Positions 1 to 64,000 of a stretch of DNA of 64,000 nucleotides are shown here, one piece after another. Position 1 is the stretch's first letter. The number at the start of each line of letters is the position of its first letter. A model generated the notes under the pieces. That model saw nothing but the letters and a program-made list of their open reading frames with translations, was not told the DNA's origin and searched no databases. The translations under genes and the position numbers were made by a program. The stretch is taken from the IMG/VR virus record IMGVR_UViG_3300017917_000952, positions 62,001-126,000 of that record; one strand, written 5' to 3'.

Positions 1-330
1 AATATCAAAATCTACAATCTTATGAGGAATATTGTAGGCCTTACAAAATTCTCTAGCATAAACTATGTCGTGTTCATTAGTTCCAGCATTATGTCTGAGA
101 GTTAATGCTGTAAATTCTATACCTGCTTTAATAAAACTTCTAGCAGCAACTTCACCGTCTATCCCGCCGCTTAGACATAGGAATAAAGGCTTGTCAGTAA
201 GAGCTCTAATATTTTTTGCTGTTTGAATTAATTCACTTTTCCAATCTAACAGCGGGCGGCTTATGGGATTGAAATTTATCTTAAAGGTGCCGTCCTGGTT
301 AAGTAGATAAGTAAAGTTTACATTATTCAT
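1..330 (-). CDS. PP-loop (adenine nucleotide alpha-hydrolase) ATP pyrophosphatase-like protein, truncated at window edge
   Basis: Not in ORF track. Hand translation from CAT at 328-330 gives MNNVNFTYLLNQDGTFKINF...LFLCLSGGIDGEVAARSF...HDIVYAREFCKAYNIPHKIVDFDI, open to base 1. SGGxD PP-loop motif plus the typical downstream 'A..FC...IPH.IVD' segment. Confidence 0.7.
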   Translation of the reverse strand, partial: MNNVNFTYLLNQDGTFKINFNPISRPLLDWKSELIQTAKNIRALTDKPLFLCLSGGIDGEVAARSFIKAGIEFTALTLRHNAGTNEHDIVYAREFCKAYNIPHKIVDFDI

Positions 331-339
331 GGGTAGAGG

Positions 340-346
340 TATTTAT
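340..346 (-). promoter_or_regulatory. T4-late-like promoter motif ATAAATA
   Basis: 10 nt upstream of minus-strand CDS 1-330. Confidence 0.45.
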
Positions 347-716
347 GTTAAATTTAATGGTTAAATCAAAAATTCACAGGGCAACAGTTACAGATGGAAA
401 TCTTGCATACAAGGGAAGTATAACAGTAGATAGGAAGTTAATGAAGGCAGCAAATTTGCGACCTTTTGAATTCGTTCATGTTAACAATCTAAGCAATGCC
501 CAACACTGGGAAACTTATGTAATTCCTGGAAACGACGGAGAGATTATCCTAAACGGGCCACCTGCAAGATTATTTCAAAAGGGCGACAAAGTTGTTATAT
601 TAGGGTTCAGTTATCTATCAAACGACGAATTATCTACATTTGAGCACGTAGATGTAATGGTTACAGAAACTAACGAAATCACTAACGTGATCGTTTCAAA
701 AAGCGATTTTGAATAA
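345..716 (+). CDS. panD: Aspartate 1-decarboxylase (pyruvoyl-dependent)
   Basis: KSKIHRATVT, Gly-Ser autocleavage site (YKG/SITVD), ETYVI (Tyr58), NG..ARL, GDKVVI; SD-like AGAGGT upstream. Confidence 0.93.
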   Translation: MLNLMVKSKIHRATVTDGNLAYKGSITVDRKLMKAANLRPFEFVHVNNLSNAQHWETYVIPGNDGEIILNGPPARLFQKGDKVVILGFSYLSNDELSTFEHVDVMVTETNEITNVIVSKSDFE

Positions 717-719
717 ATA
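713..719 (+). promoter_or_regulatory. T4-late-like promoter motif ATAAATA
   Basis: Upstream of holin-like gene. Confidence 0.5.
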
Positions 720-736
720 AATTAACACTACACAAA

Positions 737-1270
737 ATGGAGCAACACATGTCCGAAGAAAAAATGAGCGAAAGCCAAAAGAAAAAAGAAGATTGGATGA
801 ACGCTAAATGGCGTCCTATGATGGGATGGATGTACATGGTCGTCTGTATGATGGACATGGTAATCTTTCCTGTTCTTTGGAGTCTATTGCAAACATTCGC
901 AAAAGTACCTCTAACCCAGTGGAACCCATTAACTCTACAGGGTGCTGGACTATTCCATATCGCTATGGGTGCAGTTCTAGGTATTGCAGCATTTGGAAGA
1001 ACACAAGAAAAATTAAACGGAGCAAACAATGGCGGCGCACAATTACCATCAAGCGGGTTTGCAGCATCTAGCGTACCTGCGTCAGGCGGTTTCGGAACAC
1101 CAGTTGCAGCAAGCGGCTTTGGGGCAGTCGGTAGCACAGTACCCGCGTATGGCGGAGGTGGCTTTGGAAGCGTATCTAGTACACCAACAGCGGACACAGG
1201 CTTCGGACAAGTTACCACAGGTTTCGGAGGAAAGCCTGCACCAATCCAACCTCCACAACCGTTAATTTAA
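737..1270 (+). CDS. 3-TM holin-like membrane protein (GTA_holin_3TM-like) with Gly/Phe-rich C-terminal tail
   Basis: KWRPMMGWMYMVVC...QWNPLTLQGAGLFHIAMGAVLGIAAFGRTQEK; hydrophobic segments then low-complexity tail. Confidence 0.6.
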   Translation: MEQHMSEEKMSESQKKKEDWMNAKWRPMMGWMYMVVCMMDMVIFPVLWSLLQTFAKVPLTQWNPLTLQGAGLFHIAMGAVLGIAAFGRTQEKLNGANNGGAQLPSSGFAASSVPASGGFGTPVAASGFGAVGSTVPAYGGGGFGSVSSTPTADTGFGQVTTGFGGKPAPIQPPQPLI

Positions 1271-1280
1271 GGAAACACTT

Positions 1281-1508
1281 ATGAAGAAAATTATTTTTGT
1301 TGCAGGTCTTGCCCTAAGCCTAGCATTCCCAACATTTGCAGCAGACGAAGGTCCGGGCAAAGGTGAAATGAAAACTGTTTGCCATCCAAAAAAAGATAAG
1401 GCCGGCAAAGAGGTAAAAGGTAAAGACGGAAAAGTTGTAGAAGAATGCAAGCAGATCAAGGTTCGCAAGAAACTAGAAGGAACAGAAATTCCTCCTGCTA
1501 AGAAGTAA
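1281..1508 (+). CDS. Small secreted Lys-rich protein with signal peptide and two Cys
   Basis: MKKIIFVAGLALSLAFPTFA-ADE signal peptide; AAGGA SD upstream. Confidence 0.7.
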   Translation: MKKIIFVAGLALSLAFPTFAADEGPGKGEMKTVCHPKKDKAGKEVKGKDGKVVEECKQIKVRKKLEGTEIPPAKK

Positions 1509-1512
1509 CTAC

Positions 1513-1541
1513 TTGACAAATCCAAAAAGGTATAGTAAAAT
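1513..1541 (+). promoter_or_regulatory. sigma70-like promoter for dnaJ-def-clpA
   Basis: TTGACA-N17-TAAAAT. Confidence 0.7.
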
Positions 1542-1556
1542 TTACTATACCTTTTT
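1524..1556. terminator. Perfect 16-bp inverted repeat (terminator and/or operator)
   Basis: AAAAAGGTATAGTAAA-A-TTTACTATACCTTTTT; A/T tracts on both sides. Confidence 0.55.
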
Positions 1557-1561
1557 CTATT

Positions 1562-2398
1562 ATGGCTGACCATTATCAAACACTCGGCGTAGACCGAACT
1601 GCCTCACAAGATGATATCAAAAAAGCGTTCCGCAAACTTGCGGCACAGCATCATCCTGACCGCGGCGGGGACACGGCCAAATTTCAAGAAATACAGGCTG
1701 CGTATGCTACACTTAGCGATCCAGAAAAACGGGCGCAGTACGACAACCCTACTCCACAATTTGAAGGCTTCCGACAATATGGCGGTATGCCTCCCGGGTT
1801 TGAAGATGTTATAAATCAAATGTTTGGAGGTAATCATCCGTTTAATGATATTTTTGGAAGACCGCATCCGACTCAACCTAAAAACAGAATATTAAACATC
1901 CAGACTACAATTACATTGGAAGAAGCATTCTCTGGTAAGGAGATGGTGGCGAACATCACTCTGCCCAGCGGCCGTGATCAAATTTTACAAATTAAAATTC
2001 CTGCCGGTATACAAGACGGTACCGTTCTACGTCTATCAGGTATGGGGGATGACAGTGTTAAGAATGCCCCACGAGGTGACATACATCTAACTGTTAGCAT
2101 ACAGCCTCATAAAATATTTCATAGAACAGGCGATGATCTAAATTGCACAATGAACTTAAACTGCATCGATGCAATGACTGGTAAAACTATCCAGATAGAA
2201 ACTGTAGATAAGAAAACACTCGAAGTTGCTGTTAAGGCCGGAACACAACACGGACAAATAATGAGTGCTGCCGGCTATGGTATGCCTAAGATGTCGGACA
2301 ATAGATTTCGGGGACGATTACTAATTCATATCAATATCGTAATCCCAGACAATCTGTCAGACGCACAAAAGCAGATACTCAAAGAACATTTTCAGTAA
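1562..2398 (+). CDS. dnaJ: DnaJ/CbpA-type co-chaperone (J domain plus C-terminal domain, no Zn finger)
   Basis: DHYQTLGV...AFRKLAAQHHPDRGG; G/F-rich linker; GDIHL and GRLLIHINIVIP C-terminal motifs. Confidence 0.92.
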   Translation: MADHYQTLGVDRTASQDDIKKAFRKLAAQHHPDRGGDTAKFQEIQAAYATLSDPEKRAQYDNPTPQFEGFRQYGGMPPGFEDVINQMFGGNHPFNDIFGRPHPTQPKNRILNIQTTITLEEAFSGKEMVANITLPSGRDQILQIKIPAGIQDGTVLRLSGMGDDSVKNAPRGDIHLTVSIQPHKIFHRTGDDLNCTMNLNCIDAMTGKTIQIETVDKKTLEVAVKAGTQHGQIMSAAGYGMPKMSDNRFRGRLLIHINIVIPDNLSDAQKQILKEHFQ

Positions 2399-2401
2399 AT
2401 A
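2395..2401 (+). promoter_or_regulatory. T4-late-like promoter motif GTAAATA
   Basis: Upstream of def, overlapping dnaJ stop. Confidence 0.4.
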
Positions 2402-2406
2402 CTTTT

Positions 2407-2901
2407 ATGAAGCAAGTTTTAAAATTTCCAAATGAATTACTTAGGGTTCAGGCTCCAGAATGGGATTTTGGTAATCCTCCTGTCGATCCTGCGACCTTAG
2501 AAAAAGAACTAATTGAAACCATGTTAGCCCACGACGGTATCGGGTTGGCAGCAACGCAGGTAGGATTGCTATATCGTGTATTTGTTATGGGATGGAGAGG
2601 CGCACCTGAAGAAGCAAAAGCATTTTTTAACCCCATAGTTGTTGCAACCGTAGACGAGGTTGAAGACCTCGAAGAAGGATGTTTGAGTTTTCCTGGAATA
2701 TATGTTAACATTAAACGTCCTAAAAAAATTCTTGCTAGATGGCAAAACTCAAAAGGAGAATGGGAAGAATCTGAATTCGAAGGATATAACTGTAAGTGCT
2801 TTCTACATGAACTAGATCATCTAGAAGGAATCGTTTTTCAAGACCGCGTAAGTTCCCTAAAGTGGGCCTTGGGCGTTAAAAAATCAAAAAAGAGGAAATA
2901 A
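2407..2901 (+). CDS. def: Peptide deformylase
   Basis: GIGLAATQVG, EGCLSFPG, HELDHLEG. Confidence 0.95.
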   Translation: MKQVLKFPNELLRVQAPEWDFGNPPVDPATLEKELIETMLAHDGIGLAATQVGLLYRVFVMGWRGAPEEAKAFFNPIVVATVDEVEDLEEGCLSFPGIYVNIKRPKKILARWQNSKGEWEESEFEGYNCKCFLHELDHLEGIVFQDRVSSLKWALGVKKSKKRK

Positions 2902-2907
2902 AACCAA

Positions 2908-5178
2908 ATGTTGGAACCGGATAAAGACTTAGAGAAAATTTTTGAACATGCTGTTCAACTAGCAAGTATGAACAAACACGAATACGTTACGCTAGAACAT
3001 TTTCTTTTTAGCATGTTAAGTAACGAACCGTTCGTGAAAGTATTAGAGGCATTTGGTACAGATGTAAAAACCTTTAGAGAAGACATCGAAAACTACATTG
3101 TCAACGAACTAAAAGACATTGCTAGTGAAACTGTTACTCGCCCTAAGAAAACAGTAAGTGTAGATCGAATGTTGAATCGTGCATTTACGCAGGTTCTGTT
3201 TAGCGGTCGTCAAATTATTAGCCCTGTTGACTGCTTTATTAGCCTATTCGGCGAAAAGAAAAGCCAGGCAAACTATTTCATAAGGAAAGCCAATATTGAT
3301 AAAGATATTTTCATCGACTTTATCAAGAAAGAAGTCTCTAAGAACGAAGAGGTAGAAGAAACCAAAGGTAGCAATCCTCAGATCGAAAGAATGTTGCTAC
3401 AGTTCTGCACTAACTTGAGCGCAAAGGCTAAGAGTAAAAAAATTGATCCGGTTATCGGTCGTGATAAAGAAATTGAAGAAATTCAATTAGTGCTTGCACG
3501 CCGTACAAAATCAAATGCTATTATGATCGGAGATCCCGGAGTAGGTAAGACCGCTATTGCAGAAGGTCTTGCTCGTAAGATCTACGAAGGCAATGTTCCT
3601 AAGTTTATTCAAGAGCACACAGTTTATAGTCTAGATATCAGCGGTATGCTAGCCGGTAGTAAATACCGCGGTGATTTTGAAGAACGCCTCAAGGCCGTTA
3701 TTAGTGCATTAGAGAAAAAAGGCAAGTGCATCTTGTTTATCGACGAAGCACATATGATGAATGGTGCAGGCGCTGCCGGTAACAGTAGCAATGATATGGC
3801 TAATATGCTCAAGAGCACACTAGGCAAAGGCACAATTAAGGTAATTGCTTCAACTACTTGGGACGAATATCGTAAACACTTCGAAAAAGATCGTGCGCTA
3901 ATGCGCCGATTCCAGCGTGTGGTAATTGACGAGCCCGATGAAGTAACTGCTATTAAGATTATTAAAGGTCTTAAGAAGTATTACGAAAAACATCACAGCG
4001 TTAAGATTACAAATCAAGCAGTTATTGATAGTGTCAAGTATAGTGTTAAGTATCTCAGTGATAAGAAATTACCTGACAAGGCTATCGACCTAATTGATTG
4101 TGCAAGTGCTCGCTTTAAACTTCGCAATGAAGAAGGCGGTATTGTTGACCACGATGAAATTCTATTCGAAGTTAGTCGTATTGCTAACATTCCGATTGAA
4201 GCCATTAACAGCAAAGAAACAAGTAACTTGCCTAATCTTGAAAAGAACATGAAGGCCAAGGTGTTTGGTCAAGAAACTGCTATTGATAATCTGTTAGACA
4301 AAGTGTTTATTGCACAGGCTGGCCTAAAAAATCCCAATAAGCCTGTAGGTAACTTCTTGTTTGTTGGCCCAACTGGTGTCGGTAAAACAGAAGCGGCAAA
4401 ACAACTAGCACAGAACCTAGGTATCAAATTAGTTCGCTTTGATATGAGTGAATATCAAGAACAGCATAGTGTTGCTAAATTCATCGGTGCGCCTCCAGGC
4501 TATGTAGGCTACGAGGATAACGCAGGATTGCTGATCACAAGTCTACAAGAAACACCAAACTGTGTGCTGTTGTTAGACGAAGTTGAAAAAGCACACCCAA
4601 GTGTGTTAACCGTTCTCCTACAAGTTATGGATAACGGCTTTGTTACAGGCAGCAATGGTAAGAAAGCAGATGCTCGCAATGCAATTATCATTATGACTTC
4701 TAACCTTGGTGCTGCCGATGCTGAAAAGAATGCAGTCGGTTTTGGTAGCCTAGAACGTGATAGCGATCCTAAAGATGCAATCAATAGGTTCTTTGCACCG
4801 GAATTCCGAAATCGTTTAGACGGTATCATTAGATTTGGCAAACTCGATCAGCAGACAATGATCAAGGTGGTGAAGAAATTTGTTGATGAACTTAATGCTC
4901 AGATTAAGGACAAAAATATTCATGTCAAACCAACTGTTGAAGCAGTTGAGTACTTGATCGAAAAAGGCTTTGATAGTAAAATGGGAGCTCGTCCGCTACA
5001 GAGATGCATTGATGAGATGATCAAGCGTCCCCTAAGTAAAGAGATTCTGTTTGGTAAACTATCAAATGGAGGCATTGTAGAAATCACAGTTGAAGATAAA
5101 TCTCTTAAACTCAATGTAGTAGACATTATGCCTATTAAAAAGAGCGAAGATGAAATTCAGGAAACTGACAACGCATAA
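2908..5178 (+). CDS. clpA: ClpA-type Clp protease ATP-binding subunit
   Basis: Clp N-domain (TLEHFL), two AAA+ modules (GDPGVGKT/FIDEAH; GPTGVGKT/LLDEVEKAH), no coiled-coil M domain, VGF ClpP-docking loop, MGARPL. Confidence 0.93.
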   Translation: MLEPDKDLEKIFEHAVQLASMNKHEYVTLEHFLFSMLSNEPFVKVLEAFGTDVKTFREDIENYIVNELKDIASETVTRPKKTVSVDRMLNRAFTQVLFSGRQIISPVDCFISLFGEKKSQANYFIRKANIDKDIFIDFIKKEVSKNEEVEETKGSNPQIERMLLQFCTNLSAKAKSKKIDPVIGRDKEIEEIQLVLARRTKSNAIMIGDPGVGKTAIAEGLARKIYEGNVPKFIQEHTVYSLDISGMLAGSKYRGDFEERLKAVISALEKKGKCILFIDEAHMMNGAGAAGNSSNDMANMLKSTLGKGTIKVIASTTWDEYRKHFEKDRALMRRFQRVVIDEPDEVTAIKIIKGLKKYYEKHHSVKITNQAVIDSVKYSVKYLSDKKLPDKAIDLIDCASARFKLRNEEGGIVDHDEILFEVSRIANIPIEAINSKETSNLPNLEKNMKAKVFGQETAIDNLLDKVFIAQAGLKNPNKPVGNFLFVGPTGVGKTEAAKQLAQNLGIKLVRFDMSEYQEQHSVAKFIGAPPGYVGYEDNAGLLITSLQETPNCVLLLDEVEKAHPSVLTVLLQVMDNGFVTGSNGKKADARNAIIIMTSNLGAADAEKNAVGFGSLERDSDPKDAINRFFAPEFRNRLDGIIRFGKLDQQTMIKVVKKFVDELNAQIKDKNIHVKPTVEAVEYLIEKGFDSKMGARPLQRCIDEMIKRPLSKEILFGKLSNGGIVEITVEDKSLKLNVVDIMPIKKSEDEIQETDNA

Positions 5179-5845
5179 GTTATTCTACGGAAAGTGGACA
5201 TATAAGATTCGATGCTACTGCAAAGGATCTTATATGATCGCACGCCTAGGCATTCCTTATGCTTTAAACGAGTGCATGACGAAAAAAGCAGGCGGAATAT
5301 TTCGTAGAGACTTCGAGCCAGATAAACTTATAGAGTTTATCCAAGACGTAGACCAATTCTTAGATAAAGATATTAAGGTACGAACTGAAGGTGGTATTTT
5401 TACAATCTATTGTAACGACGAAAAGTTGTTTGACAAAATGACTAAGCGTTTAGAACGCTGGATCACTGAAGTACATGTACCCGGAAATGCCGCAGAGCAG
5501 GCATTTATCGAAGAAAACGGTCGTAGAAAGATGATCTGCAATCGACTACCGTTCGAACGCTATCAATACAAAGTCTACATCAAAGAACGACTCGATATTC
5601 AAACTAGAGAACGTCTTTGGTCATGGATGGCAAAGTATGACGGAAAGTTTAGAACTCCGGTTAGGGTAGCCACTTGGCTAATGGGCCAAAAACAATGGGT
5701 AACTTGTCCTAGTATCTACGTAGAAGACGGTCCTAGTTTAAGTATGATGCTGTTATTTTTAGGCGATAGGGTATCTAAAGTAGAAGAATTTGTACCAAGG
5801 TCTGTGATAAATATCATATCAGAGGAACAGCCATGCCCAGTTTAG
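5150..5845 (+). CDS. Hypothetical protein
   Basis: 231-aa ORF in operon context, overlapping clpA end. Confidence 0.7.
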   Translation: MKFRKLTTHKLFYGKWTYKIRCYCKGSYMIARLGIPYALNECMTKKAGGIFRRDFEPDKLIEFIQDVDQFLDKDIKVRTEGGIFTIYCNDEKLFDKMTKRLERWITEVHVPGNAAEQAFIEENGRRKMICNRLPFERYQYKVYIKERLDIQTRERLWSWMAKYDGKFRTPVRVATWLMGQKQWVTCPSIYVEDGPSLSMMLLFLGDRVSKVEEFVPRSVINIISEEQPCPV

Positions 5846-6249
5846 CCCAAGGATTAGAATTCGTTACTTATACCAATACAGCAAGTGTACAGGTAACTTA
5901 CCCGCTTTTTACAAGTACCAATGAAACATTGGTCTATAAAAGCATTCCTGCTAAGGGCGATGGCTATTTCGGTAACAGCGACGGCTTGCATACTGTAATG
6001 TACACCTATGATAGCAATTTCATCGGCACTATTACAATGCAGGCTAGCCTGGCAACTAATCCCGTTGAAGCAGATTGGTTTGATGTTGCCGGAACTACCG
6101 AGGAACAAACAGAAACTAGTCCCTTTTATAACGGACTTACTGTTGCAACACAGTCAAAATACTATAACTTTACTGGCAACTTCGTCTGGGTACGAGGTGT
6201 TGTTTCCATCGAAGCAGGCCAAGTAGATAGTATTCTCTACAATCACTAA
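5833..6249 (+). CDS. Hypothetical beta-rich protein, possibly virion-associated
   Basis: 138-aa ORF preceded by ATAAATA late-type motif (5807-5813) and AGAGGA SD. Confidence 0.65.
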   Translation: MPSLAQGLEFVTYTNTASVQVTYPLFTSTNETLVYKSIPAKGDGYFGNSDGLHTVMYTYDSNFIGTITMQASLATNPVEADWFDVAGTTEEQTETSPFYNGLTVATQSKYYNFTGNFVWVRGVVSIEAGQVDSILYNH

Positions 6250-6275
6250 TTTTCCAAAAGAATAAAATATAATAA

Positions 6276-6295
6276 ATACTCTATACTTAGAGTAT
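6276..6295 (+). promoter_or_regulatory. 8-bp hairpin overlapping late-promoter motif ATAAATA (6272-6278)
   Basis: ATACTCTA-TACT-TAGAGTAT. Confidence 0.45.
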
Positions 6296-6318
6296 ATGTG
6301 TATACTTTTGGAACAATT

Positions 6319-6687
6319 ATGCTACTTAACGAATTCTTCGGAAAAAATATAGACCCTATCAAGAATATGAACAAAGGTCGCGATGATAAAAACATCAGCG
6401 ACGACCTTTTTAACTATATTATTGATCACGATAAACTGCACAAAGATTATTTCTTCCCTATTGCTGCAAAAATTAGTAAGAAAAAGGGAGATGTAGACCG
6501 TAAAGAAATGTGCAAAGAATTCCTGCCTATGGTCTTAAAAGGCTGCAAAGAATATTACGAGCACAAAAAGATGAAGGGCAAATTAGGAACAGTGTTTTCT
6601 AAAGAATTGCGTAGCGATATGTGCGAGCGACTACTAGATCATTATAAAGATGATATTGTTAGAGGCAAATATAAGGTAGGTGCATAA
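6319..6687 (+). CDS. Hypothetical protein with MxxxEF leader
   Basis: ORF track 6298-6687; likely start MLLNEFFG at 6319. Confidence 0.7.
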   Translation: MLLNEFFGKNIDPIKNMNKGRDDKNISDDLFNYIIDHDKLHKDYFFPIAAKISKKKGDVDRKEMCKEFLPMVLKGCKEYYEHKKMKGKLGTVFSKELRSDMCERLLDHYKDDIVRGKYKVGA

Positions 6688-6688
6688 T

Positions 6689-9600
6689 ATGATCCTGAGA
6701 GAATTTTTTAAACGTACACTGTTAGAAGGTGGTAACTTAGAGATCGATGGCGCACAAGCACAACAGATCGAACTCAAGGTACATAATAGAGCATACATTG
6801 TACCTATCCTAAACACATTGTTAAATGCAATCAACGACGGCTTTCAACAAAGCCAGGGCGGGCCTCTATGGAGTGCAAAGGTATTAAAGAGTCGCAAGTA
6901 TCTTAGCGGGTCTAGCCTACACTTCTTCAATACAGATATCCCTGATGCAGAATTTGAGCGTGTAAAACCTAAAGTAGGTGACATCGACACGCAGATTAAT
7001 AAAGATGCAGAACCTCAATTAGCACAATGGTTGAATAGTGTTAAGGGGCAAGTTGTAGGAAATGCTACATTCCTAGGCTATAGTAGAGGCAACGAGCAAT
7101 ATAGCAGTCTATGGGAACTAACAGATCCTCCTATTAAAGTACAAATCGACTTTGAATTCGTTGACTATACAGAAAAAGATGAACCATCTGACTGGGCAGG
7201 CTTCAGTCACAGCAGTAGTTGGGACGACCTAAGCCAGGGTATCAAGGGTGTATTCCATAAGTTCTTAATTCAGGCATTTACAAAACTAACAACTCAAGAA
7301 TTCTTACTACGTAAAATGGTAGGTCGAGGAAAGGCTCGTGCCGAACAAGATGTTCCTACTACCGATAACATGTTCTCCTTTGCTGTTAGCAGTAAAGAGG
7401 GCGGTGGTCTACGTCCAAAATATGAGCCAGTAACAGACGAAAAAGGAAGGCCCCTTGTAGTTGACGGGCTTCCGGTCATGCGAGCACTTCCTGCAAGTGG
7501 ATACGAAAAAGATATTGGAAAAATTTTCCAAAGCGTATTTGGTAATAAAGTAAACGGCGCTGCACTAAAGAAGGTTCTTCCGAAGACATGGAGTTTCACC
7601 GGGCTATTAGATATCATGAACATGGTATTATCTCCCGAAGAGAAAGAACAAGTGTTCGACGGATTTATCGATAAACTGTTTGCTCCAGGCGCCCAGGGCC
7701 TATACAAAGGCGACCCTCAAAGAGATATGACTGAAAAGAATGCCGCAGTCAACTATGCACTTAAGGTATTAGGTATAACTCCTCCTAAGAACCTTGAGCA
7801 GATGCGTCAAGAGTATCTTAAAAATTATAAAGTAGCATCTGAAGGTGCTATGGGATTAGACCGCCCAGTTACAGAAGCAGACGAACCAGCAGTCAAGGCG
7901 CAACTGCGTAAAGGTATGCCTCACCTTCGTGATCTTAAACCTGCAGACTTCTTAGATTTAGTAGACGAACTACGTTCAGAAGGCGGTCGCTTTAAGTTAC
8001 AGAACATCCCTCTTAATGTTAAAGTCGACGGCTTTGGTGGAAGATTTGGTAAGGATTCGCAGGGTAGACCTTTTATGGGAACCAGCAGAACTGAACCAAA
8101 ATACAAAGCAGGGTTCTTAGATTATCATAAAGAAAAGGGAACTACTGATCCCGAAATCTTAGGTCGTGCGGCTAATTTCGACAAGTTATTTGAAGAAATG
8201 ATGAATGCGATTAAGATCGTAGACAGTAAATTAGGCCCAGACTTTTTGACAGACAAACAAGTAACCTGTGAAGTGTTGTTCTTGCCGTTCGCTACCCAAA
8301 CTGAAGAAGGCAAATTAAAATTTGTAGGTATCGAATACGATCAATTACCACAGGGTGTTGATCTTGTGCTAGTACCATATCGTATTGTAGAAGCAAGCAC
8401 TGGTAAAGATTTACCCGACGAGGCTGCACAACAACTTGCCAATCTTGGACAGCACGGTAGTGTTATGTTCATGAGCAATAGACTTATTCAGAAAGACGGG
8501 TTAGATGTTACTGAAATTATCAACCCGTTAGACAATTTAGAAGAACTAAAGAAAATTGTTAGCGACACTGCCGGCAAGAGAGACCGAGCTAGTTTAGAAC
8601 TTCGTAGGGAAGTTGAAGCAAAATTAAAACCAGTGCAGATCGCTCTAGAAAAAGCAATCGATGAAGATCCTAACATCATTGGCAAGGACAAACTAGGACA
8701 AGATTACGAAGGCATTGTTATTAACAGTCGACTAGGTCCTATCAAGGTCACCAGTCAACGACAAAAAGATATTATTGCACAGAAAAATGCTGCCAAGGCC
8801 GCAGCTCGTGCAGACGCCGGAAGAACTAACACCAACAAAACTGCTGTGGTTGCCATTGGAAGTTTCGTAGGCCACAAAGGTCACGAAGAACTCTGGGATT
8901 ATACTGTAAAGAAAGCGGCCGAATTGGGCGGAGATCCATATTTGTTTATGGGCAATGCTGTCGGCAAAGATGATCCTATTCCAGTTGATGTTAAACTACA
9001 GACCTGGCATAAGATGTATCCCAAGTATGCTAAAAACATTAGTGGCACAATGGCAGGTGGTACACTGATGCAAAAGATCAAACACGAGTTGATCAATCCG
9101 TTACCAGGTAAGCCTCCTCGCTATGATAATATTGTTATCATGGTTGGCGAGGATCAGGCCGGTATGAATATTGCACAAGCACTGATGAAGGCCGTTAATA
9201 AGTTTCCGGGCTATGAGCATGTTAAAGTTAGCCTAGAGCCAACACCTCGTGGTACAGGTATGAGCTTTACCAAACTACGCAACGTGTTAAAAGATCCAAA
9301 CGCTACGCCAGAACAGCAATATGCCTTATGGAGCCAAGGGTTCGACGAAGCAAAATTAGGCAAAGACTGGATTTTACACTTAATGGACATTACGAGAAAA
9401 GGTATGGGTATTACACAAAAACCAACACAGCCAGCGGCGCCTGTTCCGGTAGCAGAAACAAGACTATTCAATGCACTAGTTCGACCTTCGTTGAATGAAG
9501 ACCACAGTACAGTCGGTGGATGGGGTAAGGGTGCATACGATACCTACTCGGGCACCAGACACGGTAGGGGTGTAGCAGAAATGGACAAGAGTCAACCCAG

Positions 9601-10630
9601 CCACGGTCGTGATGGCAAGATTAGCCACAGCACCTACGGTTCAAGAGACAAAGGCGGTTCTACAGGACCTGATCGAACCGCTAAAGCAACTACGGCTGAC
9701 AAGATGATGAAACACGCTCATGACGTTATGATGAAGTCGATGAGCGATGCTGACAAGGTGAAAAAGGGATGGCGCAATCCTAACATGAAAGAGCAAGGTA
9801 TCGAAGAATACGGTGATACTGCCAAGGGTCAGAAGATGTTGACTAAAGTCCAGAAACGTGCTGTAGATAGAGTAGTATCTAAGAAAGCAGATACTGATCC
9901 AGCATACGCAAAAAAGAATAAAGCCACTGCTGACCGTGCTTGGGATAGAATGAAAGACAAGGATCTGGCAGAAGGCTGGAAAGAAAAAGTCGGAGCCGCC
10001 GCATTAGCAGGAGCAGTGGCTACAGGTGCCGGTGCTAATACTCCAAAGGTTCCACTCGACAAGGCAATTCAACAGGCAACTGCGGTATATAACATAAACA
10101 AGGCTGTTAAAAAACATAAAGAAAAAGAAGCCGAGAAGCGTAAGGCGGGCGAGAAAGAAGTTAAAGAGTCCGATAGTCCAGCAATGGCACAAACTGCTCG
10201 TCGCTTAACAGATCCTAAAGACGGTGCTGTTGCAAAACTACGTGCTGCTGGAGATAAGCGTAGAGAAGATCAATTAAAGAGTAGAGATATTGCCAAGAAG
10301 AACGAAGCAATGCTACCTAAGAGTGCTTTTTCTGGCAGCGACAAAAACAAATTAGGTTCAGCAGGACAATGGAAGAACACAGGCCCTAGTAAGAACCGCC
10401 CAGCAAGAGCAGGCGACCTAGTAGGTGGTGCTGAAGAAAGTATTGAGAAAGAAGAAAAGCAACGCCTAGATCCTAAGTGCTGGAAAGGCTATCGTAAAGC
10501 AGGCACTAAGATGAAGGGCGGTGTTCGAGTAAACAACTGCGTTCCAGTTAGCGAAGATGTTGAAAACATTTTTGCCGCTCTTATCGATAAGATTATCGTA
10601 AATGAAGCAATACAAAATAACAAGCGCTGA
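6689..10630 (+). CDS. Large multidomain protein: Pol-beta-type NTase + ligase-like adenylation domain + HxGH cytidylyltransferase-like domain + modular C-terminal tail
   Basis: SGSS...GDID...QID; KVDG...CEVL...EGIVI...IKV; GHKGH...MVGED...MSFTKLR; start MILREFF at 6689 after SD AAGGTAGG. Confidence 0.7.
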   Translation: MILREFFKRTLLEGGNLEIDGAQAQQIELKVHNRAYIVPILNTLLNAINDGFQQSQGGPLWSAKVLKSRKYLSGSSLHFFNTDIPDAEFERVKPKVGDIDTQINKDAEPQLAQWLNSVKGQVVGNATFLGYSRGNEQYSSLWELTDPPIKVQIDFEFVDYTEKDEPSDWAGFSHSSSWDDLSQGIKGVFHKFLIQAFTKLTTQEFLLRKMVGRGKARAEQDVPTTDNMFSFAVSSKEGGGLRPKYEPVTDEKGRPLVVDGLPVMRALPASGYEKDIGKIFQSVFGNKVNGAALKKVLPKTWSFTGLLDIMNMVLSPEEKEQVFDGFIDKLFAPGAQGLYKGDPQRDMTEKNAAVNYALKVLGITPPKNLEQMRQEYLKNYKVASEGAMGLDRPVTEADEPAVKAQLRKGMPHLRDLKPADFLDLVDELRSEGGRFKLQNIPLNVKVDGFGGRFGKDSQGRPFMGTSRTEPKYKAGFLDYHKEKGTTDPEILGRAANFDKLFEEMMNAIKIVDSKLGPDFLTDKQVTCEVLFLPFATQTEEGKLKFVGIEYDQLPQGVDLVLVPYRIVEASTGKDLPDEAAQQLANLGQHGSVMFMSNRLIQKDGLDVTEIINPLDNLEELKKIVSDTAGKRDRASLELRREVEAKLKPVQIALEKAIDEDPNIIGKDKLGQDYEGIVINSRLGPIKVTSQRQKDIIAQKNAAKAAARADAGRTNTNKTAVVAIGSFVGHKGHEELWDYTVKKAAELGGDPYLFMGNAVGKDDPIPVDVKLQTWHKMYPKYAKNISGTMAGGTLMQKIKHELINPLPGKPPRYDNIVIMVGEDQAGMNIAQALMKAVNKFPGYEHVKVSLEPTPRGTGMSFTKLRNVLKDPNATPEQQYALWSQGFDEAKLGKDWILHLMDITRKGMGITQKPTQPAAPVPVAETRLFNALVRPSLNEDHSTVGGWGKGAYDTYSGTRHGRGVAEMDKSQPSHGRDGKISHSTYGSRDKGGSTGPDRTAKATTADKMMKHAHDVMMKSMSDADKVKKGWRNPNMKEQGIEEYGDTAKGQKMLTKVQKRAVDRVVSKKADTDPAYAKKNKATADRAWDRMKDKDLAEGWKEKVGAAALAGAVATGAGANTPKVPLDKAIQQATAVYNINKAVKKHKEKEAEKRKAGEKEVKESDSPAMAQTARRLTDPKDGAVAKLRAAGDKRREDQLKSRDIAKKNEAMLPKSAFSGSDKNKLGSAGQWKNTGPSKNRPARAGDLVGGAEESIEKEEKQRLDPKCWKGYRKAGTKMKGGVRVNNCVPVSEDVENIFAALIDKIIVNEAIQNNKR

Positions 10631-10865
10631 TCTAAATCCAAAGCAAGATGACGATTGTTATCTTGCACCGGATGACCCTATACACGATCTAATGCCTGCT
10701 AGTATGATGGGCGGGCTAGGCAGTATGGAAGCACTTGCTAATTATAAAGCAACTATGCGACAGCCTAATTTAGGTAGCAACAAGGGACAAATACAGCGAG
10801 AACAGGGCATAAAGCCCGGAACCGAAGCGTGGTTTAAACTTTGGTTTGGAAAAGATAATAAATAA
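10602..10865 (+). CDS. Hypothetical protein
   Basis: 87-aa ORF, ends GIKPGTEAWFKLWF. Confidence 0.65.
   Translation: MKQYKITSADLNPKQDDDCYLAPDDPIHDLMPASMMGGLGSMEALANYKATMRQPNLGSNKGQIQREQGIKPGTEAWFKLWFGKDNK
10858..10864 (+). promoter_or_regulatory. T4-late-like promoter motif ATAAATA
   Basis: Upstream of dps. Confidence 0.45.
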
Positions 10866-10871
10866 CGTATC

Positions 10872-11318
10872 ATGGAACAGTTACAACAACTTGCTAAGAT
10901 TGCATTTGCTAGTGAATTTAGTTTTGCACTAAAGGCACAGAATTTTCATTGGAACGTAGAAGGTAGCGATTTCTTCGAGTACCACGCACTATTTGAAAAA
11001 ATTTATGACGAAGTTTATGGAGTTATCGACGACTTTGCAGAAAACATTCGTAAATTAAAGACCTATACACCCGCAAGTCTAAGTCGATTCAGTATGCTAT
11101 CAAGGATTGACGATGAAACTGAAATCATTCCACTTGAAGCGATGGTAAAAGAATTACTTGTAGATAACGAGCGTATGATTGTTATCTTAAAGAAAACCTA
11201 CGATGCTGCTGAGGCTGCTGGCAAGCACGGATTTAGCAATTTCTTAGCAGAGCGCATGGATGCACACGAAAAACACGGTTGGATGTTACGTGCAAGTAGC
11301 AAGGGCGGAATACAATGA
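10872..11318 (+). CDS. dps: Dps/ferritin-like DNA-protecting protein
   Basis: NFHWNVEG..F.EYHALFEKIY...IDDFAENIR; C-terminal HEKHGWML. Confidence 0.88.
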   Translation: MEQLQQLAKIAFASEFSFALKAQNFHWNVEGSDFFEYHALFEKIYDEVYGVIDDFAENIRKLKTYTPASLSRFSMLSRIDDETEIIPLEAMVKELLVDNERMIVILKKTYDAAEAAGKHGFSNFLAERMDAHEKHGWMLRASSKGGIQ

Positions 11319-11692
11319 GAGCAACTGAGTTTGTTACAGAATCACATCGTGTAATCGGCGGCGTCAAAAAACGTCAAGCGGCCGTTCAGAAAAGTGTTCA
11401 AAAGTCAAGAGATAAAGGCGGTTATGATAGAACTGCACATATGAATAGACTATGGATGGCTACTGCCATGGCCGACGGCAAGAGTCAAAAACCCGTAGAC
11501 ATGGACGCCTACAGTTGGATCGAAAAATATAATACGCAACATCCGTATACCGAAGAAGAATACAATATGTTCCGTCAGGCAGAAGCAACAGTTCCTACAG
11601 ATAGCAAAAATGTTATTTCTTGGAGTAAAAGCGAAGAGCCAAAAGATACTTATACAACAAGTCCTGTAAGTAATTGGATGAACAAAAAATGA
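11315..11692 (+). CDS. Hypothetical protein with MRATEF leader (probable head-internal protein)
   Basis: 125-aa ORF, MRATEFVTES start. Confidence 0.65.
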   Translation: MRATEFVTESHRVIGGVKKRQAAVQKSVQKSRDKGGYDRTAHMNRLWMATAMADGKSQKPVDMDAYSWIEKYNTQHPYTEEEYNMFRQAEATVPTDSKNVISWSKSEEPKDTYTTSPVSNWMNKK

Positions 11693-13119
11693 CAAACGAA
11701 TTCAAAGTAAAAAAATATAAAGACGCAACTGTCTATACTTTAGAAAGTGCATCTGCTGGTGCTACTGGTGCAGGCGCAATTGCAACAGCATCGAGCAGTA
11801 TCGGAGGCGTTCGTCGTAGAGATAATCTAATTGCCCAAGAGAGCGATACTATTAAAGTACCAGTTACACAAAAGCCTCGCCAAGGACCTTTGCGTCCTCA
11901 AACTGGTGCTGGACAACATCGTGACAAAAAGAAAGAACAAAAGCAAGGCAAAGAAAAGCATCGTAAACCATACATGGAAGAATTAAAAACTCGCCTAGCC
12001 GCTTTAAAAAATAAACTAGGCGAAAACAGCGAGCTTGCACAACAGATGATGGCTCTTGCAAGGTCTAGAGGAATGAATCCTCGAATTGCCGGTACTCCGG
12101 AACAAGAGCGCGAACGCACACAACAAATGATGGCGCAACGTGCAAAAGATAGAGAAGAAAAAGATCGACAATCTGCAAGCGATGATGCTGCTAAATTACC
12201 AGAACTAAAAGCAGAATACGATGCACTGTTTAAAAAGTATAATAGTCTAGGTGGCAGAAACTGGCAGTATGCCGACCGTGAGCAGAATTTGTCAGATAGC
12301 GAACGTGAAGCACGTAGCATAGAGCCAAAATTAAATCAATTGGCTGGTAGAATTGCTCGTGCAGAAAAATCACAAGGTGTAGCAGAAGGCGCAGAGTTCG
12401 GTGCTTACTATAGCGAACAAGTTGCACAACAAATTTTTAACAAGCGTCAGGATATCACATCTGAAGACGAAGTATTGAATCAAGCATACCACATTGTGGC
12501 CGACGAGCAAGGACAAAGACGTGCTCGTTATATGTTTAACTACGATGAAGACTTCCCAAGTGATGTTGTATCTAATTACTTCCATTTACAGAAGCAAGGT
12601 GTAGCAGAAGGTGATGCATATTTTACACATTTAGAAAACATGCTCAACGAAGATTGGCAAAAAGTTAATCGTCGAGATAAGACAGATGGCATGAGCCGAA
12701 AGGCAGTTAAGGCCTACCGTCGAGAGAATCCCGGTAGCAAATTAAAGACCGCTGTAACTACAAAGCCTAGCAAACTAAAGAAAGGAGGCAAGGCTGCAAA
12801 GCGCCGCAAGAGTTTCTGTGCTCGCATGAAGGGCATGAAGAAAGCCCATGCCAGTGCTAAGACTAAGCGCAACCCGGATAGTCCAATTAATAAGGCCTTA
12901 CGCCGTTGGAACTGCGAGGAAGATGCATACATGAACAGTCTAAACCAACAGGTCCTTGAGAAATTAAATCCTCAAGCAGATGTAGACGTATGGGTGCAGG
13001 ATTTTCAAAAAGCAGATCCTAACAAGTACAAACAATTTAAAAATAAAACTCCTCAGAAAAAAGCGCAGATGGCGGTAGCAGCACACTATGCCGCTAACGA
13101 ACCAAGTAAGAAAAAATGA
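11689..13119 (+). CDS. Modular protein with QGVAEG repeats and a basic RRKSFCARM...ALRRWNC module
   Basis: ORF track 11674-13119; probable start MTNEFK at 11689; repeated QGVAEG. Confidence 0.7.
   Translation: MTNEFKVKKYKDATVYTLESASAGATGAGAIATASSSIGGVRRRDNLIAQESDTIKVPVTQKPRQGPLRPQTGAGQHRDKKKEQKQGKEKHRKPYMEELKTRLAALKNKLGENSELAQQMMALARSRGMNPRIAGTPEQERERTQQMMAQRAKDREEKDRQSASDDAAKLPELKAEYDALFKKYNSLGGRNWQYADREQNLSDSEREARSIEPKLNQLAGRIARAEKSQGVAEGAEFGAYYSEQVAQQIFNKRQDITSEDEVLNQAYHIVADEQGQRRARYMFNYDEDFPSDVVSNYFHLQKQGVAEGDAYFTHLENMLNEDWQKVNRRDKTDGMSRKAVKAYRRENPGSKLKTAVTTKPSKLKKGGKAAKRRKSFCARMKGMKKAHASAKTKRNPDSPINKALRRWNCEEDAYMNSLNQQVLEKLNPQADVDVWVQDFQKADPNKYKQFKNKTPQKKAQMAVAAHYAANEPSKKK
12373..12611 (+). 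repeat. 17-nt direct repeat CAAGGTGTAGCAGAAGG flanking an in-frame 222-nt module
   Basis: Copies at 12373-12389 and 12595-12611; 12-nt core GGTGTAGCAGAA also at 9569-9580. Confidence 0.8.
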
Positions 13120-13622
13120 GATTCGTTGAGTTCAAAGCAAGCGATTATGAAATACATGATCGTCCGAAACTGGATAAGATCTTGCTAGAACTCTGTCACC
13201 ATATTTTGGAAGGTCAGCGTATTGATTCAAACAAATACGGGATGGTTGCGGCCTGTGTCTTAGACCCCGAAAACCGCAAAGTCTACGGTGTTAACGAGGC
13301 GGCCGGAGACAATAAAAGACGCCACGCAGAACGTGTGGCCATAGATAGATATGAGGAAAACTATGGCCAAGTACCAAAAGGCAGTATTATCATTACAACC
13401 CTAAGTCCTTGTAATGAAGACCATACTGAAATGGCCGATGGTAGATACGGTGAGAGTTGTACAGATCTAGTAAACTCGTCAAACTGTCGCAAGGTCTATT
13501 GCGGATATATAGATCCAACGCAGCACAACGACCACGAAGAATATACCTTAGAAGAAACACAAGAAGGTAAAATCAAAGAACTCTGCAAACGATTCGCAGA
13601 CACTTTTCTGAACGCAAAATAA
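13116..13622 (+). CDS. Zn-dependent cytidine/dCMP deaminase-fold protein
   Basis: HAE...TLSPC-x15-C...VYCG; 'GMVAACVLD' first strand. Confidence 0.8.
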   Translation: MRFVEFKASDYEIHDRPKLDKILLELCHHILEGQRIDSNKYGMVAACVLDPENRKVYGVNEAAGDNKRRHAERVAIDRYEENYGQVPKGSIIITTLSPCNEDHTEMADGRYGESCTDLVNSSNCRKVYCGYIDPTQHNDHEEYTLEETQEGKIKELCKRFADTFLNAK

Positions 13623-13623
13623 T

Positions 13624-13652
13624 TTGACTTCAACACTTGCGTACTATATACT
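13624..13652 (+). promoter_or_regulatory. sigma70-like promoter
   Basis: TTGACT-N17-TATACT, then AAGGAGA SD. Confidence 0.75.
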
Positions 13653-13672
13653 ATAGGACAAGGAGAATTACT

Positions 13673-13942
13673 ATGGGTAAAGCATTTGGTGCTCCAGAGC
13701 AAGCCAAAATTAAACAAATCGTAGCCGAAGGCTGCACAGTTATGCAAGAGATTCAAGATCTAACAGAAGGTCTAAATGAAACTATCAAAGCCGTGGCAGA
13801 AGAACTAGAAGTAAAACCTAGTATCATCAAAAAAGCAATTCGTATTGCAATGAAAGATCAATGGGATCAAGTGTTCCGTGAGTTCGACGATCTTGAAACT
13901 ATCGTTGACATCAGTGGTCATGCAAATCGTCGTGAAGACTAA
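13673..13942 (+). CDS. Small helical dsDNA-binding protein (T4 DsbA-like)
   Basis: Start MGKAFG at 13673 after AGGAG; size and pattern (AEELEVKPSIIKKAIRIAMK) resemble T4 DsbA. Confidence 0.5.
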   Translation: MGKAFGAPEQAKIKQIVAEGCTVMQEIQDLTEGLNETIKAVAEELEVKPSIIKKAIRIAMKDQWDQVFREFDDLETIVDISGHANRRED

Positions 13943-14241
13943 TGGACCAAATTACTAATACAATCTCTAACATTTATAATTGGGCAAAAGGCGATTATAA
14001 AGAGTGGCCTGCTCGATTTGTGTTAGAGATTACAGCGTGGTTGATGAGCCTAGGCTGCTCAATAGTTTTAGCAACTAGTGCCACCGATCCGCTGTTCTAT
14101 TGGTTGTATCCTATTTTTATTACCCAATGCGCTATCTTCGGGTGGGCGTCTTGGACTCGTAAAAGTACGGGCATGGTAGCAAATTATATTTTGTTAGTCA
14201 CAATAGATCTTGTTGGTTATATTAGACTACTAAGTAGTTAA
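13942..14241 (+). CDS. Small membrane protein
   Basis: Three hydrophobic segments. Confidence 0.65.
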   Translation: MDQITNTISNIYNWAKGDYKEWPARFVLEITAWLMSLGCSIVLATSATDPLFYWLYPIFITQCAIFGWASWTRKSTGMVANYILLVTIDLVGYIRLLSS

Positions 14242-14252
14242 GAGTAAGGTTA

Positions 14253-14299
14253 GATCAGCCACAAATGATCATGTTGGTATGTGTCAGCCTCAAATGACA
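14253..14299 (+). promoter_or_regulatory. Twin 5-bp-stem/8-nt-loop hairpins upstream of DNA polymerase SD (putative translational operator)
   Basis: GATCA-GCCACAAA-TGATC (14253-14270) and TGTCA-GCCTCAAA-TGACA (14282-14299), then AGGAG (14301-14305). Confidence 0.6.
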
Positions 14300-14312
14300 T
14301 AGGAGAAAATTA

Positions 14313-16985
14313 ATGAGTTACGTTGATGCCATATGGGATCGCGAGAAAGACATCATTCATGCTGTCGAGCGAGATCTTAAAAAGGGTAGACTTTATCAAA
14401 CATTCCCAGCCCGCTATCTGTTTTACTATCCAGATGCTAAGGGCAAATATAAATCAATCCACGGCGAAAGCCTATCAAAAGTTACTGCAAAGAATTGGAA
14501 AGAGTTCATTAAAGAACAAAAGATCCATAGCGGTTACAAACTATACGAAAGCGACATCAACCCTGTATTTCGCTGTCTCGAAGAAAACTATCTAGGTAAG
14601 GAACCTCCAAAACTGAATGTAGCGTTTTGGGATATTGAGGTGGACTTCGATCCAGAGCGCGGCTATGCATCGCCCGATGATGCATTTATGCCAATCACTG
14701 CGATTGCCGTTCACCTACAATGGTTAGATACATTAGTCTGTCTTGCTATTCCTCCAAAGACTCTAACAATGGAGCAGGCACAAGAACAGGTTAAAGACTT
14801 TCCTAACACGTTTCTGTTCGAAACAGAATACGAAATGTTAGACACTTTTCTTAACCTAATTGAGGATGCCGACATTCTAAGCGGCTGGAACAGTGAAGGT
14901 TTCGATATGCCGTACACGGTAAATAGAATTATAAAGGTTCTAAGTAAAGAAGATACACGCAGACTGTGCCTTTGGAACCAAATGCCCAAGAAGCGGGAGT
15001 ACGAAAAATATGGAAAAGCGGCTGTTACTTATGACCTGGTTGGTCGTGTTCATTTGGACAGTCTCGAGCTGTACCGCAAATACACATATGAAGAGCGTCA
15101 CACCTACAGACTGGACGCAATTGGGGAAATGGAGATAGGTGAATCAAAGACTGTCTATGAAGGCACACTTGATCAACTATACAATAATGATTTCCGCAAG
15201 TTTATTGAATACAACAGGCAAGACTGTGCGCTGTTAAACAAACTTGATAAGAAATTAAAATTCATTGACCTTGCAAACACCATTGCACATGAAAACACTG
15301 TGTTGCTACAGACTACAATGGGCGCTGTTGCTGTTACGGAACAGGCTATTGTAAATGAAGCACATCACAGAGGACTAATCGTTCCAAGTCGTCCACGTAG
15401 AGATGATACAGTTAATAGTGCGGCTGCTGGTGCGTATGTTGCATATCCTAAAAAAGGACTTCACGACTGGATTGGCTCTATGGACATTAACAGTCTGTAT
15501 CCATCTGTCATTCGTGCATTGAACATGGGTCCAGAAACTATTGTCGGACAGTTAAGGCCAGATTATACTAAAGCAGAAATTGAAGAAAAAACAACTGCTA
15601 AGGGATTAAGTTTTGCCGGCTCATGGGAAGGCAAGTTCGGTAGTAACGAATATGAATTTGTTATGGCACAGGACAAAGCCCACGATATTATCATTGACTG
15701 GGAGAATGGTAGCACTGATGTAATGAGTGGTGCCGAAATTTATAAACTAATATTCGAAAGCGGCAAGCCTTGGATGATAAGTGCGAACGGCACAATCTTT
15801 ACACATGAGCACGAAGGAGTTATTCCCGGATTGCTAAAGCGTTGGTACGCTGAACGTAAAGAAATGCAGGCCAAACTTAAAGAGGCAATTAAGGCCGAAA
15901 ATAAAATCGAAGAAGAATATTGGGACAAGCGTCAGTTGGTTAAAAAGATTAACTTAAACAGTCTGTACGGCGCTATTCTTAATGTGGGCTGTAGATTCTT
16001 TGATGATAGAATCGGACAATCAACTACATTAACAGGACGACAAATTGCACGTCATATGGCTGCAAAAATTAATGAAGTTGTAACAGGCGAGTATGATCAC
16101 GTAGGTAAAGCAATTATCTACGGTGATACAGACTCTGCTTATTTCAGCGCCTATAGCAGTCTTAAAAATGAAATTGCAAAAGGACAAATCCCTTGGGACA
16201 AAGATACCGTTATACAACTATATGACACTGTAGCCAACGAAGTTAACAGCACATTCCCGCAGTTCATGCTCGATGCTTTCCACTGCCCAAAGAGCCGTGG
16301 CGAAGTTATCAAAGCAGGTCGAGAAATTGTTGCTATCAAGGGTCTGTTTATTACTAAGAAACGTTATGCAGTTCTTGTATATGACAAAGAAGGTAAGCGT
16401 AAAGATAAAGACGGCAAGCCGGGAGAAATCAAGGCTATGGGTCTAGATCTGAAGCGTAGCGACACACCTGAATTTATGCAGGAATTCCTAACTGAGATCC
16501 TAACAAAGGTCCTAAATGGCAGCGAAGAAAAAGAAATTCTAGATAGAATTGTCGAGTTCAGAACCGAATTTAAGGCTCGACCTGGTTGGGAGAAAGGTAG
16601 TCCAAAACGTGCAAACAATATTACAGACTACGAGGAAAAAGAAAAGAAAGCAGGCAAGGCAAATATGCCCGGTCATGTCCGAGCAAGTATTAATTGGAAT
16701 ACTCTCCGCAGAATGAACGGTGACAAATACAGTATGCAAATTGTCGACGGTATGAAGGTTATCGTCTGCAAGTTAAAGTCCAATCCTCTAGGATTTACCA
16801 GTGTTGCATATCCTGTAGATGAACTACGTTTACCTAAGTGGTTTATGGAACTGCCGTTTGATCACGGAGAAATGGAAGCCACCATTATTAACAACAAGGT
16901 TGAAAACCTTATTGGTGTACTGGAATGGGATTTGAACAGTACACAAGAAACAAACACATTTGGTAGTTTATTCAGTTTTGAATAA
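14313..16985 (+). CDS. gp43: Family B DNA polymerase (T4 gp43-like)
   Basis: Exo DIEVD, WNSEGFD, YNRQD; Pol DINSLYPS, KKINLNSLYG, YGDTDS, KKRYA. Confidence 0.96.
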   Translation: MSYVDAIWDREKDIIHAVERDLKKGRLYQTFPARYLFYYPDAKGKYKSIHGESLSKVTAKNWKEFIKEQKIHSGYKLYESDINPVFRCLEENYLGKEPPKLNVAFWDIEVDFDPERGYASPDDAFMPITAIAVHLQWLDTLVCLAIPPKTLTMEQAQEQVKDFPNTFLFETEYEMLDTFLNLIEDADILSGWNSEGFDMPYTVNRIIKVLSKEDTRRLCLWNQMPKKREYEKYGKAAVTYDLVGRVHLDSLELYRKYTYEERHTYRLDAIGEMEIGESKTVYEGTLDQLYNNDFRKFIEYNRQDCALLNKLDKKLKFIDLANTIAHENTVLLQTTMGAVAVTEQAIVNEAHHRGLIVPSRPRRDDTVNSAAAGAYVAYPKKGLHDWIGSMDINSLYPSVIRALNMGPETIVGQLRPDYTKAEIEEKTTAKGLSFAGSWEGKFGSNEYEFVMAQDKAHDIIIDWENGSTDVMSGAEIYKLIFESGKPWMISANGTIFTHEHEGVIPGLLKRWYAERKEMQAKLKEAIKAENKIEEEYWDKRQLVKKINLNSLYGAILNVGCRFFDDRIGQSTTLTGRQIARHMAAKINEVVTGEYDHVGKAIIYGDTDSAYFSAYSSLKNEIAKGQIPWDKDTVIQLYDTVANEVNSTFPQFMLDAFHCPKSRGEVIKAGREIVAIKGLFITKKRYAVLVYDKEGKRKDKDGKPGEIKAMGLDLKRSDTPEFMQEFLTEILTKVLNGSEEKEILDRIVEFRTEFKARPGWEKGSPKRANNITDYEEKEKKAGKANMPGHVRASINWNTLRRMNGDKYSMQIVDGMKVIVCKLKSNPLGFTSVAYPVDELRLPKWFMELPFDHGEMEATIINNKVENLIGVLEWDLNSTQETNTFGSLFSFE

Positions 16986-16993
16986 AAAATCTG

Positions 16994-17022
16994 TTGACTT
17001 TTTACTACCGCCTAAATAAAAT
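16994..17022 (+). promoter_or_regulatory. sigma70-like promoter with overlapping CTAAATA late-type motif
   Basis: TTGACT-N17-TAAAAT; CTAAATA 17012-17018. Confidence 0.65.
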
Positions 17023-17041
17023 TAACAAAAGGATTATAATC

Positions 17042-17776
17042 ATGAAAGCAATCTTACAAGACATCGTCGCACATACAAACAAACTAGGGTTTTTAAATAT
17101 CGTTAAAGTAACAGGTACTAAAGATAAAACTCTAGTCGACAGTATGGCTGATGACCGTAGCGTTATTATGTACGCAGAAACAAAGGACCCACAGCCAAGT
17201 ATGCAGGGTGTGTTCGGTATGCCTCAACTCGAAAAACTTCGTTATCTTGTTGACGGTAAAGAATACCAAGACGATGCCAAGATCGAAGTTGTTACAGCAG
17301 ATCGAAACGGTGAGACTATTCCTGTAGGCTTACACTTTGAAAACAAAGACGGTGACTTCAAGAACGACTATCGTTTTATGAACACTGAGATTATTAACGA
17401 GAAACTTAAGACTGTTAAGTTCCGTGGTGTTAACTGGCATGTTGAAGTTGAACCTACGGTTAGTGCTATCCAGCGTTTCCAATTCCAAGCAGGTGCAAAT
17501 ACAGAACATACAACGTTCCTTGCAAAGACTGACGGAGATAAACTTGTGTTTGTTTTTGGTGATCAAAGCACTCACGGTGGCGAGTTTGTTTTTGCATCTG
17601 GCATTACTGGAAAGATCACAAAGGCATGGACATGGCCTGTTAACAGCGTTCTAAGTATTCTTAAGATCGCAGACGGTAACAATACTAAAATGAGTTTTAG
17701 TAACGACGGTGCTATGCAGATCGAATTAGACAGTGGCATTGCTACTTACAAATATATCATTCCTGCACAAGCATGA
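17042..17776 (+). CDS. Probable sliding clamp (gp45-like)
   Basis: 244 aa, alternating alpha/beta two-domain pattern, directly after polB; start MKAIL at 17042. Confidence 0.6.
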   Translation: MKAILQDIVAHTNKLGFLNIVKVTGTKDKTLVDSMADDRSVIMYAETKDPQPSMQGVFGMPQLEKLRYLVDGKEYQDDAKIEVVTADRNGETIPVGLHFENKDGDFKNDYRFMNTEIINEKLKTVKFRGVNWHVEVEPTVSAIQRFQFQAGANTEHTTFLAKTDGDKLVFVFGDQSTHGGEFVFASGITGKITKAWTWPVNSVLSILKIADGNNTKMSFSNDGAMQIELDSGIATYKYIIPAQA

Positions 17777-18126
17777 TCAATAACATATCAGGCATGAATA
17801 ATGTTGTCGTTATGAACGGCAACTCGTTCATGCCGTATGTAAACATGTCAAACCCTAGTGCTGGCATAGTCCGATACAATGGTAGTAACCAAAGTATGGA
17901 AGTGTATGACGGAAATAGTTGGTTGACTATGAATAATAATCATGTTAATATCGATCTGTCTGGTGCTGCTAATGCCGCCATTGCTTGGGCTATGAATAAG
18001 ATGGCAGAAGAAGCACAGTTAGAAAAGATGGCGGCAGAGCACCCTGCTGTAAAGGCAGCATATGAAAATATGAAACGTGCCGCAGAACAATTAAAAGCAA
18101 CAATAATATTGAGTAAAGATGAGTAA
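17773..18126 (+). CDS. Hypothetical protein
   Basis: 117-aa ORF with overlapping start/stop coupling. Confidence 0.65.
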   Translation: MINNISGMNNVVVMNGNSFMPYVNMSNPSAGIVRYNGSNQSMEVYDGNSWLTMNNNHVNIDLSGAANAAIAWAMNKMAEEAQLEKMAAEHPAVKAAYENMKRAAEQLKATIILSKDE

Positions 18127-19675
18127 CCCACCACGCAACCTAACACCGTTGCAGAAAGATTATGCTGTATATCTTCCTGCCATTAGTAGTTTCTACAGCA
18201 CCTATGTCGCAAAACAACGTCTAGAAGAATTTGTACCCAAGGATCGTATCCCTGCAGGATTTGATCGAGGAATTGAGGGTATGAACTTTCTTAACCCCGA
18301 ACAGGGCTACTTTACCTACAAGTATGCTCTATATTCTGCAGGTCACGCACAGTTAGATATTGTTAAGGCACAAACGCAAGAGTCAATGATCCAACAACGC
18401 GATAGAGGTAACTCTTTAATCTTAGGTGACTCCGGTGGGTATCAGATCGGTAAAGGCGTTCTTAAATTTGACTGGCTTAACTTTGAAGGCAAGGAAGCAA
18501 ACAAAACACGTCAACAGATTTTAGAATGGCTAGAAGCAACCGCCGATTGGTCAATGATGCTCGACGTTCCTACATGGGCCTGCGATCACATCCATAGTCC
18601 AAAGACTGGACTAAAAACATTTGACGATTGTCTAGACAAGACACGCTTCAATAACGATTACTTCCTTAAGAACCGCCTAGGTGCTACTAAGTGGCTTAAT
18701 GTTCTACAAGGCAGTGATTGGGATACTGCCGAAAAATGGTATAACGGTGTAAAAGAATTCAGCGATCCTAAAGGCAAGTATGCCGGTAAGGAAGCCGAAG
18801 GGTGGGCCTTCGGTGGTGCTAACATGTGTAAAATGGATATTACACTCAAGCGTCTAATGACCTTGCGTGAAGATGGTTTGCTGAAAGGCAAAAACTGGAT
18901 CCACTTCCTGGGTACAGCACAGTTAGATTGGTCGTGCTATCTAACGCAAATTCAACGTCAAATTAGGAAACACATCAATGAAGAAATTACCATATCTTTT
19001 GACTGCGCCTCACCGTTCATCGCAACAGCACACGGACTCGTCTACACAAACGCAGTCCACACGCCCAAAAGGTGGAGTGTTATTATGGACAAAGCCCCAG
19101 ATAACAAAGCACTTTCAGGAAGCGACATCCCGTTCCCATTCGAAAGCGAATTCGGTCGCAGGTTAACATTAGGTGATATCTGTTACTATGCTCCAGGTAT
19201 GCTTAACAAGATTGGCAAAGAAGGTAAAACTTCTTGGGATAGTTTTGCTTATGCACTTATGATGGGTCATAATGTCGAGTGTCATATTATTGCTGTACAA
19301 CGAGCACAGCAGTTAATGGACATTGAAGTTGCAAAGACCAAGGGTAAGATCAACTGGAAACACTGGAAGAAAGTAAAGTCCGGAGACATGAGTGACGAAT
19401 ACAGTGATTGGGTTCCTCGCAATATCCTATACTTCTCGAACTTTATCGAAGACCTGTTCAACACCAAAACAAAAGCAGAAGCATTTGAAATGATCGAGCA
19501 AGCAGGTCCTTTCTTACGCAGTCTAGAAGGTGCCCGACTGCAAGGTGGTCCTGCACAGAATACATTCGGTAACTTGTTTGAAATTGAAACGGTTACAGAT
19601 CAAAACGAAATCGATCTTGCTAACCCAGACGACGACGATCTAAGAGCGCTTGAAGAAGGTATTACAGGAGAATAA
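18119..19675 (+). CDS. dpdA: tRNA-guanine transglycosylase-fold protein, probable DNA 7-deazaguanine inserting enzyme (DpdA-like)
   Basis: TGT core motifs in order: GDSGGYQ, MLDVP, VLQG, AFGG, HFLG, SFDCASP, late HN; queE in same neighbourhood. Confidence 0.75.
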   Translation: MSNPPRNLTPLQKDYAVYLPAISSFYSTYVAKQRLEEFVPKDRIPAGFDRGIEGMNFLNPEQGYFTYKYALYSAGHAQLDIVKAQTQESMIQQRDRGNSLILGDSGGYQIGKGVLKFDWLNFEGKEANKTRQQILEWLEATADWSMMLDVPTWACDHIHSPKTGLKTFDDCLDKTRFNNDYFLKNRLGATKWLNVLQGSDWDTAEKWYNGVKEFSDPKGKYAGKEAEGWAFGGANMCKMDITLKRLMTLREDGLLKGKNWIHFLGTAQLDWSCYLTQIQRQIRKHINEEITISFDCASPFIATAHGLVYTNAVHTPKRWSVIMDKAPDNKALSGSDIPFPFESEFGRRLTLGDICYYAPGMLNKIGKEGKTSWDSFAYALMMGHNVECHIIAVQRAQQLMDIEVAKTKGKINWKHWKKVKSGDMSDEYSDWVPRNILYFSNFIEDLFNTKTKAEAFEMIEQAGPFLRSLEGARLQGGPAQNTFGNLFEIETVTDQNEIDLANPDDDDLRALEEGITGE

Positions 19676-19676
19676 C

Positions 19677-20087
19677 ATGGCAACGTGGAAAATTTCTAAT
19701 AGAGACAAAAAGAATTGTGAAGAAAGACAATTCTGGGTCAAGGACGGACAGACTATTACTAGAATTGAAGGATTCCGTTGGGGATCATTTACTGTAGAAA
19801 CGTCCGACGATGAACCGCCTGAGGGAATTACTGAAGAAAACGAAGACGGTATCGACATGTACAGTTATTTCGGCGACAACGCAGAAGACGGTGCTGAACT
19901 AGATATGATGGATGACGGCTGCTACGGCGACTGGGAGTTTCCGGAGGGCATGGACGAGGAAGAACAAGAACGTATCATCGAAGGATGGGACGAAGATAGT
20001 TATGAATTTATGGAAGGCGACGGTTGGGTCAATGACGAAACCGAGGCGTGGTTATTTGGACCCCTTAATATTGAAAAGGTAAACTAA
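19677..20087 (+). CDS. Highly acidic hypothetical protein
   Basis: Start MATWK at 19677 after AGGAG; about 41 D/E vs about 10 K/R in 136 aa by hand count. Confidence 0.7.
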   Translation: MATWKISNRDKKNCEERQFWVKDGQTITRIEGFRWGSFTVETSDDEPPEGITEENEDGIDMYSYFGDNAEDGAELDMMDDGCYGDWEFPEGMDEEEQERIIEGWDEDSYEFMEGDGWVNDETEAWLFGPLNIEKVN

Positions 20088-20088
20088 A

Positions 20089-20385
20089 ATGGCACGGAAA
20101 AAGAAAACTGAAGAGCAAGTTATTGCCGAAGTATCTAAACTAATTGCAGAAGAAACACTTCAGGCTACTGAACCAAAAAAGAAGAAAGTAAAAGAAGTAT
20201 GGCCAAAAGTGATCCAAGGCAGTCATAGCACTAGAACCGAATACGAAGATGGTCGCGTAGACTTTGTTACAGATTGGGATGCTCTGCAAAGAGATGTAAG
20301 AGAAGCACTAGCCGCATACGAACTTAGCCAAAAGAAGCCTGCGGTGAAAGCCAAAATGGTTCGTAAAAAGAAAGTTTCTGAGTAA
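20089..20385 (+). CDS. Hypothetical basic protein
   Basis: 98-aa ORF in operon. Confidence 0.65.
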   Translation: MARKKKTEEQVIAEVSKLIAEETLQATEPKKKKVKEVWPKVIQGSHSTRTEYEDGRVDFVTDWDALQRDVREALAAYELSQKKPAVKAKMVRKKKVSE

Positions 20386-20402
20386 TTTGGTAAAATTAGT
20401 AG

Positions 20403-20431
20403 TTGACTATTATCCAAAGTTTTGCTATATT
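20403..20431 (+). promoter_or_regulatory. sigma70-like promoter (extended -10)
   Basis: TTGACT-N17-TATATT with TGc. Confidence 0.65.
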
Positions 20432-20437
20432 AATAAT

Positions 20438-20962
20438 ATGAAACGTGATTACACTGATGGTAATTTAGATGATGTAAACTTCTTCTTTGGAGAAGAAGTT
20501 GAACACACACCGGCATATGGTATGGACACTCTATTCGTAGTCGGCGTCCAACCAATTGAAACTATTGAACATTACCTATCAGGTACTACATACCAAACAA
20601 AGCATATTTTCTTCGGGGCCAATCATAGTTTTAATCCAAAAGATAATCTCGATTGGCAACGTTGGGAATCTATGATTCAGCACTTTTTAGATAAAGATTA
20701 TCTATGCAGTCTCGACATTCCGATGAGTGCTGTTGAAGAATTTCACGAAGGTGGCCTTTGTGAATCGGATAACTTTATTCCCCAAATTCGTGTTCCTATT
20801 CCGTACATTCGTCTCTGGAATTATAACACAATGATTAAAATCGACGACAAAGACTTCAAAGCCACTAATCCCGGTGTATGGAGTCATAGTCTGCATAAAT
20901 TAATGGACCGAGAGTGCTTTACTGACTGGTCTAAATATAAAAACGATAAGGTAATGAAATGA
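20438..20962 (+). CDS. Hypothetical protein in deazaguanine neighbourhood
   Basis: Start MKRDY at 20438; EVEHTPA.G..TLFV, HIFFGANHSF, alpha/beta pattern. Confidence 0.7.
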   Translation: MKRDYTDGNLDDVNFFFGEEVEHTPAYGMDTLFVVGVQPIETIEHYLSGTTYQTKHIFFGANHSFNPKDNLDWQRWESMIQHFLDKDYLCSLDIPMSAVEEFHEGGLCESDNFIPQIRVPIPYIRLWNYNTMIKIDDKDFKATNPGVWSHSLHKLMDRECFTDWSKYKNDKVMK

Positions 20963-21135
20963 TTAATTCAAAAATTGTCAAGGGTGTTCCTAAAGAAGAT
21001 GCCCAAGAAAAACTGTTTAAGTTGCTCGAAAGTATTGACTGGAAGTTGTGGGAAATGTATAATATGATGAAAGACAATCTTCCTGCAAAAAACGAAACTG
21101 CTTCTAAAACAAAAAAGAAGGCCGAAAATGAGTGA
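20959..21135 (+). CDS. Small hypothetical protein (58 aa, not in ORF track)
   Basis: Hand translation MINSKIVKGVPKEDAQEKLFKLLESIDWKLWEMYNMMKDNLPAKNETASKTKKKAENE*; fills the gap exactly and overlaps both neighbours. Confidence 0.6.
   Translation: MINSKIVKGVPKEDAQEKLFKLLESIDWKLWEMYNMMKDNLPAKNETASKTKKKAENE
21035..21063 (+). promoter_or_regulatory. sigma70-like promoter internal to small ORF
   Basis: TTGACT-N17-TATAAT. Confidence 0.55.
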
Positions 21136-21511
21136 ACGCAATATGATCTGGGTTACTTTTCGCAAGGAAGGTATTCACATGTACCCAGCGGCTGCAACAG
21201 ATCCTAATCTTAAAACAGGTGACGAATATGACGTTAGTTTCCTCGGTACTCCACATCGTCATATCTTCCATTTCAAAGTCTATATTCAAGTATTTCACGA
21301 TGATCGTGATATTGAGTTTATTCAGTTTAAGCGTTGGCTAGAGAAGTGCTATAGCGACGGCACACTCGAGCTCAACCACAAATCCTGCGAGATGATTGCA
21401 CGAGAACTTCATGCAACTATCAAGGCAAGATATCCAGGTCGTAAGATTTGGATTGACGTAAGTGAAGACGGCGAAAATGGCTGCTTCATTAAATTTCCAT
21501 CAACCCTTTAA
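21128..21511 (+). CDS. T-fold QueD-like protein with LxxxHRHxF motif (DpdL-like candidate)
   Basis: EGIH..., FLGTPHRHIFHF, DIEFI, SCEMIA, VSED; His-rich metal site typical of PTPS/QueD fold. Confidence 0.65.
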   Translation: MSERNMIWVTFRKEGIHMYPAAATDPNLKTGDEYDVSFLGTPHRHIFHFKVYIQVFHDDRDIEFIQFKRWLEKCYSDGTLELNHKSCEMIARELHATIKARYPGRKIWIDVSEDGENGCFIKFPSTL

Positions 21512-21525
21512 TTAGGAAACACAAC

Positions 21526-21777
21526 ATGTCGATTCCGGCATACATTCAAAAAACTCTCGTTATGAAGCCCGAAGTTACCAAGATCTTTGATGACCTCGAA
21601 AAATGGCACGATCACTGCCGCTTTGAATTGATCAACTTTGATCCTAAGGACCTGTACCGGTCCAAGGAATATAAGGATTGGTCTCGAGGCTTTGAAAAGA
21701 AGCCATGGAATGGCGAGCGTAAGCCATACCAAGGTAAGAATCCGAGATATTCGAATGGCGAACGTTTTTCTCGTTGA
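21526..21777 (+). CDS. Hypothetical protein
   Basis: 83-aa ORF with AGGA SD. Confidence 0.6.
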   Translation: MSIPAYIQKTLVMKPEVTKIFDDLEKWHDHCRFELINFDPKDLYRSKEYKDWSRGFEKKPWNGERKPYQGKNPRYSNGERFSR

Positions 21778-22819
21778 TCTAGAAAGCGTAGAAACAAGGT
21801 ACACGGGTCAATGGAAGGCCCATGTACCTTCCTTACTACGAAAGGCAGGACATAATGTTCAAGTTATTTCGGGACCTACTGATATTCCTGCATCAACTAC
21901 CCCAGGCGCTTTTCTTAACTTTGGCGGAACGAATATCTACAAAGCATCCCAAGTGGAGCAGATGGGTCGTTTATTCTGCGCCGGAACTGTCAGCCCTGGC
22001 GATCATTTTCTTTTTACTGATGCTTGGCATCCTGGTATCATTAATCTTCGATATATGAGCGAGCTTCTTAACATTCCTGTTAAGATTCACGCATTATGGC
22101 ATGCTGGTAGTTACGACCCCCAAGACTTCTTAGGACGTCTTATCGGAGATGCTCCGTGGGTTAGACACGCTGAGAAAAGTTTTTATCATGCGATTGACCA
22201 TAACTATTTTGCTACGCAGTTTCATATAAAACTATTCTGCGAAACTCTATTAGGTTTTACTCCTGCTGAAAAACTGTACGACACTAAAATTGTACGCACA
22301 GGCTGGCCAATGGAATATATGGTTGATACTCTTACTCCATATAAAGGTATGGACAAGAGAAATCTTATTTTGTTTCCGCATAGACTGGCTCCAGAGAAGC
22401 AGGTGGAAATTTTTAGAGATTTGAAAGAACACTTACCTCAATATGAATTTGTTATTTGTCAAGAACAAGAATTGACAAAGAATGAATATCATAATTTGCT
22501 AGGAGAAGCAAAGATGGTGTTTAGCGCCAACTTACAAGAGACACTTGGTATTAGTTGGTATGAAGGCGCTATCGTTGATGCTATTCCTATGATGCCAGAC
22601 AGACTAAGTTACAGTGAAATGGCCTATGCTACATTTAAGTATCCTAGTGAATGGACTGAGTCATACACAGCGTACACAGAGCACCGTCAAGAGTTATGTG
22701 CTAAAATAATTCAATACATGGACAATTACGAAAAGTTCTTGCCTACGTTGAGAAAACAGACACAAGACTTAACAACAAACTTTTTTAGTGCAAATGGTTT
22801 ACTGGAGAACATTAAATGA
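21755..22819 (+). CDS. GT-B (family 4/Glycos_transf_1-like) glycosyltransferase
   Basis: Start MANVF at 21755; FPHRLAPEK and E-x7-E motif ETLGISWYE; PDRLSYSEM. Confidence 0.8.
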   Translation: MANVFLVDLESVETRYTGQWKAHVPSLLRKAGHNVQVISGPTDIPASTTPGAFLNFGGTNIYKASQVEQMGRLFCAGTVSPGDHFLFTDAWHPGIINLRYMSELLNIPVKIHALWHAGSYDPQDFLGRLIGDAPWVRHAEKSFYHAIDHNYFATQFHIKLFCETLLGFTPAEKLYDTKIVRTGWPMEYMVDTLTPYKGMDKRNLILFPHRLAPEKQVEIFRDLKEHLPQYEFVICQEQELTKNEYHNLLGEAKMVFSANLQETLGISWYEGAIVDAIPMMPDRLSYSEMAYATFKYPSEWTESYTAYTEHRQELCAKIIQYMDNYEKFLPTLRKQTQDLTTNFFSANGLLENIK

Positions 22820-23280
22820 AATGGTTTCTTAAAATTCTAGAACGACTAGGTCGTAAACGTATTGTAATGGACAGGATTAACAATGAGCCTTATCTCGAAC
22901 GCTACTACCTCTTTCTTAAAGATAGAAAGCATTTCCCCTTCAATGTGTTTCTTCACCGTTTCCTTAAATCAGATCCCGATGATGTGCATGATCATCCATG
23001 GGGTTACGCAACGCTTATCTTAAAAGGCGGCTACTATGAATGGGTGGGCAAGTTTAACTCCAACGGCGAAAAGATTGGTGAAGTTAGAATGTGGCGTGGC
23101 CCTGGCCATTTCCGTGTATGTAGTGCTACTTCTTACCATCGTATTGAACTTGACCCAGGGGTAGACTGCTGGACTTTGTTCATGCCCGGTCCTCAGAAGA
23201 GAGAATGGGGATTCTGGTATAAGGGTGCTTGGATGCACAATGACCAATACCTTAAAGGTCGGTCAGAGGGAACTTTGTAA
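22816..23280 (+). CDS. Cupin-fold protein
   Basis: HDHPW...GGYYE...YHRIEL...WTLFMPG metal-binding cupin pattern. Confidence 0.7.
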   Translation: MKWFLKILERLGRKRIVMDRINNEPYLERYYLFLKDRKHFPFNVFLHRFLKSDPDDVHDHPWGYATLILKGGYYEWVGKFNSNGEKIGEVRMWRGPGHFRVCSATSYHRIELDPGVDCWTLFMPGPQKREWGFWYKGAWMHNDQYLKGRSEGTL

Positions 23281-24289
23281 TTTTTTGATCGTCCTCATCA
23301 ATGCAAGACCTCATTCCGCACTTTTGAGGTCCTTGCGGAGGCATCCACCCGGGGTGCCAAATATTGCCTAGTGCAATGTTGTTACAGTTACTTCCGCTTA
23401 CCCATCCCTGAGCACCTATAACTAGTTTCTCAACTCCTGCGTTACACAACTGCCCGGTGAAACTAGGATGCTTGTTATACGTTTCCTCATATCGTTCTTG
23501 CCATGTAGTCTCTTGAAAATATATTTTTTCTTCGACTAGAGGACTTTTTTCAATTATAGGCGGTGGAGGGGGCGGGGGTGGCGGAGCAACTACTGGAGGT
23601 GCTTCAGCAAGGCGGCGGCGCATTTCTTCTTCTCTGCGTTTCTGTTCTTCTAAGCGTCTTGCTCTTTCTATTAAAACTTGTTCCCTATGCTCTTTGGTAA
23701 GATTAAAAAAATCAATCTTTTGCAGTTCTTCAAAAGAATACTTTAACATTCCTGCGGACGGATCTGCATTAAAATATAATTGTGTTTTAGTTATAACTAT
23801 ACCAAGTTCTTCTTCTAGTTCAAGAACTCTATTAATATCTTCTTCAACGTGTGTGTTTCTTATCGGTGCAGTAATTGAAATCTTTTTGTTTTTTGATTTA
23901 AAAGTATCAAATATATATTTGATTAAAGAGGGGCTTTGCCAAAAATGAAATGTTAGAATTAGATTATCAACATGAGGTTCTATAGCCCACCAATCCATCC
24001 ATAATCTGCCGCCGCTAGTATGTAAGGTAATGCTATCACTATTTGCTCTGCATAGTTTGAGTAATTGGGGCATATAGTCCATATCCAGTGGCTCGCCTCC
24101 ATTAAATATCCAATCAATGCTTCTGTTTTGCTTTATCTTGTAAGAATCGATTAGCAGTTGGGCAATTCTAAGATACTCGTTTATGTCTTGAGGAACTGGA
24201 CCCCCTCGAGAGCTCGTTGGACAATATTCACATTGGGCCTTACAATAGTCGTTTAAGGTCCAGGAAATAATGGTTTTTAAATTATCCAT
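23252..24289 (-). CDS. Radical SAM protein with C-terminal Cys-containing (twitch/SPASM-like) domain
   Basis: YCKAQCEYC (CxxxCxxC), NGGEP, TSG, C-terminal CNAG...C...CGMRSC; internal coiled coil and poly-Pro. Confidence 0.8.
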   Translation of the reverse strand: MDNLKTIISWTLNDYCKAQCEYCPTSSRGGPVPQDINEYLRIAQLLIDSYKIKQNRSIDWIFNGGEPLDMDYMPQLLKLCRANSDSITLHTSGGRLWMDWWAIEPHVDNLILTFHFWQSPSLIKYIFDTFKSKNKKISITAPIRNTHVEEDINRVLELEEELGIVITKTQLYFNADPSAGMLKYSFEELQKIDFFNLTKEHREQVLIERARRLEEQKRREEEMRRRLAEAPPVVAPPPPPPPPPIIEKSPLVEEKIYFQETTWQERYEETYNKHPSFTGQLCNAGVEKLVIGAQGWVSGSNCNNIALGNIWHPGWMPPQGPQKCGMRSCIDEDDQKITKFPLTDL

Positions 24290-24296
24290 AATATAG

Positions 24297-24325
24297 TTGA
24301 CAGGTCTAAATACACTCTGTATAAT
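24297..24325 (+). promoter_or_regulatory. Consensus sigma70-like promoter
   Basis: TTGACA-N17-TATAAT. Confidence 0.8.
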
Positions 24326-24350
24326 GTACTTATCTTATCAAGGCTATAAA

Positions 24351-24638
24351 ATGCAGGCTAACCCAAATAGATACCAAGAAGCATTAGACATTCTGCAGGA
24401 AGAATGCGGAGAAGTAATTGTAGAAGTTAGCAAGTGTCGCAGGTTTGGTCTAAATACAACACATTACAAAACAGGCCTAGAGCATAACAAAATGCTCGAA
24501 ATTGAAATAGGTGATGTGTTAGCAATGATTGATATCTTAGAAGAACAGGGTATCATAGACCACACTGCGTTAATGCACGCCAAGTCAAAGAAAAAAGAAA
24601 AACTTAAACAATGGTCAAAAATATATGAGCAAAATTAA
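24351..24638 (+). CDS. MazG-like all-alpha NTP pyrophosphohydrolase
   Basis: LQEECGEV...EIEIGDVLAMI (EExxE...ExxD); start at 24351. Confidence 0.7.
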   Translation: MQANPNRYQEALDILQEECGEVIVEVSKCRRFGLNTTHYKTGLEHNKMLEIEIGDVLAMIDILEEQGIIDHTALMHAKSKKKEKLKQWSKIYEQN

Positions 24639-25479
24639 AGTCGCAGAATTATTCTATTCTATTCAAGGCGAAGGACGCTATATGGGTGTTCCTTCTGTCT
24701 TTCTTCGCACCTTTGGGTGTAATTTTAAATGCCAAGGGTTTGGCATGCCACGAGGAGAACTAAGCAATGAGGCAGAAAATATTGACGCTACTAAGTACAC
24801 CGAGTACAAATCGCTTCCTTTGGTTTCTACAGGTTGTGACAGTTACGCTAGTTGGGATCCTCGCTTTAAGCATCTATCCCCTCTTCTGGATACTTCTGCG
24901 ATTGCCGACGCTATTGTGGATACGTTACCGCACAAGGAATGGCGGGACGAACATCTCGTAATTACAGGTGGTGAGCCTTTGCTAGGTTGGCAGAAGCAGT
25001 ATCCTGATTTACTCGATCATCCTAAGATGCGTAGTTTGAGAGAAATTACATTTGAGACAAACGGTACAATGCGCCTAACGCCTGCATTCACAGAATATCT
25101 AAAAAACTGGCAATGGAGTCACGAAAAGAACCTTACAAGAGAAATTACATTTAGTGTCAGTGCTAAACTTCCTGTAAGTGGCGAACCGTGGAAGGATGCT
25201 ATCAAACCGGCCGTGGTTAAATCTTATCAAGACATTGGTGCCAACGTCTATCTTAAGTTTGTGATTACCAACGAAGAAGATTTAAAGGACGCTGAACGAG
25301 CAGTCGAAGAATTTAGGGCAGGTGGGTTTACTGGACACGTATACCTTATGCCTGTTGGCGGTGTAGAGTCTGTGTATGCACTAAACAATAGGAACGTAGC
25401 AGACATTGCCATGCGTAAAGGTTGGAGATATTCAGATCGACTTCAAGTGCCACTGTTTAAAAACGAGTGGGGCACCTAA
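24625..25479 (+). CDS. queE: 7-carboxy-7-deazaguanine synthase (radical SAM)
   Basis: ELFYSIQGEG...GVPSVFLRTFGCNFKC...CDS, ITGGEP, ETNGT, SVSAK, LKFV, RLQV. Confidence 0.85.
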   Translation: MSKIKVAELFYSIQGEGRYMGVPSVFLRTFGCNFKCQGFGMPRGELSNEAENIDATKYTEYKSLPLVSTGCDSYASWDPRFKHLSPLLDTSAIADAIVDTLPHKEWRDEHLVITGGEPLLGWQKQYPDLLDHPKMRSLREITFETNGTMRLTPAFTEYLKNWQWSHEKNLTREITFSVSAKLPVSGEPWKDAIKPAVVKSYQDIGANVYLKFVITNEEDLKDAERAVEEFRAGGFTGHVYLMPVGGVESVYALNNRNVADIAMRKGWRYSDRLQVPLFKNEWGT

Positions 25480-25694
25480 TGGAAACTCGAACTCGAACAA
25501 TAGCAAGGATGGTAAGTTATAGAATAACTGCCTGGCTGTTCACTATTCTTTGGACGTATCTCTTTACAGGCGACATTGGAAGTGCAACAGGATTTGCTAC
25601 TGCATTACATATTCTTTTGAGTATTGATTACTACATACACGAAAGACTATGGCTTAAAATTAAATGGGGTAGGATTGATGAAAAAAATAGTTGA
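25479..25694 (+). CDS. Small membrane protein (DUF2061-like)
   Basis: R..A..SYR...YYIHERLWLKIKWG. Confidence 0.6.
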   Translation: METRTRTIARMVSYRITAWLFTILWTYLFTGDIGSATGFATALHILLSIDYYIHERLWLKIKWGRIDEKNS

Positions 25695-26124
25695 GAAAAT
25701 TTTCGGTATTGATAAAATAAAGGCACAGACCGAAGCAAGTATTAAGGCAGCAGAAGAAGCCAAACGTATTGCAGAAGAAGCCACTGCGGCTGCTGAACGT
25801 GCTAAAGAAGCAGAACGTTTGGCAAAATTAAGTCCAAAAGAATTGGCTACAGAAAAGAAAGAGCCGTGGATCGCTGTTTTGGAAACTCATGTAAACAAAG
25901 AAAATGTTCGTAATGGTTTTTTCGAACTTGACTGGAATGAGTATTTTGTGTTACAATTACGTAGTGCTGGATATACTGGCGCTACAGATGAAGAAATTGT
26001 TGATCAATGGTTCAATGAACTTTGTCGTAACGTTGGTGCCGACGAGGGCATTGATATGAGCCGACGCGGCGCAGGCTATGTAAATCGCGCCCTACGTGAT
26101 GATGGACGAACTGAGGTCAGTTAA
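25678..26124 (+). CDS. Hypothetical protein
   Basis: Start MKKIV at 25678; coiled coil then EPWIAV...FFELDWN. Confidence 0.65.
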   Translation: MKKIVEKIFGIDKIKAQTEASIKAAEEAKRIAEEATAAAERAKEAERLAKLSPKELATEKKEPWIAVLETHVNKENVRNGFFELDWNEYFVLQLRSAGYTGATDEEIVDQWFNELCRNVGADEGIDMSRRGAGYVNRALRDDGRTEVS

Positions 26125-27116
26125 TGAACAAAACTTATATTCTGGTAGATACCGCTAATACTTTTTTCCGTGCTCGACACGTTATCCGTGGTTCACTAGA
26201 AGATAAAGTTGGTATGAGCATTCATACCACTTTGGGCAGTATTCGCAAGGCATGGCGTGACTTTAACGGCGATCACATTGTATTCTGCCTCGAAGGTCGC
26301 AGTTGGCGCAAGGATCATTACGCTCCGTACAAGCGCAACCGCTCCGACGCTCGGGCCGCGCTCAGCCCTCGCGAGGCTGAAGAAGATCGTGTGTTTTGGG
26401 AAACATTCGATCAGTTTAAAGACTTCATAATCAATAAGACAAACTGCACAGTTCTGCATCATCAACAACTAGAAGCAGACGACCTTATTGCAGGGTTTAT
26501 TCAAAGTCATCCTAATGATAATCATGTCATCATTAGTACAGATGGAGACTTTGCACAACTGATTGCACCCAATGTCAAACAGTACAACGGTGTAATGGAA
26601 GTCACAACTACTCACGAAGGATACTTTGATGCCAAAGGTAAACCTGTTGTTGATAAGAAAACTGGTGAAGCAAAAGGCGCACCGGACCCAAAATGGCTAC
26701 TCTTTGAGAAGTGTATGCGTGGCGACACCTCCGACAACATCTTTAGTGCATATCCGGGAGTACGTGAGAAAGGCACAAAGAATAAGGTTGGTCTCCGTGA
26801 AGCGTTTGCAGATCGCGATAGTAAAGGTTGGGCGTGGAACAATCTGATGCTTCAGCGTTGGATGGATCACGAAGGTGTCGAACATCGTGTGCTTGACGAT
26901 TATAACCGTAATGTTACTCTTTGTGACCTGACTGCACAACCCGAAGAGATTAAATACATTATTAAAGAAACAATTGAAAAAGCAACAACAGCAGAAAAGA
27001 ATATTCCGCAAGTTGGAATCAGACTTATGAAATTCTGCGCGGAATACGATCTGCAGAAAATTAGCGAACAGGTACAGAGCTATGCAGAACCACTCAATGC
27101 AAGGTACACGGCATAA
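26124..27116 (+). CDS. rnh: T4 RNase H / 5'-3' exonuclease (FEN1 fold)
   Basis: LVDTAN, EADDLIA, ISTDGDFAQL, GDTSDNI. Confidence 0.88.
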   Translation: MNKTYILVDTANTFFRARHVIRGSLEDKVGMSIHTTLGSIRKAWRDFNGDHIVFCLEGRSWRKDHYAPYKRNRSDARAALSPREAEEDRVFWETFDQFKDFIINKTNCTVLHHQQLEADDLIAGFIQSHPNDNHVIISTDGDFAQLIAPNVKQYNGVMEVTTTHEGYFDAKGKPVVDKKTGEAKGAPDPKWLLFEKCMRGDTSDNIFSAYPGVREKGTKNKVGLREAFADRDSKGWAWNNLMLQRWMDHEGVEHRVLDDYNRNVTLCDLTAQPEEIKYIIKETIEKATTAEKNIPQVGIRLMKFCAEYDLQKISEQVQSYAEPLNARYTA

Positions 27117-27174
27117 AATATGTCCGTATGAAACTTCTTGCCAACATAAAACAGACAGATGCAGGGTTGACCAA

Positions 27175-27654
27175 ATGAATACAGCAAAAGTTCTTATTCC
27201 AAATAAAGAATGGGTAGTTACTGAAGATCATAAAAAGATCGGCGCAATTACTAAGGACAAAAAAGGCTATCAGTTTATCCACAAGGGCAAGACTGTTGGA
27301 TTTAAAAATCTAGCAGAACTTAAAGCTCAATTGGGTATTGAACTTTTTGAAGAAAGCATTAAAAAGAAATCGCAAGAAACAGATAGCAAGAATTATGTTA
27401 TCTATGACTTCCCTTGCAGTTCTAAGCCCTACGAATCTGTTTACAGTGTAAAAGAAAAACTTCCGTTATTTGCCAAAAGTGCAAAGAGCAAGAGTAGGTA
27501 CTGTGCTGGTTATTATGTAATTAAATTCCGTAAAGGTTGGGTTAAAAGTTTTTGTCCAAAACTAATCACACTACAGCGATATCCATATTACGGTCCGTTC
27601 AAAACTGAAGCAGAAATGAAACTGACTCTAAATAGTGTAAATAGATCAGTATGA
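27175..27654 (+). CDS. Hypothetical protein
   Basis: Likely start MNTAK at 27175. Confidence 0.65.
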   Translation: MNTAKVLIPNKEWVVTEDHKKIGAITKDKKGYQFIHKGKTVGFKNLAELKAQLGIELFEESIKKKSQETDSKNYVIYDFPCSSKPYESVYSVKEKLPLFAKSAKSKSRYCAGYYVIKFRKGWVKSFCPKLITLQRYPYYGPFKTEAEMKLTLNSVNRSV

Positions 27655-27857
27655 GCGACCTTAACACATTCCCTATTGAAGACTTCCTAAATAAGGCTCG
27701 ATTGGCTATCAAAACCAATCAAAAGAGCCTTACTCTGACTATAAAAGAAGCAACTGATCTTCAAAATAGTCTTAGTGTTGTTATGACTCGTCTTGCAGGT
27801 GAAGCACAGTCTAAACAAGAAGACATTACCATTAAACTCAACGGCGGAACTTTTTAA
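27651..27857 (+). CDS. Small hypothetical protein
   Basis: 68-aa ORF, ATGA coupling. Confidence 0.6.
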   Translation: MSDLNTFPIEDFLNKARLAIKTNQKSLTLTIKEATDLQNSLSVVMTRLAGEAQSKQEDITIKLNGGTF

Positions 27858-27864
27858 ATTTTTG

Positions 27865-27899
27865 GTAAATATATACGCACTTATCGGAGCAAGCGTATA
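27865..27899 (+). promoter_or_regulatory. Late-type motif GTAAATA followed by hairpin enclosing the RBS
   Basis: GTAAATA 27865-27871; TATACGC (27872-27878) pairs with GCGTATA (27893-27899) around GGAG. Confidence 0.5.
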
Positions 27900-27901
27900 C
27901 T

Positions 27902-28201
27902 ATGAGCAGACCAAAACCGACCGTTTTATTAGAGATAACTAATAAAAAGACATATAAAACAGAGCAAGTTTTAGATGCCGAGGCCATTTGGGCTGTTTTT
28001 TACAAAGACAAGCCCATCAATTTAAAAACTAACAGTATTATAGCACAACAGGTTGGGCCAAAATACAAGAAGGTTAGTTTTTCAAATAGTGGCCACGCAT
28101 TTAATCTAGCCGAAAAATTGAACAAAATGTTCAATAGTCAGGACTTCTCTGTTTATAAACTAACCACAGGCGAGAAGTTCCTTGAAGAACCAAAAGATTG
28201 A
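27902..28201 (+). CDS. Hypothetical protein
   Basis: MSRPKPTVLLE...YKKVSFSNSGHAFNLAEKLN. Confidence 0.7.
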   Translation: MSRPKPTVLLEITNKKTYKTEQVLDAEAIWAVFYKDKPINLKTNSIIAQQVGPKYKKVSFSNSGHAFNLAEKLNKMFNSQDFSVYKLTTGEKFLEEPKD

Positions 28202-28574
28202 AATAACAAACTATCTGGCTACAGCAGAAGGACTTTCCCTTGAAGATCCGTATCCAAGGAAGTGGTTGTCTGCATGGTGGCAGAATCCTCGTCTAAAAGA
28301 AAACGGTGGGCTTAGATTAACCGAATCTGGTTTCGAAGTGATGTCCAAACACTTCACACCACACATGGTCAAATTTGAAGATGCGCTAAAAATGAAATTT
28401 AGCAATCAATTAATTCTGCGTTTGGATAACTTCATTACCTGCCCATGGTATATTACTCATAGAGCCGTTTGGGTTTTTGATGATAAAATGGCTGTCCAAT
28501 TAGTGTTGTTTTCTGGCAACATTGAAAAATTTACCACTGCAAAAGCAAGATCTATTGACAAAACACTTAATTAA
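28182..28574 (+). CDS. Hypothetical protein
   Basis: 130-aa ORF; exact start uncertain. Confidence 0.6.
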   Translation: MKNQKIEITNYLATAEGLSLEDPYPRKWLSAWWQNPRLKENGGLRLTESGFEVMSKHFTPHMVKFEDALKMKFSNQLILRLDNFITCPWYITHRAVWVFDDKMAVQLVLFSGNIEKFTTAKARSIDKTLN

Positions 28575-28583
28575 GCGTATAAT
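28555..28583 (+). promoter_or_regulatory. Consensus sigma70-like promoter
   Basis: TTGACA-N17-TATAAT. Confidence 0.8.
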
Positions 28584-28647
28584 AGTGACATACTGATGCA
28601 AAAGGCACAGTACTTTCACCCAAACTTAATTTTTTTGAAAGTGTAAA

Positions 28648-29730
28648 ATGGCAGAGCAAATTTCCACCAGCCGAACTGTTACTCCTAACGAAGCAAAGCG
28701 AGCTCTTCGTAAGTGTATCAAAATTCAACGCCCTGTGTTTATGTGGGGTCCTCCGGGTATTGGTAAGTCCGATATCGTCAAGCAAATCGGCGAAGAATAC
28801 GAACGCGAAGTTGTCGACGTTCGACTCAGTCTTTGGGAACCTACTGATATCAAAGGTATCCCTTATTACAACGGCCAGGCCAATACTATGAGCTGGGCTC
28901 CTCCTGCAGAACTGCCTACCGACGAAGACAGCACTGCTATTCTGTTCCTTGACGAACTGAATTCTGCGGCTCCTGCTACTCAAGCGGCTGCTTATCAACT
29001 TATCCTGAATCGCCGTGTTGGTACTTATGTACTGCCCAAAGGTGTTTCAATTGTTGCCGCCGGTAACCGTGAAACTGACAAGGGTGTTACTTATCGTATG
29101 CCTGCTCCGCTGGCTAACCGTTTTGTTCACATTGAACTTAAAACGGATTACGAAGACTGGCTCCAATGGGCTACTATCAATCGTGTTCACGAACAAGTGG
29201 TTGGTTACGTTGGCTTTGCCAAGCAAGACCTTTACGACTTCGATCCTAAGTCTGCAAGCCGGGCATTCGCTACTCCTCGTTCTTGGTCCTTTGTTAGCGA
29301 ACTTCTGCAAGACGACGACCTGCCCGAGAACACTCTGACTGATCTAGTCGCTGGTGCTATCGGCGAAGGTCTTGCTGTTAAGTTCATGGCTCACCGTAAG
29401 GTTGCCAAGCAGATGCCTAAGCCCGAAGACATTCTGGCAGGCAAGGTCAAGAAGTGTGACATCAAAGAAATCTCTGCGATGTATTCGCTAACTGTTTCTA
29501 TGTGCTACGAACTCCAAACTGCACATGAGAAGAAAGTAAAAGACTGGGATTCGATGGCAGACAACTTCTTCGGCTTCATGATGGATAACTTCCCGACTGA
29601 ATTGGTTGTTATGGGTGCAAAGGTTGCGTTGACTAACTATCAACTGCCGTTTGATGCTTCCAAACTGACAAACTTCGATCGCTTCCACGACAAGTACGGT
29701 AAGTTCATTATCACTGCAATGGAAGGTTAA
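28648..29730 (+). CDS. MoxR-like AAA+ ATPase
   Basis: GPPGIGKS, LFLDELN, AAGN, ANRF, TPRSW. Confidence 0.88.
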   Translation: MAEQISTSRTVTPNEAKRALRKCIKIQRPVFMWGPPGIGKSDIVKQIGEEYEREVVDVRLSLWEPTDIKGIPYYNGQANTMSWAPPAELPTDEDSTAILFLDELNSAAPATQAAAYQLILNRRVGTYVLPKGVSIVAAGNRETDKGVTYRMPAPLANRFVHIELKTDYEDWLQWATINRVHEQVVGYVGFAKQDLYDFDPKSASRAFATPRSWSFVSELLQDDDLPENTLTDLVAGAIGEGLAVKFMAHRKVAKQMPKPEDILAGKVKKCDIKEISAMYSLTVSMCYELQTAHEKKVKDWDSMADNFFGFMMDNFPTELVVMGAKVALTNYQLPFDASKLTNFDRFHDKYGKFIITAMEG

Positions 29731-29734
29731 AATT

Positions 29735-29756
29735 GGGCCCTCCGGGGCCCTTTTTT
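29735..29756 (+). terminator. Rho-independent terminator
   Basis: GGGCCC-TCCG-GGGCCC followed by TTTTTT. Confidence 0.8.
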
Positions 29757-29758
29757 AC

Positions 29759-29787
29759 TTGCATTTTTTCTTTTTTGAGTGTATAAT
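29759..29787 (+). promoter_or_regulatory. sigma70-like promoter
   Basis: TTGCAT-N17-TATAAT; AGGAG SD downstream. Confidence 0.7.
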
Positions 29788-29818
29788 AGATATATACAGT
29801 TAAACACAGGAGCACTTA

Positions 29819-31087
29819 ATGTCTGCAAAAAACTCCACTGCCAGCAAACAAAAGCCTATCCAAAAGCAAGAATTTACACAGGATCAAAAAAACAAAATTG
29901 TTGAAAAACTGATCACTGCTCGTATCGGTCTTCTGCTTCGTCATCCGTTTTTCGGTAACTTGGCTACACGACTCAAACTTGTAGATGCTACCGATTGGTG
30001 TGGTACTTTGGCTACCGACGGTCGCCATTTCTATTACAATAATGACTTCGTTAACGCACTGACTCCAAAAGAATGTGAGTTTGGTTTTGCACACGAAGTT
30101 CTACATAATGTGTTCGATCACATGGGTCGGCGCGAAAGTCGAGATCCTCAATTGAGTAACATTGCCGCTGACTATGCGGCTAACCAAATCCTCAAAGATG
30201 AACGCATTGGTGAGGTTCCTAGTTTCATTAAGATCTTCCAAGATAACAAATATCGCGGTTGGTCTTATGAACAGATCTACGAAGAAATTGAAAAGAACGC
30301 AATCAAAATTGATCTTAGCCAACTCGGCGAACTGCTTGACGAACACCTCGACGGCGATGAAGGCGAAGGTGACGGTGACGGTGACGAGGACGGTAAAGAA
30401 GGTAAGGGCAAGCGTCCTAAGTTGACTCCCGAAGAGAAGAAACAGATTCGCGACGAGATTAAGGAAGCGATGGTTGCGGCGGCCCAAAGTGCTGGTGCAG
30501 GTAAGGTGCCTGCAGGTATTCAACGTATGATCCAATCCTTTACTGAGCCTAAAATGGATTGGCGCCAAATGTTGCGTATGAACATCCAAAGTATCTTCAA
30601 GAGCAACTTTAGTTTCAGTCGTCCTAACCGTAAGAGCCAACACTGCGGCGCTATTCTTCCTGGTATGATGAACGAAGAAACTATCGATGTTAGTGTTTGT
30701 ATTGACATGAGCGGTTCTATCAGCGACACAATGGCCCGTGACTTCTTGAGCGAAGTTAAAGGTATCATGGAAGAATACAAAGACTTTAAACTAGATCTGT
30801 GGTGCTTTGATACTGACATCTATAACTATCAGAAGTTCACTGGCGACACTGCCGACGACATTAATCAATATGAGTGCCAAGGCGGTGGCGGAACTGACTT
30901 CGATGTTAACTTCCAGTTCATGAAAGACAACGATATTCAGCCCAAGAAGTTTATCATGTTTACAGACGGCTACCCTTGCGGTAGTTGGGGTGACGAAGAT
31001 TACTGCGACACGCTGTTCATCGTCCACGGCAACAAAGAAATCGTTGCACCGTTTGGTCAGACAGCATACTACGAACTCGGAAAATGA
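29819..31087 (+). CDS. HExxH metallopeptidase-like + VWA domain protein (DUF2201-like)
   Basis: HEVLH; acidic linker; MIDAS DMSGS; GGGTDF; FTDG. Confidence 0.85.
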   Translation: MSAKNSTASKQKPIQKQEFTQDQKNKIVEKLITARIGLLLRHPFFGNLATRLKLVDATDWCGTLATDGRHFYYNNDFVNALTPKECEFGFAHEVLHNVFDHMGRRESRDPQLSNIAADYAANQILKDERIGEVPSFIKIFQDNKYRGWSYEQIYEEIEKNAIKIDLSQLGELLDEHLDGDEGEGDGDGDEDGKEGKGKRPKLTPEEKKQIRDEIKEAMVAAAQSAGAGKVPAGIQRMIQSFTEPKMDWRQMLRMNIQSIFKSNFSFSRPNRKSQHCGAILPGMMNEETIDVSVCIDMSGSISDTMARDFLSEVKGIMEEYKDFKLDLWCFDTDIYNYQKFTGDTADDINQYECQGGGGTDFDVNFQFMKDNDIQPKKFIMFTDGYPCGSWGDEDYCDTLFIVHGNKEIVAPFGQTAYYELGK

Positions 31088-31365
31088 GCCTAAGTAGAAA
31101 CGAAGTCAATCCGTTAAGTGTATTGGGGGTAAGGAAACTTTCCTTTATCCCTAATCACTTTACCAAAATATCGATAGCCAGCCAGGGCGATATCAGAAAT
31201 TTAGACCACTGGATCAACTACAACTTAAATAGTAGGTATGCGATCCGCAAAACTTTATCCCTAGACCAAAATAATAAAATGGTAGAGATGATAGAGGTAG
31301 GCTTAGAAGATCCAAGAGAGATTACTATGCTTACATTGGGTTGCCCTTATGTACATAAAAAATAA
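31084..31365 (+). CDS. Hypothetical protein
   Basis: 93-aa ORF, ATGA coupling. Confidence 0.6.
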   Translation: MSLSRNEVNPLSVLGVRKLSFIPNHFTKISIASQGDIRNLDHWINYNLNSRYAIRKTLSLDQNNKMVEMIEVGLEDPREITMLTLGCPYVHKK

Positions 31366-31379
31366 AAAGGATATCAAAC

Positions 31380-31634
31380 ATGGAAAACCAAGAACAAGCT
31401 CAAACTGTTAGCCAAGACGTTGGCGCACAGAACGAGGCTGCACAGGCTCCCCAACCAGAACTAAACATTGTTGACTTACAAAACATTCGTGCTATTATTG
31501 ACACGGCTGCTCGTAGGGGTGCATTCAGCGCTCAAGAAATGAGTAGCGTGGGAGGAGTCTTTGACAAACTAAATGCATTCGTTAATGCTGTTACACCACC
31601 ACCTGCTCCTCAAGAACCAGAAACCCAAGAATAA
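31380..31634 (+). CDS. Hypothetical protein
   Basis: 84-aa ORF, AAGGA SD. Confidence 0.65.
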   Translation: MENQEQAQTVSQDVGAQNEAAQAPQPELNIVDLQNIRAIIDTAARRGAFSAQEMSSVGGVFDKLNAFVNAVTPPPAPQEPETQE

Positions 31635-31643
31635 GGAGGGGAT

Positions 31644-32297
31644 ATGAAACACGTTGGTAAAATGAAAAATAACGGCGCAAGAGTTGCCGTTGCATATCGC
31701 ACGTTGCCCGGCGATTCAGGTAGTGCCCTGGTTATCGGCACAGGCAACTTGCCAGATGCTTGGCACGATACTCTAATGAGTGTTATTCAAGATCCGAGCG
31801 GTCAACAGGCTAACGAACTTGCAGACATTTTAAGTGTTCGTAAGTTCCCTGATGGACGTAACATTCTAGAAGCACTACACGTAGGTGGCTTCTTGAAAAA
31901 AGTACCAACTAGTTTAGTTCTTATGACTCCTACTGGTAACCCAAATGTTACTGTACCATTGAGCGAACTGAATCAACTTATTGCCGAACAAAAGGGCATT
32001 AGTGTTGATGACTTGGCTGTCAAGGACGGCAACCTAAATGCGTCTCCAAAGACCAACAAGCAAGTTGAAGAAGCATTAGAATCAAAAGATCCTGTAGTTT
32101 CTACAAGAGACGATGCAACCAGAACAACTTCGAGTTCGGTTAACTATGAAGAGCCAGTTAGCCAGGCCAACTTGAGTCCTGCAGAACTTCGTAGTAAAGC
32201 AGATGCACTATATAAAGAGGCTGCACGCCTTCGTAAAGAAGCCGATGCAATGGATCCTCCTAAAAGCAAGAAGAAAGATACTGTTGCAGTAGAATGA
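31644..32297 (+). CDS. Hypothetical protein
   Basis: 217-aa ORF, GGAGG SD. Confidence 0.7.
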   Translation: MKHVGKMKNNGARVAVAYRTLPGDSGSALVIGTGNLPDAWHDTLMSVIQDPSGQQANELADILSVRKFPDGRNILEALHVGGFLKKVPTSLVLMTPTGNPNVTVPLSELNQLIAEQKGISVDDLAVKDGNLNASPKTNKQVEEALESKDPVVSTRDDATRTTSSSVNYEEPVSQANLSPAELRSKADALYKEAARLRKEADAMDPPKSKKKDTVAVE

Positions 32298-32770
32298 TCA
32301 ACTGTATTGTTGCAGTAGAAAAGAACCAGGGCATTGGATTTGAAGGTCAGATGCCCTGGCCTCACCTTAAAGGTGATATGTCTTGGTTCAAAAGGATGAC
32401 GACTGGACAGGTTGTTATAATGGGTGCAACAACTTTTGATAGTTTAGGGAAACCCCTACCTAACAGAATAAATGTAGTCATTAGTAGAAAACGCCTATTA
32501 GGGGATCATACATTTGATGATTGTGGTGCGGCATTAGATTATTGTTCTGTAGAATATCCTGATAAAGAAATTTTTATTATCGGCGGAAGTGCCATTTATC
32601 AACATTACTTACATATTGTTGATAGATTTTACGTAACCGAAATAGATGCAGATTTTAAATGCGATAAATTCTTTGATCTAGATTACGTTCGAGAAAACTT
32701 TACAAAAGTTACAGAACATGCTAAATTTACAGACCCGATACCCTATGTAATAAAGGAATATAATATATGA
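32294..32770 (+). CDS. folA: Dihydrofolate reductase
   Basis: GIG..GQMPWPHLKGD..WFK, IMGATT, PLPNRINVVIS, IIGGS. Confidence 0.93.
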   Translation: MINCIVAVEKNQGIGFEGQMPWPHLKGDMSWFKRMTTGQVVIMGATTFDSLGKPLPNRINVVISRKRLLGDHTFDDCGAALDYCSVEYPDKEIFIIGGSAIYQHYLHIVDRFYVTEIDADFKCDKFFDLDYVRENFTKVTEHAKFTDPIPYVIKEYNI

Positions 32771-33651
32771 CACACCCAGATAGAGTTTACCTAGATGCTC
32801 TACAAAATATTTTAGACAACGGCGAAGACCGGCCAGACAGAACAGGAGTAGGGACTAAAGGAATCTTTGGTATGCAAATGCGATTCAATTTGCAAGACGG
32901 GTTCCCTGCTCTTACAACTAAAAAATTAGCATGGAAGGCTGTGGTCAGTGAACTGCTTTGGTTTATTGAAGGCAGCGGTGACGAACGTAGACTAGCAGAA
33001 ATTTTACACGGCTCAAGGACTACTGATAAGACAACCATATGGACTGCGAATGCCAGTGCTGACTATTGGGCAAACAAAAGGTTGCGTAGACATCCTGCAG
33101 ACCTCGGTAGAGTATACGGTGTACAATGGAGGCGTTGGCGTAAACCTTTAATTCGAATTAACAAAGTTGTTCTACAAAATCACGATCAGTTAATGGAATT
33201 AATCAGCGGTATCAAAGCAGATCCATATAGCCGTAGACATATTATTACTGCATGGAATCCCGGAGAACTAGAGCTCATGGCCTTGCCTCCTTGCCATATG
33301 ATGGCACAGTTCTATGTTAATAATGGAAAGTTAAGTTGCCAGATGTATCAGCGTAGTGCCGATATGTTCTTAGGAGTACCATTTAATATTGCATCGTATG
33401 CCTTGTTTACACATATGATTGCACAGGTCTGTGATCTAGATGTGGGCGAATTAATTATCACTATTGGTGATGCTCACATTTACCAAAATCACTTTGATCA
33501 AGTACGTGAGCAATTAGGAAGGGAGCCATTACAGTTGCCTACACTTAAACTAAATCCCTCTATTAAGGACATTACAAAGTTCACAATGGAAGATATCGAG
33601 CTAGTCGGTTATACAAGCCACGATGCAATTAAAGCACCGATGGCTGTTTAA
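32767..33651 (+). CDS. thyA: Thymidylate synthase
   Basis: DRTGVGT, ELLWF, YGVQWR, SRRHI, MALPPCH, YQRSADMFLGVPFNIASY, GDAHIY. Confidence 0.97.
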   Translation: MTHPDRVYLDALQNILDNGEDRPDRTGVGTKGIFGMQMRFNLQDGFPALTTKKLAWKAVVSELLWFIEGSGDERRLAEILHGSRTTDKTTIWTANASADYWANKRLRRHPADLGRVYGVQWRRWRKPLIRINKVVLQNHDQLMELISGIKADPYSRRHIITAWNPGELELMALPPCHMMAQFYVNNGKLSCQMYQRSADMFLGVPFNIASYALFTHMIAQVCDLDVGELIITIGDAHIYQNHFDQVREQLGREPLQLPTLKLNPSIKDITKFTMEDIELVGYTSHDAIKAPMAV

Positions 33652-34847
33652 ACTTTAACTTCGATTATACCAAAAGGCCCTGCAAAATCTTGTAGGGCTT
33701 TTCCTATTACGGCATTAGGACTGTCATCATCTTGCATCTTAGATGCGTAGCCGGGCTTATAACCACTCGACACCAATAGATCGCCCTTTTTAATAACACC
33801 GCAAACCTTGCAAGGAACTCGACCTTTTAAGGCAATATAGGGGTGAGTTTCGTCGGTTCCTGCCTCAGAATTTAACATATATGCCGGTTTTGTACTCACT
33901 ATGCCTGCAACAGACGTAGTAGCACGGAAACGGGCTAATGTAACCTCTTTTTCTCCGCCCAACATAAGAACAGTCCCCGGTTCATATACGGCATCTGCTT
34001 CGTATCTTTCTGCAATGTCAGCGTAAAGGGCGCTGGCTGCTGTAACGTTTAATACATCGTCAACAGGGTTGTAACTTAAATTTGTTTTGGTATGAACTGT
34101 TTGTGTTCCGGATGCAGAAGTTACCAATGAAAGATAATGCGTTGCAGTCGACGTCGAAACAGATACATCTACCTTTTGTGCTTTTAGGGCATCAGAACTA
34201 GTACCCCATAGCAGGTGTCCAGATGTAGTGTTTACTGCACTTACTCCAGTAACTGGGTTCGTTCCGGGTAAATTAATTCCCTTCTTTACAATTGGAAACT
34301 GACTAAAATTAGGAACTGAACTATCAGGAGTAAAGTTTGTATTCGAAATTGTTAAAGTGGCTGTTCCAAGAAACACAGCCTTAATTGTATTCTGTTCAAC
34401 TAGGTTAGTATCTAATATTCTGCCAAAGTCCCAAGCACTACCAGAACCACCGTTTGGAGAACTAGCCGTCCATGTATCTAACACACTATTATAAACTTTT
34501 AATTGACTATTAATGCTGTCCCACCATAGATCTCCAGTAGTTGCATTTTTCGGTGCGGTATTAGAATAAGGGACATTTACTACATCTCTAAAATTTGTAC
34601 CGTCATAAGAAACTAACAGTCTTCTAGAGTTAGGTGTGTTATTAAACCATAGTTGTCCTTGTACAGGTTTCAAAGGTGCAGTGGTATTTGCAAAATTTTC
34701 AAGCAGTCTTACAAGGTTTTCTTCAATAGGTTGGCCATAACCAGAATAATTTCTACCAACAAATGTCAAACTTGTTGATTTATCTATGCTGGCGTCTTGT
34801 ACAGTTGTCAGCGTTGTTCCGTTTGTTCTCTTTAAAATGTATGGCAT
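33648..34847 (-). CDS. Tail fibre-like protein with C-terminal autoproteolytic chaperone-like domain
   Basis: Start MPYIL at 34847; ADIAERY...PGTV...GIVST.P...ALKGRVPCKV...KGDLLV...IGKAL. Confidence 0.65.
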   Translation of the reverse strand: MPYILKRTNGTTLTTVQDASIDKSTSLTFVGRNYSGYGQPIEENLVRLLENFANTTAPLKPVQGQLWFNNTPNSRRLLVSYDGTNFRDVVNVPYSNTAPKNATTGDLWWDSINSQLKVYNSVLDTWTASSPNGGSGSAWDFGRILDTNLVEQNTIKAVFLGTATLTISNTNFTPDSSVPNFSQFPIVKKGINLPGTNPVTGVSAVNTTSGHLLWGTSSDALKAQKVDVSVSTSTATHYLSLVTSASGTQTVHTKTNLSYNPVDDVLNVTAASALYADIAERYEADAVYEPGTVLMLGGEKEVTLARFRATTSVAGIVSTKPAYMLNSEAGTDETHPYIALKGRVPCKVCGVIKKGDLLVSSGYKPGYASKMQDDDSPNAVIGKALQDFAGPFGIIEVKV

Positions 34848-34860
34848 GGTTCTCGATTCT

Positions 34861-35598
34861 TTATAAAGCAGCAATCCTTGTTTGGAAATCTGCAAAACTT
34901 GTACTTGCGGCTACAACCGACTTCAGAGTATCCAACGAAACTAACGAACTTGTGTTTTCGTAGACAGTTCCTGTTACTTTCACATCGCCGATAATTGTTA
35001 GACCGCTAACTACTTCAAAGGCTGTTTCGCCGGCCCTAGAAAATGCGCCAGTGCTATCTTCAAAACTTGCAACAAAGGAGGCAGTAGTTAGAGCACCAAC
35101 AACACTTCCCTTGCTCTTTAATAGAGTAACCTGTACTGTATTTGTATTTTGATCTAAAATTTCAAAGTGCGGATTTGACCAACCGCTAAGTTCGTTCTTA
35201 GGGAACATAAACGAACTTACATACTGTCCGTTTGCATCTAAAAAATTAATACTTTCTTCCGTAGGGTCGTACCAAAACTCTCCCGGAACTTGGCCAACTG
35301 GTTGTACATCAGAAATCACTGCTGCATTTACAAGATTAAAACCGGCTGCATCGTCATAAACTTTTAACTTTCCTACCGTAGTATCATACCATAGTTGTCC
35401 TTCGATCGGATGCTGAGGTGGTAAGTATGCAGGACTTGCAAAACTTGTTAATAGATCTACAAAATTTTGATTAAAAAACTGTCCGTAGTTGTTAACATTT
35501 CGCCCAACTAAGGTAAGACTAACGGTGTTAGTGTTTAATTTTCCTGTCGGTACTGTAGTAAGTACCGTTCCGCTGTTAGTATAGATTATGTATGACAT
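34861..35598 (-). CDS. Tail fibre-associated protein, paralogous N-terminus to 33648-34847
   Basis: YII...GTVLTTV...SLTLVGRN...YGQ...N...LL..FA...P..GQLWY. Confidence 0.65.
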   Translation of the reverse strand: MSYIIYTNSGTVLTTVPTGKLNTNTVSLTLVGRNVNNYGQFFNQNFVDLLTSFASPAYLPPQHPIEGQLWYDTTVGKLKVYDDAAGFNLVNAAVISDVQPVGQVPGEFWYDPTEESINFLDANGQYVSSFMFPKNELSGWSNPHFEILDQNTNTVQVTLLKSKGSVVGALTTASFVASFEDSTGAFSRAGETAFEVVSGLTIIGDVKVTGTVYENTSSLVSLDTLKSVVAASTSFADFQTRIAAL

Positions 35599-35609
35599 TC
35601 TCTATTCCC

Positions 35610-36242
35610 TTAACTAGTTAAACTCTGTACTCGAACAGTATAATCAATTTGAATTAATCTATTCAAACTCTTTTGAACAGGATGGAATATTACGTGAGTT
35701 AGTAATAAGCCTTCACCCGGACCATCTGGGCTGTATCCTCTAAGACCAATTTCATCAAATACGTAAGATCCATTAGAGTTTGCTGCGGTATCAAATGCAT
35801 CTTGCCCTGCTGGTTCTCCAAGATCAAGTAAACAACTTACTAAAATATCAGTGTAGAAAGATCCTGCAACGTGGCGGATTTCCATATAATTTCTAGAAGG
35901 ACTTAATGCACCGGGTCTGTTTGCATCGACACTTTTAATGTATGTTTGATTATATAAACTTGCAGAACTATCAATTACGTTAGGAGTTAGGTATGTAATA
36001 ATACCCGTATCATCGATTCGTGTACCGCCATTTCCGAAACACATTTCGGAAATCATGCTATGTCCTTGATTACTAACGCTTGATGCTAGTGCAATGCTAA
36101 AATTTTCATAGTGAATAGCATTTGGCTTGTCTCTAAAGACTTCACCGGTCAGGGGGTCATATATTTTAATATGGCCTTTTACTGAAAAAGTACCATGATC
36201 TTTAGGTTCTGTAAAACTTTGACTCATTTTTTTATGTTCCAA
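35610..36242 (-). CDS. Virion structural protein (baseplate/tail-fibre attachment-like)
   Basis: FGNGG...FDEIGL...THVIFHPVQKS pattern; late-type motif at 36248-36254. Confidence 0.55.
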   Translation of the reverse strand: MEHKKMSQSFTEPKDHGTFSVKGHIKIYDPLTGEVFRDKPNAIHYENFSIALASSVSNQGHSMISEMCFGNGGTRIDDTGIITYLTPNVIDSSASLYNQTYIKSVDANRPGALSPSRNYMEIRHVAGSFYTDILVSCLLDLGEPAGQDAFDTAANSNGSYVFDEIGLRGYSPDGPGEGLLLTHVIFHPVQKSLNRLIQIDYTVRVQSLTS

Positions 36243-36247
36243 TATGC

Positions 36248-36254
36248 TATTTAT
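36248..36254 (-). promoter_or_regulatory. T4-late-like promoter motif ATAAATA
   Basis: Upstream of structural gene 35610-36242. Confidence 0.5.
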
Positions 36255-36258
36255 GCCA

Positions 36259-37491
36259 TTAAAAATCTGCTGCTAGAATCCGTTTCCAGGTATTTGGAGC
36301 AACACAGATGTAGAAATAAGTGGCATCAAACGCCATTTGTCCGGTTACACCAGTTGATGTAGAGCTCGGAGGAACGGAGGTGAACCCTTGATATGCTGTA
36401 GTTTGCACAGTACTATCCACAAAAGATATTCTGCCATTACTAATTGTTACAGGGTTTGCAAAATTAGAATCGTTGAATATGTGAACATCACTAGAATATC
36501 TGCTAAACTCGGGGCTAGATACAAAGGATCTAATAGGAATTGCATCTGTTGCAGTCGAACAGGTTCTTACATAGAACATAGAACCGTGAACTGGAGGGGT
36601 ATAATCCGATGTTGCGTCAAAGCCCATTCCACCAACTTCTTCACCGAAGTTAATAGTGTTAGGTGCAGTTGTGGCTCTTACTGTGAATACTGCGATATCG
36701 TCGCCGTTTTTAAGAGGTTGACGGAGACCCGGTGCGGGGCTATACCTAGAAGTAATGAACATAAAAGCATTAGTTCCAGTTACAGTACTGTTTATAGGAG
36801 CGGTGTCTTTACTAGTTATACCAGGTTGGTGCAATCTAGTAGTCGAGAAAAACAAGTCTGCTCTGCCAGGGCCAACAAAGGATGCTAAACCATTGGTGCT
36901 TGTGGTAACTACAAGAGGATTAGAGTTTGCTGCTCCTAACCTAATTACAGTAACTGCCTGAGATGACGAAGATGTAGCAGTACTTAAAACTGTAAAAGCA
37001 TTAATTCTTGTAGAATTTGATAATTGTGTGTTGATAGGTTGATGGAATATAGTAACACCAGCGCCTGCGGCTGTAGTTCTATTTCCACTAAACTTCCAAT
37101 CTTCATTAGCAATAGCAGTAATACCAACAGAAGCAAGACCGTTTCCAATTAAGGTATTGTTGTTACCGTCATACCCGCCAAATCTAACAGACCCAATAAA
37201 ATCGCCCGAACGGATCGCTCCGCCGTCAGTATTTCGGTAATTACTTTGCAGGCCATGAAGTGGTTCAGTATCTCCCGTACTTGAAGCGCTGTCTTGCAGA
37301 GTTACGCTTTGAAATGTAACATTGGAATAACTATACAGATCTTGATTAGTTCTGCCAAAATTTGATTTTTTAAGTTGTTCTACAAGATCATTGTATTGAA
37401 ATCTACGTGCGAGACCATTATCAGTCATGATAAAGTATCCATTAGTCTCGCTAGATGTTGTAATTGTCTGCAATAAATTTATATTTGGCAT
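36259..37491 (-). CDS. Tail fibre/adhesin-like protein
   Basis: Thr/Ser/Gly-rich beta protein ending P.SST..G..GQMAFDATYFYICVAPNTWKR. Confidence 0.6.
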   Translation of the reverse strand: MPNINLLQTITTSSETNGYFIMTDNGLARRFQYNDLVEQLKKSNFGRTNQDLYSYSNVTFQSVTLQDSASSTGDTEPLHGLQSNYRNTDGGAIRSGDFIGSVRFGGYDGNNNTLIGNGLASVGITAIANEDWKFSGNRTTAAGAGVTIFHQPINTQLSNSTRINAFTVLSTATSSSSQAVTVIRLGAANSNPLVVTTSTNGLASFVGPGRADLFFSTTRLHQPGITSKDTAPINSTVTGTNAFMFITSRYSPAPGLRQPLKNGDDIAVFTVRATTAPNTINFGEEVGGMGFDATSDYTPPVHGSMFYVRTCSTATDAIPIRSFVSSPEFSRYSSDVHIFNDSNFANPVTISNGRISFVDSTVQTTAYQGFTSVPPSSTSTGVTGQMAFDATYFYICVAPNTWKRILAADF

Positions 37492-40400
37492 TATGTATTT
37501 CCTGTCAATGTTACGCCGTTTTCATCAGTTAAAGGTCGAGCTCTTTCATCTAATAGAACTTCTTCGTTATTAGCATAAAGTTCAACAGGAAGTACAGTCT
37601 TCGATTCTTTTAAGAAATTAGAAATCGCTGTTGTACTATCCCACAGCGATAGTGTAGTTCCTGTTCCCACAACTGTATTAAAGTCATCACTTCTGCTAAA
37701 CTTTTTAACGATCGTAAGTTCTATATTGTCTTCAACTTCTATATTTAAGTAAATTTTCTGTATAGAACCATCAATAACAATAGAATAATCAGGTACAAGT
37801 CTAGTTAATCCGGAGTAAACCCAACCAGGTACTGTTAAATTATCGGTTCTAGTTCTCGTAAATGTCCATACTTTGCCAGAAGAATTATCTATATACGAGT
37901 CTCCTTTACTTGCATTGATGCTGTTTAGATCCGATATTTGCTCTACTGTGCCTTTTATCGAATCAATTGAAACTTGATCTAACATCACTGAAGTGTCATG
38001 ACTAAATTGAAGAGCCTTTCTTAACTGATGTCCACCTAGGTATACTTCGACTTGGTCGTTTAGACTAATAGATTCATCAAGTACTATTCCCTGAGAACTA
38101 ACTGTTGCGGTAGTATTTGGAATAGAAACATCGTGGTCAAACTTCTTAATTTCGTAGAAGACAGAACCGTCTGTATAATTTAATTGTATATCAGTTCTTT
38201 CGGAAGTTTCAAACTCTTGTTCATACCCTTGATCTATTACTTTAACACCGGCATCTAACGCAGGGTTAATGCCTGTTCCCAAAGTTCCCCTTGTAAGTTG
38301 TCCTAATGTGTTTCCGTTCATTTGGTAGAACTCAATTCTTTCGTAATTAATTAAAATTACGCCCGGTTTGTTCTCGTCCACAATAGGTGCTGTTAATACA
38401 GATGCATCGTTGACATGAATCTCTGTATCAGTCGGTAATAGAGGTTGTGTAAGGTATGTTGAATGTTCTTCACTTATTCTAGTAAAGGTAGTATTTCCTA
38501 ATATATCCTTAAACATTCTATATCCAAGAACATTGCCCGAGTACATAGGATCTGTAAAACTAATAACTTCAATTGTATCAGTAGTATTAATTGTCCATTC
38601 GTCACTAATTTGTATTGTTAGATTATCTTCTAAGATGATAAAGTCTTGTCCGTTAGTCAATGTCTTAGTAGTTCCGTCTGGGCCAATAATAGAGACCCAC
38701 ATGTAATTGACATTGCTTACTGGTTGTGTCATTACAAAACGTCTATCGGGGTTGCCCGTAAACTCTTCTTCTGTAACTCCAAGAGATCCGGTATTATCAA
38801 CAAAGGTAATTACACGAACTGCGTCGCCTACGTTTAAAATACCAGGATTGATAGTTACTGTGGTTCCGATAATTGTATATTGACCGTCAATAAGGCGCTC
38901 AGTTCTACCACCTTGTAGCAATTCAACAATATGAACTCCTACTGCATTTAACGTAAAGGTTGATGTTGTACTGATCTGTTCTACAATTTTATTAAAATTA
39001 GAACTAGGTTCTGTGAAGAACCATACCTGAATTGTGTTAAACTGATTCTCATCTAGATCAGTAACGGTAACTAGTGCATAACCAGATGCGCCTGCTGACA
39101 CATCGAGGCTAATATTATCTGTATACTCGCCGTTAACTGTTACATAAACATCTTGCACAACGCCGGCAAGAATTTCACTCTGAATAGTTGCACTGGTACA
39201 ACTGTTAACTACGTTTACTACATGATCAATTGCACCAACATCTGCAGATCCCCCACCGACTCCTATTAGACTATATTCTAATAATCCAGATTCAGTTTGT
39301 GGAGGAATCAACAACTTAGAGTTAATCCAGTCTATACCAAACTCGTATTCGAATAATTCTAATGTAGAGGTGGTATACTGTAGTATGTTATTGTTTAAAA
39401 TAACAGATATGCTATCGTTTGACGCCGGCAGCATTGGTAAACTATATGCTTGAACTGCACTTGATGTCGATACTTCAAAATTACCATTGATAATTGTAGG
39501 AGATAACGATGGTCCTACAGTGTAGACATTTACACCTAGTGCATCAATAATAAATCCAGGTAACATTTCTGAAGGAGCATGGCCCGAGAAGGTATTAATA
39601 AATCCTACCTCACCAGTAATAATGATGTCTTCTGGGTTTAGTCCTAGTGCTGTATTCTTTTCTCCGTTTAACCATGTGCCGCCAGACAGATATGTGTCAG
39701 GAGTTAGACCACCATACGGATTAGAGAATCCGGGTCCTTCGTATGCTCCGCCAACGGTTAGGCCAGGGAACTCAATCCCTTCGACTAATGCATTTAGATC
39801 TAGTCCTACTACACCGTAAGTAGATGTATAGTATGCAAGAACTCTTTCGGTGCCATTAAGAACATTAGCATTCTTTCTATACTTGACGGTTACGACATTG
39901 CCTGCGGGCATCGGCTCTTGATCAAAGAAGTTTAATGTAGCAAACTTTTTATGGAATCCGTTGTATATTCTTTCTGTATATTCAACATTCCACTCACTGC
40001 CCAAGGCAATAATTCCGTTTACTTTTACAACAATGCCTGTTTTATCAAACGCAGGAACCCAACTTAGGTCAAAAGTTCGCTCGATACCGTCTGTTACAAA
40101 AGTATCTAACACTTCAAAGTCTCCTACCTGATTGTTGAAACTTGTTCTATCAAATTTTAATTCAATAGATGCAGTTCTATCAAGTTCAGACACATCACTG
40201 TTAGAATAACTCATTACGCCCGAATCAACGCTAAAGGAGTTAAACAACGGAGTAGGAACCGGAGTAACTGGTTGTTGTTCGATTTCGGTAACGGTATACT
40301 TTGTAATAAAGTTTCTAATTTGCGTGTGATAAGGCTTGACTTCCTTTACATAGTCTTCGTAGTAAGAACTGTCCTGCATCTTATAAACAGGCGGCTGATC

Positions 40401-43400
40401 TAGTTCACCTAATGTATGTGTTAGGCTAATAAACGATGTCTTGAATGCCCAGTCTAGGATCTTTTGCTCAGACATTGCATATTTGACTGCCTTGAAGAAC
40501 ATTAGATTCCAGTTTGACTTTAGTTCATAGATGAATAAGTCATTTTTTAGTGCAGCAAATATGTACTCTAGTTCAATATCAGGACGCTGATCCCACAATG
40601 TTTGATCCCATGTGTTCTTAAAGTCCCAGTTTAGAGGGTTGTCTTTAATTCTCCATAGACTATCCTTGAATTGAATAGTACCGTTTTGTTTGTAAACAAG
40701 GTCATACCCATCACCGTATGTACCGTACACGCCAGGGGCAGTCTTCTTTAATACAATAAAGTTTCCATCACCACCGTTGTTAACTTTTACATATTGATCC
40801 TGTTGTAACTCAAGGCCTTCTAATTCATAAGGACTTCCTACAACGGACGAATAGATCTGGAATTGATTATACTCGGAACTTGCATAGTCAACATAATCCC
40901 AGTACAGAGATGTGTTAAAGCTCTGTGTCTTTGCCCTGTTCCAGATACCTAAGACATAATCCCATTCGTAACGAGTCCATTTTCCATTATAGGTATCGTC
41001 ACTTTGTACAATAACAGTCTGTGGTCTTGCAATTAATCTAAAGTTTGCGCCGAATCTCTTACCAGCATTTACAATAGTTGCTTGAACAATGCTTCCAGTT
41101 TCATCAACACGGGTTGTAATTTTTAATCCTTCTGCAAAGGTATTAGGCTCATCTCGTGTAATAAATCTAGTTCTGTTGCCGTCAAAGGTAGTTGCGTTAC
41201 TATCAAAAGTTGTAATGTATTTTGCATCATCAACAGTGAAGGTAGGCCCTTCGTAGCCGATAACAGTACCTGTAGAGTTGTATACTGGGTTTAATTTTCC
41301 GTAACCAAATCCAGGATTAGCAATAACGATGTTATCAACTTCGCCATTATTGTTAATTGAGCAATTTAAAATTGCTCTTTCAAATCCAGTTGTATCAATA
41401 GATTCTAATGTAGTGTTATCTTCAACTAGGAAGTCGTATGTATTTTCGAACTGGCTAGGAATTTCTTCTTGAGCGTTCAAGTTCTTGAAACTATAATACC
41501 CGTTAACTGGTTGAGAAATTAATACTTCATTTGCAAATTCGATAATATTTCTAAGTGCAGAGAACCTATCAGCAAACATTGTCTGTTGAGGTCTTACTCC
41601 AATACCGTAACGAGTCCTTAACGACAGGCTAGGATCAGGAACTAGATTACCTAGTTTATCTCTACCTAACAGGCTGTCAATCATCTTTTTCTCTAACTGT
41701 GCAGGAGGCATCTTAGTAGAACTGCCCTCTTCTAAGATGTACCATTGGGTATGACGAGGTGTCTGTACTACTTCAGTAGAATTATTTTGTGCAATATTGA
41801 TACTAATCTTGCTATCAACTGGTAGGTTGCCTAGATTGCTCAACATTACTGCATGAGAATCAATTATTGCAGCAAAAGAAAGTCCATATGCTTTTGGATC
41901 AGCAATAACAGTTGCAATATCATAACTACTTAATCTTCTATTTTTTGTATTTGGCTTAACTGTTTTGTTCTTAACCCAGTAGTAATAGATATTTGTGAAA
42001 CTGTTTGTCACAGGATCATATACCTGTTTAACACTGATAACACTGTTATCAACAAATCTAGGTTGACCGCTAATGCCCTTTGCAAGGCCTGCGGCTGTAT
42101 CGGCTTCAATCGCCCACTCGCTTGGTAGTAAAGGTGTGCTTACCCATTCGTAAACATCAATAGTTGCGCCCGGGAATAGTTTACCCCAATTGTTCTTCCT
42201 ATATTCTAATTCGCCTTGTTCATACCATTGGTACTTAGCGGTGCTTAGATCCCACCATAGTTCGCCAACATGCTCGTCTAACCAGTTCTTATTGGTGTCA
42301 ACGTTCACACCTTGAACACCGATGCTATAGATAGCAGGATCGCTCATTAATTTGTAAGATAATTCCTGCTCTGCAATTCCTGGAATTCTACCCTTCAAAG
42401 GATCAAAAATATCAAGATAGTTGATAACCTGATCTTTTTCGGTGTCAATTAATGCAATTCTGTTAATTGTGCTAATGTCAACAAAGGTATCTTGTTTAAC
42501 AATTTGTTTAAGACTATTAACAGTTTCATCTTTCTTCTTGAATTCAATAAATCCAGGCTTTAGTGAAACGTTGTCTTCGCAAGGAACGCCGACAAAGATC
42601 GACGGTCCGTCGATCAACGCCACTTTACCAAAGTTGTTTCCAGGATTTCTTGCAACAAAGGTGTTAAGTAGTTCTTGTGTGAACACAAATCTCGATGTCT
42701 TTCTAAAGTAGACATAGACTGCACCAGTGCCCGCTTCAGTACTCTTAATAGTTGTAATGCCGCCGTCTAAAGTAAACAGACCTTTATCAAATGTGGTTGC
42801 TAAAGTAGAGTTAATACCTGTTGCAGAAATTACTACTGTCTTATTGTCAGTGTCAATATCGACAGAAGTTCCGAACTTTAGTACAGATCCAGGAACTGGG
42901 TTTTCAACTATTTGATCCATTACGAATGAACCATTTAGATTCCTGTATACTATAACTTTTCCGAAAGATCCGTTTTCATTTTCAATCTGAGAATTTGAAA
43001 CAAGAATATAGTTGCCGTCGGCACTGACCTTAACAGAAGTATTTTCAAGACGCAACGTCTGTGTTTTTACAAGAGACTTGTTGTAGATCTCTACTACATT
43101 ACCTGCACCGATAGCAATAACTGAAGCGTCATCGGAACCAGAAATGCCTGTTATAGTATTAGCAGAAGTAACTTTAATCTTAAAGGCTGTTGCAATATTG
43201 CCAGCATTTTCTTTAACTTCGTATGCATATACCGCAGTATCGGCACCGATTAAAGTTAATTTATTTGTTGCATTTCTTTCAACAAATAAATGCTTACCGA
43301 AGTTAGTTACTGTACCGATATCCGGATTTGTAATAAATGTCGATACTCCCTCAATTAGATATTGAGAATTAATCGAACTTACTTTTACTACACCAACATT

Positions 43401-46400
43401 AGGAGCGCCAGCAAATACTAAACCAAACTTAGATTCAGCAAAGGGCTTATCATCATAGAAAACTGCTGCGCCAAAGTTAGCGCCAACTTGGTTATAACTT
43501 CCGCCGATTCTCCATCTTAATAAGTTCTTGTAGACACCGTCTTGATCTTTTTCATAGAAAGAAACGCCACCTGTTTGGAAGAATCCGTTCGGTAAGCCAA
43601 CAACTAATACATTAGAATTCTTTGGCTTACTAATCGACGATCCTAATTTAACATTAGGGAATAAGGAAAAATATGTCTTAGATGAATAGTTGTCAATCTT
43701 TTCATAAACTTCCCATCCTTCTGCTTCAGTATTGTCGATCCAATACTTTGAACCGTAAGGAGCTCTGTACAAAATTTCATCAGAAGGTAATGCATCAAAC
43801 GAACTAGTTCTTACACTCTTAAACACATATAATTGTCCAGGAGTCGGTAACGGTGCGTTTTCAATAGACGCTAGCTCACTAGCAACAGTGAATTGTTTAG
43901 AATTGTTTATTGCAGTAACTTTATAGATACCGTTAACTTGATCATTTAGTTGGTTGATACCGATTAGTTGTCCAACTGATAGACCGTGTGGGAATTTAGT
44001 AGTAAATGTAATAGCAGACAGTGGAGAGCTTACAAATACTCCGACTACTTCTGCCGGAACATATGAATACTTGTAGACGTCCCAATCACCGTCTGGTTTA
44101 AATCCTAACCAAATTGTATCACCGTCTTTCAACTGACCCGAGTTCGCAATATCAAGTAGACTATTTTCATTGTATGCTGTTGCAGTAACATCGCCTAACC
44201 TGACATAACCGGAATGTTGTAAAAGAAGTGCGTCAGTAGATGTGGTAGATTTAAATGTACTACCTGGAATATAATTTTCAGGCGATACTGTTAAATCCGC
44301 AGGAGTGACATAGTGAACTAAGTCTTTTGAATTCTGCGGTGGGACTTGATCTACAAAACTAAAAATTTGAGGATTTTCTAAGAAGGTTCCTTCAACTAGA
44401 GGTGTCTCTAATTCGTCGTATGTTCTAAATGAACCAAAGTTACCTACCCTAAACGCCCATTCTTCTTTATAGTCAAGCGCACCTTTGTTAGTTAACTCAC
44501 TAACCTTTGCAAGTTTGTTAACTGCGTTCTTTGTTCCTTTTTCTCTTATAAATCCTTGATAGAATTTATATTGAGCAATAGGATCGGGGAATATATTGTT
44601 TAGATATACTCTAGGTGTGTAACCGATTAAATGTTGGGCCAACGTTTGTTGGTCTTCATCAAAGTTGTCACTATCTAAACTATAAAAATCCTCAAATTGA
44701 CTAATCTTATAATCAAAGTTAGGTAGTAATGCAGGAACTGGCTTCTCTCTTAGCGCATCCCATTTAGAAAATTCAAATGTCTGAGAGCGTTCTACATTTT
44801 GATTTGCAGAATAATATTTTCCATTAAATCTAACAGTATCGCCAATAGTGTACGGAGTATTAGGTGCCCAGTCACTGCTCTCTGCTTTATCGTAGACAAA
44901 GCCGGGGCTAGTTAGGCCGCCATCCCAGTTTGCTGTTTTGAATCCGACTAACTTAACTCGACGCTGTCTATTGCCGGTCTCGATATCGTAGATAACGTCA
45001 TTAAAGATTGTCGAGTTATCAAAAATAATTGCATGTTCTTTTTGTACTAGATTCAATCTTGCAAAATAAATGCCGTCTGTATTTGGCGCTGTTTCAATAA
45101 AACAGGTTCCGTCTACTCTAGATACAGATAGATCGCTCTTTGGATAGGCCGTACCGTCAGCGCCTAAAATGCTGTATTCATAGAAACTATCAAACAGGTT
45201 ATTCACAACAGTCTGATTAGATACATGTGTTAGACTGTCTGCAAACGGACTCAATGTAATAATGCTGCCAACATCCCAATTTTGTGTTGACCAGAATAAG
45301 AACTCTTCGGCTGTTAGGTTCCAGTCAAGAGTCTTATTAAGTTCTTCGCTGAATGTATCGAACTTAAACCCTTGGCTTTCTAGCCAACGGCCGTAGCCAA
45401 TGATGATGTCGTATACTTCCTGGATGTTAGTACAGAAAACGCCGTACGGAACTCGAGTGATAGTCTGCTCAAAAGTAGAAGCAACTTGAACTGCTGCGCC
45501 GCCCTTTGTAGGAAGTTGACCCACCCTTTGGAAGTATTCTTGATTAAATGTACCAGTGGCACGATGTGCTACAATAGTTCTGTAATAGGCGCCGTTGTGC
45601 TGAACATATTGACCTTTCTGGTAGAAAGATCCAGTAGGTGCAGGCGATGCACTAGTTGTATCAGCAGCCGATAATCCTGTGCCGCCGCCTGTACCAGAAG
45701 GTTGCCATACTACATATTTTTCAGAGACGCCGCCAACATTAATAGATGGAGTTCCTAGATTACGAATCGGTTTGAATACGTTGAAGAATGCATCTTGCTT
45801 GTCGTATCCTCTTATAGAATATCCGCCAACAACCTTTTGAACAATCATGCCCGAAATAGCAAGGCTAATTAAAGGATTACTGGTATTGAACCATAGTTTG
45901 TAGTTTTGTGCAGGTAGTATTGACCCAGGAGCAGAGCTTGTAGGATCATACGCATCAACTACTATTCTTAAAGTGTCTTGGTCTGCGTATCCGTTAAGTT
46001 TGCAGAAGAGTCTGTAGGTCGCATAACTTAGATCTTGTCTTAGTTTTTCAATATAATTTTTATCGCGAGCCTTACCAATCTCAGAAATGAATGCGCTGAA
46101 GCCGCTGGTCAACGTATTGTTTTCTCCGTAGATTGCAAGATCTTTTAAAGTAAAGAAATAGTTGTTATTGGTGTAGACCCATTGCCCAGAAATATTCTTT
46201 TCTACTCTACTAACATCATAGAAGTGTGTCAAATATTCAGTAGGCTTTGTCAGCGCCAGTAATCGTTGAACTGCAAAAGGATAATAACTACTTCTTCTCC
46301 AAGCGTGTTCTGCTGGGCCCAAGTCGCCGACTGTCCAAGATTTCTTCTTATTAGATTCTGCAACATCTGGTATAATCGTTGTAGGGACTACAAGATTTCC

Positions 46401-49352
46401 TAATTCATCAACTGGCAGAATACCCAATAAGCCGGGGCGAGTATACAGAGTGTTTACTACTCCGTTGATTCGTCCAGCCTCAATGTCGTCCCATAGAATT
46501 AAGTTACCGCTTGTGTATGGAGCAGGGCCGTAAGCATTTTCCCACCAGATAGGCTTTTGAGACAGGCCTAACATTTCCCAAGGATGGATATGCGGACGGT
46601 CTGTTCCATATAACCAGAATAGTAAGGCTTTGTACGATCCGGAAAACTCCTGATCTAATTCAGCGATATAGGTTTCGCTAAAGTTCCAAGTCTTAGAATT
46701 AGAAGGATCAAATGTGCTGTTAGAGACATAGTCAATGCCAAACCTAGTTGCCCATCTTACAAAGTCACCTTCGAGTATCTGCGACACTTCTTCTTTAGAA
46801 TAGTCAGTATCTCTAAATGCTCCCGGCATTAAAGAATTAATGTCAAGCAATTCAGAATTGTAAGTCGACTTTATGTTGTTATAAATTCTTTTCTCAAATT
46901 CTAAAATAATTGCATCTCTGTAATCGCCATAGGCGATTGTGATACTTCCGTCGTGTCCTTGAATTACCTGTTGAGGTGTTGTGTAACTTGTATCTTCAAA
47001 GATAGATGGAGCAAACTTTGGATAAAGACCTAACTTACTTGGTGTTAATGGAATATAACTAGCAGTAGTGTCTTTGTAATCGTTAATAACGATAACGTCA
47101 CCGACTTCTAATTCAGAATGAATGTCTACTGTAGTAGTATCAGTGTTGAATGTATAATCAACTCCGTGAACTAATTGTTCGCCGTTTCTATAAACATATA
47201 CTGCTCGTAGACTTAACTTGTCAAGGTTAAAATCTTCTTGTAGTGGGAATGACGGGTTATTAATTGTTAGATTGTTAACGGTCCAAGAACGTGTAACTTC
47301 GGGTACGCCGAAGCCGACCATATCAGATAGATAGTAGTCGTTTTCATAAACTTTACTTTCATTTAGTGCGGTAAGAACAGCATCAACAGCCTCAACTGGT
47401 GTTAGTTGTTCAGTTACGGAAAGTAATTTATTTAAAAATGCTAACTTAAAGTTTCCGTAGTTTTCTGCAGACTTCTGAAGTGCATTAATTACATCGTGCT
47501 CCTTTTGTCCTAAGAACATCTGTGCAAAGGCAATAGGATTGTCACTAGAAATTAATCTAGTTCCAAGGTGTGTTACATCAGGAAGGTCTCTTAATTCTAA
47601 TCCAGGAACAGTTACAATTCGTTCAACCATCGATGTTACATGTTGTCCTAACTCACTAATTGTAAATTGAGAAATGTTTCCGTTCAACGGATTGTTGGTT
47701 AAACTTAGCGGCTCTTCGTAATAACTTAAAATACCAGTAGCAGGAGAAGATAATAACGGAATAGGATATTCCTCTCCGTCAGTCCATGCGTTTTTAAATT
47801 CGGTTCCTATTCTAATATAAGTAGCATTGGTTGAAATTTCTTTTGTTGGTTCACCCAATTGGCTTATTACGAGTGTTTCAGAACATAGATTGTTATCAAA
47901 CAGAATGCTACCAATAGTATTAACATTTCTGTAGGCTAAAGAAAATCCTAGGTAAGGATCTACTGGGTTATTGCCAGTAGCATAACTAAAAATCTTGTTA
48001 CCTGTAAAGTCGCTTAGATAGAAATTCTTGTCGGAATAACTATTTCCTTCTTGGTCAAAAAGATCAAACAAAGGTGCTTGGTTTAGTGTTTCTTTCTGCT
48101 GTGCAAATACCCAAACTTCACCGTTATACCACCATTCAGTGGCATTGTTTTCTTCGCCTAGCATAATTGTTATAGAATCTTCTAGGCTAGGTTCATAGGT
48201 CTGTTGTAGTGTAAGTGTAGGAACCCCCTGCTGAATAATGTAGACAACTTCGTAGACTTTACCACGAATGCCTGGTAATTCGGCGGCATTAAAAATAACA
48301 CGATGGCCGTTTTCTAATAGGACGCCGTCGATATAAACTGGGGTTGTAGAACCTTCGACAGTACTAAAAGGATCTGTGTTTACGTTGTCTACAAGATCAA
48401 CAGGCAAAATACCCTTCGAACCAAAATTGAATAATTTAATGTCCGGTTTGAATTCAATAATAGGTCGTTGTGCTCTGCCAGTAGCAAGATCCGGAGTAAC
48501 TCCGTTGATCATAGCACTTAGTTTTATAACATCTTTATGAACCCAACGATTGTATCTGCTCCATGGGTTTAAGTCAGAGCTTGCTCTGTTAATAGTAACA
48601 TATTCTACTTTTAAGTTAGGTAGTTCACGATCATTGTCATAAGGAATATCGTCAAACTTGTTAGAATCAAATCCGTCAGGATAAGGAGATAGGAAACTTT
48701 CAGAAACAATTAAACTATCGTAAGGAACTAATTTAATAGATGTGCCTACTCCTTCAACAAAGAAATACTTGTTATGATATTTTTGAGGAATTTCTAATCC
48801 GCCAAATGATATCAACATGCCGTTAGACAAGTTAATAGTTTCAGTTTCTCCAGTTGATGTTAAAACTTCAATGGTAGCAGTTGCCTTACCTACGATTTCA
48901 TAATCAATATCTAGGTTAGAAGTAGGTACTTCTAACACTTCTGGGCCGAACGGCATCCAGAAATAATTTTGATAGTTTACAAGTTTATCCCAATCTACAT
49001 GAGGATTGTAAGAATAGTATTTTGTTCTTAGCAGTCTGTCAAGGTTGTTTGTGAACCCGCCCTTGATAGCAACTTCATTCACAAAATCATCGTATCCTTG
49101 TGTATCAACTACATTACCTAACTTGTCTTGGATAATTAGCGCAGGGTCGAGTTGATAAGGATTACCATTAGAAATATAGACATCCGTGGCTTTATAAGTA
49201 GGTGTTCGTTCGCTACCTACATAACCGTCAATACTTTCTAACTGAGGTTTTTGTATTAGTTGGTCAATAGTACTGCTAAGAAATTTTGTATTCTTAACAG
49301 TTTTAAAATACTCAGGTAAAAAATTAACCGAACTAACTTTTTTATTTGCCAT
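37491..49352 (-). CDS. Giant (3,953 aa) virion/baseplate structural protein with beta-propeller (FG-GAP-like) and CBM-like segments
   Basis: Uninterrupted ORF in baseplate block; NFGAAV/KFGTSV/GAVYVY repeats; WAPNTPYTIGDTVRFNGKYY. Confidence 0.75.
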   Translation of the reverse strand: MANKKVSSVNFLPEYFKTVKNTKFLSSTIDQLIQKPQLESIDGYVGSERTPTYKATDVYISNGNPYQLDPALIIQDKLGNVVDTQGYDDFVNEVAIKGGFTNNLDRLLRTKYYSYNPHVDWDKLVNYQNYFWMPFGPEVLEVPTSNLDIDYEIVGKATATIEVLTSTGETETINLSNGMLISFGGLEIPQKYHNKYFFVEGVGTSIKLVPYDSLIVSESFLSPYPDGFDSNKFDDIPYDNDRELPNLKVEYVTINRASSDLNPWSRYNRWVHKDVIKLSAMINGVTPDLATGRAQRPIIEFKPDIKLFNFGSKGILPVDLVDNVNTDPFSTVEGSTTPVYIDGVLLENGHRVIFNAAELPGIRGKVYEVVYIIQQGVPTLTLQQTYEPSLEDSITIMLGEENNATEWWYNGEVWVFAQQKETLNQAPLFDLFDQEGNSYSDKNFYLSDFTGNKIFSYATGNNPVDPYLGFSLAYRNVNTIGSILFDNNLCSETLVISQLGEPTKEISTNATYIRIGTEFKNAWTDGEEYPIPLLSSPATGILSYYEEPLSLTNNPLNGNISQFTISELGQHVTSMVERIVTVPGLELRDLPDVTHLGTRLISSDNPIAFAQMFLGQKEHDVINALQKSAENYGNFKLAFLNKLLSVTEQLTPVEAVDAVLTALNESKVYENDYYLSDMVGFGVPEVTRSWTVNNLTINNPSFPLQEDFNLDKLSLRAVYVYRNGEQLVHGVDYTFNTDTTTVDIHSELEVGDVIVINDYKDTTASYIPLTPSKLGLYPKFAPSIFEDTSYTTPQQVIQGHDGSITIAYGDYRDAIILEFEKRIYNNIKSTYNSELLDINSLMPGAFRDTDYSKEEVSQILEGDFVRWATRFGIDYVSNSTFDPSNSKTWNFSETYIAELDQEFSGSYKALLFWLYGTDRPHIHPWEMLGLSQKPIWWENAYGPAPYTSGNLILWDDIEAGRINGVVNTLYTRPGLLGILPVDELGNLVVPTTIIPDVAESNKKKSWTVGDLGPAEHAWRRSSYYPFAVQRLLALTKPTEYLTHFYDVSRVEKNISGQWVYTNNNYFFTLKDLAIYGENNTLTSGFSAFISEIGKARDKNYIEKLRQDLSYATYRLFCKLNGYADQDTLRIVVDAYDPTSSAPGSILPAQNYKLWFNTSNPLISLAISGMIVQKVVGGYSIRGYDKQDAFFNVFKPIRNLGTPSINVGGVSEKYVVWQPSGTGGGTGLSAADTTSASPAPTGSFYQKGQYVQHNGAYYRTIVAHRATGTFNQEYFQRVGQLPTKGGAAVQVASTFEQTITRVPYGVFCTNIQEVYDIIIGYGRWLESQGFKFDTFSEELNKTLDWNLTAEEFLFWSTQNWDVGSIITLSPFADSLTHVSNQTVVNNLFDSFYEYSILGADGTAYPKSDLSVSRVDGTCFIETAPNTDGIYFARLNLVQKEHAIIFDNSTIFNDVIYDIETGNRQRRVKLVGFKTANWDGGLTSPGFVYDKAESSDWAPNTPYTIGDTVRFNGKYYSANQNVERSQTFEFSKWDALREKPVPALLPNFDYKISQFEDFYSLDSDNFDEDQQTLAQHLIGYTPRVYLNNIFPDPIAQYKFYQGFIREKGTKNAVNKLAKVSELTNKGALDYKEEWAFRVGNFGSFRTYDELETPLVEGTFLENPQIFSFVDQVPPQNSKDLVHYVTPADLTVSPENYIPGSTFKSTTSTDALLLQHSGYVRLGDVTATAYNENSLLDIANSGQLKDGDTIWLGFKPDGDWDVYKYSYVPAEVVGVFVSSPLSAITFTTKFPHGLSVGQLIGINQLNDQVNGIYKVTAINNSKQFTVASELASIENAPLPTPGQLYVFKSVRTSSFDALPSDEILYRAPYGSKYWIDNTEAEGWEVYEKIDNYSSKTYFSLFPNVKLGSSISKPKNSNVLVVGLPNGFFQTGGVSFYEKDQDGVYKNLLRWRIGGSYNQVGANFGAAVFYDDKPFAESKFGLVFAGAPNVGVVKVSSINSQYLIEGVSTFITNPDIGTVTNFGKHLFVERNATNKLTLIGADTAVYAYEVKENAGNIATAFKIKVTSANTITGISGSDDASVIAIGAGNVVEIYNKSLVKTQTLRLENTSVKVSADGNYILVSNSQIENENGSFGKVIVYRNLNGSFVMDQIVENPVPGSVLKFGTSVDIDTDNKTVVISATGINSTLATTFDKGLFTLDGGITTIKSTEAGTGAVYVYFRKTSRFVFTQELLNTFVARNPGNNFGKVALIDGPSIFVGVPCEDNVSLKPGFIEFKKKDETVNSLKQIVKQDTFVDISTINRIALIDTEKDQVINYLDIFDPLKGRIPGIAEQELSYKLMSDPAIYSIGVQGVNVDTNKNWLDEHVGELWWDLSTAKYQWYEQGELEYRKNNWGKLFPGATIDVYEWVSTPLLPSEWAIEADTAAGLAKGISGQPRFVDNSVISVKQVYDPVTNSFTNIYYYWVKNKTVKPNTKNRRLSSYDIATVIADPKAYGLSFAAIIDSHAVMLSNLGNLPVDSKISINIAQNNSTEVVQTPRHTQWYILEEGSSTKMPPAQLEKKMIDSLLGRDKLGNLVPDPSLSLRTRYGIGVRPQQTMFADRFSALRNIIEFANEVLISQPVNGYYSFKNLNAQEEIPSQFENTYDFLVEDNTTLESIDTTGFERAILNCSINNNGEVDNIVIANPGFGYGKLNPVYNSTGTVIGYEGPTFTVDDAKYITTFDSNATTFDGNRTRFITRDEPNTFAEGLKITTRVDETGSIVQATIVNAGKRFGANFRLIARPQTVIVQSDDTYNGKWTRYEWDYVLGIWNRAKTQSFNTSLYWDYVDYASSEYNQFQIYSSVVGSPYELEGLELQQDQYVKVNNGGDGNFIVLKKTAPGVYGTYGDGYDLVYKQNGTIQFKDSLWRIKDNPLNWDFKNTWDQTLWDQRPDIELEYIFAALKNDLFIYELKSNWNLMFFKAVKYAMSEQKILDWAFKTSFISLTHTLGELDQPPVYKMQDSSYYEDYVKEVKPYHTQIRNFITKYTVTEIEQQPVTPVPTPLFNSFSVDSGVMSYSNSDVSELDRTASIELKFDRTSFNNQVGDFEVLDTFVTDGIERTFDLSWVPAFDKTGIVVKVNGIIALGSEWNVEYTERIYNGFHKKFATLNFFDQEPMPAGNVVTVKYRKNANVLNGTERVLAYYTSTYGVVGLDLNALVEGIEFPGLTVGGAYEGPGFSNPYGGLTPDTYLSGGTWLNGEKNTALGLNPEDIIITGEVGFINTFSGHAPSEMLPGFIIDALGVNVYTVGPSLSPTIINGNFEVSTSSAVQAYSLPMLPASNDSISVILNNNILQYTTSTLELFEYEFGIDWINSKLLIPPQTESGLLEYSLIGVGGGSADVGAIDHVVNVVNSCTSATIQSEILAGVVQDVYVTVNGEYTDNISLDVSAGASGYALVTVTDLDENQFNTIQVWFFTEPSSNFNKIVEQISTTSTFTLNAVGVHIVELLQGGRTERLIDGQYTIIGTTVTINPGILNVGDAVRVITFVDNTGSLGVTEEEFTGNPDRRFVMTQPVSNVNYMWVSIIGPDGTTKTLTNGQDFIILEDNLTIQISDEWTINTTDTIEVISFTDPMYSGNVLGYRMFKDILGNTTFTRISEEHSTYLTQPLLPTDTEIHVNDASVLTAPIVDENKPGVILINYERIEFYQMNGNTLGQLTRGTLGTGINPALDAGVKVIDQGYEQEFETSERTDIQLNYTDGSVFYEIKKFDHDVSIPNTTATVSSQGIVLDESISLNDQVEVYLGGHQLRKALQFSHDTSVMLDQVSIDSIKGTVEQISDLNSINASKGDSYIDNSSGKVWTFTRTRTDNLTVPGWVYSGLTRLVPDYSIVIDGSIQKIYLNIEVEDNIELTIVKKFSRSDDFNTVVGTGTTLSLWDSTTAISNFLKESKTVLPVELYANNEEVLLDERARPLTDENGVTLTGNT

Positions 49353-49355
49353 AAC

Positions 49356-52300
49356 TTATCCAGCGTTAATCAATGTTGTATTCAACTGTGTTGCAGTAAT
49401 AGCATCTATCACTGCGATGTCTGATGCTCTAGCACCACTAATAAAAATCTCGTTGCTTTGACATGCAACTTCATATAGACTACCAAAATTATTAATTGTA
49501 GGAACAATTACAAAGTTAGTTATGTCTGGAGTTAAGAGGTTCATGATATAAGTTGATAATTCACTGAAGTGAAAACTCTTACCAAAGTCCCAATTCTCTA
49601 ACGAGAAGAAATTATTAATTCCGCTTAGGATATTTGATATAATCTCATTATCACTTAATGTACTCGACGGACTCTTTACTGCTTTAAATTTTGCCTGTAG
49701 GTTAATATTTGCTGCTTCACCGAACAGAACTTTATACTTGACTGGTTGATAGATCAGCTCGTCGCTGATTGTTTTAATAGGTTCTAACACTTCAGCATAA
49801 TTGCTTTCTAGTGTGTAACTAGAAGGAGGTAGTGGCTCAGATCCTGATCCAGTTAGTAACCAATTTCTAAACTCAGTATCATATTCTTTGGTTAGCATGT
49901 AAACATCAACAAGATTACTCTTGCTAGGATCTATTCTAAATTCTTCGCCACTATTATGTTGATAGTGGAAACTAATTTCACTTCGGCCTTGATAAGCAAT
50001 GTACTCACTTTCGAATACAAACTCGTTAAACTTATTCACAGACTTAACAGTATCAGTATCAACAAAATAATATAGATACTCCGAATCTAACTCGTTGTTA
50101 AAATATTGTCTTGCAGCGTTCTCAGTTCCAAAAACCAAATAAGTCATAGGATCTACTAAATTAAAATCCATACCATCGGGTGTGAACTTGAACAATACAT
50201 ATCCGTCACTAGTTCCGTTAGTATAAGATCCAACAACATCATTAAAGATATCTGGATTAATAATTTGACCGATTCTGCCGCTGTCTTGATGATTATAGAA
50301 ACTAACTTCAACTCTTGCAGGATTAATATATCCGTCTACCTCAACAATGGGTCCGTCGATTTGCCAAACATGATCAACTCCTAAAGGAGAATTTGTTCCG
50401 GTCTTTTCATTGATAGACAATACTGTAATTTTATCTCTAACTACAGAATTATTAACATAATCGAAGTTTACATCATTCTTATCAGTATAGAATCCTGTTT
50501 GCTTATTGCTCTGGAAGATGTAACTTGTATTTCTGTATCGAACCTTGTATTGAGTGCCCGCCCATGTAAATGCAATTATCCAACTAGAGTCTTTATTTGT
50601 ATTTGTAATATCGGCTTCGTAGTCAAGGCTGAAAGGACTGACTAAGTCAAGGTTTGTATCTTCAATAATTTTCCAAATTCTGTCAACGGAGTCAAATCTT
50701 AGACCAAAGTTTCTTTGGCTTAGACATAATGTTACTAGATCATTTTCAAATGTATAATTTAGACTGTTGTCAAATGTAGGAATAATCTCTACAGGGATAG
50801 CACCTTGTCCGGGTCTGTTTCCTAAAATAATAGGACCTGTACCGTCACTTAAATTGCCGAGGCCGACGTTTGATCCGTCTCCGACAACTTGCATAACTGT
50901 ACTCCATACATAATCAACTGTCTTATTTGTTTTCTGAGAAACAATCTTTCCATTAGGTAAGAAATATTGATCTGCTCCTAGGTTTGTTTTAGGTGGAACA
51001 AACTTGATTAGAGCACCAGGAGTAATATATCTTAAAACTCCGCTAGTAAAATCTCCCACGCTTAGAGGAGCGTTGACATTTAATTGTCTGTTCTTAGAAT
51101 AAAAGAAGCCCCGTCCTTGACCTGTAACAATGTTCGAACTGTTCCATTCAATCGTTGGAACACTAATATTAGGATTTAAGGTAATAGGAGCAAGAGTTCT
51201 ATACTTGTCATGATAGAATGTTAGTAAAGAATTTGAACCTATAACAGAAGACAGTGTTGTTCTAAACACTGAAAAGATTTCATTTCTAGAGTTAAAAGAG
51301 AATACAAAATTCTTTTCGTTCTCATCTTTATATACAATACCGTCTGTTCCAAAGATATTAGCAGAGCTATACTTGGCGCTTACATCGCTTAGATCAAAAT
51401 ACTTGCTCACTCCGCTGACTGTTCTTGCCATGCTCTTAACTTTTAAGACCCCGCTGGTCAATGTTAGCGGTGCAATGTTATAGTCCTCGCCTGTTACCAT
51501 TCTGTTTTGTAGGTAGTAGGTTTGGGGAGCATTTTGTTGAATGCTTGTAGTAGACTCTGTACCTGCACTATTGCTAATAGTGTATTGTAAAGATAATGTT
51601 AGAGTTAATGTATGATTCTGTCCAGACTTGCTTAGGTAAGGAATTCTAACAATAATACCTGCCATCTGTTGTGGACGGATAGTATATGTTAGACCGTTGC
51701 TCTGTCTATAGAATAACTGGAAGGAGCCTTTTGGTAAGTTACCAAAATTACCGTCTGTAAAGTTAATATCAATCTGATCGTTATCTCTAGTAGTGATGCT
51801 ATAAAGATTTTTATTGTCAAAAGATACGCTGTTATAGATAACGTTATTTCCAACAACAGAAGGCACCTTAGTCCAGGGTGCATCAGGATAATTTCCGCTA
51901 GGTTCTAACTGCCATAGCCATACGTCAGTATCGTTAATGTCATTAACATTAATACCAATAATTTCATTAGGTACAGGATTAGAAATAGTAAAGTTACTTA
52001 AAGAAAGTGTTCCTTGCTTAAACATTGCAAAGAAACCAGAATTACTGCTGCCAGATCCTTGATTATCGTTTTGATAGAGAACGCTAAACGGTGCCGCTGG
52101 CTTAGGAGTTGCTTCGTAGATAAAAGATTTTCCGCTAAAGGATGCAGGTACAACTTCAAACGTCATACCTGTTCCGTTAATGTTTTTGCTAAAACTGAAT
52201 ACAGGAACGTCTTGGTTAGTGGTATTCAGTTGATATTGTTCTGTAAGAATGCCGTTTAAAGTAGCACGATCGTTTGGCTTGCCAAAGACTGTTTGACCTG

Positions 52301-52793
52301 GCATAGCAGAGTTAAGGATAGTTGTGAACTGCTCATACCATAAATTGTTTGTCGGATCACTCCATTCAACAGTGGTATTTGCAAGGTTAACTCCCGTGCT
52401 ATCACTAATGTTTTCAGTCGTGCTGATTGCTGTGATCTTTAGCAGCCCAGAAGCAGGTCTGTTACGTTTTGGTGCGTAACTGATTAATTGGGCTAGTCTT
52501 AAGACACTCTCGCGACGCTGTGCAGTTTCTAAAAAGTTTTCGCGAGCATTTAGGTCAATGCGGAAACTTAGATTTTGACCTAGAAAGGAAATTACATCAA
52601 TTAGTGCAATGAATTCACTGCTGTCGATATAGTCGTTGAAATCTTCAGGAAAGTTTTCTTGAAGATAGGAAATTAAAACACGACGAATAGTTTCGAAATC
52701 ATAACTTTGAAAGTCAGCATTTTTCAAAGACTGATAGATTTTTGTCCAGTCCTCTGTTACTAAAAGTTTTGTGTTTGTTGATGGAATAGTCAT
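49356..52793 (-). CDS. gp6: Baseplate wedge subunit (T4 gp6-like)
   Basis: DFQSYDFETIR...DYIDSSEF..LID...DLNARENFLETAQRRESV.RLA; RMVTGEDY. Confidence 0.78.
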   Translation of the reverse strand: MTIPSTNTKLLVTEDWTKIYQSLKNADFQSYDFETIRRVLISYLQENFPEDFNDYIDSSEFIALIDVISFLGQNLSFRIDLNARENFLETAQRRESVLRLAQLISYAPKRNRPASGLLKITAISTTENISDSTGVNLANTTVEWSDPTNNLWYEQFTTILNSAMPGQTVFGKPNDRATLNGILTEQYQLNTTNQDVPVFSFSKNINGTGMTFEVVPASFSGKSFIYEATPKPAAPFSVLYQNDNQGSGSSNSGFFAMFKQGTLSLSNFTISNPVPNEIIGINVNDINDTDVWLWQLEPSGNYPDAPWTKVPSVVGNNVIYNSVSFDNKNLYSITTRDNDQIDINFTDGNFGNLPKGSFQLFYRQSNGLTYTIRPQQMAGIIVRIPYLSKSGQNHTLTLTLSLQYTISNSAGTESTTSIQQNAPQTYYLQNRMVTGEDYNIAPLTLTSGVLKVKSMARTVSGVSKYFDLSDVSAKYSSANIFGTDGIVYKDENEKNFVFSFNSRNEIFSVFRTTLSSVIGSNSLLTFYHDKYRTLAPITLNPNISVPTIEWNSSNIVTGQGRGFFYSKNRQLNVNAPLSVGDFTSGVLRYITPGALIKFVPPKTNLGADQYFLPNGKIVSQKTNKTVDYVWSTVMQVVGDGSNVGLGNLSDGTGPIILGNRPGQGAIPVEIIPTFDNSLNYTFENDLVTLCLSQRNFGLRFDSVDRIWKIIEDTNLDLVSPFSLDYEADITNTNKDSSWIIAFTWAGTQYKVRYRNTSYIFQSNKQTGFYTDKNDVNFDYVNNSVVRDKITVLSINEKTGTNSPLGVDHVWQIDGPIVEVDGYINPARVEVSFYNHQDSGRIGQIINPDIFNDVVGSYTNGTSDGYVLFKFTPDGMDFNLVDPMTYLVFGTENAARQYFNNELDSEYLYYFVDTDTVKSVNKFNEFVFESEYIAYQGRSEISFHYQHNSGEEFRIDPSKSNLVDVYMLTKEYDTEFRNWLLTGSGSEPLPPSSYTLESNYAEVLEPIKTISDELIYQPVKYKVLFGEAANINLQAKFKAVKSPSSTLSDNEIISNILSGINNFFSLENWDFGKSFHFSELSTYIMNLLTPDITNFVIVPTINNFGSLYEVACQSNEIFISGARASDIAVIDAITATQLNTTLINAG

Positions 52794-52810
52794 AATTTCT
52801 TTCTATATCG

Positions 52811-52817
52811 TATTTAT
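52811..52817 (-). promoter_or_regulatory. T4-late-like promoter motif ATAAATA
   Basis: Upstream of gp6-like gene. Confidence 0.55.
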
Positions 52818-52837
52818 TTTTCATATAAACCGAGTAC

Positions 52838-53275
52838 TTATTGAACTGTTAATCCGATGTTCTGATCAAAGCTCAACCTCATAGCACTGGTTTGATCTGT
52901 GCCTTTTAGTTTCATTGTTACTTCGACAATGTATCCTGTAGGGTACTCAGTTAGATTCATAGAGACTGGAATTGCCCTAGGATCGCTTTCACATATTCTT
53001 TTAATGTCCTGTGTTAGTGCATCGCGGATATCAGGAGTCATTGGCTCCATTAACACATCCCAAATTATTGTTCCAAAATTAGGATTCATTACACGCTCGC
53101 CGCGCCTTGTGTTAAATGTATTAATAATGTTTTGCTTGACTAGTTCAAGATCAAAAATTTTAACAGATGCGTTAGCAGGAGTTCGACTACTGTATCCTTT
53201 ATAAAACTGAACCTTCTTTGTAGAAGGCTCAGAAACCAAGGATGCATTTGTAATTTCAAGTGATTTGTATGGCAT
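52838..53275 (-). CDS. gp25: Baseplate wedge protein (gp25/GPW-like)
   Basis: DLELVKQNI...T.RGERVMNPNFGT.IW..L.EP...DPR. Confidence 0.88.
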   Translation of the reverse strand: MPYKSLEITNASLVSEPSTKKVQFYKGYSSRTPANASVKIFDLELVKQNIINTFNTRRGERVMNPNFGTIIWDVLMEPMTPDIRDALTQDIKRICESDPRAIPVSMNLTEYPTGYIVEVTMKLKGTDQTSAMRLSFDQNIGLTVQ

Positions 53276-53282
53276 AGTCTAA

Positions 53283-53289
53283 TATTTAT
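53283..53289 (-). promoter_or_regulatory. T4-late-like promoter motif ATAAATA
   Basis: Upstream of gp25-like gene. Confidence 0.55.
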
Positions 53290-55559
53290 TTCCCTGTTTT
53301 GATAGGGTTACCTTGACTATCTGTTACAAATCCGTTAGTAGAAGTGCTGACCAATGCGCCCTGTAATTGACCTAAGAAGCACTCATAGTAGCCGCGCTTT
53401 CTTGCTTTGATATCTGGTGTATTAAACCCAACAGCAGAGCAGGCTGCTTCAAAGTATCCAGGACTATTTGGATCTGCTTTGCATCTACGTAACAGATACT
53501 TAACACTAACTTCTGCTGCGATTGCAGGATCGTTTAACAGTGTAGGTTTATTAATAAGGTCATAACCAGTTAAATCAGTATAGGCTTGATAATTTGCCCT
53601 ACCCGTAATTTGAATATAGCCACGACCGATATATTTTCCGCCATCTCCGGGCTGAGTATTACCCAGGCCTCTGCCTTTAGATGTTTGGTATCCGTATAAG
53701 AATTCAGGAAGGCTATTATTAGGATTGCCTGCATACTGCTGTGCTAGAGCTCTATCGCCCTTAAAGACACTAGGAAATACCTGCAATAATCTATCTGCAC
53801 TGTAGTTAAAGTTTTCTTCAACAGTTTTCCAACGAGTTTCACCACCAGCAATACCTAATAGCGCAGCGATAGCATAAGGACTGGTTAGCCCGTACTTGGT
53901 GCAGGCCGCCTTAATTGCAGAAATTCCTGCCTGGGAAGACGCGGCATTAATATCCTTAGCATATTGCGGATCGCAGGTACCTGGTTGAACTTCTGGTTGG
54001 TTAGCGGGTTCTTGAACTCCTTGGTTAGGACTATCAGGAACTCCTTCAGCAGCACGACTAGGTCCTAAAGTAACGTCTGTTGCTGTAGAACTAAACTTAG
54101 TAGGATTAACGTTTTCGTGCTGATCCCACGGTTCGTGTGTAGGCACACGCTGCATTATCGATCTAATATTTTCTGCTTTATATTTTTCATTAGCCCAGCC
54201 TACACCTGTCTGTCTGTTAGGCAAGGTAAAAATATTCAATAAAGGAGGAGTAGATGCTGTTTCTGCAGGTGACGGAGTTGGACCAGCAGGTCCATTTAGG
54301 TGGATGTTAGATCCTCTCATTCTAATCTCGCCATTAGAATCAACAGTTAACATACCACCGTTGCCGATTTTAAAATCGCCGCCTGCAATCAAATTAGCAT
54401 CCTTGCCCGCTGTTTGAAAAATATTGTTTCCAACGTTTAGGTGTGCATCTGTGCCTACAGTTGTTTTTAATACTTCTCCGACTGTTAAGTCGGCATTTGT
54501 TCTTACAGAAATTTTTGCATAATCGTCGATAGCAAGGTTATAGAAACCTGCAACGTTGGTTTCCATATTCTTGATAGCCCGCATGTTAATGTTTCTGCCT
54601 GCTTCGATATTAAAATCTCTGTCGGCTCTTAGATTAAAGTCTGCTTCGGTATGAATACTAACGCTGTCAGACGCAAAGACATCTAGTTTACCATTACTGG
54701 TTAATTCTATCCATGCAGTTCCTTTTGCATTTCCAATATAGATTAAATCATGACTGTTATGCAGCAAAATCTGGTGACCTGTTCTAGTCCTAATTCTAAC
54801 TAATTCATTTTCGCCATTGATGTCACCGTCGTCCATAACAAAGGTAGTACCGCCTAGTCGAGAAACAGGAACTGTTTGTTTTGAACTGTAGCCCACTTCT
54901 CCTTTTTTACCCTTAGTATCAACTGGCCCAGGGGTACTTATACCAAATACTTGACTCGGTGCTTCTCTCCTTGACGAACTTGATGTAACTCCTCTAATGG
55001 TATCTAACAATAGCCCCTGTTCTAAAAGCCTATCTGCGAACGGATGCACTGGCTTTGTAACTGCACTAGGGTTTGTTGCACCTTTAGAGTGTCCGCTCTT
55101 TAAAAACTCTGCTACTGGAAGATATTTTGTACCGTAACGTTTTATTTGTTCTGCGGTCATTGCTGTATCTTGAGACGCAGCAATACCAGGAACCATGTGA
55201 TTTTGATACAGGTCAGGAATACAGCCCATCCAGTACCCTTGGTTAGGATCACCGTCGATAAAAATAACCATAACCACTGTTCCAACATCGGGAGGAACAA
55301 ACCACATACCATAACTTTTTTGTACGTCCTGGAAATTTTGGCTGTTATTTCCTTGGTAACGAATAGATGTTACGCCATAGAATGGATTTAGATAACGTAC
55401 AATAAATGTATCTTCTTGTAGGTCGGTAGAGTTTTGTACTGTCTTTATTAAGGAAACCTCTAGGTTACCCATGTAAGTAGGATCGAGGTGGTTAGTCACT
55501 TCGGCCAGGAACGGGCCTGGGGAAGGAAGTTTACTAAGCGTTCTTTGTTCAACAGCCAT
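53286..55559 (-). CDS. gp5: Baseplate hub/spike (gp5-like OB-fold + beta-helix) fused to C-terminal GH19 lysozyme
   Basis: [18 protein letters not shown]...YWMG; beta-repeats; RVPTHEPW; GET...[21 protein letters not shown]. Confidence 0.82.
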
Positions 55560-55562
55560 GTT

Positions 55563-58500
55563 TTACCTTATCATTATTTTATCTAAAGGACTTGATTTAG
55601 AAGATTTACTTCCGAATACACTAGGTGCAGACTTACCTAAATCGCCTACAATATTAACAGGCCCTAACTGATTCTTAACTCCTATAAAGTTACCTTCTAG
55701 AGATCCAGGTATTCCTGTTGGGCCCATAAGCGACTGTCTACTACCGTATAATTTTAATCCAAGAACGGCAGCATCTTGCACTGATCTAACATTGTCAATT
55801 CCCAATCTACTCTTATATTTGTCAATAATAGTAGGACTGTTGTCGCTCACTTGTTTTGCTGCATCAGGAGGTAACTGAGATTGAGAAACTTCGTTAATTG
55901 AGTTAACTCCGAACGCTTTTGCAACTGCGGATTGGCCTCCGGCAGTTGCCAATCTGTTTAAGAAAGATTGGTCAGGAGCAGCATCAGGGGCCCTTGCAAA
56001 TGGAGGTGTTGGAGGTAATGCTCCTAATTCGTTTTGTGTTAATCCGTTTAAGTTTACACCGTTCTTAACAGCAGTATTTAAGTCAGTATCCGCAGGCACC
56101 TTTTTAGTTAGATTGCCTAACTGATTTATTAAATTGCTAGTAATGTTCGGACTTAGACCAGACAATTGTGCCTGGCTTATTCCATAGGCTGCGGCAATTG
56201 CCAGGGGATCGGCTGTATTGCCCTGTGTTGCTGCCTGTACTCGAAGCGCGGCATTGTTTGTAATTCCCGGAATCGCGGTTAAATTATTTCCTAATATACC
56301 TAGCGCAGTTCCGCTGATACCAGGAACATTAGGAACAGCAGAAGGAGGTTCTGCTAATTGCTGATTGTTAAGGTCGCTAACTGTCTGCGGTGCTGGGTTA
56401 TTTTTAAGAATATTGATAGACGCACCTATGCCGATGCCTGATCCTAGCACGGGCAAACTGTTAATTTTTCTACCAACTTGTTTTAGATACTGGCCAGCAA
56501 GTTGAGCCGCAGGGCCAGAAACTCCGAAAGATTTTAAGAGGTTCATACCTGCTTGTTCAACAAAGCCGCCCGGACTATATACACGCTGTTGTAATCCAAC
56601 GGCTGCTCTTGCAGGTAATGGCATACCAAATGCAGGTTGGTCCTGTGTTTTTAACGGACTGATCATTCTTGACACGCCTGGTAAATTCGGATCGACACCG
56701 CCGACCGGAGTAACTGGTACTGTGCTTCCGGCACCGCCAATGGCCGCAGTAAAGTTGCTAAGTTGGCCCGGAAGACCGGGGCTAGGTATAGAACGATTTA
56801 ACTGCGACAGAAGATTTAGCGTACCAGGTCTAAAGCCAGACTGCTCTGCCGTAGGAGGACCCGAGTCCTCAGTTGCAACATCTTCCGGATTTGGCTTTTG
56901 TGCCTGCGTCTTAGACGGATCTGTGATCGGTGTCTTTTGACTCTGGGGTGTCGTTTGAGGGTTATCGACAGGAACTGCCTGTCCAGGCATACGCATAATT
57001 TCTAGAGACTGCTTAAACATTCCGTCTTTAAACATACTCTTGCATTTTAGAACTTGATATACTCCACTAAAGGGAATTAGGTTCGAGTCGAATTGATAAA
57101 AACCGTCAGCACCGATGTCGACTGGATTCTTAAAGTTGATATTAATTAAAACATCTCCGTAAGTAAATTGTGCTTCACCGTCTTCTGACACCCTAGGTGA
57201 TCCTTCAACTGGTTTAGGGTTGTTATTGCCTAAGCCACCCGTTACTAAAAAGATAGGATCTCCTAAAATATCAATATTTCCGCCGATCATGCTAACCTGA
57301 GAATTAACAATAGCGTTATGCATAGCCTGAGCCATTGCATAGTAAGGGCTTTGCTGCGGTTGTCCTCCGCCTCGGGCCATTGTATTTGTTAGAGTTGCAT
57401 CAGACTGCTGGCCTGTTGCAGGTAGTCCCTTGTCTCCGGAATTACCGCTCTGTTCTGATCGTGTTGCATCTGTGCCGTCTGTTTTAGAAACTGCATCACG
57501 GCCTGGTTGACCTTGGACATTACCTAGGCCAGAAGGAATTGCTTCGAAGAATAAATTGTTAAAGTTTAACTTGAAGTTTGTAATATCCAAGTTCTTTCCT
57601 GTATAGATATAATCATACTTTCTAACACAGGACTGATATAATAACGACTGGTCAACTGTTTGATTTGCAAATCCAGGAACCTTAGTATATAAAATCTTGT
57701 AAGGAGTTACTACATAGGTGTATATGTAATAATGTTTATTTTTAAGTTTATCAATCTTAGGCTTTTCTGTAACTTCTAATTTTATCAAGAAGTAGTCAAA
57801 CATATTATCTTTTACAACTTCTTTCCAATTACTGCCCATTAATTTTTCAAGGCGGCTTCGTAGATAGTGACTGTCTCTAATGATTGCCTCAATACATTCT
57901 TGAATACTACGCCCTTCGTTAAACTGAATAACAGGATCGCGAGGTTCTAATGCAACGACTCTGCTGGCTCCGGCAGGTGCATTTGAAGCAGACGAAGGGG
58001 CAAGGTATACAACATTGCCCTGCGGGTCTCTATATTTCTGTTGAGTATTGCCAGGATCGGGCATTGTAAAAAGATTCTTATCTTCTGTAATTTCAGTTAC
58101 TTTCGATAAAGATATCTCATTAGGTGTATCAACCCATCCTTTGCTATTATCCCAAGAAGGAAACTTAACTTTGTACTCGTCATAGTCGAGCGGTTTCTCT
58201 TTAGCATCGTCTGCTTCTTTTTTAATTTGCTCAGAAACAGACCTAACTAAATCTTCCACGATGTCTTTAACAGTCGCTCCTTTAATTTTCACTGACTTTT
58301 TAATAGTGCTAGGATTACCAAAGTGTACTTCGTTAAGTGGGACGGCTTTAATTTGATACTTTGTTCCCTTTTCGTCGAGGTTAACTTCAACGTTAGTAAT
58401 TTGGATAGGAAAATATCGTGTACCAAATTGTTCTATTACAGGATCGGGCATATCACTCGTGTCGGGATAACCAATGAACTCCATTTTTAGTACAAAAGCC

Positions 58501-58973
58501 GCATTTGCATACGTTGGGTGTCCTGCGGCTTGAGCCGCTACCTGTAATGCTTCAATAAATCCATTTATGCTAAAGGGCTCGTATACGTCGAACGAAATAT
58601 TCGTAGGCTGTGTTGATGCAGAGTTTTTATCACGCTGCATGATTGTTTCGATTTCGAGATTGTCAATGAACATATCAAATCGGCCGGGACTATTTTCATT
58701 AAATCCATCTACCAGTGCCTGATTTGCCGACGTTGTTGCAGACTTCATGCCTTGAGGGCCTTTGCCGCCGGAACGTAAAATTACATAGTTTAATTCTCTA
58801 GACCTGTAAGTATTAGGATCATTTACTTCCTCGCTAGATAACGCCGCTAGAGTAAACAAATATGTAAAACTTCTATATTTGTGCAACACATTTAATTCTG
58901 GTGGTTTATTTCCAGACGGTGCTGGTGCTGCGGACGAGCCTACGTTTACGGTCTTTCTATCTACCTCACTCAT
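55563..58973 (-). CDS. Probable baseplate hub/tail protein with long low-complexity C-terminus
   Basis: NVLHKYRSFTY.FTL...; GDP...FSGVYQV...F.Q.LEI.R; location in baseplate block. Confidence 0.55.
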   Translation of the reverse strand: MSEVDRKTVNVGSSAAPAPSGNKPPELNVLHKYRSFTYLFTLAALSSEEVNDPNTYRSRELNYVILRSGGKGPQGMKSATTSANQALVDGFNENSPGRFDMFIDNLEIETIMQRDKNSASTQPTNISFDVYEPFSINGFIEALQVAAQAAGHPTYANAAFVLKMEFIGYPDTSDMPDPVIEQFGTRYFPIQITNVEVNLDEKGTKYQIKAVPLNEVHFGNPSTIKKSVKIKGATVKDIVEDLVRSVSEQIKKEADDAKEKPLDYDEYKVKFPSWDNSKGWVDTPNEISLSKVTEITEDKNLFTMPDPGNTQQKYRDPQGNVVYLAPSSASNAPAGASRVVALEPRDPVIQFNEGRSIQECIEAIIRDSHYLRSRLEKLMGSNWKEVVKDNMFDYFLIKLEVTEKPKIDKLKNKHYYIYTYVVTPYKILYTKVPGFANQTVDQSLLYQSCVRKYDYIYTGKNLDITNFKLNFNNLFFEAIPSGLGNVQGQPGRDAVSKTDGTDATRSEQSGNSGDKGLPATGQQSDATLTNTMARGGGQPQQSPYYAMAQAMHNAIVNSQVSMIGGNIDILGDPIFLVTGGLGNNNPKPVEGSPRVSEDGEAQFTYGDVLININFKNPVDIGADGFYQFDSNLIPFSGVYQVLKCKSMFKDGMFKQSLEIMRMPGQAVPVDNPQTTPQSQKTPITDPSKTQAQKPNPEDVATEDSGPPTAEQSGFRPGTLNLLSQLNRSIPSPGLPGQLSNFTAAIGGAGSTVPVTPVGGVDPNLPGVSRMISPLKTQDQPAFGMPLPARAAVGLQQRVYSPGGFVEQAGMNLLKSFGVSGPAAQLAGQYLKQVGRKINSLPVLGSGIGIGASINILKNNPAPQTVSDLNNQQLAEPPSAVPNVPGISGTALGILGNNLTAIPGITNNAALRVQAATQGNTADPLAIAAAYGISQAQLSGLSPNITSNLINQLGNLTKKVPADTDLNTAVKNGVNLNGLTQNELGALPPTPPFARAPDAAPDQSFLNRLATAGGQSAVAKAFGVNSINEVSQSQLPPDAAKQVSDNSPTIIDKYKSRLGIDNVRSVQDAAVLGLKLYGSRQSLMGPTGIPGSLEGNFIGVKNQLGPVNIVGDLGKSAPSVFGSKSSKSSPLDKIMIR

Positions 58974-58974
58974 A

Positions 58975-59274
58975 TTAAATTCCTAATGTTTGTTTCATTG
59001 AGCTTTGTTTAGGAAGAAATATTTTAACTCCCGGCTCTAGATCAAAAACAGGATCTTTAAGAACCGATGGATTTCTAGCAGCAAATACCCACCATAACTT
59101 ACTATCGCTATAAAGGTCATAGGCTAATAAATCAGGCCTATGCGTATAACTGGCTGTTACTGTGAACAAGATATCGTCGGGTTCGGCAGGAATTTGTCTC
59201 CATACCATAACATCAAGGTAACCGTTCTCCTGACCTGTGCTAGCATACGGACTAGTATTACTGTAATTTGCCAT
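58975..59274 (-). CDS. gp53: Baseplate wedge gp53-like (LysM-like) protein
   Basis: RPDLLAYDLYSDSKLWWVFAARN...PG.KI.LP. Confidence 0.75.
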   Translation of the reverse strand: MANYSNTSPYASTGQENGYLDVMVWRQIPAEPDDILFTVTASYTHRPDLLAYDLYSDSKLWWVFAARNPSVLKDPVFDLEPGVKIFLPKQSSMKQTLGI

Positions 59275-60146
59275 TATAGATATCCTTTTCCAACTAATGA
59301 GTTCTTAATATAAGAATCAACTGTTGCTACCGACATTTCTCTTCTACTGTATGTTGGCTTGCATGTGACAGTAACTGACGCCTTTGTAGGAACGCTAACA
59401 CGTTGACCTCGAACCCAGCAGGTATAAAAATCAACATCGTCGGGCAAATCGTGTCTTACACTTGTAACAACAACCGGTACATTCTTTAGTACCCATTCAC
59501 CGTAGGAAAACAATCTGCAGATAGGTGGGGGACTTCCTGCCTTGCTGTCGTTACCAAATTGCATTTTTGTTAAAGAAGATAAAATTCTAATAGCACCGAT
59601 GTAATAGTATGCATCGTCTTCGTTTTGAACTGTAAAAGTTGATGTAATAGTAATGTCGCTTACACCACTATTTTTATAAAAATTAATTGCATAGTTAGAA
59701 TGCAAAGGAGTATTCGAGCTGTATTCTGCTCTGCTTTCTAATGTAATCTGAGGTGTATATGGAAACAAGACGCCGCCAAATCTAGCGAAATCTCTTGCAA
59801 AATCTCCCTGAATATAACTGCCAGGAACTTTAATAATAGTCCTTAACTCGTCTTGGCCGCCGGCATCTACAGCGGAATTATCAGAATTAACTTTTTGAAC
59901 TGTAACCTCAGGCGCGACTTCGACGGGTTTTTCTGCACCCTGTGTTGCATTGCCAGTATCTCTAATAGGACCAGATGCTGGAGCAGGATACCTATTTGCT
60001 AGACGAGCAGTCTCATCTCCTGTATCAGTTGCAGTACCACGTCTCCTAGGGTTCCTATAAACTACAGTACCACCGGCTGAATTATTAACGCCCGTGAAGC
60101 CATTTTGTGAATAAATACCTGGTTCGCCTAAAATATTCCCTGCCAT
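59274..60146 (-). CDS. Baseplate/tail-tube initiator-like protein (gp48/gp54-like)
   Basis: VLFPYTP.I...GSPPPICRL..YG...L.NVPVVVTS. Confidence 0.55.
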   Translation of the reverse strand: MAGNILGEPGIYSQNGFTGVNNSAGGTVVYRNPRRRGTATDTGDETARLANRYPAPASGPIRDTGNATQGAEKPVEVAPEVTVQKVNSDNSAVDAGGQDELRTIIKVPGSYIQGDFARDFARFGGVLFPYTPQITLESRAEYSSNTPLHSNYAINFYKNSGVSDITITSTFTVQNEDDAYYYIGAIRILSSLTKMQFGNDSKAGSPPPICRLFSYGEWVLKNVPVVVTSVRHDLPDDVDFYTCWVRGQRVSVPTKASVTVTCKPTYSRREMSVATVDSYIKNSLVGKGYL

Positions 60147-60166
60147 AATCGTTTCCTTATAATTAC

Positions 60167-60173
60167 TATTTAA
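60167..60173 (-). promoter_or_regulatory. T4-late-like promoter motif TTAAATA
   Basis: Head of the entire minus-strand baseplate block. Confidence 0.55.
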
Positions 60174-60201
60174 CCATTAGATAAAGTGCCAATATTATTG
60201 G

Positions 60202-60229
60202 TTGACAGGTAGTAATTTTGTGCTATACT
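60202..60229 (+). promoter_or_regulatory. sigma70-like promoter (extended -10) for late sigma gene
   Basis: TTGACA-N16-TATACT with TGc. Confidence 0.65.
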
Positions 60230-60254
60230 TTCTAAAAAGGACTACAACATTACC

Positions 60255-61172
60255 ATGACTTTAGGAACTACAATAAGAAAAGCCAAATACCTAAACAACA
60301 GAGACCTGCTAGCAGAAATTCATAGGAGCAAATGCTCCTTTTCAAGTTTTACTAAGCCAGAATACAGTACATACGATATTATTCTACCAAGCACAGATAA
60401 AGTTAATCAACGCACTCTTGCCGATGCCAGAAGAAATAAAGCAAAACGTATAGGCTTGCAAGCATTTACTGAAGCAAGACTCTCAGGCGATAAAAAGGTA
60501 AAACTAGCAGACTTAACTCCGGATTATAAGTCTATACCTAAGACAGATGTTATTATCAGAATAATGACATTTGATCATATTCCCCTTGCTCCGGGCCGTA
60601 AAAAGACTACCAAGACTACAGCAGATAGTCACGAAAAGGTAAATTTTCCTCCTTTCCAACACTGGAAACTAGACGAAGAAACTGAAGAACTAGTCTGTGT
60701 AGGTAAAAGTCATTGGAAGGGCCCTGTTGATAAAGGACAGTTCAGCAAAGACCACGGACGCATTACTGAAAACTTAGGTAAGATGTTTATCAAACTAAGT
60801 GAACGCTATGCACAGAGAAGCAACTGGCGTGGATACACCTATGTAGATGAGATGAAGGGACAGGCTATTTTACAGTTAAGTCAGATCGGTCTTCAATTTG
60901 ACGAGTCTAAATCAGAGAATCCATTTGCTTATTACACAGCCGCAGTCACTAATAGTTTTACTAGGATTCTAAATCTAGAGAAGAAAAATCAAAACATTCG
61001 TGACGATTTACTCGAAGAAAACGGCCTAACTCCAAGTCTTACTAGACAAAACCAGCACGAATACGCCGAAGAAACAGCACGCCAGGCAGAACTATACAAG
61101 AACATGCGTATGCCAAAAAGCGAAGAAGTTGATATTGAAGAAGAGTTTGAGGATGAAGGAACTGAGGCTTGA
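60255..61172 (+). CDS. gp55: Late-transcription sigma factor (T4 gp55-like) with internal/N-terminal extension
   Basis: YLNNRDLL.EI; NWRGYTYVDEM..QAI...LQFDESKSENPFAYYT....NSF.RI...EKK. Confidence 0.82.
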   Translation: MTLGTTIRKAKYLNNRDLLAEIHRSKCSFSSFTKPEYSTYDIILPSTDKVNQRTLADARRNKAKRIGLQAFTEARLSGDKKVKLADLTPDYKSIPKTDVIIRIMTFDHIPLAPGRKKTTKTTADSHEKVNFPPFQHWKLDEETEELVCVGKSHWKGPVDKGQFSKDHGRITENLGKMFIKLSERYAQRSNWRGYTYVDEMKGQAILQLSQIGLQFDESKSENPFAYYTAAVTNSFTRILNLEKKNQNIRDDLLEENGLTPSLTRQNQHEYAEETARQAELYKNMRMPKSEEVDIEEEFEDEGTEA

Positions 61173-61197
61173 CTTTGCCCGTTCTGATCGCTACACT
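61169..61197 (+). promoter_or_regulatory. sigma70-like promoter
   Basis: TTGACT-N17-TACACT; AGGAG SD downstream. Confidence 0.6.
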
Positions 61198-61221
61198 GTT
61201 TAAGTTAGGAGAATTATAATA

Positions 61222-62235
61222 ATGCCTATGTTTAAAAAGGTAGCATGTTTTACAGACATACACTTTGGGCTCAAATCAAACAGTTCAACTCATCTAAGGG
61301 ACTGCGAAGAATTTGTAGATTGGTTTATTGATACAGCCAAAAAAGAAGGTTGCGAAACTGCAATCTTCTTAGGCGACTGGAGTCACAATCGAAACAGTCT
61401 CAATTTGATGACCCTTGATACTAGTATTAGGTGTCTAGAAAAGTTAGGTGCTGCATTTGATAAGTTTTACTGGTTTCCTGGAAACCACGACTTGTTCTAT
61501 AAAGACAAGCGAGATGTACACAGTTCTGCATTTGGCAGGCACATTCCCGGCGTCACTGTGGTTGAAAAAATTGAAGTCATAGACGATGTAGCCTTAGTAC
61601 CGTGGTTGGTAGGTGACGAATGGAAGAAGATGCCCGAATTAGAGTGCAAATATGTATTTGGACATTTTGAACTTCCTAAGTTCTTTATGAACGCAATGGT
61701 ACAAATGCCAGATCACGGGGAACTGAGAGCAGAAGACTTTCAGAAGCCCGACTACATCTTTTCTGGGCACTTCCACAAACGCCAGACCAATAACAAAGTT
61801 ATCTATATAGGTAACGCCTTCCCACATAACTTTGCAGATGCATGGGATGACGAACGGGGTATGATGACCTTAGAGTGGGGCGGTGAGCCTAAGTTTATTA
61901 ACTGGGAAAACTGCCCTAAGTTCCGTGTTATCAAACTGTCAGATTTAATTGACAAAGAAGACAGCATCATGAAAAGCAAGATGCATCTTAAAGTTCACCT
62001 CGATATTGATATTAGTTTCGAAGAAGCAAACTTTATTAAAGAAACGTTTACAGAAAAACACGACATTCGAGAGATTAGTCTAATCCAAGATAAAACTAAT
62101 TTAGACGGTACTGTTGACGATAACCCTGATGCTAAGTTTGAAAGTGTTGACCAGATTGTAACAGAACAACTAGTTAATATCGACAGCAAAGAATTTGATA
62201 AGAACACCCTGCTAGAAATCTATAATAATCTATGA
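61222..62235 (+). CDS. gp47: Recombination endonuclease subunit (gp47/SbcD/Mre11)
   Basis: DIHFG, LGDW, PGNHD, FGHF, SGHFH. Confidence 0.92.
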   Translation: MPMFKKVACFTDIHFGLKSNSSTHLRDCEEFVDWFIDTAKKEGCETAIFLGDWSHNRNSLNLMTLDTSIRCLEKLGAAFDKFYWFPGNHDLFYKDKRDVHSSAFGRHIPGVTVVEKIEVIDDVALVPWLVGDEWKKMPELECKYVFGHFELPKFFMNAMVQMPDHGELRAEDFQKPDYIFSGHFHKRQTNNKVIYIGNAFPHNFADAWDDERGMMTLEWGGEPKFINWENCPKFRVIKLSDLIDKEDSIMKSKMHLKVHLDIDISFEEANFIKETFTEKHDIREISLIQDKTNLDGTVDDNPDAKFESVDQIVTEQLVNIDSKEFDKNTLLEIYNNL

Positions 62236-64000
62236 GTTTTAAATTAAAAAATCTTACCGTTAAAAATTTCATGAGCGTGGGCAACCAGACCCAGGCTGTA
62301 GATTTTGATAAAGAACACCTAACTCTTGTATTAGGTGCTAACCTCGACCTCGGTGGAGACGACACAGGTAGTCGTAATGGCACGGGTAAGACTACAATTA
62401 TCAATGCATTAAGTTATGCACTCTACGGACAGGCGCTGACTAACATTCGTAAAGAAAATCTTATCAATAAAATTAACGGTAAGAACATGTTAGTCACTGT
62501 TGAGTTTGAAAAAGGCGGCAACAAATATAAGATCGAACGAGGCCGTAAGCCCAATGTACTTAAACTCTACGTCAATGATCAGGCTGTAGAAAGTAAAGAC
62601 GAAGACGAAAGTCAAGGCGACAGTAGAGAAACACAAAAATCAATTGAAGAAATGCTTGAAATGAGTCATACCATGTTCAAGCATCTTGTTGCACTTAACA
62701 CTTACACAGAACCGTTCCTGAGTATGAGGGCGGCAGATCAGCGCGAAGTAATCGAACAACTGTTAGGCATCACCTTACTGAGCGTAAAAGCAGAAGCACT
62801 CAAGCAGGCTGTTAAAGAAACTAAAGATGCTATACAAGCAGAAGAAGTTAAAATTACAGCCATTAAAACTGCAAATGAAAATGTGCAAAAGAGCATTGAC
62901 AGTCTACAACTTAAAAGCAGTGCGTGGGATAATAAACATCAACAAGAGTTAGAAAATCTCGGGCGGGCTATTCTTAATTTAGAAGCAGTAGACATCGAAG
63001 CGGAACTAACTGCTCATACAAATTTAAAAGCATGGGAAGAACTCGATACTAAACTTAGAAGTCTGAATAAACAACGGGCTACTCTAGAATCTGCTGTTAC
63101 TCAGGCCCAAAAGACACTGGATAAGTATGCTCGCGAAGTAGAAACACTGTCTAATAAGACATGCCCTGCTTGTGAACAAGAACTTCATGACCATAAACAC
63201 GAAGAAATGACTGCTGCCGCTGCATTACATCTTGCAGAAGCTCAGACTTACTTTGACAAAGTATCAGGCGATCTTAAAAAGATCTTGCTAGAAATAGGCA
63301 CAGGCGATATGCCTCGCAAGCCTACGACTTTCTATGAAACCGAAGCAGAAGCATTAGGTCATAAAAATAATCTAGATAATTTAGAAAAGTCCTTGATGGG
63401 TAAAGCAGAAGAAAAGAATCCCTATGCTGAACAGATTGAAGATTTAAAGAAAACTGCCATTCAAGAAATTGATTGGACTATTATCAATACTCTAACAAAG
63501 TATCGAGACCATCAAGAATTCTTACTGAAGTTGTTAACAAACAAAGATAGTTTTATCCGTAAGAAGATCATTGACCAAAACTTAACTTACCTAAACAAGC
63601 GACTAACTTATTATATCGATAAATTGGGTCTACCACACACTGTTGTTTTCCAAAACGATTTGTCAGTTCAAATCACTCAATTAGGACAAGACTTAGACTT
63701 TGATAACTTATCGCGTGGTGAACGTAACCGACTAATCTTGAGCATGAGCTTTGCTTTCCGCGATGTATGGGAAGGCCTATATCAAAGCATTAACCTGCTG
63801 TTCATCGATGAACTTGTAGATGCTGGTATGGATAGTGCAGGTGTTGAAGCGGCATTAGCAGTACTAAAGAAGATGGCTCGTGAACGCAACAAGAACATTT
63901 ATCTGATCAGTCACAAGGACGAACTTGTAGGCCGCGTTAACAATGTGCTACGAGTAGTCAAAGAAAACGGTTTTACCAGTTATTCAAACGATGTAGACTA
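62232..64000 (+). CDS. gp46: Recombination ATPase (gp46/SbcC/Rad50), runs off window end
   Basis: Not in ORF track (no stop). ATG 62232; Walker A NGTGKTT, Zn hook CPAC, signature LSRGE, Walker B FIDE, ISH. Confidence 0.92.
   Translation, partial: MSFKLKNLTVKNFMSVGNQTQAVDFDKEHLTLVLGANLDLGGDDTGSRNGTGKTTIINALSYALYGQALTNIRKENLINKINGKNMLVTVEFEKGGNKYKIERGRKPNVLKLYVNDQAVESKDEDESQGDSRETQKSIEEMLEMSHTMFKHLVALNTYTEPFLSMRAADQREVIEQLLGITLLSVKAEALKQAVKETKDAIQAEEVKITAIKTANENVQKSIDSLQLKSSAWDNKHQQELENLGRAILNLEAVDIEAELTAHTNLKAWEELDTKLRSLNKQRATLESAVTQAQKTLDKYAREVETLSNKTCPACEQELHDHKHEEMTAAAALHLAEAQTYFDKVSGDLKKILLEIGTGDMPRKPTTFYETEAEALGHKNNLDNLEKSLMGKAEEKNPYAEQIEDLKKTAIQEIDWTIINTLTKYRDHQEFLLKLLTNKDSFIRKKIIDQNLTYLNKRLTYYIDKLGLPHTVVFQNDLSVQITQLGQDLDFDNLSRGERNRLILSMSFAFRDVWEGLYQSINLLFIDELVDAGMDSAGVEAALAVLKKMARERNKNIYLISHKDELVGRVNNVLRVVKENGFTSYSNDVD

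What the first reader, a model, noticed from the sequence alone, without database searches (positions are those of the whole stretch)
1..716. panD head-to-head (14 bp apart) with a PP-loop ATP pyrophosphatase, both with late-type promoter motifs
Seen: an intact PanD (G/S cleavage site, Tyr58; NGPPAR instead of the usual NGAAAR) diverges from an SGGIDG PP-loop protein. ATAAATA lies on the minus strand (340-346) and a GATAAGTA variant on the plus strand (306-313), at or inside the partner gene. Known: PanD makes beta-alanine, and PP-loop enzymes adenylate a carboxylate and ligate an amine. Inference: the two may be an amine-supply plus amide-ligase pair for a late modification (virion glycan/protein or base), or panD may simply boost host CoA. 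panD is not a classical phage gene.
Basis: partly seen in the sequence, partly recalled or inferred. Interest (0 to 1): 0.6.

Follow-up and report, generated by a model that had tools for sequence, protein, structure and literature searches.

The report
Phage PanD-like decarboxylase paired with amidoligases
A large pond-water phage carries an unusual relative of aspartate decarboxylase back to back with two stand-alone asparagine-synthetase-like ATP enzymes, a pairing kept in several related phages, which points to a still unknown late-infection amide-forming pathway rather than plain vitamin B5 supply.

Summary
An intact 123-aa panD homologue (window 345-716, +) lies 14 bp from a divergent PP-loop gene. 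The full PP-loop ORF is 290 aa and is followed by a 291-aa paralogue, 59% identical.

The PP-loop proteins are stand-alone asparagine-synthetase-B-type synthetase domains without a glutaminase domain. They belong to a large, almost purely viral, uncharacterised family.

ATAAATA is a real T4-type late promoter here. It is enriched before gene starts and precedes structural genes, a gp55-like sigma is encoded, and it is conserved before the ligase gene in seven loci. GATAAGTA before panD is not supported.

The PanD belongs to a distinct clade in which the specificity residue Arg54 is lost (His54-Trp55; NGPP replaces NGAA). In my sample this clade is not seen beside panB/panC and often sits beside unrelated amide ligases.

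panD and the ligase are adjacent in five arrangement types. One relative lacks exactly paralogue A plus panD. Several phages carry this PanD without the ligase.

Best reading, at moderate confidence: a late module that makes a beta-alanyl-type amide on an unknown acceptor. No enzyme activity, substrate or transcript was tested, and the record is about 58% complete.

The parts
1..330 (-). First 110 codons of AsnB-like amidoligase paralogue A. The full ORF is 290 aa at G000:C1:61458-62330, i.e. L001:11458-12330. Paralogue B (291 aa, L001:10581-11456, 59% identical) follows one base after A's stop, outside the window.
   Evidence: ORFs. PP-loop motif S54-G-G-I-D-G59. Only weak Pfam and NCBIfam hits to Asn_synthase, QueC, MnmA and NadE. 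AlphaFold model with pLDDT 92.8. Best structural matches are the asparagine synthetase synthetase domain (Z 14.4, 256 residues aligned), beta-lactam synthetase (13.5) and AsnB (13.2).
340..346 (-). ATAAATA, a T4-type late promoter element 9 nt upstream of the ATG of paralogue A. It overlaps the panD start codon on the other strand.
   Evidence: Genome-wide enrichment before gene starts. Conserved before the AsnB-like gene in L001, L004, L138, L137, L136, L012 and L010. The genes behind the motif that have a PHROG match are all structural.
331..344 (.). 14-bp divergent intergenic spacer. It holds a GAGG (336-339, +) five bases before the panD ATG, a likely ribosome-binding site.
   Evidence: Sequence read directly. 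The ribosome-binding role is inferred.
345..716 (+). panD-like pyruvoyl-dependent decarboxylase, 123 aa, of the 'W55 clade' (His54-Trp55; Asn70-Gly71-Pro72-Pro73).
   Evidence: Pfam and NCBIfam matches. Alignment to solved PanDs puts His54 where they have Arg54. Motif seen in all 120 nearest homologues. Clade separated from canonical PanDs with SH-aLRT 98.
306..313 (+). Judged not to be a feature.
   Evidence: 7 copies against 11.5 expected, none intergenic. It lies in the conserved N-F-T-Y codons of paralogue A.
713..719 (+). A second ATAAATA. It overlaps the panD stop codon and lies 17 nt before the holin ATG, so it is the late promoter of the downstream holin gene.
   Evidence: Retained at the junction in L007, which lacks panD.
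737..1270 (+). Three-transmembrane holin, the downstream neighbour and flank of the cassette. It is context, not part of the module.
   Evidence: Pfam GTA_holin_3TM 7.3e-07 and PHROG holin 8.8e-08.
60255..61172 (+). gp55-like late sigma factor, the likely reader of the ATAAATA promoters.
   Evidence: T4 gp55 matches at E 3.9e-7. PHROG 'sigma factor for late transcription' at 4.5e-85.

Best explanation
The locus is a three-gene accessory cassette of a T4-related jumbo phage from pond water. It has two parts.

(1) A PanD-like enzyme. It should cleave itself at Gly24/Ser25 to make its pyruvoyl cofactor and then remove the alpha-carboxyl group from an amino acid. Its pocket for the distal carboxylate is remodelled: Arg54 is His, an invariant Trp follows, and Ala74-Ala75 are Pro-Pro.

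(2) Two tandem, co-transcribed asparagine-synthetase-B-type synthetase domains (A and B) that lack the glutaminase domain. Such enzymes use ATP to adenylate a carboxylate and let an amine attack it, which makes an amide.

All characterised AsnB-type substrates carry the activated carboxylate beta to an amine: the Asp side chain, carboxyethyl-arginine and carboxymethyl-proline. This comes from established knowledge of those families. Beta-alanine and the aspartate side chain both fit that pattern.

I therefore propose that the module makes a beta-alanyl (3-aminopropionyl) amide on an acceptor amine. Two orders of reaction give the same product.
- Decarboxylate Asp to beta-alanine, then ligate it.
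- Ligate first to give a beta-aspartyl amide, then decarboxylate it. The lost Arg54 fits this order better.

The ligase genes are read late, from an ATAAATA promoter recognised by a gp55-like sigma. That favours a virion, envelope or late-metabolite acceptor over a DNA precursor.

What is shown: gene identities, fold, motifs, conserved linkage, and promoter statistics. What is inferred: self-cleavage, the substrate, the order of steps, the product and acceptor, and the timing of panD itself.
For: Gene identity.
- panD homologue.
- AsnB-type fold without a glutaminase domain.
- Both paralogues keep every family-invariant residue (E33, SGGxDxE, N85, D88, C96, K231, R245, K247, G250, E252).

Linkage of panD and the ligase gene.
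- Divergent pair in ours and in L004-6, L138, L137 and L136. L136 has different neighbours (DUF2452, Dam methylase, radical SAM).
- Co-directional pair with a 1-nt stop/start overlap in L012.
- L007 is 80-85% identical in the flanks and lacks exactly L001:11472-12705, which is paralogue A plus panD.
- PanD-adjacent ligases are spread over the family tree.

The PanD clade.
- R54 is replaced and W55 is invariant in the 120 nearest homologues.
- The clade is monophyletic with SH-aLRT 98.
- Canonical PanDs beside panB/panC keep NGxR and NGAAA.
- Alicyclobacillus ferrooxydans has a canonical PanD and panC, plus a W55 paralogue beside a YheC/D ATP-grasp ligase.
- Three small genomes (two recorded as Parcubacteria and Liptonbacteria, one unnamed at about 0.8 Mb) place the W55 type next to or near CofE-like ligases and PLP enzymes. 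panC was sought in two of them and not found.
- Published work calls Arg54 strictly conserved, a specificity determinant and the binder of the beta-carboxylate: PMC3314653, PMC3975893.

Aspartyl theme.
- One family member is fused to an Asp/Asn beta-hydroxylase domain.
- One HW-type PanD sits beside a weak match to such a hydroxylase.

Late expression.
Against: - No biochemical or expression data exist. No RNA runs hold the locus.
- The linkage is facultative. Two CheckV-complete viral records, G006 (classed as a provirus) and G007, carry the HW-type PanD without any family member. So does the cultured Achromobacter phage 2-1, where panD lies in the replication module.
- L007 keeps paralogue B without panD, and distant family members have no panD nearby. 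The ligases therefore do not strictly need it.
- His54 might still bind a carboxylate. One MAG (G003) has only an HW-type PanD together with a panC, so plain aspartate decarboxylation is not excluded.
- Much of the adjacency may reflect shared descent, because PanD and ligase identities fall together across the loci.
- The promoter of panD in the divergent arrangement is unknown.
- The ligase contexts in cellular genomes are few (n = 4).
- The record is only about 58% complete, so the absence of panB/panC is not proven.
Confidence: 0.4

Rival explanations
1. panD is a stand-alone auxiliary metabolic gene that makes beta-alanine from aspartate. It feeds the host PanC and so raises pantothenate and CoA during infection. 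The neighbouring ligase genes are functionally unrelated.
For: - The protein passes the NCBIfam panD equivalog cut-off (109.4 against 106) and keeps all catalytic residues except Arg54.
- HW-type PanD occurs alone in two complete viral records and in Achromobacter phage 2-1.
- MAG G003 has only an HW-type PanD, plus panC.
- The phage also carries other host-physiology genes: PhoH, DnaJ, peptide deformylase, ClpA.
Against: - Arg54, Ala74 and Ala75, which are called strictly conserved and specificity-determining, are all replaced across the whole clade.
- The clade is not beside panB/panC in any context sampled, whereas canonical PanDs on viral contigs are.
- A. ferrooxydans keeps a canonical PanD as well as the W55 paralogue.
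- Two small genomes with a W55 PanD gave no panC match.
- Repeated adjacency, a translational overlap and joint loss with the ligase argue for coupling.
Confidence: 0.2
2. The AsnB-like enzymes work without PanD. They would be ammonia-dependent amidotransferases acting on a nucleotide, cofactor, sugar acid or modified DNA base, in the manner of NadE, QueC or uronamide-forming AsnB homologues. On this view panD merely travels with them as a neighbouring moron.
For: - The best sequence-profile hit to a solved structure is NH3-dependent NAD synthetase (1.6e-05). Stand-alone NadE has a similar size and scores Z about 10.
- Distant family members sit in clusters with sugar epimerases, methyltransferases, an acetyltransferase, a QueC-like gene and radical SAM enzymes, or beside fatty-acid-desaturase-like genes, with no panD.
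- Fusions to a SAM methyltransferase exist.
- L007 keeps paralogue B alone.
Against: - Adjacency with panD recurs in five arrangement types and across ligase identities down to about 40%.
- Paralogue A and panD are gained or lost as one unit.
- Structural similarity is clearly higher to AsnB-type domains (Z 13-14.4, about 250 residues aligned) than to NadE, LarE or QueC (Z 9-10.6, about 150-180 aligned).
Confidence: 0.2
3. The pair is a non-homologous pantothenate module. PanD makes beta-alanine, and an AsnB-like enzyme stands in for PanC by adenylating pantoate and joining it to beta-alanine.
For: - PanC chemistry is also carboxylate adenylation followed by attack of an amine (established knowledge).
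- No panC was found in the 206-kb record.
- The W55 PanD sits beside other amide ligases in genomes that gave no panC match.
Against: - Pantoate is not a beta-amino acid, unlike every characterised AsnB-type substrate.
- Most hosts have panC.
- No panB was found in the phage record; panE was not searched for.
- Arg54 is lost.
- Late expression, together with structural genes and the holin, is odd timing for cofactor supply.
Confidence: 0.05

Closest known systems
Aspartate 1-decarboxylase PanD (Pfam PF02261; NCBIfam TIGR00223; solved structures such as 2c45, 3oug, 3plx)
   Same: - Same size.
- 37-52% identity to bacterial PanDs.
- Gly24-Ser25 self-cleavage site.
- Lys9, His11, Tyr22, Thr57, Tyr58, the Asn-Gly of the NG loop, and Asn110 (Asn112 in M. 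tuberculosis numbering) are all kept.
   Different: - Arg54 is His, followed by an invariant Trp55.
- Ala74-Ala75 are Pro-Pro.
- It belongs to a separate clade (SH-aLRT 98) found mainly on viral contigs, in small genomes recorded as Parcubacteria and Liptonbacteria, and in a few other bacteria.
- It is not beside panB/panC.
- It is often beside unrelated amide ligases.
Synthetase domain of the asparagine synthetase B family (AsnB, human ASNS, beta-lactam synthetase, carbapenam synthetase; Pfam PF00733)
   Same: - PP-loop SGGxDS motif.
- Same fold over about 240-256 residues (Z 13-14.4).
- The expected chemistry is carboxylate adenylation followed by amide formation.
   Different: - No N-terminal glutaminase domain; only about 290 aa.
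- Sequence similarity is marginal: paralogue A scores below the Pfam cut-off and B above it.
- The family is almost purely viral and unannotated. It has 396 clusters at 50% identity with E <= 1e-30, and the Atlas lists many virus-only clusters.
- It is present in two tandem copies here.
T4 late transcription (TATAAATA promoter read by gp55)
   Same: - The core ATAAATA is enriched before gene starts and precedes structural genes.
- A gp55-like sigma is encoded.
   Different: - The first T of the T4 octamer is not required.
- In 14 of the 33 copies the motif lies only 4-9 nt before the ATG, which implies leaderless or near-leaderless late mRNAs. No transcript data exist.
Ligate-then-decarboxylate logic of other decarboxylases: the pyruvoyl enzyme phosphatidylserine decarboxylase, and the CoaB/CoaC steps of CoA synthesis
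   Same: An amino acid is first joined to a carrier and its free carboxyl group is removed afterwards. This is an analogy drawn from established knowledge and was not tested here.
   Different: These are unrelated folds and substrates. CoaC uses a flavin, not a pyruvoyl group. The order of steps in the phage module is unknown.

Membership tests
PanD / aspartate 1-decarboxylase | Match to the family models above their curated cut-offs | tested here: met
   Pfam PF02261 at 124.3 bits against a cut-off of 25. NCBIfam TIGR00223 at 109.4 bits against 106, so only just above.
PanD / aspartate 1-decarboxylase | Gly24-Ser25 self-processing site and the catalytic residues Lys9, His11, Tyr22, Thr57, Tyr58 | tested here: met
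   All are present by alignment to solved PanDs and invariant in the clade. Self-cleavage itself was not tested.
PanD / aspartate 1-decarboxylase | Arg54, the specificity residue that binds the substrate's beta-carboxylate, and Gly73-Ala74-Ala75. All are listed as strictly conserved in PMC3314653. | tested here: not met
   His54 replaces Arg54. In the 120 nearest homologues the position is H 93, S 15, R 3 and others 9. Pro72-Pro73 stand in place of Ala74-Ala75.
PanD / aspartate 1-decarboxylase | Pathway context: panB/panC in the same genome or beside the gene | tested here: not met
   tblastn found no panB or panC in the 206-kb record, which is only about 58% complete. None of the W55-type contexts sampled has panB/panC next to the gene, whereas canonical PanDs on viral contigs do.
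PanD / aspartate 1-decarboxylase | Decarboxylation of L-aspartate to beta-alanine | not testable with these tools
   Needs an enzyme assay or complementation of a panD mutant.
Asparagine synthetase B-type synthetase domain (PP-loop N-type ATP pyrophosphatase) | PP-loop SGGxDS motif | tested here: met
   SGGIDG in paralogue A and SGGIDS in B. S54, G55, G56, D58 and E60 are 92-100% conserved in 159 family representatives.
Asparagine synthetase B-type synthetase domain (PP-loop N-type ATP pyrophosphatase) | Pfam Asn_synthase match above the gathering cut-off | tested here: inconclusive
   Paralogue B scores 32.9 bits against a cut-off of 21 (met). Paralogue A scores 16.8 bits (not met). Both match only the first third or so of the model.
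Asparagine synthetase B-type synthetase domain (PP-loop N-type ATP pyrophosphatase) | Fold of the AsnB C-terminal domain | tested here: met
   Model with pLDDT 92.8. VIA-align gives 8sue_B Z 14.4 (256 aligned), 1mbz Z 13.5, 1ct9 Z 13.2 and 1q19 Z 13.0, against NadE and LarE at about 10. Atlas TM to bacterial AsnB is 0.65-0.69.
Asparagine synthetase B (glutamine-hydrolysing) | N-terminal Ntn glutaminase domain | tested here: not met
   The protein is 290 aa and the synthetase-domain match covers residues 1-278. There is no GATase hit.
QueC / TilS / NadE / MnmA | Family model above cut-off, or best structural match | tested here: not met
   The equivalog models score far below their cut-offs (NCBIfam MnmA 24.8 against 284, TilS_N 16.9 against 93.6). 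Three short Pfam domain models lie near their cut-offs: QueC 20.1 against 22, ThiI 19.4 against 20.5, and the MnmA-type tRNA_Me_trans HUP domain 22.4 against 20.6, just above. All matches cover only the PP-loop region. Structural scores are lower than for AsnB-type domains.
T4-type late promoter | A-T-rich -10 element of TATAAATA type, enriched upstream of late (structural) genes | tested here: met
   33 copies, 21 intergenic, 24 within 40 nt of a same-strand start. All 6 downstream genes with a PHROG match, out of 10 tested, are structural.
T4-type late promoter | A gp55-type late sigma factor encoded by the phage | tested here: met
   Window 60255-61172. T4 gp55 matches at E 3.9e-7, and PHROG 12791 'sigma factor for late transcription' at 4.5e-85.
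T4-type late promoter | Transcripts that start just downstream of the motif late in infection | not testable with these tools
   No RNA runs hold this sequence.

The most novel reading that the evidence does not exclude
The W55 clade of PanD-like proteins (x54-W55, NGPP) would be a functionally distinct family of pyruvoyl decarboxylases. It would not serve pantothenate synthesis. It would work together with an ATP-dependent amide ligase: AsnB-like in phages, CofE-like in small genomes recorded as Parcubacteria and Liptonbacteria, and ATP-grasp in Alicyclobacillus. The ligase would first make a beta-aspartyl amide, and the decarboxylase would then turn it into a beta-alanyl group. In jumbo phages the module would be switched on late, to put a 3-aminopropionyl (cationic) group on a virion, envelope or other late target.
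Probability: 0.2. Interest if true: 0.75.

Novelty: new variant of a known kind. Interest (0 to 1): 0.55.

Why it matters
PanD is treated as a one-function enzyme whose active-site residues are called strictly conserved. Automatic annotation would name this gene 'aspartate 1-decarboxylase' and file it as a CoA-boosting auxiliary gene.

The evidence here points to a separate clade with a rebuilt specificity pocket. In my sample that clade is not seen beside pantothenate genes and is repeatedly found beside three unrelated kinds of amide ligase. That makes a new decarboxylase specificity directly testable.

It also gives a first functional handle on a large family of stand-alone AsnB-like proteins, almost entirely viral (hundreds of 50%-identity clusters), all currently labelled 'hypothetical'. 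If the product is a beta-alanyl-type modification made late in infection, it would add a new kind of phage-made modification chemistry.

Two cultured organisms offer ready test systems: Achromobacter phage 2-1, which has an HW-type PanD, and Alicyclobacillus ferrooxydans, which has both a canonical and a W55 paralogue.

Tried and rejected
- blastn and tblastn of the locus and of paralogue A against 50,697 GenBank phage records gave no match.
- A single-protein scan of viral contigs with PanD found nothing. An alignment-based scan was needed.
- PHROGs gave only a weak hit of A and B to an unannotated family, and none for PanD.
- The sigma-70 promoter scan around the locus found 8 sites against 9.9 +/- 3.0 in shuffles, so it gives no usable promoter for panD.
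- I rejected GATAAGTA as a promoter.
- I tested whether gp86 ('ATP binding protein'), next to the PanD of Rhodococcus phage Jace, is a family member. hhalign gave a probability of 0.2%, so it is not.
- I considered that the acidic residue at position 156 (GGGEQ, against GGGPSP in paralogue B) marks B as inactive. I dropped this because only 74% of 159 family members have an acid there and B keeps all truly invariant residues.
- Reads. No RNA run holds the locus. The contig 'joints' that skip the cassette in estuary and aquatic runs have short anchors and are flagged unreliable, so I do not use them. The same call does show near-identical contigs over the ligase and panD genes in three studies; contigs spanning the A/panD junction itself lie in two of them (X2 and X4).
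- Literature searches for phage panD found nothing relevant.
- I did not run complex prediction, because I do not claim that the proteins bind each other.
Full report
**Where the window lies**

The window is bases 62001-126000 of a 206,751-bp IMG/VR viral record. The record is linear, CheckV rates it 58% complete, and its GC content is 41%. Near-identical contigs that cover this locus occur in pond, aquatic and estuary metagenomes from three studies. None of the runs is RNA.

The phage is T4-related. It has a gp6-like baseplate wedge protein, tail tube and tail fibre genes, and a gp55-like late sigma factor.

**Check of the observation**

The panD ORF is at 345-716 (+) and encodes 123 aa. The divergent PP-loop ORF starts at 330 on the minus strand, which leaves 14 bp between them.

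Fetching the upstream DNA (L001 = G000:50001-66000) shows two things.
- The PP-loop ORF is 290 aa long. I call it paralogue A (L001:11458-12330, minus strand).
- A 291-aa paralogue B follows one base after A's stop (L001:10581-11456) and is 59% identical. A and B therefore form one transcription unit.

The cassette sits inside a lysis region. On one side lie the spanins, a GH19-type endolysin and DUF4337. On the other lie a three-transmembrane holin, then DnaJ, peptide deformylase and ClpA.

**Promoters**

ATAAATA occurs 33 times on both strands, against about 80 expected from base composition. 21 copies lie in the 4.7% of the record that is intergenic. 24 lie within 40 nt upstream of a same-strand start, and 14 of the 33 are only 4-9 nt from the ATG.

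I scanned ten genes that follow the motif. Six have a PHROG match, and all six are structural. A gp55-type sigma factor is encoded at window 60255-61172.

The motif lies 9 nt before the ATG of paralogue A. It is conserved before the homologous gene in seven loci whose surrounding sequence has diverged. A second copy, at 713-719, serves the holin. The ligase genes are therefore very probably late genes.

GATAAGTA before panD is not enriched: 7 copies against 11.5 expected, none intergenic. It falls in conserved codons of paralogue A. The promoter of panD in the divergent arrangement remains unknown. In locus L012, panD is co-directional with the ligase gene and overlaps its stop codon by one base, so there it would share the ATAAATA promoter.

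**What the PP-loop proteins are**

Family models give only marginal hits, and only to the PP-loop region: Asn_synthase, QueC, MnmA, NadE and TilS.

An AlphaFold model built from a 28-sequence alignment is confident, with pLDDT 92.8. Its best structural matches are listed below.

| Match | Z | Residues aligned |
|---|---|---|
| Human asparagine synthetase, synthetase domain | 14.4 | 256 |
| Beta-lactam synthetase | 13.5 | 238 |
| E. coli AsnB | 13.2 | 236 |
| Carbapenam synthetase | 13.0 | 247 |
| NadE, LarE, QueC | 9-10.6 | about 150-180 |

There is no glutaminase domain.

In the ESM Atlas the nearest clusters are virus-only 'hypothetical proteins', with TM 0.79-0.88. Bacterial AsnB follows at 0.65-0.69.

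A profile search of 1.84 billion cluster representatives finds 396 clusters at E <= 1e-30 and 1325 at E <= 1e-10, nearly all about 290 aa long. Rare fusions carry an N-terminal Asp/Asn beta-hydroxylase domain or a SAM methyltransferase. Both paralogues keep all family-invariant residues.

**What the PanD is**

It passes the Pfam model easily and the NCBIfam panD equivalog only narrowly. It keeps the self-cleavage site and the catalytic residues.

Aligned to solved PanDs, it has His54 where they have Arg54. It has Pro-Pro where they have Ala74-Ala75. The literature lists Arg54, Gly73, Ala74 and Ala75 among the strictly conserved residues. It assigns Arg54 to substrate specificity and to binding of the beta-carboxylate (PMC3314653, PMC3975893).

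The change is a property of a whole clade. In the 120 nearest homologues, position 54 is H (93), S (15), R (3) or another residue (9). Position 55 is always W, and the NG loop reads NGPP in most.

In a tree of 80 sequences, the 37 rows with W55 form one group (SH-aLRT 98), separate from 38 canonical R54 sequences. Among the 80 best matches in 185,579 species genomes, 76 have R54. The only four of the W55 type are the four closest to the phage protein.

**Context of the two PanD types**

Canonical PanDs on viral contigs (L025-L030) sit directly after panB and panC. W55-type genes do not.

- Alicyclobacillus ferrooxydans has a canonical PanD and a panC elsewhere in its genome. Its W55 paralogue is divergent from a YheC/D-type ATP-grasp ligase and lies near an MFS transporter.
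- In three small genomes the W55 gene lies next to, or 4 kb from, a CofE-like (F420 gamma-glutamyl ligase family) gene and a PLP enzyme. I searched two of them for panC and found none.
- One Rhodospirillaceae MAG has only an HW-type PanD together with a panC. The HW type could therefore still serve pantothenate synthesis.
- The phage record has no panB or panC, but it is incomplete.

**Linkage of PanD and the ligase**

Adjacency occurs in five arrangement types. A sixth locus, L007, lacks the pair.

| Locus | Arrangement |
|---|---|
| This phage and L004-6 | Divergent; paralogues A and B present |
| L138 | Divergent; single ligase copy |
| L137 | Divergent; 12-bp gap; different flank |
| L136 | Divergent; 35-bp gap; neighbours DUF2452, Dam methylase, radical SAM |
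| L012 | Co-directional; 1-nt stop/start overlap |
| L007 | Lacks exactly paralogue A plus panD (1,234 bp); flanks 80-85% identical; keeps B-type copy |

PanD-adjacent ligases are scattered over the family tree. Across these loci, PanD identity to ours falls from 93% to 62% while ligase identity falls from 73% to about 40%. That pattern fits long co-inheritance of the pair.

There is evidence against an obligate pair.
- Two further contigs carry family members only 7-25 kb away from panD.
- Two CheckV-complete viral records carry none. One of them is classed as a provirus.
- The cultured Achromobacter phage 2-1 has an HW-type PanD in its replication module and no family member.
- Distant ligase family members sit in other clusters without panD. 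Their neighbours are sugar epimerases, a methyltransferase, an acetyltransferase, a radical SAM enzyme, or several fatty-acid-desaturase-like genes.

**Mechanism proposed (inference)**

AsnB-type domains adenylate a carboxylate that lies beta to an amine, and an amine then attacks. This holds for the aspartate side chain, for carboxyethyl-arginine and for carboxymethyl-proline. Beta-alanine and the aspartate side chain both fit the pattern.

A PanD-like enzyme combined with a glutaminase-less AsnB-like ligase would therefore give a beta-alanyl amide by either order of steps. The loss of the residue that binds the free beta-carboxylate fits a substrate whose beta-carboxylate is already amidated: asparagine, or a beta-aspartyl amide. 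That is the ligate-then-decarboxylate order. Two further observations fit an aspartyl substrate: one ligase is fused to an Asp/Asn beta-hydroxylase domain, and one HW-type PanD sits beside a weak match to such a hydroxylase.

Late expression, alongside structural genes and the holin, suggests a virion, envelope or late-metabolite acceptor. The acceptor, the roles of A versus B, and the timing of panD are unknown.

**Verdict**

It needs three corrections.
- The ligase is a tandem pair of AsnB-type domains from a large viral family.
- Only the ligase side has a supported late promoter.
- The PanD is not a canonical aspartate decarboxylase by its specificity residues.

The association is frequent but facultative, and nothing has been tested biochemically. 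I rate it a new variant of known kinds, of moderate interest, with clear experiments available.

Noticed in passing
whole record; examples at window 10858, 53283 (-), 101812 (-), 108155, 110474: In 14 of the 33 copies, the late promoter core ATAAATA sits only 4-9 nt before the ATG, often with no Shine-Dalgarno sequence in between. This suggests that many late mRNAs of this phage are leaderless or nearly so.
   Followed up: partly
window 60255-61172 (+): A 305-aa gp55-like late sigma factor, longer than the 184-aa protein of T4. It matches PHROG 12791 at 4.5e-85. An ATAAATA lies 137 nt upstream.
   Followed up: partly
window 1562-5178 (+): A chaperone and protease block of DnaJ (278 aa), peptide deformylase (164 aa) and a full ClpA-like double AAA+ ATPase (756 aa). 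It is conserved in the relatives L004-L007 and L138.
   Followed up: no
L001:7981-10584 and window 737-1270: The lysis genes are split by the cassette. The i-spanin, o-spanin (LysC/Rz1-like), a lipoprotein, a GH19-type endolysin and DUF4337 lie on one side, and the three-transmembrane holin on the other. The holin has a long Gly/Ala/Ser-rich C-terminal tail. In L007 the two halves are separated by paralogue B alone.
   Followed up: partly
L001:5025-5780 (+) (G000:55025-55780): A fatty-acid-desaturase-like gene (251 aa) with an ATAAATA 5 nt before its ATG. Homologues, in three copies, flank the AsnB-like gene in a distant 145-kb contig. This may be a second recurrent partner of the ligase family, possibly pointing to a lipid.
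   Followed up: partly
L117:3849-5378; L116:5001-6439 and 9665-10375; L039:3746-6393: In three small genomes the W55-type PanD recurs with a CofE-like (F420 gamma-glutamyl ligase family) gene and a PLP-dependent enzyme. Two are recorded as Parcubacteria and Liptonbacteria. In one case the genes lie inside a cell-wall gene cluster (MraY, MreB, MreC, PBP2). Two of the genomes gave no panC match.
   Followed up: partly
L038:3285-6405 and L120:1498-1869: Alicyclobacillus ferrooxydans TC-34, a cultured isolate, has two PanD paralogues: a canonical R54 one, and an I54-W55 one divergent from a YheC/D ATP-grasp ligase and near an MFS transporter. It is a convenient organism for testing the W55 clade.
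   Followed up: partly
L148:3480-3875 (Achromobacter phage 2-1, OQ974181.1): A cultured phage carries an HW-type PanD (NGKHWETY, LHGPPAH) between its RNase H and DNA polymerase genes, i.e. in the replication module, without an AsnB-like partner. Rhodococcus phage Jace has an intermediate R54-W55 form.
   Followed up: partly
L010:3935-10766; L128:1438-3766; G000:192088-193296 and 11911-13194: Divergent members of the AsnB-like family sit directly beside large radical SAM enzymes (about 475-530 aa). L010 has three family copies in one cluster. This phage has two homologues of those radical SAM genes elsewhere in its genome.
   Followed up: no
G000:200001-206751: The last 6.7 kb of the record has 51.7% GC, against 37-45% elsewhere. 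This could be a different module, a host junction or an assembly chimera.
   Followed up: no
window 682-1218 (-): A 178-aa open frame antisense to the holin gene. It is proline- and alanine-rich; I ran no search on it. It is most likely a shadow of the Gly/Ala-rich holin tail and not a gene. It misled my crude gene caller.
   Followed up: partly
L001:9500-14500 in runs X4 and X7: Summed contig depth is tens to hundreds of times higher over the endolysin and holin genes than over the AsnB-like and panD genes. Many related phages in estuary and aquatic samples share the lysis genes, but at 85% likeness or more they do not share this cassette.
   Followed up: no

What the first reader, a model, noticed from the sequence alone, without database searches (positions are those of the whole stretch)
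6319..13622. Shared MxxxEF N-terminal leader on four clustered genes, including enzymes (capsid-targeting signal candidate)
Seen: MLLNEFF (6319), MILREFF (6689), MRATEFV (11315) and MRFVEFK (13116), plus MTNEFK (11689). Known: T4 internal proteins use a short N-terminal capsid-targeting sequence removed after Glu. Inference: these proteins, including the deaminase and the triple NTase, are packaged and injected with the DNA to act before transcription starts.
Basis: partly seen in the sequence, partly recalled or inferred. Interest (0 to 1): 0.65.

Follow-up and report, generated by a model that had tools for sequence, protein, structure and literature searches.

The report
Capsid-targeting leaders on jumbo-phage proteins
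Five unrelated proteins in one gene cluster of an uncultured freshwater T4-like jumbo phage start with the same short peptide, which looks like phage T4's signal for loading proteins into the head, so sequence alone may reveal which proteins this phage injects.

Summary
Six of 240 genes in the 206.7-kb record start M-x(2,3)-E-F, against 1.2 expected, and five of them lie within seven consecutive genes (P about 3.5e-6).

The sixth is an 82-aa gene between the portal and a T4 gp21-type prohead protease, where T4 has core protein gp67. All 56 distinct orthologues keep M-x-L-x-E-F through synonymous codon changes.

In 25 related loci, 77 distinct proteins carry the leader (consensus M-R/K-L/A-R/K-E-F/L-I/F-x-E). 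It matches the T4 leader MKTYQEFIAE in register, one residue shorter.

In 18 of 18 relatives of the 1313-aa protein the leader ends L/I-x-E directly before an invariant GGN. Cultured-phage homologues start M-GGN.

A T4-like late-promoter motif precedes the cluster, and a gp55-like late sigma factor is encoded.

The cargo claims hold: Pol-beta-type nucleotidyltransferase, RNA-ligase-like and PPAT/NMNAT-like domains in one protein, plus a zinc deaminase.

Packaging, cleavage and injection are inferred, not shown. Only two of the five window leaders have a clear cleavage site.

Verdict: a new member of the known T4 head-targeting system.

The parts
6273..6278 (+). TAAATA core of a T4-type late-promoter-like motif (AATAAATA at 6271-6278), 46 nt before the first leader gene
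   Evidence: Read directly. The motif occurs 42 times in sense and 0 times in antisense orientation in 9.1 kb of intergenic DNA of the genome. It is conserved upstream of the orthologous gene in 9 of 11 distinct relatives.
6319..6687 (+). 122-aa basic protein (pI 9.1) of unknown function. Leader MLLNEFF (6319-6339). No L/I-x-E site next to the leader.
   Evidence: No Pfam, PHROG or NCBIfam family. Eleven distinct orthologues all carry the leader, and some read MR(L/I)xELLE|G.
6689..6727 (+). 13-aa leader MILREFFKRTLLE of the 1313-aa protein. Predicted protease cut after Glu13.
   Evidence: L/I-x-E directly before an invariant GGN in 18 of 18 distinct relatives, with leaders of 5-18 aa. Homologues in Vibrio phage pv27 and Xanthomonas phage X1 start M-GGN. 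AlphaFold2 pLDDT is below 50 for residues 1-14.
6728..7873 (+). Domain 1 of the 1313-aa protein: Pol-beta-superfamily nucleotidyltransferase fold
   Evidence: Invariant G97-D98-x-D100 and D154/E156. Model pLDDT 86. Top structural matches are almost all Pol-beta-fold enzymes: Pol mu/beta, TENT2, TUT7, OAS, CD-NTases, Z 6-8. PHROG 19290.
7883..8812 (+). Domain 2: ATP-dependent RNA-ligase-like (covalent nucleotidyltransferase)
   Evidence: Invariant K445-x-D447-G448 and E674-G675. Foldseek matches to Trl1 ligase, archaeal and Naegleria RNA ligases and T4 Rnl2, E 9e-6 to 1e-3.
8831..9403 (+). Domain 3: HIGH-motif adenylyltransferase fold (PPAT / NMNAT / NadD-like)
   Evidence: Invariant G724-S-x-x-G-H729-x-G-H732 and G-x-G-x-S-x-T-x-x-R at 855-864. 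Foldseek matches to PPAT and NMNAT, target TM-score 0.5-0.69.
9404..10630 (+). Basic, low-complexity C-terminal tail of the 1313-aa protein (pI 9.8), ending in a small two-Cys module
   Evidence: PHROG 4359 matches residues 1255-1290. This part varies in length among relatives.
10602..10865 (+). 87-aa conserved gene without the leader
   Evidence: orthologues start MKQY(K/R)ITS.
10872..11318 (+). Dps/ferritin-like protein without the leader
   Evidence: Pfam PF00210, E 7e-19. PHROG 3636.
11315..11692 (+). 125-aa basic protein (pI 9.3) of unknown function. Leader MRATEFVTE (11315-11341). Predicted cut after Glu9.
   Evidence: Eight of eight orthologues keep [I/V]-x-E at positions 7-9 while the residues after it vary.
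11689..13119 (+). 476-aa basic protein (pI 9.8). Leader MTNEFK. After ..YTLE19 comes a Ser/Ala/Gly/Thr-rich stretch that looks like the predicted mature N-terminus of the major capsid protein. DUF6321 domain at 12673-12909.
   Evidence: Pfam PF19846, E 6e-10. The capsid-protein resemblance is visual only for this protein. It is significant for a relative's 80-aa leader protein.
13116..13622 (+). 168-aa cytidine-deaminase-fold zinc deaminase (pI 5.4). Leader MRFVEF (13116-13133). No canonical cleavage site next to the leader.
   Evidence: Pfam PF00383, E 6e-11, above the cut-off, domain from about residue 19. HAE and PC..C motifs align to a RibD deaminase structure. Four of five orthologues keep M-R-(L/F)-x-E-F.
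13624..13652 (+). Sigma-70-like promoter (TTGACT, 17 nt, TATACT) directly after the deaminase stop. It marks the end of the leader-gene unit.
1562..5178 (+). Conserved upstream neighbours: DnaJ (1562-2398), peptide deformylase (2407-2901), ClpA-like AAA+ unfoldase (2908-5178)
   Evidence: The same order is seen in the relatives.
5833..6249 (+). 138-aa homologue of a phage virion structural protein, just upstream of the cluster
   Evidence: PHROG 14467 'virion structural protein', E 7.5e-12.
60255..61172 (+). Gene with a T4 gp55-like (late sigma factor) region
   Evidence: T4 gp55 residues 37-116 match at E 3.9e-7, 36% identity. ORF coordinates.

Best explanation
The shared N-terminus is a T4-type capsid-targeting propeptide.

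Proposed mechanism:
1. The cluster at window 6319-13622 is transcribed late from a T4-like promoter.
2. The 6-19-residue leader (hydrophobic-x-Glu-hydrophobic-hydrophobic, often followed by x-Glu) docks each protein onto the scaffolding core while the prohead assembles.
3. The gp21-type prohead protease then cuts after Glu of an L/I/V-x-E site where one is present: after Glu13 of the 1313-aa enzyme and after Glu9 of the 125-aa protein.
4. The mature proteins stay in the head with the DNA and are probably ejected into the next host.

The cargo set varies between related phages. In the window it includes a roughly 150-kDa fusion of a Pol-beta-type nucleotidyltransferase, an RNA-ligase-like domain and a PPAT/NMNAT-like adenylyltransferase, a zinc deaminase, and three basic proteins of unknown function.

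Shown here: the motif and its enrichment, its modular nature, the junction site, the protease, the head-module copy, and the promoter motif. Inferred: docking to the scaffold, cleavage, retention, injection and any counter-defence role.
For: 1. Enrichment and clustering: 6 of 240 genes against 1.2 expected, and 5 of them within 7 consecutive genes, P = 3.5e-6.

2. The leader is a module.
- The five mature proteins are unrelated to each other.
- 77 distinct leader proteins were found in 25 related loci. They fall into 17 BLAST families with varied domains: P-loop kinase, NT5C nucleotidase, GH19, PG_binding_1, DUF6267, deaminase, DUF6321.
- The same DUF6321 domain, 85% identical, sits in a Prochlorococcus phage protein without the leader.

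3. The genome encodes a Peptidase_S77/gp21-type prohead protease (E 2.6e-27, above the cut-off; PHROG 207). It lies in a module ordered portal, 82-aa gene, 348-aa gene, protease, scaffold-like gene, major capsid protein, like T4 genes 20-67-68-21-22-23.

4. The 82-aa gene at the gp67 position starts MILREF. All 56 distinct orthologues start M-x-L-x-E-F. Leu3 uses six codons, Glu5 uses GAA or GAG (41/15) and Phe6 uses TTC or TTT (30/26), so selection acts on the peptide.

5. Register match to T4, read from the T4 record: IPII/IPIII start MKTYQEFIAE|A and gp24 starts MAKINELLRE|S. This clade has MRAKEFIxE| and MKINELLVE|. In T4, residues 4 and 7 serve targeting and residues 8 and 10 serve processing, and gp21 cuts after L/I-x-E (PMC9026906).

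6. L/I-x-E sits directly before an invariant GGN in 18 of 18 relatives of the big enzyme, although the leader varies from 5 to 18 aa. Leaderless cultured-phage homologues start M-GGN. AlphaFold2 leaves residues 1-14 outside the fold.

7. [L/I/V]-x-E ends at position 8-9 in 34 of 77 leader proteins, against 11% of other proteins having such a site by position 10. The residue after it is mostly G, S or A.

8. The scaffold-like protein has the highest L/I-x-E density in the genome, 4.7 per 100 aa against a mean of 1.0. This fits a protease that keeps T4's specificity.

9. The predicted capsid-protein cut (..YLAE|SATSGATSAGNIAT, P3 Leu and P1 Glu invariant in 38 distinct relatives) is copied behind the leader of a relative's 80-aa protein: 16 of 23 identical, E 1e-5.

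10. Late expression is likely.
- TAAATA occurs 42 times in sense and 0 times in antisense orientation in intergenic DNA, mostly before structural-looking genes.
- It precedes the cluster here and in 9 of 11 relatives.
- It sits 11 nt before three scattered leader genes of a complete relative.
- A gp55-like late sigma factor is encoded, and a sigma-70-like promoter starts the next unit.

11. Four of the five leader proteins are basic (pI 9.1-9.8, genome median 6.0), as the T4 internal proteins are described in PMC9026906.
Against: - There is no virion proteome and no culture. Packaging, cleavage and ejection are all inferred.
- Three of the five window leaders (6319, 11689, 13116) have no L/I-x-E next to the leader, and 21 of 77 leader proteins have none within 25 residues.
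- The deaminase is acidic and has four internal L/I-x-E motifs in 168 aa.
- The cargo enzymes are of kinds that normally work in the cytoplasm (nucleotide and RNA metabolism).
- The cluster lies beside replication and chaperone genes, not in the structural module.
- Two genes inside the cluster (Dps-like, 87 aa) lack the leader.
- A 150-kDa multidomain protein would have to unfold to pass through the tail.
- The late-promoter reading rests on a motif, not on RNA data; no RNA run holds this DNA.
- The leader-scaffold docking test could not be run.
Confidence: 0.68

Rival explanations
1. The leader does take the proteins into the prohead core, but they act only in assembly (core or scaffold accessories like T4 gp67 and gp68). 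They are degraded or expelled at maturation, so nothing functional is injected.
For: The best-conserved carrier is the 82-aa gene at the gp67 position. T4 gp67 and gp68 are cut to pieces and leave the head (PMC9026906). The deaminase has four internal L/I-x-E motifs.
Against: The mature parts of the 1313-aa, 125-aa and 476-aa proteins have fewer L/I-x-E motifs than the genome average, 0-0.8 against 1.0 per 100 aa. Catalytic residues of all three enzyme domains and of the deaminase are invariant or intact. Relatives attach the leader to GH19 and peptidoglycan-binding proteins, which make sense only at host entry.
Confidence: 0.12
2. The leader is an address for another phage system, not the capsid. 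It could be recognised by the neighbouring ClpA-like unfoldase, DnaJ or peptide deformylase for controlled turnover, or it could assemble a cytoplasmic nucleotide/RNA-metabolism complex.
For: DnaJ, deformylase and ClpA lie directly upstream in all close relatives. Many cargo domains are nucleotide or RNA enzymes: deaminase, NT5C, P-loop kinase, nucleotidyltransferases, RNA ligase. Iyer et al. (PMC7824862) already speculated that jumbo-phage ClpA could act as a translocase or in virion assembly.
Against: This does not explain the same leader on the head-module gene, the match to the T4 propeptides, the invariant L/I-x-E junction, the copy of the capsid-protein cleavage context, or the late-promoter motif. 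ClpA adaptors are not known to read such N-termini (my own knowledge, not tested here).
Confidence: 0.1
3. The shared start is a nucleic-acid-level feature with no targeting role: a translation-initiation or downstream-box element, or a recombination scar left by shuffling of gene cassettes.
For: Several leader genes have weak or no Shine-Dalgarno sequences, and some late promoters sit 10-14 nt from the ATG, so the first codons could matter for initiation. Shared 5' ends could promote cassette exchange, as I recall being proposed for the variable internal-protein loci of the T-even phages (from memory, no paper read for this).
Against: Conserved residues are encoded by many synonymous codons: six for Leu3, and both codons for Glu5 and Phe6. 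Conservation follows amino-acid class rather than bases. Other late genes lack the motif.
Confidence: 0.07
4. Chance, or ordinary N-terminal composition.
For: The motif is short and was defined after the fact.
Against: Enrichment, clustering and conservation across dozens of diverged relatives.
Confidence: 0.01

Closest known systems
Phage T4 internal proteins IPI, IPII, IPIII and their capsid-targeting sequence (CTS)
   Same: A short N-terminal leader is shared by otherwise unrelated, mostly basic proteins. The core E-F-I-x-E is in the same register. The leader ends in a gp21-type L/I-x-E site. A gp21-type protease is present. The genes sit outside the structural module. The gene set varies between related phages (PMC9026906, PMC3012670).
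   Different: The leader is one residue shorter before the Glu. The position matching T4 Tyr4 is Leu, Ala or Ile. The distance from leader to cut varies from 5 to 19 aa. Some carriers have no visible cut site. The cargo includes large multidomain enzymes rather than small inhibitor proteins.
T4 gp24 propeptide (MAKINELLRE|S) and T4 Alt (cut at ITE-6)
   Same: gp24's ten-residue propeptide nearly equals MKINELLVE| on a 235-aa protein of this genome (genome 128755). Alt shows that a T4-type head can carry and inject an enzyme behind a very short propeptide (PMC5694885).
   Different: The 235-aa protein matched no Pfam or PHROG family, capsid-protein families included. No ADP-ribosyltransferase was found among the cargo examined.
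Variable internal-protein loci of the T-even phages
   Same: Conserved flanks and a conserved leader surround a changing set of cargo genes. Reviews describe the T-even internal proteins as diverse and sharing only the CTS (PMC3012670, PMC9026906).
   Different: This is a distant, uncultured lineage of about 350 kb. A complete relative has about 11 leader genes in at least five places.
Ejection proteins of giant phages phiKZ and SPN3US
   Same: Many enzymes (for example the virion RNA polymerase) are loaded into the head through N-terminal propeptides that a gp21-related protease cuts after Glu (PMC5694885).
   Different: Those propeptides are mostly longer than 100 residues and are cut after S/A/G-x-E or A-x-E. 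Here the leaders are 6-19 residues with L/I/V at P3, as in T4.
Encapsulin cargo-loading peptides
   Same: Functional analogy only: a short terminal peptide directs unrelated enzymes into an HK97-fold shell (my own knowledge).
   Different: Those peptides are usually C-terminal, bind the shell protein itself and are not cleaved. No encapsulin is involved here.

Membership tests
T4-type CTS-directed, gp21-processed internal head proteins | Short N-terminal leader shared by proteins that are otherwise unrelated | tested here: met
   Five window proteins share it with no mutual similarity. 77 distinct carriers in 17 BLAST families were found in relatives.
T4-type CTS-directed, gp21-processed internal head proteins | Leader pattern comparable to the T4 CTS (hydrophobic-x-E-F/L-hydrophobic-x-E) | tested here: met
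   The family consensus M-R/K-L/A/I-R/K-E-F/L-I/F/L-x-E compares with T4 MKTYQEFIAE and MAKINELLRE. In the window the full pattern is present only in 11315. The other four have the M-x-x-x-E-F part.
T4-type CTS-directed, gp21-processed internal head proteins | Cleavage site L/I-x-E at the end of the leader | tested here: inconclusive
   Met for 6689 (LLE13; 18 of 18 relatives). Nearly met for 11315 (VTE9; [I/V]-x-E in 8 of 8 orthologues). Not met for 6319, 11689 (TLE19, Thr at P3) and 13116.
T4-type CTS-directed, gp21-processed internal head proteins | gp21-type prohead protease encoded by the same phage | tested here: met
   PF03420 at E 2.6e-27, above the cut-off. PHROG 207 at E 2.7e-60. The gene lies outside the window, at genome 136085-136717.
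T4-type CTS-directed, gp21-processed internal head proteins | Link to the prohead core: a core protein of the head module carries the same signal | tested here: met
   The 82-aa gene between portal and protease starts MILREF, and 56 of 56 distinct orthologues start M-x-L-x-E-F.
T4-type CTS-directed, gp21-processed internal head proteins | Late expression | tested here: inconclusive
   A T4-like TAAATA motif precedes the cluster and scattered leader genes, and a gp55-like sigma factor is present. No RNA data exist.
T4-type CTS-directed, gp21-processed internal head proteins | Protein present in purified virions with the leader removed | not testable with these tools
   The phage is uncultured and no proteome is at hand.
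T4-type CTS-directed, gp21-processed internal head proteins | Leader sufficient to package a foreign protein | not testable with these tools
   Needs a fusion experiment.
Pol-beta-superfamily nucleotidyltransferase (1313-aa protein, residues 14-395) | G-[S/D]-x-D motif plus a third carboxylate on the Pol-beta fold | tested here: met
   Invariant G97, D98, D100 and D154/E156. Nearly all top matches are Pol-beta-fold enzymes, at a middling Z of 6-8. No Pfam hit.
ATP-dependent RNA/DNA ligase superfamily (residues about 399-708) | Motif I K-x-D-G lysine, motif IV E-G, and the adenylyltransferase fold | tested here: met
   Invariant K445, D447, G448, E674 and G675. Foldseek matches to RNA ligases at E 9e-6 to 1e-3, probability 1.0. 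Activity not tested.
HIGH-motif nucleotidylyltransferases, PPAT/NMNAT type (residues about 715-905) | H-x-G-H and I-S-x-T-x-x-R-like motifs on a Rossmann-like fold | tested here: met
   Invariant H729, G731, H732 and G855..T861..R864. PPAT and NMNAT matches with target TM-score 0.5-0.69.
Cytidine/dCMP deaminase zinc-binding family (13116-13622) | H-A-E and P-C-x-x-C zinc and catalytic motifs; Pfam PF00383 | tested here: met
   PF00383 scores 42.5 bits against a cut-off of 25. HAE is present. The two Cys residues are 16 residues apart instead of 2. Substrate unknown.
phiKZ-type long-propeptide ejection proteins | Propeptides longer than 100 residues, cut after S/A/G-x-E | tested here: not met
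   The leaders are 6-19 residues with L/I/V at P3.

The most novel reading that the evidence does not exclude
An abundant freshwater jumbo-phage lineage pre-loads its head with a changeable enzyme kit and injects it as ready-made counter-defence, for example to repair cleaved tRNA or to alter nucleotide pools or signals. Every item is addressed by the same 6-19-residue leader. The kit includes a 150-kDa fusion of terminal-transferase-type, RNA-ligase-like and adenylyltransferase domains and a deaminase. Relatives add a P-loop kinase, a 5'-nucleotidase and a GH19 wall hydrolase. The always-adjacent ClpA-like unfoldase, DnaJ and deformylase would help to load or unfold such large cargo.
Probability: 0.22. 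Interest if true: 0.8.

Novelty: new member of a known kind. Interest (0 to 1): 0.55.

Why it matters
If the leader is a head-targeting signal, the set of injected proteins of a whole uncultured phage lineage can be read from sequence. The lineage is common: more than 600 related contigs are in IMG/VR, from ponds, lakes, estuaries and wastewater. The signal marks about 11 genes in a complete 355-kb relative.

It would extend the T4 capsid-targeting system well beyond the T-even phages. It would also show large RNA- and nucleotide-modifying enzymes as packaged cargo, and so point to candidate counter-defence proteins.

The junction rule (leader, then L/I-x-E, then domain) gives precise peptides to look for in viral metaproteomes. 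The short leader could also be tried as a portable packaging tag.

Tried and rejected
- Megablast of the cluster against cultured phages found no match.
- tblastn of the 82-aa head protein against cultured phages found no match.
- Pfam, PHROG and NCBIfam gave nothing for the 122-aa and 125-aa proteins, and no Pfam or NCBIfam family for the 1313-aa protein.
- Sequence search of the three enzyme segments against PDB chains gave nothing useful. Fold searches on AlphaFold2 models were needed instead.
- The protein atlas look-up for the 125-aa protein gave only a sub-threshold lead (S-AdoMet lyase cluster, score 0.85). I do not rely on it.
- The strict T4 late promoter TATAAATA occurs only 10 times and is not general in this genome. 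The shorter core TAAATA is the strand-specific motif.
- BLASTP of the capsid protein against the 476-aa protein did not report the visually similar Ser/Ala/Gly/Thr stretch. That resemblance is claimed only for the relative's 80-aa protein.
- No RNA sequencing run holds this DNA. Read laying was therefore not used, since contigs cannot show transcript starts.
- Single-linkage clustering lumped 44 carrier proteins into one 'family' through shared C-terminal modules in relatives. I rejected this as evidence of paralogy for the window genes.
- The large protein searches were not used, because family scans and locus searches were enough.

Full report
WHAT THE WINDOW IS. The window is bases 62,001-126,000 of a 206,751-bp IMG/VR virus record that CheckV rates 58% complete. 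Its family-B DNA polymerase is 51% identical to that of Sinorhizobium jumbo phage Phosso and 43-46% identical to other 350-490-kb phages of the T4 superfamily. Near-complete relatives in IMG/VR are 328-355 kb. The DNA occurs in pond, freshwater, estuary and wastewater metagenomes. No cultured phage matches it at the DNA level.

CHECK OF THE OBSERVATION. The genes are tightly packed: 1 nt between 6687 and 6689, and ATGA overlaps at 11315, 11689 and 13116. In a greedy gene call of the whole record (240 genes, 96% coverage), six genes start M-x(2,3)-E-F against 1.2 expected from composition (P = 0.0016). Only 4 of 1268 internal Met residues are followed by the motif. Five of the six lie within seven consecutive genes (permutation P = 3.5e-6). 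Their mature parts show no mutual BLASTP similarity. They have different domain content: none found, three enzyme domains, none found, DUF6321, and a deaminase.

THE SIXTH COPY IS THE KEY. The sixth copy starts MILREFIYF. It is an 82-aa gene at genome 134641-134889, outside the window. It lies between the portal gene (PHROG 213, E 2e-113) and a 348-aa acidic gene. After these come a gp21-type prohead protease (Pfam PF03420 above its cut-off, PHROG 207, E 3e-60), a 362-aa scaffold-like protein and the major capsid protein (PHROG 138). This is the order of T4 genes 20-67-68-21-22-23, and T4 gp67 is 80 aa. In 80 related head modules fetched with the protease, all 56 distinct orthologues of the 82-aa gene begin M-x-L-x-E-F. 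Leu3 is written with six different codons, Glu5 with GAA or GAG (41/15) and Phe6 with TTC or TTT (30/26). The peptide is conserved, not the DNA.

RELATIVES OF THE CLUSTER. Twenty-five IMG/VR loci encode relatives of the 1313-aa protein at 42-82% identity. In them the flanks are stable: DnaJ, peptide deformylase, ClpA-like, two small genes, then the cluster, then a Dps-like gene, an 89-aa gene and the DNA polymerase. The genes between the flanks change in number and kind, and most of them begin with the leader. Pooling these loci with the genome gives 84 distinct proteins with Glu at position 5 followed by a hydrophobic residue; a tighter leader pattern leaves 77. Their consensus is M, R/K/L/I, L/A/I, R/K/N, E, F/L/I, F/I/L, x, E. 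The carriers include a P-loop kinase (AAA_33), an NT5C 5'-nucleotidase, a GH19 hydrolase, a peptidoglycan-binding protein, DUF6267, DUF6321, deaminases and many small proteins with no family. A complete 354,680-bp relative has about 11 such genes in at least five places.

COMPARISON WITH T4, USING THE T4 RECORD ITSELF. IPII and IPIII begin MKTYQEFIAE|A, IPI begins MKTFKEF...ITE|A, and gp24 begins MAKINELLRE|S. The reviews state four relevant facts:
- The first ten residues of IPIII suffice for packaging.
- Residues 4 and 7 matter for targeting, and residues 8 and 10 for processing.
- gp21 cuts after L/I-x-E.
- Alt is cut at ITE-6 (PMC9026906, PMC5694885, PMC3012670).

The clade consensus MRAKEFIxE| has the same spacing (hydrophobic, x, E, F, I, x, E) with one residue fewer before it. 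A 235-aa protein of this genome starts MKINELLVE|, almost the same as the gp24 propeptide.

THE JUNCTION. In all 18 distinct relatives of the big enzyme the leader ends L/I-x-E and is followed at once by an invariant G-G-N. The leader itself varies from 5 to 18 residues and is otherwise free to change. Homologues of the first domain in Vibrio phage pv27 and Xanthomonas phage X1 begin M-G-G-N, so they lack the leader exactly up to the predicted cut. AlphaFold2 folds residues 15-382 with confidence (mean pLDDT 86, pTM 0.83) and leaves residues 1-14 below pLDDT 50.

The 125-aa family keeps [I/V]-x-E at positions 7-9 in 8 of 8 orthologues. Overall, [L/I/V]-x-E ends at position 8 or 9 in 34 of 77 carriers, while only 11% of other proteins have such a site by position 10. 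The next residue is G, S or A in 37 of the 56 carriers that have a site within 25 residues.

The protease probably keeps T4's taste. The scaffold-like protein has 17 L/I-x-E motifs, the highest density in the genome (4.7 per 100 aa against 1.0). The capsid protein has an invariant L-x-E|[S/A] 41 residues in, at the place homologous to the T4 gp23 cut. One relative's 80-aa carrier copies that capsid-protein context right after its leader (16 of 23 identical, E 1e-5). For the window's 476-aa protein the similar stretch is only a visual resemblance.

TIMING. A TAAATA core, the last six bases of T4's late promoter TATAAATA, occurs 42 times in the sense direction and never in antisense in 9.1 kb of intergenic DNA. 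By comparison there are 110 copies on both strands of the whole genome. Most intergenic copies precede structural-looking genes. One copy lies at window 6273-6278, 46 nt before the first leader gene. It is kept in 9 of 11 distinct relatives amid otherwise diverged sequence. Three scattered leader genes of the complete relative each have it 11 nt before the ATG. A gp55-like late sigma factor is encoded at window 60255-61172. No convincing terminator interrupts 6319-13622, and a sigma-70-like promoter begins right after the deaminase stop. The cluster therefore looks like one late unit, but there are no RNA data.

THE CARGO.
- Domain 1 has invariant G-D-x-D plus D/E residues. Its structural neighbours are nearly all Pol-beta-fold enzymes, at middling scores (Z 6-8).
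- Domain 2 has the invariant ligase motif K-x-D-G and E-G. It matches RNA ligases: Trl1, archaeal and Naegleria ligases, T4 Rnl2.
- Domain 3 has H-x-G-H and an ISxTxxR-like motif. It matches PPAT and NMNAT.
- A 400-residue basic tail follows.

In Xanthomonas phage X1 the homologous region is split into adjacent separate genes, one of them annotated as an adenylyltransferase/cytidyltransferase, so the window protein looks like a fusion. The deaminase passes the Pfam cut-off and has HAE and two Cys ligands with unusual spacing. The enzymes' substrates are unknown. A kinase, a nucleotidase and a ligase together recall RNA-repair kits such as T4 Pnk with Rnl1, but that is an analogy from general knowledge, not a result.

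WHAT REMAINS OPEN.
- Nothing here shows that any of these proteins is in a virion, is cut, or enters a host.
- Three of the five window leaders lack a canonical cut site. T4 work shows that targeting can occur without processing (PMC9026906), so this weakens 'removed after Glu' more than it weakens 'targeted'.
- The deaminase is the least convincing cargo: it is acidic and has four internal L/I-x-E motifs.
- The constant neighbourhood of ClpA-like, DnaJ and deformylase genes is unexplained. It supports a rival in which the leader addresses a chaperone system. It could equally mean that these proteins help to load large cargo.

PROCEDURE NOTES. No other genetic code was used. Read laying was not used.

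Noticed in passing
genome-wide; for example G000 genes at 139895, 170167 and 173991 (outside the window); L124:8376, L124:15181, L125:2481: The late-promoter-like TAAATA often lies only 10-14 nt before the start codon. Many late mRNAs of this lineage may therefore be leaderless or nearly so, which would be unusual for a T4-type phage.
   Followed up: partly
window 6280-6295: Right after the TAAATA upstream of 6319 there is a small hairpin (CTCTA tact TAGAG). Relatives keep a hairpin at this place with different sequences (CTCT aaccgc AGAG; AGACGCA gt GCGTCT). This suggests a conserved structure at the 5' end of the transcript.
   Followed up: no
window 1562-5178: DnaJ, peptide deformylase and a full-length ClpA-like unfoldase (TIGR02639, E 3e-265) lie directly upstream of the leader cluster in the window, and genes with matching N-termini and lengths lie in the same order in the relatives that share this side of the locus. 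The reason is unknown.
   Followed up: partly
window 12673-12909: The DUF6321 part of the 476-aa protein is 85% identical to part of a Prochlorococcus phage P-TIM68 protein. That protein lies next to the large terminase gene and has no leader. This is very high identity for such distant phages, so the domain looks mobile.
   Followed up: partly
L040:775-1476 (Synechococcus phage MA01): A 233-aa cyanophage protein next to the small terminase gene starts MKTYQELMEV, almost the T4 CTS. T4-style leaders may therefore be widespread in the family Kyanoviridae too.
   Followed up: no
L002:6013-9362 (Xanthomonas phage X1): The region homologous to the window's 1313-aa protein is split here into adjacent separate genes, one annotated as an adenylyltransferase/cytidyltransferase. 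The module is older than the fusion and than the leader.
   Followed up: partly
window 10450-10530 (residues about 1255-1290 of the 1313-aa protein); L027:10287-10889: A small two-Cys module (C-W-K-G-Y ... N-C, PHROG 4359) ends the big protein and recurs in other leader proteins of relatives. It and DUF6321 act as shuffled C-terminal modules.
   Followed up: no
L034:2755-3462 (genome 128755-129462): A 235-aa Ala/Pro-rich protein starts MKINELLVE, nearly the T4 gp24 propeptide. It lies in the late region near the portal gene and is a further candidate head protein.
   Followed up: no
L034:9025-10071 (genome 135025-136071): The 348-aa gene between the 82-aa gene and the protease is half poly-acidic repeats and half Gly/Ser/Lys-rich. 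The acidic half recalls the acidic run of T4 gp67. It matches no family.
   Followed up: no
IMG/VR relatives (L042-L121): More than 600 contigs encode a relative of this protease, and the 80 best kept are 82-98% identical. This uncultured jumbo-phage lineage is very common in freshwater data.
   Followed up: no

What the first reader, a model, noticed from the sequence alone, without database searches (positions are those of the whole stretch)
9450..13119. GVAE-bounded cassette modules: probable prohead-protease cleavage sites that also act as recombination joints
Seen: the C-terminal third of the 1.3-kaa protein and the 481-aa protein are strings of short unrelated modules separated by hydrophobic-X-E motifs (GVAE, DLAE, EVKE, SLNE, MLNE, YTLE, PVSE). 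QGVAEG is encoded by an identical 17-nt repeat (12373, 12595) flanking an in-frame 74-codon insert, and the same 12-nt core recurs at 9569 in the other gene. Known: T4 gp21 and phiKZ gp175 cleave head proteins after X-X-E. Inference: these are polyproteins packaged in the head and cut into small injected effectors. Synonymous-level identity of the linker DNA suggests modules are swapped by recombination at the linker, a diversification system for injected peptides.
Basis: partly seen in the sequence, partly recalled or inferred. Interest (0 to 1): 0.75.

Follow-up and report, generated by a model that had tools for sequence, protein, structure and literature searches.

The report
In-frame cassette joint in phage polyproteins
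Two genes of an uncultured freshwater jumbo T4-like phage are built from small protein modules joined by a QGVAEG linker whose DNA is conserved base for base across hundreds of phages; modules are demonstrably swapped at this linker, and it probably also marks where the head protease cuts the protein into separate packaged pieces.

Summary
CAAGGTGTAGCAGAAGG occurs exactly twice in the 206.7-kb contig (12373, 12595), 74 codons apart. Its 12-nt core recurs at 9569.

The recombination reading is strongly supported. QGVAEG is a family-wide joint. In related phages it is encoded by GGTGTGGCGGAA in about 65-70% of instances, although GTG and GCG are rare codons there. Homology between proteins breaks exactly at the motif (98.5% of pairs are decoupled, against 24-53% at control positions). 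Near-identical phages differ by 71- and 106-codon cassettes bounded by the 17-nt repeat. The window's cassette recurs elsewhere as an isolated repeat-to-repeat 239-nt match and folds as a confident four-helix unit.

The cleavage and packaging reading is inferred, not shown, but it is well supported:
- The contig encodes a T4 gp21-type prohead protease.
- V-A-E fits that protease's L/I-X-E rule.
- Many linker proteins start with a T4 CTS-like tag (MRAxEFIxE).
- The same modules begin in the same register after the tag's Glu or after the linker's Glu.
- Tat-like signal peptides sit directly behind internal linkers.
- The P0002 leader resembles the capsid protein's maturation site.

No virion data exist. 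I rate this a new variant of known kinds (T4 internal proteins, polyvalent proteins, PeSL shuffling) and of high interest.

The parts
6689..10630 (+). P0001, a gene of about 1313 aa. It has conserved enzyme-like N-terminal two thirds, a variable cassette region and a conserved C-terminal end.
   Evidence: ORF and translation. The likely start is ATG 6689, which lies behind an AAGGTAGGTG ribosome-binding site. Residues 17-383 resemble standalone proteins of cultured T4-like phages.
6689..6727 (+). CTS-like N-terminus MILREFFKRTLLE, followed by the conserved GGNLE.
   Evidence: Orthologues begin MFLRDFLRKNLLE and MKLLELFRRSGEAINE before the same GGNLE. For comparison, T4 has MKTYQEFIAE and MAKINELLRE. 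This is a resemblance only.
9450..10456 (+). Variable cassette region of P0001.
   Evidence: DNA homology with the syntenic relatives L021, L004, L034 and L023-27 stops at 9292-9487 and resumes at 10172-10304. Single modules in this region match unrelated proteins. They also show depth spikes in an estuary metagenome.
9569..9580 (+). Linker core GGTGTAGCAGAA (GVAE). It ends the module WGKGAYDTYSGTRHGRGVAE (9521-9580).
   Evidence: The same module, also ending in GVAE, occurs in P0008, P0011, P0012, P0022 and others.
9962..9976 (+). DLAEG, a degenerate linker at a module boundary.
   Evidence: In other metagenome contigs the flanking modules are joined by canonical linker DNA. Loose ends read ...CAAGGTGTGGCGGAA at 9952 and ...GAAGGTGTAGCG at 9971.
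10457..10546 (+). Cys-rich module KQRLDPKCWKGY...VNNCVP.
   Evidence: It is 70-90% identical to the same module in about 30 unrelated mosaic proteins. Elsewhere it follows either a linker or an N-terminal tag.
11315..11692 (+). A 125-aa ORF that starts with the canonical tag MRATEFVTE, immediately upstream of P0002.
   Evidence: Homologous tagged ORFs of about 125 aa occur in many related loci.
11689..13119 (+). P0002 (476 aa from ATG 11689): leader, helical region, cassette, DUF6321 module and C-terminal tail.
11689..11979 (+). Conserved leader of about 100 aa, ending in KPYME. Residues 21-49 (11734-11820) resemble the major capsid protein around its putative maturation site.
   Evidence: More than 50 proteins of 267-897 aa share the leader and then diverge. 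The match to the capsid protein is 16/29 identities, BLASTP E 2e-6. DNA homology with several relatives ends at 11981.
12373..12389 (+). Linker copy 1, CAAGGTGTAGCAGAAGG (QGVAEG).
   Evidence: The AF2 model has a pLDDT dip here.
12390..12594 (+). Cassette module of about 70 aa between the two linkers.
   Evidence: Window 12373-12611 is an isolated 239-nt match to L015-17 (84.5%) and L011 (82%). AF2 folds it as a four-helix unit with pLDDT 89-96. The closest relative, P0007, lacks it.
12595..12611 (+). Linker copy 2, CAAGGTGTAGCAGAAGG (QGVAEG).
   Evidence: Homology with L007 and L005 begins at 12594 and 12596. The AF2 model has a pLDDT dip here.
12652..12915 (+). DUF6321 module (DWQKVN...RRWNC), preceded by MLNE.
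   Evidence: Pfam PF19846, 39.9 bits against a cut-off of 28.5. Protein HSP starts cluster at residues 321-326. The same module follows a tag or a linker in the same register elsewhere.

Best explanation
P0001 and P0002 are mosaic 'cargo polyproteins' of a freshwater jumbo phage with T4-type head morphogenesis. Small autonomous modules (median spacing 76 aa, more than 200 module families in the sample) are strung together by the hexapeptide QGVAEG.

Shown: the linker is a conserved 17-18-nt DNA word. The canonical form is CAAGGTGTGGCGGAAGG; this genome carries the variant with GTA GCA. It is the exact point at which modules are exchanged, inserted and deleted between and within phage genomes. 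The likely route is recombination or template switching on the short identity, which keeps the reading frame.

Inferred: the proteins are taken into the prohead through an N-terminal signal. In many family members this is a T4 CTS-like tag, in P0002 a capsid-protein-like leader, and in P0001 a CTS-like amphipathic start. The gp21-family prohead protease then cuts after the Glu of V-A-E and of other h-X-E sites. The modules would thus become separate small internal proteins that travel with the DNA into the next host.
For: Evidence for the joint:
- GVAE is coded by GGTGTGGCGGAA in 62 of 89 instances and in 76 of 120 further instances. In the same ORFs GTG makes up 15-20% of Val codons and GCG 7% of Ala codons.
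- The nucleotide logo shows about 18 conserved bases and no conservation in the flanks.
- The N-terminal tag, equally conserved as a peptide, varies freely at synonymous sites. This control shows that the linker's nucleotide conservation is special.
- Of pairs of instances alike on one side of the motif, 255 of 259 are unlike on the other side. At offsets of 20-40 aa the figure is 24-53%.
- About 20% of high-identity DNA HSP ends lie at the motif, against 2.8% for random positions.
- L108 and L037 (96.7% and 92.7% identical flanks) differ by a 71-codon cassette. L158 and L195 differ by a 106-codon cassette. In both cases the HSPs overlap by 16-17 nt at the repeat.
- Window 12373-12611 recurs as an isolated unit in other loci.
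- The exact 17-mer is found in at least 120 IMG/VR stretches, often 2-7 copies per ORF.

Evidence for cleavage and packaging:
- PF03420 (Peptidase_S77) scores 92.5 bits at G000:136157-136585, inside a T4-like head module.
- gp21 cuts after L/I-X-E (PMC9026906).
- 22 of 64 linker proteins carry a CTS-like N-terminus, against 55 of 938 control ORFs, p 1e-10. T4 ipII and ipIII begin MKTYQEFIAE, read here from the T4 record.
- 36 tag/linker pairs show the same module starting at the same residue after the Glu.
- Tat-like signals lie directly behind internal linkers, for example at residue 1151 of the P0001 orthologue in L021.
- The P0002 leader resembles the capsid protein's maturation site, E 2e-6.
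- AF2 places pLDDT dips exactly on both linkers, around a confident domain.
Against: - There are no virion proteomics, no cleavage assay and no cultured relative that carries the leader or the linker.
- The genes sit in a tightly packed run with Dps-like, dCMP-deaminase and DNA-polymerase genes. This looks early or middle rather than late, although T4 ip genes also lie outside the head cluster.
- P0002 lacks the canonical tag, and the start of P0001 only resembles it.
- Seventeen nucleotides is short for efficient homologous recombination. Why rare codons persist is not explained by recombination alone.
- The modelled protease-peptide complex gave no answer.
- Many module boundaries lack GVAE.
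- Sampling is phylogenetically non-independent.
Confidence: 0.6

Rival explanations
1. The recombination joint is real, but there is no proteolysis. QGVAEG is only a flexible interdomain linker, and the proteins act as intact multidomain 'polyvalent' proteins made in the infected cell, packaged or not.
For: - The linker falls in low-pLDDT dips between folded units.
- The genomic context is replication and nucleotide metabolism.
- There is no direct evidence of cleavage.
- Domain content (ParB_N, GNAT, GH19, NT5C, nucleotidyltransferase) recalls polyvalent proteins (PMC5512222).
Against: - Modules begin in the same register after the tag's Glu and after the linker's Glu.
- Tat-like signals 600-1150 residues deep could not work unless they were freed.
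- The linker ends in V-A-E, and a gp21-type protease is encoded.
- A simple flexible linker would not need a fixed hexapeptide.
Confidence: 0.2
2. The nucleotide conservation serves the mRNA or translation. The candidates are a ribosome pause from the rare codons GUG GCG plus the Shine-Dalgarno-like AGGUG/GAAGG, timing co-translational folding or cleavage of each module. Recombination at the site would then be a by-product.
For: - Rare codons are specifically retained.
- The word contains AGGUG and AAGG, which are complementary to the anti-Shine-Dalgarno sequence (read from the sequence; inference).
- It is always on the coding strand and in frame.
Against: - This genome and the L057-61 group use the common codons GTA GCA in every copy, so rarity is not essential.
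- There is no conserved start codon or hairpin in the flanks.
- Indels and homology breaks at the word show that DNA exchange really occurs there.
- Being in frame is also usual for chance bacterial occurrences of this GNN-rich word.
Confidence: 0.1
3. Cleavage occurs at the linker but by another agent, such as a host protease or an unrecognised phage protease acting in the cytoplasm. The pieces would then act in the producing cell rather than being packaged and injected.
For: - The context looks early or middle.
- Tat-like signals would make sense for export from the producing cell.
- A chaperone/AAA+ cluster lies just upstream.
Against: - The N-terminal tags resemble the T4 capsid targeting sequence.
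- The P0002 leader resembles the capsid protein's maturation site.
- No other protease was seen in the linker proteins.
Confidence: 0.1

Closest known systems
T4 internal proteins IPI/IPII/IPIII and Alt: capsid targeting sequence plus gp21 cleavage
   Same: - Both have a gp21-family protease.
- The N-terminal tag M(R/K)AxEF(I/V)xE is very like T4 MKTYQEFIAE.
- Cleavage-type motifs are hydrophobic-X-Glu in both.
- The cargo is diverse, small and fast-evolving, sharing only the signal (PMC3012670, PMC9026906).
- The genes lie outside the head cluster.
- T4 ipII and ipIII also share their CTS-coding DNA base for base.
   Different: - In T4 each internal protein is its own gene with one N-terminal signal. 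Here many modules are concatenated in one ORF by an internal repeated linker.
- That linker is conserved at nucleotide level across hundreds of phages.
- Packaging and cleavage are untested here.
Polyvalent proteins of phages and conjugative elements (Iyer et al. 2017, PMC5512222)
   Same: Both are large mosaic phage proteins with many unrelated domains, rapid domain shuffling, and proposed delivery with the DNA followed by processing into units.
   Different: - The hallmark domains (MuF, ArdC, the MPTase autopeptidase, methylases) were not found. There was only a weak LPD1 hit and one ParB_N hit.
- Processing here would be by the prohead protease at a fixed linker.
- No conserved linker, in peptide or DNA, is described in that paper ('linker' occurs 0 times).
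PeSL mobile regulatory cassettes in T4-type phages (PMC2839356, PMC4122927)
   Same: Both are short conserved DNA words, repeated through T4-like genomes, that mark the ends of insertions, deletions and replacements between close relatives.
   Different: PeSLs are intergenic promoter and stem-loop units that shuffle whole genes. This word is intragenic, in frame and translated, has no stem-loop, and shuffles protein modules.
phiKZ/SPN3US inner-body and ejection proteins processed at S/A-X-E (PMC5694885, PMC9026906)
   Same: These are giant phages with many head-internal proteins cut after Glu at several sites by a gp21-like protease.
   Different: There is no sequence relation, different P3 preference, and no repeated nucleotide-conserved linker or cassette exchange has been reported.
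Shufflons, integron cassettes and polymorphic-toxin cassettes (own knowledge; the last is also mentioned in PMC5512222)
   Same: Repeated short DNA sites allow in-frame or cassette-wise exchange of protein ends under arms-race selection.
   Different: Those systems use a dedicated recombinase and specific sites (sfx, attC) or homologous pre-toxin regions. No recombinase was linked here, the repeats are direct, and the exchanged units are internal modules.

Membership tests
T4-type capsid-targeted, gp21-processed internal proteins | The genome encodes a gp21-family (Peptidase_S77) prohead protease. | tested here: met
   PF03420 scores 92.5 bits (cut-off 27) at G000:C1:136157-136585, between the portal/scaffold genes and the capsid-protein gene.
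T4-type capsid-targeted, gp21-processed internal proteins | An N-terminal capsid targeting sequence of about 10 aa ending in hydrophobic-X-Glu. | tested here: inconclusive
   A canonical tag is present in the wider linker family (22 of 64 against 55 of 938 controls) and in window ORF 11315-11692. P0001 begins with a look-alike. P0002 has instead a 100-aa leader with a capsid-protein-like segment. Targeting itself was not tested.
T4-type capsid-targeted, gp21-processed internal proteins | Cleavage C-terminal to Glu at L/I-X-E. | not testable with these tools
   V-A-E fits the motif (PMC9026906). The register evidence and the internal Tat-like signals argue for cleavage. The modelled complex gave no answer.
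T4-type capsid-targeted, gp21-processed internal proteins | The protein is present in the virion. | not testable with these tools
   The phage is uncultured, and no cultured phage carries the leader or the linker.
Polyvalent proteins (Iyer et al. 2017) | Two to 15 unrelated domains in one phage polypeptide, with extensive mosaicism. | tested here: met
Polyvalent proteins (Iyer et al. 2017) | Hallmark domains, including an embedded MPTase-type peptidase for processing. | tested here: not met
   Pfam scans of P0001, P0002 and 64 linker proteins found none. The only related hits were LPD1 at E 0.05 in one homologue and ParB_N in one.
PeSL-type shuffling motifs | An intergenic promoter plus stem-loop unit. 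| tested here: not met
   The word is intragenic and in frame, and its flanks are not conserved, so there is no hairpin.
PeSL-type shuffling motifs | Indel and replacement boundaries between close relatives coincide with the motif. | tested here: met
DUF6321 (PF19846) | Match above Pfam's gathering score. | tested here: met
   P0002 residues 334-412 score 39.9 bits against a cut-off of 28.5.
Site-specific cassette systems (shufflon, integron) | A dedicated recombinase linked to the sites. | not tested
   None was noticed among the neighbours annotated. No systematic search was made.

The most novel reading that the evidence does not exclude
The 17-18-nt word may be a dedicated, selected in-frame cassette-exchange site, a protein-level analogue of integron or exon shuffling. 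Freshwater jumbo phages would use it to draw on a shared pool of hundreds of small capsid-delivered modules. The same six codons would double as the prohead-protease cut site, so any module pasted in at the DNA level is automatically released as a separate injected protein. Its nucleotide conservation would be maintained by selection for exchangeability or by a sequence-specific enzyme not yet identified.
Probability: 0.3. Interest if true: 0.9.

Novelty: new variant of a known kind. Interest (0 to 1): 0.8.

Why it matters
If the inferred half holds, this is a simple rule for a large class of unannotated phage proteins. The tag or leader would mean the protein goes into the head, and QGVAE would mean it is cut there. 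More than 7,000 database proteins matched P0002, and they could then be parsed into discrete candidate injected factors such as anti-defence or takeover proteins.

The shown half gives a rare, clean example of in-frame module shuffling at a defined DNA word in viruses. Its breakpoints are visible at single-base resolution in natural populations.

It also makes a long-standing question testable: how T4-like phages diversify their internal-protein arsenal.

Tried and rejected
- Megablast of 9000-13500 against cultured phages found no match. tblastn with the leader found none. The DUF6321 module is common in cyanophages and pelagiphages, but there it lacks linkers.
- The predicted complex of the protease with a linker peptide gave no answer and is not used as evidence.
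- Foldseek of the P0002 model against the PDB found nothing below E 0.3. phmmer of P0001 against PDB sequences found nothing. The atlas search returned only DUF6321 clusters.
- The T4 late-promoter core TATAAATA is not enriched in the contig (7 plus 3 copies, against about 13 expected per strand), so expression timing could not be inferred.
- The scan of bacterial genomes for the 17-mer gave at least 120 hits. Their median GC is 65% and they lie in ordinary genes. That is chance level for 596 Gb, and it gave no host clue.
- An assembly artefact is rejected, because identical bridging contigs occur in other runs. No cassette-less joint at 12373/12595 was seen in those runs.
- Internal translation starts at the GTG of the linker, or a conserved hairpin, are rejected. 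The Shine-Dalgarno-like spacing is too short and the flanks are not conserved.
- The literature searches found no phage paper holding QGVAEG, DUF6321 or the tag.
Full report
**Setting.** The window is bases 62001-126000 of a 206,751-bp IMG/VR viral contig that CheckV rates 58% complete. Relatives whose capsid proteins are 78-80% identical are complete genomes of 338-360 kb, so this is a jumbo phage. Public runs that hold it are pond, freshwater, estuary and wastewater metagenomes. Head morphogenesis is T4-like. Portal, an acidic core protein, a Peptidase_S77 (gp21-family) protease, a scaffold and the major capsid protein lie at G000:132899-139035, about 7-13 kb beyond the end of the window. 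The two genes in the finding lie elsewhere, among a ClpB-like AAA+ ATPase, a Dps/ferritin-like gene, a dCMP-deaminase-like gene and a family-B DNA polymerase.

**Observation.** The 17-nt word CAAGGTGTAGCAGAAGG is exact at 12373 and 12595. These are the only two copies in the contig, 74 codons apart and in frame as QGVAEG. The core GGTGTAGCAGAA recurs at 9569 in the 1.3-kaa gene, giving 3 copies against 0.28 expected. Under this genome's codon usage, two independent codings would be identical with P about 0.013, and three GVAE codings with P about 0.001. Contigs from three other runs are identical to the window and bridge both repeats, so the arrangement is real.

**The linker is a family-wide joint.**
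- P0002 matched more than 7,300 database proteins, typically as pieces 80-96% identical over only 20-35% of its length and joined to different partners.
- 66 of the 122 proteins examined (P0001, P0002 and the 120 listed hits) contain (Q/E/K)GVAE(G/A/E/D), often 2-5 times, with different sequence on either side.
- Among pairs of motif instances at least 60% alike over 12 aa on one side, 255 of 259 are unlike on the other side. At control positions 20-40 aa away only 24-53% are decoupled.
- The C-terminal third of P0001 shares three such modules with this family.
- Syntenic relatives match the window up to 9292-9487 and again from 10172-10304, but not between. In P0002 they match the leader and the C-terminal part but not the middle.
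- The closest relative, P0007, is about 95% identical in the leader and 96.5% identical from residue 312 on, with an unrelated middle.

**The DNA of the linker is conserved beyond the peptide.**
- In 80 related loci, GVAE is coded by GGTGTGGCGGAA in 62 of 89 distinct instances. In the same ORFs GTG accounts for 15% of Val codons and GCG for 7% of Ala codons.
- In a second sample, 76 of 120 further instances use the same word.
- The logo shows about 18 conserved bases and none in the flanks, across loci of 34-47% GC.
- As a control, the N-terminal tag described below is equally conserved as a peptide but varies freely at synonymous sites.
- In 596 Gb of bacterial genomes it occurs only at about chance level, in ordinary GC-rich genes.
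- This genome carries the variant GTA GCA in all three copies. That variant is rare elsewhere.

**Recombination at the word is visible directly.**
- Window 12373-12611, exactly repeat to repeat, is an isolated 239-nt match to L015-17 (84.5%) and L011 (82%). Homology with L007 and L005 starts at 12594 and 12596.
- About 20% of internal ends of DNA matches at 85% identity or more lie at the word, against 2.8% for random positions.
- L108 and L037, whose flanks are 96.7% and 92.7% identical, differ by a 71-codon cassette. L158 and L195 differ by a 106-codon cassette. In both cases the two matches overlap by 16-17 nt on the repeat, which is the signature of exchange between direct repeats.
- In an estuary metagenome, single modules of the window (9835-10168, 10336-10502, 12507-12840) are present at 90% identity or more in many other contigs. 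Their continuations read canonical linker DNA next to window 9952 and 10451.
- The window's DLAEG (9962-9976) sits where another genome has ...GVAE.

**Structure.** An AF2 model of P0002 (mean pLDDT 62) gives a disordered leader, a helical region and a confident four-helix unit (pLDDT 89-96) that is exactly the cassette. Dips below 50 fall on both linkers. No structural neighbour was found.

**Is the linker a protease site? This is inference.** The gp21 protease cuts after L/I-X-E, and T4 internal proteins share only a 10-aa capsid targeting sequence that gp21 removes (PMC9026906, PMC3012670). I read MKTYQEFIAE (ipII, ipIII), MAKINELLRE (gp24) and ...FLTE|AEIGG (gp23) from the T4 record itself. 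In the phages that carry the linker:
- Many ORFs begin M(R/K)AxEF(I/V)xE. I found 88 distinct tagged ORFs. 22 of 64 linker proteins carry such a start, against 55 of 938 other ORFs, p 1e-10.
- Window ORF 11315-11692 starts MRATEFVTE. P0001 and its orthologues start with a look-alike that ends ..LLE before a conserved GGNLE.
- Most tellingly, the same modules begin at the same residue either right after the tag's Glu or right after the linker's Glu. Examples are DUF6321, the WSQKYKSSINC module, the SPAQQAAIAIA module and the RLDPKCW module; there are 36 such pairs.
- Tat-like signal peptides follow internal linkers hundreds of residues deep, including residue 1151 of the P0001 orthologue in L021. 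They could only function once freed.
- The conserved P0002 leader, shared by more than 50 proteins that then diverge, contains ..YTLE|SASAGATGAGAIATA... This is 16/29 identical (E 2e-6) to the capsid protein around its putative maturation site ..YLAE|SATSGATSAGNIATL...
- Beyond GVAE, Glu is enriched at the first residue of internal homology (20% against 7% background). A hydrophobic-X-E motif precedes 31% of such starts, against 15% of random positions. That sample is dominated by a few modules. As a class the motif is not denser in P0001 and P0002 than in the proteome.

**Weaknesses.**
- There are no virion or cleavage data.
- The modelled protease-peptide complex gave no answer.
- The gene context looks early or middle, though T4 ip genes also lie among non-structural genes.
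- Seventeen nucleotides is short for homologous recombination.
- Retention of rare codons is not fully explained. A translational role remains possible but is weakened by genomes, including this one, that use common codons throughout.
- Counts are not phylogenetically independent.

**Comparison with what is known.**
- The system works like T4 internal proteins (tag, gp21-type cut, diverse cargo), but it concatenates many cargoes behind an internal linker.
- It resembles polyvalent proteins (PMC5512222) in mosaicism, but it lacks their hallmark domains and their autopeptidase.
- It resembles PeSL-mediated shuffling (PMC2839356, PMC4122927) in having a repeated DNA word at indel ends, but the word is translated and in frame.
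- I found no paper that describes the linker, the tag in these phages, or DUF6321.

**Verdict.**
- The recombination joint is shown.
- Cleavage and packaging are likely but untested.
- I rate it a new variant of known kinds and of high interest.

Noticed in passing
Loci L004-L206 (for example L102, L120, L143, L180); window 11315-11341: Dozens of otherwise unrelated ORFs in these jumbo phages start with the nonapeptide M(R/K)AxEF(I/V)xE, which is very like the T4 capsid targeting sequence. It is conserved as a peptide only; its codons vary freely.
   Followed up: partly
L021 (1439-aa P0001 orthologue, residue 1151); L184 residue 605; L014 residue 131; L011 residue 671: Twin-arginine (Tat)-like signal peptides (..RRGFLKGLGAA..) lie directly behind internal linkers or h-X-E sites, deep inside long proteins.
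   Followed up: partly
window 11734-11820 and G000:137848-139035: The P0002 leader resembles the N-terminal region of the major capsid protein across its putative maturation cleavage site (16/29 identities, E 2e-6). The leader is shared by more than 50 mosaic proteins.
   Followed up: partly
window 345-5178: A proteostasis-like cluster lies upstream of P0001. The ClpB/ClpA-like double AAA+ ATPase (2908-5178) is confirmed by Pfam. From reading their N-termini only, the other ORFs look like a J-domain protein (1562-2398), a peptide deformylase (2407-2901) and an aspartate decarboxylase (345-716).
   Followed up: no
window 37491-58973, minus strand: A run of very large ORFs (3953, 1145, 757 and 1136 aa). 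They are probably structural or fibre proteins. They were not examined.
   Followed up: no
window 10872-11318: A Dps/ferritin-like gene (PF00210, E 7e-19) sits between the two mosaic genes and is syntenic in relatives.
   Followed up: no
G000:128755-129462 and 127159-128745 (beyond the window): Two ORFs next to the head module begin MKINELLVE.. (compare T4 gp24 MAKINELLRE) and MNLSSLLSKIDSLE... They are candidate core or internal proteins. tblastn of the first against cultured phages found nothing.
   Followed up: partly
window 9835-10168, 10336-10502 and 12507-12840, in run X4: In one estuary metagenome, single modules have summed contig depth 10-30 times that of neighbouring parts of the same genes. 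The modules therefore circulate at 90% nucleotide identity or more in many genomes of one community.
   Followed up: partly
T4 record NC_000866, ipII and ipIII (L331): The first 32 nt of T4 ipII and ipIII, which encode the CTS, are identical base for base. This is a small-scale parallel to the nucleotide-conserved linker.
   Followed up: no
whole contig G000: The T4 late-promoter core TATAAATA is not enriched (10 copies on both strands, against about 13 expected per strand). Late transcription signals in this phage probably differ from those of T4.
   Followed up: no
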